A DNA stretch of 64,000 nt from Saccostrea cucullata (lineage: Eukaryota): contig NW_026940638.1 of assembly GCF_032062105.1 (NCBI RefSeq), positions 1 to 64,000 on the forward strand. The letters are read 5' to 3'. The notes beneath the pieces are model-generated. The model was not told where the DNA came from. It saw only the letters and a list, made by a program, of their open reading frames with translations, and searched no databases. A program made the translations under genes and the position numbers. Positions 1 to 64,000 of the stretch are shown here, piece by piece. Numbering within the stretch: the stretch's first letter is position 1; each line of letters begins with the position of its first letter.

Positions 1-25774: not shown

Positions 25775-26025
25775 TTTATATACAGCACAGATCGAACTTT
25801 ACAAACTACCATTAAGAATCAATATTCGCCAATTCTGATGATGTATGCAATTCCAGTGCAGGAAGTGAAAAGTTAAACATCAGAGAAATGCATGTCAAGA
25901 CGATTGATTTAGTATATTGACAAGTAGAAACAAAAAACAGTATGTCTTTATGACGAAACAGCAATAAAATACCATCCTTATCAGTTTTCAAAAATGTTGA
26001 ATTTCATAATCGTATCACATGGGTC
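25775..26025 (-). promoter_or_regulatory. TATA-box promoter, Gly-rich gene copy 3
   Basis: TATATAAAGG at ~25773-25782; exon 1 donor at 25711-25712; upstream blocks conserved with the paralogues. Confidence 0.65.
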
Positions 26026-28129
26026 TCAACAGAGGTTTGACCACTATTATCCGAGAACAATGATACGTTGAAGAATGCTAAATTTTTTGGATCATTGTTT
26101 TGCCAAACATCTTCAAATGGATAGGTGATCTTTTTATTCTTCTAAAAAAAATCATTAATTTATAATTCTTAAAAGTGTTGAAATAAGTTTGTTTTTAATG
26201 ATTATTTTTTTTTAACTTCTCATTGTAAATTAACTGGCATGCTTGATTTCGGTAAAAATCCTTATTCTCCAATTTTGTTATTGTCCTTTTCTTCTGGTAT
26301 GTAGTAATTTTTGTTCCAATAATGTGACGCTAATTTTACTTAAAATGACTATGAATGTTTTCATATTCTTTTCATATTTATTTCGTAGGCTTTTATCCTT
26401 AAGAAACTCGACCAGTATCATTCAAATTAATTGGTGATTACGCAAAAATTATATATGATACGCATCTGAAAAAACAAGAACATTAGAAATTATTTTATTA
26501 TGTTTCATATAATTCATTGTTCGGTATGTCGCATCATATATATCACACTGAACAAATATAATCATTCACTGCAAGAGTTTATTAATATAGTTTCACATGA
26601 CATTTTCAGTTTTCTTTCAAATTTATTTTGAAGTTTCATCAGTCACTATACCATGCACCAAAGCAAGAGTTCTTAACATATCATATATTGTGCAGCAATT
26701 ATATATGTTGAATTTATTATATTATTTCAATGTTATTTATTTATCTATATACCATGGAGCTTTGCATAAATACTTTGTGATTTCGAATATATTCTTTAAA
26801 GTTTAAAGAGAGAGTCCTGAACTTAAGGAGCACTATCTGTAGCTGAATTGATTTTGCCACCCCACCCCTAAAGAACATAGTACACATACCACTTCAACAA
26901 AACGTCCACTTTCGCCATGGCATAGAAGAAAGTTAAACTGCTCTGTGCATCAGTAACCATGGTAAAATTTTAAAAGGCAAGTAAAACAATATAGTTCCCA
27001 AAAGACGTATTATATAAAAGTATTATTTTAAAAAAAAAAAATCATGAAACAATTCAGGAAGAAACGTTCAATGTACAGCTTACTTTTCAATTTTATTTTC
27101 CAGCAATGTTAACCAAAAATAACTTTTTTAAATGTAAAGTACAGTTAGCTTTTTAATGATCTTTTGGTTTTCGTTCAATAGGGTGTACCATGAAGAAAAT
27201 TCATCCATATTGATAGCATTATTTAAGTCTAGAAGAAGTATTTTATTCATAATATGCGTAGAAATTTATACAATGAACATTGATTGAACAGCAGGTAAAA
27301 TGGTCTGTATGAGTTCTCTAGCTCGATCAATGTACAAAATCCGGACGCGGAAGTATGTATATTCTAAATCAAAGAAAAGCATGTTTCATTTAAAAAATAA
27401 AAAAGAAACAAATATTTTTGTCTTCTTTACGCAATGAAAAGGAAATATTTCAATAAAGTAACAAGATTTGAACTTTGTAATCATTTCAACATTATGCTTG
27501 TGGGTTGTGAGGAAATACCTACTTATCGCAGTGATAATTTTTGTTCCATAATCGGTACTGTGGTTTTCCATACATAAATAGGAGATTATGCTTTGGGGTG
27601 ACGGCAGTTTATATTCAATTGTTATATAATTCAAATGACAATCATCTGAATCTTTTTTAACTTTGATTTCCATTGCTATTTTAACATCGGTGAAATTTAC
27701 CAAAGGATGTGGAGAAATTCTATTTCGACAGTACCACTACACTTATGAACAGAACCAATACCGACCGATGAGAACTTCAGAACTGGGATTAGGTGTTGTC
27801 ATTAAGTCTTAAAAATAAAAACTTCTGTCATGAAAAGTGTAAGTACCAAGTGTGTTTTTCAAAAAAGAAGAGTTTAAATTTTCGCTTTAAGCATTTTACT
27901 TGCACAGATATACAATGCCAATTAAAATAAATACTTTTTATGCATATTATTTATAATATATTTATGAAACTTTCATTCATATGCCGACTTTGTGGTACAA
28001 ACATAACTACATAGCATATGTAAATTTCTATCCTCCTGATATATTTTTTTCTGGAAACATTTTAGTTGTGAAGAAAGGAGATGGGATACAATTCTATTGT
28101 AAATTGTTTGTAATACATGTACTTGATGA

Positions 28130-29400
28130 AATATGGAGATAAAAAACTATAATAAAGTCCATATGTTCAACAAAACAACATAAATCTGGAGCAGAGCAAA
28201 TACGGACCTTAAATATCATTAGAGGTAGAATGTGCCATGAAGAAGGAAACGTAACCACCGATCAAACCTGCTTTGTGCTCCTTGTCAAGGTCGGGCATAC
28301 TAACTATGCTGTATAAGTAAGGGGAGTTAACGGCGCTAGAAAAGTTATAGACATCACGTTTATCATAAAGTTTTGTTGTTTTTTGCTGTTTGTCGTTTTT
28401 CCTAATAAAATATCCAAATATGAAACAGACTCTGTAGTATCTTTTATTTCAAATTCTCTATGAATATATGAAGTCGGTATATTAATGACAGTAACCATTA
28501 TTCATTGATAATATACGGCGTCGATATATCTATATATATAGGTGAAGCTGATTATGCAACAGTAGGTGTTTTCGTCTTCTCTGACATGCTGAAGATTTTT
28601 TGAAAAACCCCTTTCAAATGAATACAAAAATAGGTCTGGTTATACATGTAAAGGGGCGATTTTTGTATCCATGGGAATTGCGAAGAAGTGTAGGAGGACC
28701 TAATTGTCAAAAAGTTAATAAAACATTGTCAATCAGGTGTCTGCTTTACAAAGAACATACGACTTAGACCAAACACTTATTTCTGTTTAAAACTGCTATT
28801 GTAAATATAACTTACAACACATTCCTTTTCAAAAGATAAAAACCATTGTACATAGAGTGTTAATTAGACAGTTATATGTAGAATTAAGTTTGGTCTTGGT
28901 CGTAAGTTCTTCTATAAAACGTGTCCCAGAAACTCTTCAAAGTATTTCTATTTACAATTGAAATGTTTTCTAAAAAAGAATTTTGCAAATGACAAGGTAA
29001 ATAATTTATCAGTTTCATTTTTCTTGAAAAAGCAGCTTTCTACAAAATCCATAAGTCTGTACTAAAATATGTTGAGGGAAACACTTTTACAATTTAAAAT
29101 GTATTTCAAATTCATATGTTTTTTGTACATGTAATTTATAATTTCAAATTTTGTGATAAAGCTCATTGGAGTTTTAAAGTATTCACATCTGACCACTTTT
29201 CAAACATATATAACTAGTAACGAACAGTACTCCTGAAGTTTCTCCTTTACTGTTATTTATAAAAAAAATTAGAAAAGGGTATAGCAAGGAGATTGGTAAA
29301 ATATTTACTGAAACCCGCTGTGTAAATTTATATTTAGGGTTTTATGGCACTCACGAATGCAGTATGGTTTGTAGATTTTTCAAGACGCCTCTGAAATCAA
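28130..29400 (-). mobile_element. Degenerate Penelope-like RT
   Basis: Minus-strand relics of IPMDTK.AP, RYIDAV.SMNN, EIKDTTESVSYLDILL and the upstream HKxPxxxxFxAG region. Confidence 0.72.
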
Positions 29401-29504
29401 AAGAGACATACTGGGTTCTATTCTTTAAAATTTACAAATTAAATCAACTTTCTCCTTGAAGATTTTGAAACACTGTTCTTGTGCTGTTAAAACACGCACA
29501 CCCT

Positions 29505-29870
29505 TGATTCACTCAAAAAAAGTTTCACAAACTCCTAAAATATCTAACTATTGCCGGTTTTAGCAACAGTTTAATTTCATCAAATTTAGGAAAAATATGA
29601 CAAATGTTTAAATTTCCAATAGTAAACCTTTTATCTCAATTCAAACCCTGGGTCTTTATGTGCTTGTGAAGTATAAATTTGGTTACTGGTCACAAGAACC
29701 GGATTTTTGGTTTGTGAAACAGATTTTAATGTGCTTTTCTTAGGAGAAGTAATGTTAGCATGTTGTATAACTGAGCTCTCATCACTGAGAGAAGTTTTCA
29801 CTTTGTTCAAGAGAGTTTTATACTTAATATATGGTTTTCTAGGCAATTCAAATTTAACAGATGTATTATA
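29505..29870 (-). mobile_element. Fragment of CR1/L2-type LINE ORF2 N-terminus (APE endonuclease start)
   Basis: Translates FTIGNLNICHIFPKFDEIKLLLK-fs-LDILGVCETFLSES, the typical APE motif I/II of CR1/L2 LINEs. Confidence 0.65.
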
Positions 29871-29970
29871 AATAAAGTTGTTAGTGTGATTTAAACAAGA
29901 ACATCGAAAATTGTATCAAAATAAAACAAAGTAAGATTATCAAGATTATAACATTTAATCAAAATTTTAT

Positions 29971-30030
29971 CTGTATTAAGAGTGGCCGCCAAGTGTTTGA
30001 TAAACAGGAGACAGACTTTACTTTTAGTAT
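29971..30030 (-). pseudogene. Decayed signal-peptide exon of a fourth glycine-rich gene copy
   Basis: Aligns to exon 2 of the paralogues (ILK-fs-VCLLFIKHLAATLNT vs MLKEVCFLLMATYVAATYNT). Lesions: ATG>ATA, a frameshift and donor GT>AT. A TATATAAAA box lies upstream at ~30318-30326. Confidence 0.6.
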
Positions 30031-31806
30031 GAAACAAAAAAAAAAATCAATACTATATATATAGTTTTCATTTGTTGAAGTATATAAACATTTATTATCA
30101 AATTTCATGAATCAATTACTAGTATTTTACTTTTTCCAAAACAGGAAAAAAAATGAAAGAGTCAGTTTTCGCATGTTTGTTCAAACAAAGTTTTTAGGAA
30201 GAAGTGTACTAGTACCTTTTCGGTACCTTCTGAAAAAACGCGAATTATTGACATATAAAAAGAGTCATATATTTTCGAGACTTACGCAACATTGATCGTG
30301 GTTCATATGTTCCAAAATTTTATATAATCACATGAGGAAGTCAGATCTGAGCATTGCAGTTTGAATGCTTACTACCTGTAGTTTGTTTGATGAACATAAA
30401 GAGGCATCTCTTTGTAATGTTGTAGCCTTTGTTTGATTATGCTAATGGTGTGTCAAACTAACTACGACCTGTGTTTAAAAGTTTGAACAGAGATATTACA
30501 CCGTTTAATATGGATTATGAGTCAGACTATTGTAGTTTCTTGTATATTCAAGACATTACCCTATACTGTGTAAAAATACGAATAAAAAAAAAACAAATTT
30601 TAGTTTGTGAGAATTTTTTAAATGCTTTTGAAGTCCAAGAAAGGAAAATAGAACCGAAGTGGAATCCAGATAAGTCAAATTAAAATAAAAAAAAATTGTT
30701 TTAAATCTTTTTAGCCTCCACTTCAAAATTATGAATTTTTAAAGATTTTTAGCATTAAGAAACACTGTTCAAAGTAGTCCAAATCATTGACAAGACCTCT
30801 GCATTTTTCTTACCAATAGAGATGTGACTTAACTAGTTTGCTGGGAATTTCTTTTCGGTCAAGATATTGTGCTGAATGTATCTTATTTATGTTATGGAAA
30901 GGGGTGGATGGATGAAATCGCACACACTTTAACTGTCAAAAACATGACTTTTGAACCGAACCTACTAAAATCTTACCAATCATAAATTGTTTTTGAAATT
31001 TGTTTTTTTTTTTCGATCATTAAGAAGCATACTTTTATATGGTAAGTGAAAAAGCTAGAAATTTTATTAAGCTTATAGATGCTCTCTTTATTAAAACTGT
31101 AAATCTGAATATTAAACATCAGAAAAATCCTTTGCATTTATTTTTAACTTGAAATCTTACTACATAAATATGTAAAGAAATATGTTTAACAAGGGTTAAC
31201 ACGATGTTAATTTAAATTTTCATTATTTAAAGTGCCAGAACAGATGTTTCAACCTATGTTCGAGGTGCCAGAACATTTGTTCTCAGATGTTTTGACCTCA
31301 GTTCTAGGTGCACGACTTGTCTGTCACTAGCACAGACGATTGAATGTCATGCATTTGTTTTAATTAGATCACGGTTCACATATCTTGTTCTTTTGCAGTG
31401 GAAGTCAGAAGCAAGGGGAAATGCATGTATAAGATTAATTTTGAGAGGCATCAGTGACAGCATAAACTCAAAATACTTGTAGAGAGGGCTTTCTCAGACG
31501 GCAGTGATAGCAACAACAAAAAAAACCATACCCAATATACCATAAGCAATGTTTTCTATGAAAACGAAGTAAAGATGTGATAAGACAATGTGTAATTAGA
31601 AGAAACAATTCTTTAAGCATTATGTAGCAATTTAATAGTATTTAAATTTCAGAACTTACCTCTATAAAAAGTTTTTTAAATAATTTCAAGGCAGATTAGA
31701 TTTTGTTATAGAAATGGTTGTGGTTGTGAGGAACCATCACAGCACCTGGTAGTTCACAGGAAAGGTAAAACGTATACTATACCTTGTACTTCATAAAGTT
31801 ATTTAA

Positions 31807-32566
31807 GGGGGCCGACTATAGTTTTATTGTGTGAAAAATACTATAGCGAAACTCTTCATTTTTATACCATATGTAACTTACATTAACTTCCGTGTACATG
31901 CAAAGTTTGGGGGAAATCTACCGTCCAGGTATTTTTGAGGGACCGTCTCAAAATACAGGTACATTTACTATAGGATTATATAGGAAAATGCCAATTTTTA
32001 GCACTTTAAAGCAAATTATACAAATACTATAATAGACATTTTGTTCAAACTATATTAATTGATGAGTAATACTATATTATACAATATATGTAAGAAACAC
32101 AAAATTCTATCGTCTTGTTACCAGAGGGGACATCTCAAAATGCAAAAAAAAAAAAAATAGAAATTTTACTATTTTTATAGAGTATTACTAAATATGACGT
32201 ACACAATGGATTCACATGAAAACATAATAAAAATATTGGAGGATATTCTCAAATTTCTATGTTTTAAATTTCAAGAGCGTATATTTATTTCTTTTTCTTT
32301 AATAATATTTTTATTACCCCTTTCTTTAAGAGCTACAGATTATCAAAACGTCAAAAACACACTGCAACGACGTCAACCTACCTATCAATTGCAAAATCGA
32401 TTAAAAAATCAGTTATATCAAATTGTAATTACATTTTTATACCTATAATTTCTTAATTTTGTTTAATTGTAATTATTAAGCGAAAAAAGTTGCATTCAAA
32501 CAGTTATTACGCTTCATTTTACTATGATGCGCGAAATATTGCGCAATGGAAACTAGTCGGCCCCCC
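31807..32566. mobile_element. Kolobok-like MITE (TTAA target)
   Basis: TTAA-GGGGGCCGACTA ... TAGTCGGCCCCCC-TTAA. Confidence 0.8.
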
Positions 32567-35500
32567 TTAATTACAACTCTTTGAATAGATACGAGCGCTT
32601 ATGATTAAGGATCTGGTTGAAGCAAGAGACTATTTAATTCGAAAGATGAATAATATTTTTTTCTGTTTTCAAACAATTTTGGTTTCTTTGTTAGACCTTT
32701 CAAACTCTGTTGAGAAATAAAAGTCACCGAGTGTTAAAATATCTAGAATAGTTGTATCTGGATAGAACATGTGGTGGTCACAAAGCATATTTGCGACATC
32801 TTGCAGATGAAAGGATTAACGGAAGCACTACCTTTAATCAATTTTGAGTGACAAAGATGCAATGCCTAGCCTATGTGTACAATAGTTGAAATAATAATTG
32901 ATATATTTTAAGCAAAATTTTAGATTAGATATTTTTCTTTCATAAATAAACACCACTATGAATTTTATAACATATGTGTTAAAGGCAAATATCGTCTTAA
33001 TTTGTATTGAGGGAAATGTTCTGACTGGAAATGCGATGTTAAATCTTTCAATTTTTTTTAATCAGGAACAATGCTAGTTCAAAACTTGAAATACATCAAA
33101 ACTTTTATAAATAGAATGAAAACTACTGTGATTGTTTAGTGTTCTTTCCAATTTAATATTTCAAATATCTACACTGATAGGTCTGAAACAATTATGGTAC
33201 ATGTAATCAGCTTAAATTTTTATTATTTTCGTTTGAAATCCAACTAAAGAGCTAAGAATTGTTTCTTTTCTCTGATTCTGTTGTCATTGTAGTTATTAAT
33301 AGTAAATAAATAATAAATGTACTATTAATAGCTTAGGATGCTTTAAATTATTAATTTAATTTGAGAACACATTGAATACAATGAAAATTATGCAAAGGAT
33401 ATGTCTTTTTTAACGTTTAATAAAATTTTATTCATGGATATATCATATTCTTTTTTATAAACGAAAGTAGATAAATGTCTACATTTCCTATTTTTGGTGA
33501 AGGGGATTTTTGTTGCCCACCTCTATTAATAACCCAGTTCTTTGAAATGTAAATAACAATGAGCCGAAACTTAAAACTGGGAGGCGTAAATTTATGTTCA
33601 ATATGTGAACCACTGTGCTTTTTGTAATACAGGTTCCATGGGATCCGAACGTAAAAAACGTAAGTAAGCACTAGGTACCTGTAAGATATTTATAGATTTC
33701 GGTTTAGCGGTATTAAACTTTTTATATACACAATGATTCTCTTAGTTCAAAAATCTTATTAAGACGAATTCACTAATATAAACAATAGTTTACAAACCAC
33801 GATTTAAAATTTTTGTCACTGTAAATAAATATTCTATTTTAAACATTAATAGTGAAATAGATTTACAATGATTCAAGAATATTAAATACGTGCTAATATA
33901 ATTTTTAATATCATTAAATTTCACTCCATTTTAGGGTATGGAAGGAAATGTGATAAGTTAATTTAAATATTTTCCCCGAGTTGTAATTATTTATGTTGAT
34001 TGTGAGGGATATCAGAGCGATATGTGTCAAAGTTAATAAAAATATCAATATAAAGTAGCAAAGTGTCAAGGAATTTTACTTAAGATTAATAGTAAATATC
34101 TGTTTAGGGAAAGCATATCAGATTTATTTCCCTTTCAAAAGGCAAGATAAATGGGAGTTAATGTACCCAACTAAAATGAAAACAAACAAGGGATATGTTA
34201 CTGAATTCTTATCTTTCAAATATTTACTACCTTTTTGACACTGTAAACAGATTAAAATTTAAAACACAATGCTTAATAACCATTTGCCTGCATTTGTTAT
34301 CTCATTTTTATCATCATAAACTAGATTTGATACTAAAACCACTTATGACAAATCAGGAATTTTTATGCATAAAGCGACATGTCATAAGTACGACCCACTT
34401 TAAACTTCTGTGCAAGTTAAAAGTTTTTTGAACGAGTGCCAGTTATTAAGTATCGTGACCAGGAATTTAATTCTCCAGAGACAAAAACTTAAAGTTACGG
34501 AAGATTGCTGGACAATTGCGGGTTAGACATTAGAACCCTCAGCGGGTACACGAGCCCTGGGGATCCTGTTGTGTCGTTAACCAGGACAAGTTTAATCAGG
34601 ATCGTATGGTATACATGCTCTGTTGATCGGGTGATTTAAAACTTGGAATGTATTTTGTTTGAAAAAAATGTGACCTTAAATCGACGTCCTCGAAGGAAGT
34701 TTTAGTAAACATTTATGTCACGTGACTCCTAGATAAAAAGTTTATGTGGCTACCCGGAGAGTGAACAGAATAGGGTGTGTAATCACAGGAGATAGGGGAC
34801 TACACCAGAGGAGTACCACAACAGGAAAAACAACACAGGATTTCAAGATCACTGTATTTATTTAACTTCCTTGTTTTACAACGATGTTACAGTACTGTGT
34901 GAAATGGATGGATTTGTGAAAAAAAAGTCAGGAGAAATATAATTTTTGCATCAACCTGCAGATCAGATTACAATTTTAAGTCTATGATGAATCTTCAGTA
35001 GTCGACTGTGACATTTCTGCAGATCTACTTTATTGAAATTGGAGACATTTAAATTAGTTACCTCCCCCTTAGTACAGTAAGTATCTGTGCACTCAATCAA
35101 GCTGTTATCTTATCTTCAGACCACGGTCACCAGACATTTGTAATTTGGAGTCAGGCCCACGTTACGGGAGTTTGCAGACCCTTTGTACAGTGAAATGGAC
35201 CGATCATCTAATACAAGTATGTTATCACGTCTTTTTGTTGTACTAACGGATAAACTGAAGGAGTAGTCACATTTTTAAGGAAGAATTGTGAAGGAGGATG
35301 AAAGCTGTAGCTGTTTATATATGTCCAGATACACTTAAAAACGACAACAAAGGTTCTAAAATGTGTTAATTTAACAAAACGGTACAGCACACAAAAATCA
35401 ACAACAGAAAACGTGTTTACAAAAAAATCACGTTATCGGCGACCCCGATGTATTTATCATTGTACAATCCTGATAAGGGAAGGATGCACTTGACAATTTT

Positions 35501-35841
35501 GTAGTTTGGTGTGATATGGAAATATAATCTACGATTTAATAAAAAATAGTTTGCTAGCAATAGCTTAACAGAAAGGGTATACTAGATATACCTTTTTACG
35601 ATTGTGTCAGTCTATGGTTAAAACTTCAAGGTATGGTTACTAGCTTTACAGTTCAATTCCCTTATATGATACAACACTTATAAAGTATGTATATGAAAAA
35701 AATCAGATTACTCTCACCAACCAAAGTGGGGTGTCAACATTGGAGAAAAGTAAAGTCACAACCAGTACTCTCTCTAATTGCAATGCGCAAGGAATTATCA
35801 TGCAGATTTGTTCAGTAACCTTGTCTTGTTGATTTACAGGT

Positions 35842-38800
35842 ATGCTGCACAAGGTGGAATTGAATAGCCTCGATGTATCGAACTTGTTGTGGGATATGCA
35901 GAAGACATGTGTTACAAATGAGGACATAGAACTGCTGTGGGAAATCAAAAATGTCTGGTTGGTCCGGAACAAGGATCTGGAAGAAAGATACGAAAAGAAA
36001 CGCAAATTAATGAAGACTTTGGTATAAACACGTCCTTTGTTCCCTGTCTGATTCTACGTGTATTTCAGCCTATGTTATGTGACTTACGCGTATTTTTTTT
36101 CTATTGTAGGAAAGATCAGACGAGCAAGTACAGGATGACTTGCTTTTTATGGCAGAAGGATGGAACAACGTTCACAAAATTTGCAAGTATGGACCACGAT
36201 GTCAGGAGAAAAAGAACAATGTACTTGGAGACACACAATATGGGATTCACATGAACAGGCATTACGATATCTTAACACGATTCATGGCGTTCAAGAACTT
36301 TCAACAAGCAAACTACATAGTAGTTCTAAGGGTATTTTTTTTTTAAGAAAAATCTTTAGTCACTACTTAGCTGGTATCTTAATGTTTCATTTCTACTTTT
36401 CCAGTGTTCTATAAAAAAACTTCTTGCTACATTACAGGCAATGCTTGGACGCGTCAAGAAAGTGAAACCTTACTTAACAGGGGAATATGGCTGTATAGCA
36501 CCAACACCAAATTATGACTCTCATGTTTCCGAGGATGAGCCTGACCTGACAAGCATTGACATCTGCGATGCCATTGCCTACAACTTTGTGAGTAAACGAA
36601 ACTGAGTACATTTACATATCAATTATCAGGGAGAAATAGTTGTTGCAATTTCTCTGTATCTAATTGTATGGCTATGATTGTTTTTTTAGGTCTATATGTA
36701 TGAATACGACGAAGAAACCATTCTTCCTATGGCATATCCTTCACATGTACTCCCTATTGCAGTTATACAGCTGTATCGAACCAGAAACAGACTAATTCGT
36801 CCATTAACATACAAAAGGGAAAGGGATCTTGTAAATAGCAAAAATGTTCAACGTCTTGCTAATGAAACAAAGCCTTTAAAACATTTGCCAAAAGCAGCAC
36901 CATACAAAAAATATATAGTTGAAGGTAGGCGTTCAGGGACAAAACTTATCTCAGATGTACCTATCGAACCTCCATCCCAAAATCCACCATCAGAAACAAC
37001 AAAAAGACTAGAAAAATTCAGAAGAGCTTCCACTATGTCTGGAGGAACCGGTATGGCTCATCTGTTTTACAAACTACCTTTCAACAAAATGCCCCTCTCG
37101 TGGCAGCGGAAGTTTTATTTCAGAAAGAAACCAAGACATAAGCTGTATTCAAAGGGAACATATAGAAGACGTTCAAGATCAAGATCATCAAGTAAAGAAT
37201 CAGATAACAGTCGAAGATTACATTCCAAAAGTACACCACCCAGATCAATTTCACGAGAAAAGAACGTGTTTGAAATTTTCGACAAACCTCTCCCTGACAA
37301 GAAATCCCAGTCAAAAGAGAAGGAAATGACATCAGTAAACAGTGTAAGAAATGAAGGCAATAACACAGGAAATAGACCTATCAGTGGCAGTAATACACCA
37401 ACACAAGATGAACTACACTGTAACAACGAAAATGTGTTTCCAAAGATTGAGATTTGTATGGATTCTGCACCAAATGTCATAGATAAACCAGAAACCTCAC
37501 AAATATGTTTGGAACATAAAAATAGTAATCGGGGGGCGGAGGATAATAACTGGATGAGATCTAATGAGTTTTCCAGTTGCTTTACACCAGAGAGTACAAC
37601 GTCTATGAATGACTCGCAACAAAAGGACACACAAATAGGAAATTCAGCATCAACAAAATCTAAAACATCAGCTATGCAAAATGCTTCAAAAGAACCAAGA
37701 TATCAGCTTGTCAGGATAACAATTGATGAGCCAGATACTCAGAGCATTTATCATGAGTTGAGAGGAATCAAACTACCAAATTGTGATAAAAAGGCAGTGA
37801 AAGACCCAAGGCTACTGCGTGCTATGGGTTGTATCATAGAGAGTCCTGTAATGGCTGGTTTTGGACCATTCCTACGTCGAATCAAAGAGGAACCACCTGA
37901 TGATCAAAGTTATGAAAAAGGTTCAGTAAAGAAAATGAAAGATATTCTTCCCATCCAAGCCATTAAACAGGAACCGGAACCTGAACAAAATGAAGATGAC
38001 GTTGAGAAAGTGTTGAAAGAACTGGATAATGCTATTAAAGCAATTCAGAATGAAAAGGATCAAGAGAATACAAAAACAACAGAATCAACAAATAATGAGA
38101 TTTTGGAAAATGGTAAAAATGCTACTATGGATGATACAAAGTCAGAAAAACAGAACACTTGTGAGAATGATAAAGAACAAGAAAAGGACGAATTCCATCC
38201 AAGAAACATGGGATTCTCCTCCTATCTTCCAGAATACAGTGACACCAGTGACTTTGAGAGGACAGCACGGGTTTTAACTGAGGTGTTTGCTGAGAAGCCA
38301 TTGTCACCAACTAAAAAGTTACCTATGAGCATGTCTGACTACTTTGGCACTAGTAATCCAAACGTCTCTCTCAGTTCAGCAAAGACAAATATTGAACACA
38401 AACTGTCGGATATCAATTCAGATTGTGAAACTACCAGAACAGTAGAAATAATGAAGAGAAATCAGGAAAATGAGTACGACAACACCAGTAAATCAAACGT
38501 ATCTCCAGAGGACAAATCTAAAACCGAAAGTCTCAAATCCAGAACGGAACGAAAACACAACAAAAATAAAGTTTCCTCTGATTCTAGAATGTGCCATCTT
38601 AATATATCTGAAAACGACAACTCAAGTACTGATTGTAAAATCGAAACAAACACAGACAGAGAACTCAGCAGAGAGAGAAGCAGATCAAGATCTCTTCATT
38701 CTTCACAAAAACACAGAAGTCGAAGTAGATCAGAGTCACAAACTAAAACACAAAAAAGAAAATTTAAAAGAAAACGAAGCAGATCTGGTTCTCTCAGTAA

Positions 38801-51300: not shown

Positions 51301-54300
51301 TGAAAAAGATCCCTCCCTGCTCAATGGCCCTGAGTGCGGAGTATAGGACTGGCAAGTGGTGGCATTTCCATCCGAGTGAAAAATTCTCGAGAGGGATGTT
51401 AAATAATGTTCAATCAATCATATTAGAGCCTTTCAAACAAAGCAACTTTGCTCCAATCTTATGTTTGCATATCTATATAAAAAAAAAACTTTCCAGTTTA
51501 TCCCAACTTGCTGGAAAATGGATTTCTACCAAATACCATACATGCCAAATAAAATAATTTACAATATCCAACATCATCTACACCAAACTGAAAATGCCAC
51601 TTTAAAGCTGAACATGAATCATGAAAGGAATTTGTCCCACAGATCATCCAGTAAGTCTCTCACTTTATCTCAGGGCCGTTCGGTATAAAGCCGCTCACTT
51701 AGGCCTAGAAAAAAAATATGTTTGTTTCTGCTTTCAGGCTGAAAAAATATAGGGTAGGTAGGTAGGCAATTTTTTTTTTTTTGAAAAAATTTTTTTTGCT
51801 TCTTTAATCAAAACGTGTATAGAAGTAACATTAATGACAAAAGAAATGTGTTTTCAAGCATTACTGTGACTTAACTTATAATAGAAAGGTGACCCAAACT
51901 TCTTTCTGTCTTGAAAAGCTTGCAAAGTTGGAGGCTATAATTCCCTGGTTGAAATCTTGCACATCATGGGACAAAAGCATTAAAAAAATATTTAGGGTCG
52001 GCACTATAAATTAGGGTCGGTCGGGAAAGTGGAAACAAACATATTTTTTTTCTAGGCCTTAGTCACTTTTCAGTGTAATTAATGAACACCAGTGTAGACA
52101 GATGTATACTAGACAGCATTCAGTAGCGACGAAAATAATAACTCTGCACTTCATCTAATGCAGGGGGTAAGATACCAAAGAAACTTACAACAGTTGCACA
52201 GGTCAGCCCCCCAAATTGATTTGACTGTTAAAAATTATTTTACAAACTTTTAAGTCCACAAAAATTTACGTTTTTGAACTAATTATACAGAGAAGCATGT
52301 TTATACCTTATGCCAAACCCGACTAAATGACGATCCCGACCGAAAAACAAACCGAACCGAAAGTAGAGATTTTGTACAGTGTATCAAACCCAGAAAAAAA
52401 TACCGCGGTGAACCATTTCACTCCTAATTCAAACAACAATTTAAAATGAACCATCCTCAGTTTACTCCATTATTCATGGAAAAAAAGATATGAATCTGAT
52501 GGGTTTTTTTTTAAAACTAAGAACCAATTATTCAAGTCACAGTTACATACAGGAACAACCTCTACCTTCATGTATCATATTTTTCTACAATAAAATTAAT
52601 TTTTACTTCAGTCTGTACAAGACCTATAAATGGACCAGAGTGGTGAAAGTCTATTGATACTTTTGGCAAGGCTGGTTGGTAAACAAAACTGTCTGAATTG
52701 ACAAATGTACAGAAAATGCCATATCAAATGAGGGTTGAAAAAATCAGGCATGATGCAACTTCTGCAAAGATCATGATCAGGATGCACAGATGAAGGTCAG
52801 AAAAAAAGAAAAGAGATGGCACGTGGCAATGGAGGTAAAACAGACTCATCAAGCAAAGACGTATATATTCTTTATGTCTCTGACTACTGATGTCACCTGC
52901 ATGGCACACTGGTTGTGTCACAAAGTAAGGAATCGATCCTTATGTAGCATATTTGAATCCCACGGTGAGATGTGGAGATCGGTCCTTCTGATGAGACCCT
53001 ATAAATTGAGGTCCCATGTCGCAGTAGGTGCTGGCACAAAAAAGATCCCTCACAGCTCAATGGCCCCGAGTGCGGGGTATAGGTCCAGCAAGTGGTGGCA
53101 TCTCCATCTGAGTGAAAAATTCTTTAGAGGGACGTTAACCATATAATCAATCAATCTGATTTCTGAATCTTTGTATTATGGAAAGACAACTGTATAGGAC
53201 ATCTTTGTAGTTACTTTTTTCCCTGTCTGTATAAAAATATCAAAGGTACCGGTATGTATATCTGGTATGTGAAAACGGTCCAAAAAAGCCTGTCTTTGGC
53301 CGCCAAATGTCTGAAAATGATTTTAAACCTTCCAAAACTCTGTGTGTAAGTGGACTGTTACATAAAATAATATTGAATCCCACATTGACGAAGTCCAGTT
53401 CAAAACAAACTTAAATTTAGAGACATAGATTTTTTTAAAAGTAAGAAAAAAGTATTTTAATGAAGAATATAAATAAACTCTCAAGAAATAGAGATTAACC
53501 CTCTCGTTTTACTTTGGCCCCTTCACTTGATTTTTTTTTTTTTTTTTTGCCTTGCATATCATACATTTATACCAGTAAGTATGCCAGTCGAAAATTTCAC
53601 ATTATTTCCACAAGAACAAGTATTCAAATCCTCACAAAAACGTGCAACACTGACGATATCCACAGGATTTTCAAGGAAGTGACGGTGCATTCACAATAAA
53701 ATGAAAATCTGATTTAAAACCCCAAGAGTTGTCTCATATTCCACTTGGGATTGACACATCGGATATCCTGGTTGCATTACACAGGTATAAAGAGAGGTAA
53801 CCTATATTTCACTCCTAGATCCGCCCCTGCTAGCCACTCAATAAAAAAAACATGAACAAACTCTCCCCTACATCTAAACACTTACAAATCCCATGACTTT
53901 TCAACCAAAGTTTTCCAAACGACATTCAGACTAGTGAAGAATTTCCATTTTAAGTCCTACAGAATAGAAAACTTTGAGCCGAGTCAGTGAGTGCTGCGAA
54001 CACAGTGACACCTCTTGATGCTCGCTTTACATTGCTGATAAAACCATGCCCTGCACGACCTGCAACTGCAAGTGTGAGCATTGACTAACCTACGTTTAAT
54101 TGCGTTTTTCCTTCGTTTTCCTTCCTTGAGTACTTTCTTCTTCGTCACTCATGCCACTTTTCGAGCAGAAGATTGTAGAGGTGCGGGAAAATGGTGACCA
54201 ATGAAATTATCGAAAAATAAATCATAAACCTGGACGCACAGAGTGTAATTCTCCGGATAAACAAAACGTGAATCGTGCCGCTGCGACCAATATTAGATAA

Positions 54301-54630
54301 TCTTTTAAATTTCAAATAATCATCTGCAATTTTACACCAGAGATAACCAAAAAATAATAATAACAACAACAACAAACAAATAAAATAAAAAAAATACATA
54401 AACAGTTTATGAAGATGTTACAAAAAGGAAAACCAAGCACAAAATTGTTCCGATTTATATTATCATTATGTGTTAATCAGTTAGTAAAGTAAAGACTTCA
54501 TTCTAATATAGAAAACACTATTCATCCACATTTTGATTAAAATCATGAAACCTACCAAAAATTCAATAATCTCTTCTTTTGTCATCTTTCGGTTGTGATC
54601 ATGGTGATTTTGCTCAGATCCAGAACTCAT
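48304..54630 (-). CDS. Uncharacterised, largely disordered protein (~648 aa); exon 54630-54556 joined to large exon 50175-48304
   Basis: A 623-codon ORF starts right at a ttttag acceptor (50176-50177). An upstream exon, MSSGSEQNHHDHNRKMTKEEIIEFL, is bounded by ttacag and gtaggt and joins in phase 0 (..EEIIEFL|VMALQSNG). TATA-like box at ~54840-54847. The large exon is well supported; the join is inferred. Confidence 0.7.
51140..51420 (+). mobile_element. Full-length tRNA-derived Deu/Nin-type SINE
   Basis: A box (GGCGCAGTAGTTAG), B box (GGTTCAAATCCC), core GTCCTTTGGATCAGAC..AAAGATCCCTCC, (CAAT)n tail, and 10-bp TSD TATTAGAGCC (51130-51139, 51421-51430). Confidence 0.85.
51702..52058. mobile_element. 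PIF/Harbinger-type MITE, copy 2 (inside an older repeat)
   Basis: Same TIRs with TTA TSD (51699-51701, 52059-52061); it splits the dispersed repeat at 51602-52205. Confidence 0.88.
52925..53156 (+). mobile_element. Deu/Nin-type SINE, 5' degenerate
   Basis: GGTCCTTCTGATGAGACC..GAGGTCCCATGTCGCAGTAGGTGCTGGCAC..AAAGATCCCTC core and (AATC)n tail. Confidence 0.78.
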
Positions 54631-56033
54631 CTTGCTGTAAGTGAGCGTGCTTTGACCCTCTGACCTACCCCACGCAGCTGGGATAGCTGATAAAAAAAAA
54701 ATTCCTCCTGGGGCGGGGATAATCAATAATCAACGAATCATGAAGCTTTGAATCTGACACTTGTTAACATCCACAGAGCGGGAAGTGGATCCCTGGGTAG
54801 GAATCGAGAAGCGATGATTTAGTGCTGTTACTTCTCTGATTATATAGGTGTTTATCACTGTTTTATGCCCCCTGGCTAAGATTTTACGCTTATATTGGAT
54901 AATTATAAAATTTACAACTTTCCCAGAAATAAAAACAGTGGAGAAAGTTCATTGTTGAAAAGCCGTTAATTATTACATATGCCGAAATAATGGAATTACC
55001 GCTGTACTGGATTTTGACATGTGAATAATTGAATAATCTCCTAGATGTTAATTCATAGAAACTATTAAGACCTTAGAGGGACCAGAACAGTCGTTTCCGA
55101 TGCCTTGTAAAAACTTGAAGCGATAAACCACATTGTTCTCAATTGTATTTATTTACTTTAGGTGAGAACGTTTGTTTTTACAGTCATCTTTATGACTTTC
55201 AAAAATTATTCTTCTTGGAATTCCATTCTGTTTACCGCTTCTTTACATGTTTGTGTTAAAAGGATTACTCGAGAGCAATTAAGATAAAAGTCATGATAAT
55301 TTAAGAAGATAAGAATTACTTTCTAACAATACTAACAAGTCCATAGCCAAGTGTAAGATTTCTCCTATAAATATGTAAAGTTGAAAAAAAAATCTGATCA
55401 CCTTGGTTTATATAACATCCTTACATACGACTGATATGTCTAGTAATTTTGTAAAAAATGTCGTGACATTGACGGATATATGTATATATTTTTTTAATTA
55501 TGAAATATTTAAAAATTATCTGTCGATTTTTTTCAATGTGAAAATGATTAACTTAAAGCATAAAAATAAAGTTTGCAGCTTAACTTTAATTTTTGTATTT
55601 CAATTAATGTTCAATAAAGTAATTCAAACATGAAAGGTATCTTATTGCTCACTTTTTGTCTTTCTTCTTATGGATGCATGGTGTGCATATTTGTACAATG
55701 ATAGGTATAAAGGGGTGTATACAAAAAATCTTTCTTAAACACCCCAACTTATTTTAAAGTCGGATTTAAGCGGTCAAAAGTCCCTTGACTAATTTTAAGC
55801 CAACGTAAGAATTAAAAGTCAGTATGGCGTATAGCTAGGTTTATTCCCACTTACCCAACAAAATACATAGGTATGTTTTCAAAATATTGGCTAAATGGGA
55901 TTTCAATTACAAATCATGCTCAACTTCAGATTTATGTCCCAGAATCATAAAATGACACGTTGCATAATAATGTAGATGTATTTTGTAATCAATTTTGTTT
56001 TAGTACAACCACGAAGAAGTCTTTAATATAGTC

Positions 56034-59000
56034 CTATATCAATGTTCCATGGTCGCATATTGCGTCAGCAGTATCTGTCGGGGGCACTTTCTTGTCAAGT
56101 CCTGGAATTAGTTTCACCAGATCGTCAACCTTGGGATACCTCTTTAAAAATAACGTAATGCAGAGGACTGCAGCCACTTGTGAGGACAAGTAAGAGATTG
56201 TGAGTACGTAAGCGGACCAGCCATAGCGGTATTCGAAATGTAAATCTTCCTTCTCTGGGTCTGCATAATGGACGCCGTCGTTAACGTATGTAATGTACAA
56301 CACAATCCCAACCGCCGTGGACAGGCCTACAAAGTGAAGTTTTCATTAGAGATCGACAACTGTATACAACAGCATTAAAATACTAGTACATGTATTCAGC
56401 AAAATTGTTCAGCGTCACTACATAAAGTTTAAAATCTAAAAATGATAAAGACGCTTACAACAAGAGGACCCTCAAGAAATGTATAAGCCCTGCTGCTTTT
56501 TTACAAGACGATTGTTATAAAATATTTTTTTCCTTATTCATTTACATTGAAAATTGATTGTGGCCCCTCCTAGCTCTAAGGTCATGTCTTAACCATACCT
56601 TGGACCGGGAATCTTCAATATTCCTAACATTTTTTATTGACTTTAAACACAAACATACACACACCAAGGCTGGGAGAGTTGAAAATGTACATTTTGGAAT
56701 ATCATGAAAAAACAAAAAAAATATGAATACACAAATATAATACAATAGATGATATTATATCTAGATGTTTATGTTTTCAAATACATGGTTCCAGCCATTC
56801 CATCTTCTTTTATACACACGAAGTTCATTGTTAAACTTATATACAGTTTTCCTTCAAATTTATAATAAACACATACAAGTATTTAATGACAATATGTCAT
56901 TCAATATGACTAACATACTCTTGTTCTGGGGAATATGTATAAATTTATGTATTGTGAAAAATATGATCTTCAGTTTTTGCCCAACCACAATGTATAACTC
57001 CAGCTTCCACTGTCTGAAAAAAAATGTATCCATGCAACTTGATAATACTTGCATGTTTACCCGGTATTTATTGTGGCTCTTCTACTTTTGAATTTCAAAC
57101 AAATCTAGAAATCATGAAAAAAGTGAAATATCTATATATATATATATATATTCTATGTCAGATTTTAAAAAATATTTTTCGTTATATTCCAAAGTAAAAT
57201 AAATCTCAATCCTTTTAGTATTGTGGCAAGTTTAGTTGAAAAGCCCAATGCTTCTAGAGAAGAAGTCGAAAAAAGTTTTTCAAAAAATACAGACGGACGG
57301 AAAGAAAGAACGACGGCGGAATTTTTTTTTTAAAGTTGCAGGTCAACACTAAGCCATAATTGTATGAAAAGATATTACATGTTGTGTGGATTCAAGTTTT
57401 TTTTTTTCAAATTATGTACACTCGCGGTAGTAATATCCAGGATTAAATTCTACACATAGCATAAAACAGATTTTTTTAAAAACATTCCAAAAACATTCCA
57501 TAGAACGCCATCATATTCAGAATCCCCATGTAAAGTTTGGTTGAAATTGGTCGAGCAGTTCTAAAGAAGAAATGAAACTGAAAAGTTCATGACGACACCG
57601 ACACCGACTACAATAACGACAGAAAACGGACAATTTTTGCCCCAAAACATAGACATAGGTTTCTAGATAGCAGTGAAAAACTCAGGATTTGCCTTGCAGT
57701 GGAATTTGCAGCCCGAATTTGACATTTGTGTCAAAAATATATTCAAATCTGTTATGAACTATATTTTAATAATTTCATTTATGTTGAAATCATGATAGAT
57801 GTCAATCTTGAGGCTGCTTATACCTGCGATGATGTAAATGATTCCTGCGATGAGCGTCCTACTATTCTGTTTGACCACACCCACAACGTGAAAAATGGCG
57901 GCCAATAGCATCAAGCATAGATTTACCACAAAGAAAGGCGCGGTATTCCTCTGAGACTCTAAAATAGGAAAAAAATCAAACGTTTATCTCTTGAAATAGT
58001 ATAGCAACCGAAGTAAATTTGAATTACCATATTTAATATTTATATTGGGTTCACAAACTTCATAAAATTCCTTAAAAACAAAGATACATGACGGGTTCCA
58101 GTATATGTTCAACCAAGCCTCTTTCTTTACTTCTCACTAAGATATTATTAGTAGTGAATGAGAAATTTCAAGACTACTATGCAACAGTGCAATATATTCA
58201 AGAAGTGGTGTAAATCAGATGTGGATACTTAAAAATTCTAAGGAACTTTTGTAAAATTTGAAATCACAAGACTTAACCAAAAACAACAGTTTCCGATTTT
58301 TTAACTTTATACATAGCCATACATAGAGATATTAATAAACTGGTATCTTTTCATAATAAACTGGTAAACTGGTAAGCCATTCCCAATTCGATAAAATCAA
58401 GTCAAGGATTTTTTATATCACAGACAGCTGCTCTTTCCATTTAAAATGGAACACATAAATTTACTTACAAAAATGTACCTGGTCATTGATTATTTGCAAA
58501 ATTAATTTGTTAAAAAAATCTTCCTTATTGTACACACAATTACTCTGAAGTTGACATTGAAAAGATGCTTGAGTTTCCGATTGACAATATATATGTGGTT
58601 TGTGGAGACCATGTCTTCCAACAATCTACTGGAATTCCCATGGGTACCAACTGCGCCCCGTTATTAGCAGACCTATTTTTGTATTCATATGAAGCAGAAT
58701 TTGTTCAAAATCTTATGCGTGAAAAGAGGAAAACACTTGCTGTGGCCTTCAACTCGACATTTAGATATATCGATAACGTATTGTCAATTAACAATGGTTA
58801 TTTCCATTCTTATGTCGACATGATATATCTCGATGAGCTTGAGAAAAATATACCACGGAGTTTGACATATTTCATATTCGGATATTTTACTTGAACGAGT
58901 CATTAATGCCAATCTAACAACCAAGCTTAATGATAAACGTTATCACTTTAACTTTTTAATCGTCAACTTCCCTTACTTATGCCGCAATATACCTTCATCA

Positions 59001-62000
59001 CCTGCCTGCGGGTTTATATCTCTCAGCTGATTCGATACGCAAGAGCATGCTCTATGCACGAACAATTTCTAAGACGAGGTACAATACTGACAAACAAGTC
59101 GATGAAACAAGAATACAACATGTCTTGTTTAAAGTAATCATTTCGTAAGTTCTATGGTCGATACAATGACAGCAAACACCAAATTTATCATCGAGTCAAA
59201 TGTTGACCGATATTTTTCATACAAATTGTTAGGCCATTATTTACACACTAAATTGTTGACGGATTTTCCCATTATTTCCCGATCATGACAAAGAGCTTAC
59301 AGCAAGTGTGGCCAGTCGGTAGGGGATGCTCTCTGCTCCATGGCACCTGGTCCCACCTCTGATTTGGGGGTCCTTGCTTGCTCTGCTCCTATTTTGTATT
59401 GTTTTCTGGATTTTTGAGCTTGAATACGGTTCGTTATCTCCATATATTTAATTCAAATACTAACCAAATGAATGGAATGATCTTTCAAAATATATCTGAT
59501 TATTTAATCTTAGCACAAAGAAATCTCTTTTTATATTCTAAATAGTCCAAATGAAAATTTTATAAATTCATAATCATTAAATAATGATCGCCTTGTATCT
59601 AATTTATAAACTAAATACGAGTCAAATGGAATAAAAACACCAAACATTAATTACCAGCTATTTTAAATGTTGTCTCTTGCTTTGATTTGTCCTCAGAGGA
59701 TGTCGATTCGTACTCGAACAAACTCTGACATATCACATTAGGAGCCGTGTCATTCCAGTCTGTGGAGGGAGAAAAAAGCAGTGTTTTACAATGTTACCAT
59801 ATATGTGTAGTATTTTTATTGAAATCTTAAACAATTAGTTTCTTCTGATAAAATATGAATGTGCAAGGATAGTCCATGCACATGTTGTCTCAATTACAGG
59901 AATTCGTCGTTACCATAAACACAAAAGGGGCCAATGTGTGTCACAACTCTCACTTTGGTCAATTCTTTTTCTGACCATGCAATTTAATATTAAGAATATA
60001 AAAGATGAATTCCTTGACACTTTGTCAGAATGGATTAAATGTATCAGATCTATGCTACAGTCGCTGATAAAGCAGGTAACAAAAATTGTCTTCGTTTGTA
60101 AGGCTCATTATATAAATAGTATTTTATAAGAACTTGGATTTAATTCTACAAGTGGAAATCCAACTCATTCCCAAACAACCAAAATTAATTTGAATTACCA
60201 TATCTATATTGAATCCCGAAACTTCGTAAAAATCCTTTCAAACGAACATACATAGCGTATTCCAGTAAATATTCAACTAAGCCTCTTTCTTCACTCCTCA
60301 CTAAGATATTAACAGAAGCGAAAGAGAAACATCAAGTGTACGCAACTTTAAACAATAGAAGACAACTAACCTGGGAATGGGTTAGAAGGGTACCACATTT
60401 TGAGAGTCATACAAACTTGCCACAGTCCAAAGTGTGTTGTTATGTTCGTTAGATAGGCTATAAAAGAAAAATAACAGTTTGTTAATTATAATGCAGAATT
60501 ATTGCATTATATCATCTTTTTGCAAGCATAATTTATATATATGCTATCATGAAAAGGTATCCAAGTACAATGTAGAAAGTTTCAAATTATTATCTAGTGA
60601 GTGCCTGTTAATATTTTTTAGATATTTGGATAAGGCCATTCACTATTCACTAGATGTGCTTGTGAAACACCATGGCACCATGGGGGTGACTTTTGTAAAT
60701 TTCACTTTGGTCTTGATCTGACATGAAATCTTGTGGAATACGATATAGTTCGAAAGAAACTTGTACATCGGAGAAATGCATACATAATACGGTATATTTT
60801 GTATCATTGAAGCGGAATCTAAAGAATCTGGAGAGAGCCAAGTAGTTCACTATTTCAACACATTTCGCACATTGGGTATTGGGCATCGACAGCATCCAAT
60901 GCTGCAATATCTATGACGCGACAATTATATAGTACTATAGTGATATGCAATATAAAGATAGAGAAGATCGCTGTACTTCGTCATACTACCATCGAGTCAT
61001 CGATAATCGGATTGTCATCATCACATTGTTGCGACATCGGATTGTCATCATCACGTTATCGCGCCATCCACCCAAGGCTTGATACCGCGATGGTGTGAAC
61101 TATGTACCCATTATAGATTCTGTAAAAGTCTATTTCTCAAAGTTTTTCATATCTTACGGATCGCAGGAGACTCCATCAGAAATGTGTCATTTGCTTCCAT
61201 TTCACCTCCAATAGGCATTAAAGGCTTTCTAAAAATAAACAAAAGTTACGTAATTAAACACCCAATATGAGCGTGACCCGTGATTTTGCTAATTATTGAT
61301 ACATGTTAAAGATATGGTTGGTTTAGCAAAGTTTCCCGGACAACAATATGTAGCATAAACCTTTGTCGATCCTCTCTTTTTTTATTTTCATATGTTTGTC
61401 AATATTGGTACACGACATATTCCTTTGATACCGCTTATGCATTTCCTTTATTGTCACAAATGTTATCATGTCGATAGACTAATCAACACATAAGTTTTGT
61501 TTAGCAAACCTTTAATTTTTTTATAATGAAAAATACATGACATTAAACCCAAGTTTATGATTGAATTAGATTTTAATGTGACAAAAGCTATGAACATTTC
61601 TATTTTCTCATTCTACAAGATATGTTATACTTTTCAAGTTAATTCGATTATTAATATCATCATCAATAAGATAAATACTGTCAGAGTTTTACATCAGAGA
61701 AAGCTAAGGTCTTGATGTTCTTGTTCTTTTACATGATTTTTCAAATACAATCGAGCAACTAACCTCTCGAGTATCCTAGGTAAATTGTTAACATTTTTAT
61801 GTGCTCCTAATCACAATGCATATTCAGATTTGTTAAATTTAAAAGCTTTGTTGTCCTTTAAGGATTTTTTTTTAAAAAGACAGAATATGTAAAAAAAAAA
61901 ATTGATATTTTTGGGTTGTACGTACGTGGTTTCGTCCGCTATAATCCAGTTATGAGTAGCCACGGCGAGAGCCATTGTGCTGATAGCAGTGGCCCCAACA

Positions 62001-62041
62001 AATAAGGACACTTTTGTTATTGTATGAGTGGAATATCTCAT
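56034..62041 (-). CDS. Claudin/PMP22-superfamily tetraspan, voltage-gated calcium channel gamma subunit/TARP (CACNG5/7-like), 268 aa; exons 62041-61926, 61228-61158, 60457-60371, 59759-59655, 57958-57824, 56326-56034
   Basis: Six exons with GT-AG introns in consistent phase. TM1 ends AVATHNW; loop 1 has THFGLWQVC...C; then AGIIYIIAGLSTAVGIVLYITYVND and FEYRYGWS, as in stargazin/CACNG proteins. C-terminus -GTLI. Confidence 0.85.
58020..59450 (+). mobile_element. Penelope-like retroelement, best-preserved RT relic (intronic, antisense to the CACNG-like gene)
   Basis: ELPY..KLHK.P, SGVNQMWILKNSKELL, GIPMGTNCAPLLADLFLYSYEAEF, FRYIDNVLSINN and YISQLIRYARACS motifs plus the tail; frameshifted. A short related piece lies at ~60135-60345. 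Confidence 0.88.
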
Positions 62042-62659
62042 TTTGAAGGCTTCTGCAGTATAACCATTTTCTAGAACAAAGAATGTCTCTTTTCAGTTAT
62101 ATTAAACCAAATGATTTCAAACCCTATAAATTGAAATTGAATGAACTATATTTAAAGAAGTATGAACATTCCAAATAAGCATGAAGATCAAAGTAGATTT
62201 TGTACTATGTTTAATAGTGAAATTTTGGGTTTCATAATTAAAATTCATAATATAATATATATCATATATTTTTTTAGCACCATTTAATTGTATCCCTTGC
62301 AGAGCAAAAGGCTCATGGGCTTGAACAAGCAAATAACCTTGGTCATGCTGTTCTTGAGCAGGTTTTTGAAAAAATACATTTTCCCCTCTGAATTCTAAAG
62401 AAAACTGTTGACCCCAATGCTGTCGCTCCGCCTTAGTAATGAAAATCAGGGAAACTCACGTTTAAGAGTTGAAATACCTACCTTACGGACCTAACAAATG
62501 GTTCTGCTGATTTATTTTGGCAGAGGACAATGATGTCAAAGTTGCCAGCACAGAATATCAAACATTTACACTACGTATAATCGTGTGCTATTGAAATGCA
62601 CTTTATACTAACAGTTTATCTACTTACAAAGTGATCAATTACTTCATTGCTGCAATGTA

Positions 62660-63150
62660 AGAGGCGAAGATCACGGACATTGATCAATCTCATAAATAGA
62701 ATCGACAAAGTGAATCGTGAACAGGACAAACACAGTCCCCTGGAAACACCGGGGATGGAATCAGGTGCCTACGAGGAGTAAGCATCCCCTGTTGACCGAT
62801 CACATCCACCGTGAGACCTATGTATTGATCAGACAGACGGAGTATTCCGTAGTCAAATTTAGACAGTATAAAAGCAATAAAACAATTGATATGAAACAAC
62901 GACCCATGGCAAGCGATAAGTTATATTTACAAAAAAAGGTCATTATAACGACCGTAGAATTTTCGAAAAGCTATAATTAAAGGGATGCGCTGAAATTCTA
63001 GCAACATCAACTTATTTATCTGTAGCTTGCCTCGGTTTAAAAAAAAATTATCTTACTTAGAGCATGATCTTGCAATTGAATCAGTTGGGAAATATATTAC
63101 CAAAATAATGCAAGTGATGTTTGAATATTCTTACATTCACATGTATGATA
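62660..63150 (-). mobile_element. Penelope-like 3' fragment, different subfamily
   Basis: Minus strand SQLIQLQD.., FRKFYGRYNDL relic and tail variant ACGGTGGATGTGATCGGTCAACAGGGGATGCTTACTCCTCGTAGGCACCTGATTCCATCCC. Confidence 0.75.
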
Positions 63151-64000
63151 GAAGTAAACAATGGAAAAACTGAAGTTATTCCGACTGTCACATAGTTTAG
63201 TTATAAGTTGGTCATTATCGTCTGTAGGCAGTAAAACATCCAAATATGCAACAGAAGTGGCAGATTCTGTGGTATCATTTATTTCGAGTTCACTGGAATA
63301 TACTGAGTCGACATTTGAATGAAATTAATAAAACTTTTCGATACATATTTATCTAAATGCTGAGTTGAAGGCAACATCAAGAGCTAATAAAGGAAAACAA
63401 TTATGGACGAAACTATTTTCAATTATTTCAACTTCGTCGAAATACTGTATCTAAATGCTGAGTTAAAGGCCACAATAGGAGTTTACTTTTTCTCATGAAG
63501 AAGTTTTTGGAATAAATTGCGCTTCATAGAAATAATAAAACAGGTCTGCTAATAAAGGAACCCAATAAATGCCTTTAAAATTTTTTTATCATAGTATGGC
63601 CTGGATATTTTTAGACACCATGTTAAGTAATAAATGATCGCTAGAAACGGAATTCTAAATAAAAGTTAGGATACAGTAAAGTAGATTACCGGAAGTACTG
63701 GGCTATAAAGCACTCTCAGTAGCTGCTAATTCTTATTTCCCAACACATCCATTGCAGTAATTATATGCCATTATCCACTCAACAGATCGTCGTGCTCGAG
63801 GATAAAATTTGTCGCCTGAAGAAATATCAAAATATCACATTCCAGTTAATTATTGATGAAAGAGAACGGCGCGGTGCTTGTTTTTTCTAAAACGAAACAT
63901 TTAAAAAATTAATCATATGTTTGAAAAATCGAAACCCTTCCAGCAGAGTAAAAAATAAAGTTATATACAGAATTATTATATGAATAATGAATGTCTAATT

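What the first reader, a model, noticed from the sequence alone, without database searches (positions are those of the whole stretch)
35842..36790. Invertebrate TEX15/TASOR-type pseudo-PARP (DUF3715) domain hidden across four exons
Seen: the ORF track shows only a 1115-aa low-complexity ORF, but three short upstream exons splice in frame and rebuild a ~210-aa globular domain. Established: DUF3715 is the catalytically inactive PARP-like domain of TASOR (core of the HUSH retroelement-silencing complex) and of TEX15 (nuclear effector of piRNA-directed transposon silencing), both studied almost only in vertebrates. Motifs such as GIHMNRHYD, MLGRVKKVKP, PTPNYDSHVS and VYMYEY look closer to my recollection of TEX15, and no PARP H-Y-E triad is evident. 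Inference: this is a candidate molluscan nuclear transposon-silencing factor.
Basis: partly seen in the sequence, partly recalled or inferred. Interest (0 to 1): 0.8.

Follow-up and report, generated by a model that had tools for sequence, protein, structure and literature searches.

The report
Oyster pseudo-PARP (DUF3715) gene, SPOC-less
This is a real, transcribed oyster gene whose first coding exons build a catalytically dead PARP-like domain of the TASOR/TEX15 type, followed by a long disordered tail; the gene is already in NCBI's annotation and such domains are already reported in invertebrates, so it is a solid but fairly ordinary find.

Summary
The four exons splice in frame with GT..AG borders. 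Their translations are exact consecutive pieces of NCBI model LOC134255872 (Saccostrea cucullata, 1309 aa). Three raw RNA-seq runs and a 4.4-kb transcript contig show the three domain introns.

The domain is a DUF3715 pseudo-PARP:
- Pfam scores 52.8 bits against a cut-off of 28.5.
- phmmer to the TASOR structure 6TL1 gives E 5e-15.
- The PARP His and Tyr sites are Met82 and His115. The Tyr essential in TASOR (Y305) is kept as Y198.

The protein is neither TASOR-like nor TEX15 by architecture, having no SPOC-DomI and no TEX15 domain. It sits in a bivalve-only clade of SPOC-less DUF3715 proteins. The same genome also holds a TASOR-like gene with SPOC and a second SPOC-less paralogue.

Profile scores favour TEX15, but topology tests reject neither placement.

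A role in nuclear transposon silencing is inference only. Invertebrate DUF3715 proteins were already described (Schopp 2023), so this is a new member of a known kind. An earlier scan note on the tail (s1-716825) agrees.

The parts
33630..33659 (+). 3' end of a non-coding first exon (5' UTR), with donor GTAAGT at 33660. The exon's own start was not determined.
   Evidence: Thirty loose letters of a 60-nt X1 contig that joins onto 35120 match here with 1 mismatch. Single short contig only.
35120..35216 (+). Second exon. ATG at 35195 encodes MDRSSNT plus the first base of Ser8.
   Evidence: The peptide was found in frame. Borders are AG at 35118-9 and GT at 35217-8. Junction 35216|35840 is seen in one 55-nt X1 contig only.
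35840..36021 (+). Coding exon, P0001 residues 8-68. It carries the first strand, helix and strand of the pseudo-PARP fold.
   Evidence: Exact match to P0001 residues 9-68. The junction to 36110 is in 3 raw RNA runs and a contig. Model strands E10-13 and E41-49 lie here.
36110..36331 (+). Coding exon, residues 69-142. It holds the degenerate His site (Met82) and Tyr site (His115, in GIHMN).
   Evidence: Alone it hits Pfam DUF3715 positions 9-68 at 20.6 bits. Exact match to P0001. Site mapping comes from the 6TL1 alignment and TASOR L184/Y217.
36438..36587 (+). Coding exon, residues 143-192 (MLGRVKKVKP, PTPNYDSHVS).
   Evidence: Pfam DUF3715 positions 80-108 at 12.4 bits. Exact match to P0001. 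Junctions on both sides are seen in reads.
36690..40043 (+). Last coding exon, residues 193-1309 plus stop TAA. The first 30 codons finish the domain (YMYEY, with Y198 equivalent to TASOR Y305); the rest is the tail.
   Evidence: ORF. Exact match to P0001 residues 193-1309. Covered by reads throughout, with depth falling off after about 40200.
35842..36779 (+). Genomic span of the pseudo-PARP (DUF3715/RDTS) domain, residues 9-222, interrupted by three introns.
37347..38960 (+). Tail segment (residues 412-949) that aligns only with oysters and the pearl oyster Pinctada. It contains the psi-K-x-E motifs IKEE (37881-37892) and IKQE (37962-37973).
   Evidence: Local jackhmmer; motif scan.
38664..38987 (+). 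Arg/Ser-rich stretch (residues 851-958) with RSRSRS runs and basic runs KRKR and KKKK.
   Evidence: Composition script.
39342..39551 (+). Conserved block of about 65 aa (residues 1077-1146, TLSKAMTSLLKKIVFRDN...AEGRMADMVIELVKDQMSKE). It is shared with Pinctada, Pecten and Mytilus orthologues. No known family.
   Evidence: Local jackhmmer, 79-85 bits to P0008, P0010 and P0012. No Pfam hit. No Atlas hit.
39801..39998 (+). Arg-Gly-rich C-terminal tail (about residues 1230-1295), kept in the oyster orthologues.
   Evidence: 9-10 RG/GR dipeptides in the last 130 residues of the Saccostrea and C. virginica proteins, 7 in the Logan oyster P0004.

Best explanation
Shown: a six-exon, transcribed host gene (NCBI LOC134255872, Saccostrea cucullata) encodes a 1309-aa protein. 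Residues 9-222 fold as a TASOR/TEX15-type pseudo-PARP (DUF3715, also called the RDTS domain). The NAD-binding His and Tyr are replaced by Met82 and His115, so it should not ADP-ribosylate. The loop tyrosine that TASOR needs for silencing is kept as Y198. The remaining 1,070 or so residues are Ser/Lys/Arg-rich and low in hydrophobic residues, with RS runs, basic runs, two psi-K-x-E motifs and an RG-rich end. There is no SPOC-DomI and no TEX15 domain. The gene belongs to a bivalve-only clade of SPOC-less DUF3715 proteins and is one of three DUF3715 genes in this genome.

Inferred: it acts in the nucleus as a non-enzymatic adaptor on nascent RNA or chromatin. The pseudo-PARP would provide the silencing function seen in TASOR and TEX15, a function whose molecular basis is still unknown. 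The disordered tail would supply localisation and partners.
For: Gene and splicing.

Domain identity:
- Pfam PF12509 scores 52.8 bits against a cut-off of 28.5.
- phmmer to 6TL1 gives E 5.2e-15.
- AF2 model has pLDDT 91.8.
- Foldseek to 6TL1 gives E 9e-18 against about 1e-9 for PARPs.

Dead site:
- Met82 and His115 sit at TASOR L184 and Y217, the PARP His and Tyr sites.
- Y196-E197-Y198 align with TASOR Y303-E304-Y305.

Constraint: the domain is 80-93% identical among oysters, against 49-51% over the first 500 residues of the last exon between genera (81% within Saccostrea).

Architecture:
- A SPOC-DomI profile finds 53 of 59 rows on the TASOR side and 0 of 84 on the other side. P0001 scores at best 0.8 bits.
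- A TEX15-domain profile finds 27 proteins, all in the vertebrate TEX15 clade of the tree (25 of them among its rows).

Paralogues: locus C7933 has DUF3715 plus SPOC exons, and locus C18773 is a second SPOC-less gene.

Functional precedent: the DUF3715 of TASOR and TEX15 are interchangeable for LINE-1 silencing, and the TASOR domain binds ssRNA weakly (PMC10578480; 10.1101/2020.03.09.974832).

Tail composition.
Against: - No functional, localisation or tissue data exist for this gene or any bivalve orthologue. The sample identities of the RNA runs are coded.
- The Glu position of the PARP triad was not mapped structurally, and E197 lies in a YEY motif.
- Disorder of the tail is judged from composition only.
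- RS, RG and psi-K-x-E motifs are short and common, so they support a nuclear role only weakly.
- The molecular action of DUF3715 is unknown even in mammals.
- Silencing by TASOR also needs SPOC-DomI and the PIN/DomII partners, which this protein lacks.
Confidence: 0.6

Rival explanations
1. It is the bivalve orthologue of TEX15. On this view it is a germline nuclear effector acting downstream of PIWI-piRNA complexes, and its TEX15 domains were either never gained or have diverged beyond recognition.
For: - After the molluscs, the best hits of the oyster domain profile are vertebrate TEX15 (P0021, 99.6 bits). Vertebrate TASOR-clade rows score 64 bits or less.
- There is no SPOC domain.
- The Mactra orthologue is labelled 'Testis expressed sequence 15' by its depositor.
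- Cnidarian DUF3715-only genes were called truncated Tex15 homologues (bioRxiv 10.64898/2026.09.07.749791).
- The AU test does not reject a clade with TEX15 (p 0.091).
- The RG-rich tail could bind Tudor proteins (inference).
Against: - No TEX15 domain is found by Pfam or by a local profile.
- In the careful tree, vertebrate TEX15 groups with one amphioxus clade (87/81). The bivalve clade groups instead with echinoderm, hemichordate and a second amphioxus clade (95/84).
- The AU test equally fails to reject a grouping with the SPOC clan (p 0.178).
- The tree is unrooted.
- A higher profile score may only reflect slower evolution.
Confidence: 0.2
2. It is a pseudo-PARP protein whose job is unrelated to transposon silencing. 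Examples would be an RS-domain RNA-processing factor or an antiviral RNA sensor or adaptor in the manner of ZAP/PARP13.
For: - The tail has 55 RS/SR dipeptides and RG repeats, as in splicing and RNA-binding proteins.
- The clade-wide Tyr-to-His change at the old nicotinamide site (12 of 12 bivalve rows) suggests a shifted function.
- This is a lineage-restricted paralogue beside a canonical TASOR-like gene.
Against: - The Z gap to 6TL1 is 7.5 units.
- The functionally critical YxYEY loop motif of TASOR is conserved.
- Every DUF3715 protein studied so far acts in transposon or transgene silencing (PMC10578480).
Confidence: 0.17
3. It is the oyster TASOR, the core of a HUSH-like complex.
For: - The best solved-structure match is TASOR.
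- UniProt names the orthologues 'TASOR pseudo-PARP domain-containing protein'.
- The AU test does not reject a sister position to the SPOC clan.
Against: - There is no SPOC-DomI, the feature that defines TASOR-like proteins (PMC10578480).
- The same genome has a separate gene with DUF3715 and SPOC exons, matching Mizuhopecten P0065 residues 85-483.
- The SPOC clan excludes this gene with support 100/98.
Confidence: 0.02
4. It is an active mono-ADP-ribosyltransferase.
For: - It has a PARP fold and a weak Pfam PARP hit (13.4 bits).
- A Glu (E197) sits in a YEY motif reminiscent of the PARP NEY motif.
Against: - The His site is Met82 and the following Gly is Ala83. The Tyr site is His115.
- The closest structure is the experimentally inactive TASOR domain, which has the same YEY motif (10.1101/2020.03.09.974832).
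- The score is below the Pfam PARP cut-off of 26.7.
Confidence: 0.01

Closest known systems
TASOR (FAM208A) pseudo-PARP domain, PDB 6TL1; core of the vertebrate HUSH complex
   Same: - Same domain family (Pfam PF12509).
- About 21-22% identity in the structural alignments.
- The NAD site is degenerate.
- The YxYEY motif, including the essential Y305 position, is conserved.
   Different: - No SPOC, DomI, DomII or PIN domains follow the pseudo-PARP.
- The Tyr that TASOR still keeps (Y217) is His here.
- The beta8-beta9 loop is 2 residues longer.
- A separate TASOR-like gene exists in the same genome.
TEX15, vertebrate nuclear piRNA-pathway effector
   Same: - N-terminal DUF3715 with no SPOC after it.
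- The rest is long and largely low-complexity.
- Vertebrate TEX15 are the best non-mollusc hits of the oyster domain profile.
   Different: - No TEX15 domain (PF15326), which is found once or twice in vertebrate TEX15.
- Less than half the length.
- The tree places it in another clan, though orthology is neither shown nor rejected.
SPOC-less invertebrate DUF3715 proteins (unnamed clades in Schopp et al. 2023, PMC10578480; 'truncated Tex15 homologs' of cnidarians, bioRxiv 10.64898/2026.09.07.749791)
   Same: The architecture is a pseudo-PARP alone plus a non-conserved tail. This gene is a member of such a clade, with orthologues in Pinctada, Pecten, Mytilus, Tegillarca, Sinanodonta, Mactra and Mercenaria.
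   Different: - The clade found here holds bivalves only.
- It carries a clade-wide Tyr-to-His change.
- Within Pteriomorphia it has a conserved 65-aa C-terminal block. In oysters it also has an RS-rich stretch and an RG-rich tail.
- None of these proteins has been studied functionally.
ZAP / PARP13 C-terminal inactive PARP domain
   Different: - There is no significant sequence match.
- ZAP has CCCH zinc fingers and WWE domains, which are absent here.

Membership tests
DUF3715 / RDTS pseudo-PARP domain (Pfam PF12509) | Scores above Pfam's gathering cut-off over most of the profile. | tested here: met
   P0001 scores 52.8 bits against 28.5, with residues 68-214 matching profile positions 5-150 of 150. 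Exon by exon, exon 2 scores 20.6 bits on positions 9-68 and exon 3 scores 12.4 bits on positions 80-108, in colinear order.
DUF3715 / RDTS pseudo-PARP domain (Pfam PF12509) | PARP-like fold closest to the TASOR pseudo-PARP structure. | tested here: met
DUF3715 / RDTS pseudo-PARP domain (Pfam PF12509) | Degenerate H-Y-E catalytic triad and NAD site. | tested here: met
   The His site is Met82 and the Tyr site is His115, mapped through the alignment to 6TL1 and the published TASOR L184 and Y217. The Glu site was not mapped structurally. The candidates F192 and V193 are hydrophobic. E197 matches TASOR E304, and TASOR is inactive.
DUF3715 / RDTS pseudo-PARP domain (Pfam PF12509) | Conserved tyrosine of the beta8-beta9 loop (TASOR Y305), required for silencing. 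| tested here: met
   Y198 aligns with Y305. This column is Tyr or Phe in 100 of 103 aligned rows.
TASOR-like proteins (as defined in Schopp et al. 2023) | DUF3715 directly followed by SPOC and DomI. | tested here: not met
   A profile grown from Polypterus TASOR finds SPOC-DomI in 53 of 59 TASOR-side rows. It finds none in the 84 others, and P0001 scores at best 0.8 bits. Pfam finds nothing after residue 214. Residues 236-420 are Lys/Arg/Ser-rich.
TEX15 | One or two TEX15 domains (PF15326) C-terminal to DUF3715. | tested here: not met
   Pfam finds none in P0001 or in six bivalve orthologues, whereas gecko TEX15 scores 240 bits. A local TEX15-domain profile with filters off finds nothing in any invertebrate row.
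TEX15 | Orthology of the DUF3715 domain to vertebrate TEX15 (forming a clade with it). | tested here: inconclusive
   The careful tree places it in another clan. The AU test gives p 0.091 for a TEX15 grouping and p 0.178 for a grouping with the SPOC clan. The tree is unrooted.
TEX15 | Germline-restricted expression and PIWI association. | not testable with these tools
   The RNA runs are coded and carry no tissue labels.
Active PARP / ARTD enzymes (Pfam PF00644) | Pfam PARP above cut-off, with His and Tyr of the NAD site present. | tested here: not met
   The PARP profile scores 13.4 bits against 26.7. The sites are Met82 and His115.

The most novel reading that the evidence does not exclude
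The bivalve SPOC-less clade is the invertebrate working counterpart of TEX15. On this reading it is a minimal nuclear effector: a pseudo-PARP plus a disordered tail with RS, RG and SUMO-site motifs. It would couple PIWI-piRNA recognition of nascent transposon RNA to chromatin or DNA-methylation silencing in molluscs. That would push piRNA-directed nuclear silencing through a DUF3715 protein back to the bilaterian ancestor.
Probability: 0.12. Interest if true: 0.7.

Novelty: new member of a known kind. Interest (0 to 1): 0.3.

Why it matters
DUF3715 is essential for both HUSH-dependent and piRNA-dependent transposon silencing in mammals, yet what the domain does at the molecular level is unknown. 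An invertebrate protein made of little more than this domain and a disordered tail, sitting beside a canonical TASOR-like gene in the same genome, offers a natural minimal version. It could be tested by domain swap into TASOR, by partner search and by knock-down. It also bears on when the TASOR and TEX15 lineages split. As it stands, the find adds one annotated but uncharacterised gene and a clade description to a picture already sketched in the literature.

Tried and rejected
- **Exon-only Pfam scans.** Exon 35842-36021 alone and the first 50 or 200 residues of the last exon gave no hit. These pieces are too short on their own.
- **AlphaFold on the six-oyster alignment.** It failed (pLDDT 33) and was replaced by a 103-row alignment.
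- **Word-index search with residues 1-230.** It returned only oysters because of its length window, so this says nothing about distant relatives.
- **Search for a diverged TEX15 domain or a SPOC domain.** None was found in the tail or in any bivalve orthologue.
- **Homology of the tail beyond Pteriomorphia.** None was detected, and blocks 236-420 and 1160-1309 matched only oysters.
- **ESM Atlas search with the conserved 1075-1175 block.** No usable hit.
- **Literature search for a DPRL or DPRLL motif.** Nothing relevant.
- **Search for TASOR or HUSH work in oysters.** None of the 15 papers listed mentions TASOR or the HUSH complex.
- **AU tests of TEX15-side and TASOR-side placement.** Neither was rejected. 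The quick tree's 99% split therefore cannot be read as TEX15 affinity, because three clans meet at an unrooted centre.
- **A joint 35545 to 35839.** It appeared in 2 reads of X22 but has no GT donor, and was set aside as noise or strain difference.
- **The neighbouring ORF 48304-50175 as a paralogue of the tail.** Rejected (BLASTP E 0.76).
- **Earlier scan notes.** A search near this place found nothing.
- **Joined exon model.** Searches on the window were done exon by exon, and the joined product was used only as the database protein P0001.
Full report
**What is in the sequence**

On the + strand, the exons 35842-36021, 36110-36331, 36438-36587 and 36690-40043 join in phase 0 at GT..AG borders. 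A word-index search with the large last exon returned a database protein, P0001. This is NCBI 'uncharacterized protein LOC134255872 isoform X1' from Saccostrea cucullata, 1309 aa.

Translating each exon by reference shows that they are exact, consecutive pieces of P0001:

| Exon | P0001 residues |
|---|---|
| 35842-36021 | 9-68 |
| 36110-36331 | 69-142 |
| 36438-36587 | 143-192 |
| 36690-40040 | 193-1309 |

All window searches were done exon by exon, and the joined product was used only as this database protein.

The peptide MDRSSNT lies at 35195-35215. A split Ser codon (A|GT) bridges the intron 35217-35839.

**Transcript evidence**

I laid three oligo-dT raw-read RNA runs and one contig run on 34700-40600. 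The three introns inside the domain are each bridged:

| Junction | Reads in X22 / X23 / X24 |
|---|---|
| 36021\|36110 | 7 / 1 / 11 |
| 36331\|36438 | 7 / 2 / 4 |
| 36587\|36690 | 8 / 6 / 11 |

A single 4367-nt contig in X1 carries all three junctions and the whole last exon.

The two upstream junctions rest on less. Junction 35216|35840 is in one 55-nt contig. A junction from 33659 (donor GTAAGT) to 35120 is in one 60-nt contig.

Most reads are 95-99% identical to the window, with fixed differences. The RNA therefore comes from a diverged population carrying the same species label. The libraries look unstranded, so the strand is given by the GT..AG orientation. Tissue is unknown because the samples are coded.

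**What the domain is**

- Exon 2 alone matches Pfam DUF3715 positions 9-68 (20.6 bits, E 4.9e-4). Exon 3 matches positions 80-108 (12.4 bits), in colinear order.
- The whole protein scores 52.8 bits against a cut-off of 28.5, over profile positions 5-150 of 150.
- phmmer against all PDB chains finds one entry, the TASOR pseudo-PARP 6TL1, at E 5.2e-15.
- A first AlphaFold run on six oyster sequences failed (pLDDT 33).
- With a 103-row alignment of domains from a full profile search, the model reached pLDDT 91.8 and pTM 0.90. It is ordered from residue 9 to 222.
- Foldseek ranks 6TL1 first at E 9e-18, with true PARPs near 1e-9.

**Catalytic residues**

Douse et al. give TASOR L184 as the PARP His position. 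They give Y217 as the only conserved NAD-site residue, and Y305 in the beta8-beta9 loop as essential for silencing (10.1101/2020.03.09.974832).

Through the 6TL1 alignment, these positions map to Met82, His115 and Y198 in the oyster protein. In the 103-row alignment, the Tyr site is His in all 12 rows of the bivalve clade and Tyr in most others. The YxYEY motif is conserved family-wide.

The Glu position could not be mapped structurally with the tools to hand. With His and Tyr both gone, an active enzyme is very unlikely.

**Which kind of DUF3715 protein**

The profile search found 268 proteins at E <= 0.001. The nearest are bivalves: Pinctada, Tegillarca, Pecten, Sinanodonta, Mytilus, Mactra and Mercenaria. 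The first non-mollusc hit is a gecko TEX15 at 99.6 bits. Vertebrate TASOR-clade rows score 64 bits or less, and several invertebrate SPOC-bearing rows score higher, up to 87 bits.

Local profiles gave a clean split by architecture:

- A SPOC-DomI profile grown from Polypterus TASOR hits 53 of 59 rows on one side of the tree and 0 of 84 on the other.
- A TEX15-domain profile hits 27 proteins, all in the vertebrate TEX15 clade. Twenty-five of them are rows of the tree, all on the second side.

The oyster protein and all its bivalve orthologues have neither domain.

A careful ML tree of 75 domains gave these clans:

| Clan | Support |
|---|---|
| SPOC-bearing (TASOR-like) | 100/98 |
| Vertebrate TEX15 | 100/99 |
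| TEX15 with one amphioxus group | 87/81 |
| Mollusc clade M1 (gastropods and bivalves) | 100/98 |
| Bivalve-only clade M2, holding this gene | 100/99 |
| M2 with echinoderm, hemichordate and a second amphioxus group | 95/84 |

The three large clans meet at an unrooted centre. AU tests reject neither M2 with the SPOC clan (p 0.178) nor M2 with TEX15 (p 0.091).

**Paralogues in the same genome**

A six-frame search of the window's own assembly found two more DUF3715 loci. By tblastn:

- C7933 carries exons matching the DUF3715 and SPOC regions of the TASOR-like Mizuhopecten protein (residues 85-483).
- C18773 matches the M1 clade.

This oyster therefore has one TASOR-like gene and two SPOC-less genes. 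That argues against the window's gene being the HUSH core.

**The tail**

Residues 236-1309 are 14.5% Ser, 10.5% Lys and 9.2% Arg. They hold 55 RS/SR dipeptides. RS runs lie at 351-360, 855-873 and 929-958, and basic runs at 885-888 and 910-913. The tail also has the motifs IKEE (590) and IKQE (617) and an RG-rich end.

Conservation falls off quickly with distance:

- Only oysters and Pinctada align over 412-949.
- A 65-aa block (1077-1146) is also kept in Pecten and Mytilus, and matches no known family.
- Among oysters the domain is 80-93% identical. The first 500 residues of the last exon are 49-51% identical between genera and 81% within Saccostrea.

An earlier scan note on the tail (s1-716825) reads it the same way. 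I confirmed the absence of SPOC and TEX15 domains and the RS and RG content, but did not test SUMOylation.

**How it most likely works**

Shown: an expressed gene for a dead PARP fold of the TASOR/TEX15 family, under strong constraint, fused to a fast-evolving tail of disordered composition.

Inferred from the family: in mammals the domain is needed for silencing by TASOR independently of complex assembly. It binds ssRNA weakly, and it is interchangeable between TASOR and TEX15 (PMC10578480; 10.1101/2020.03.09.974832). The most likely role is a nuclear, non-enzymatic adaptor in RNA-directed repression of transposons. The tail would provide nuclear import and partners. Nothing here tests that role.

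**Novelty**

Schopp et al. 2023 already report DUF3715 across metazoa, TASOR-like proteins in invertebrates and vertebrate-specific TEX15 domains. A 2026 preprint describes DUF3715-only 'truncated Tex15' genes in cnidarians. NCBI and UniProt already carry this gene and its orthologues.

What is added here:

- the checked gene structure;
- a confident fold;
- the bivalve clade with its Tyr-to-His change and conserved C-terminal block;
- the three-paralogue set in one oyster.

This makes it a new member of a known kind, of modest interest.

Noticed in passing
window 4512-5318, 11323-12093, 24473-25330 (all - strand): Three GC-rich ORFs of 256-285 aa are built on 21-nt tandem units. The one translated (4512-5318) encodes Gly-rich repeats (GGLGG, GGIGG), and the other two carry similar 21-nt units. 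Together they form a small cluster of glycine-rich, probably structural proteins. There is no Pfam hit.
   Followed up: partly
window 16210-16839 (-): A 209-aa ORF has a DDE_3 / Transposase_1 match (39 bits). It is a Tc1/mariner-type transposase remnant.
   Followed up: partly
window 48304-50175 (-): A 623-aa low-complexity ORF has no Pfam family and is convergent with the pseudo-PARP gene. It shares only a short DPRLLR motif with that gene's tail (BLASTP E 0.76), so it is not a paralogue. The motif's meaning is unknown.
   Followed up: partly
window 40732-41441: A tandem repeat of 141/288-bp units (65-76% matches) begins a few hundred bases after the gene's 3' end. Another array of 134-bp units lies at 9222-9622.
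   Followed up: no
G000:C7933:about 72000-83500 (-), loci L004/L006: This is a TASOR-like gene in the same genome. Its exons match the DUF3715 and SPOC regions of Mizuhopecten P0065 (residues 85-483).
   Followed up: partly
G000:C18773:about 450000-452600 (+), loci L005/L007: This is a second SPOC-less DUF3715 gene. It belongs to the mollusc-wide clade with Argopecten, Sinanodonta, Dreissena, Lottia and Babylonia proteins.
   Followed up: partly
window 34700-40600: RNA reads labelled with the same species are mostly 95-99% identical, with many differences present in every read. The transcriptomes therefore come from a diverged population or cryptic lineage, not the assembled individual.
   Followed up: no
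window 13580-13709 and 13829-13989: Two runs of N (130 and 161 bases).
   Followed up: no
window 37115-37630 (-): A 171-aa antisense ORF lies inside the last exon. It is most likely a by-product of the biased composition of the sense strand.
   Followed up: no
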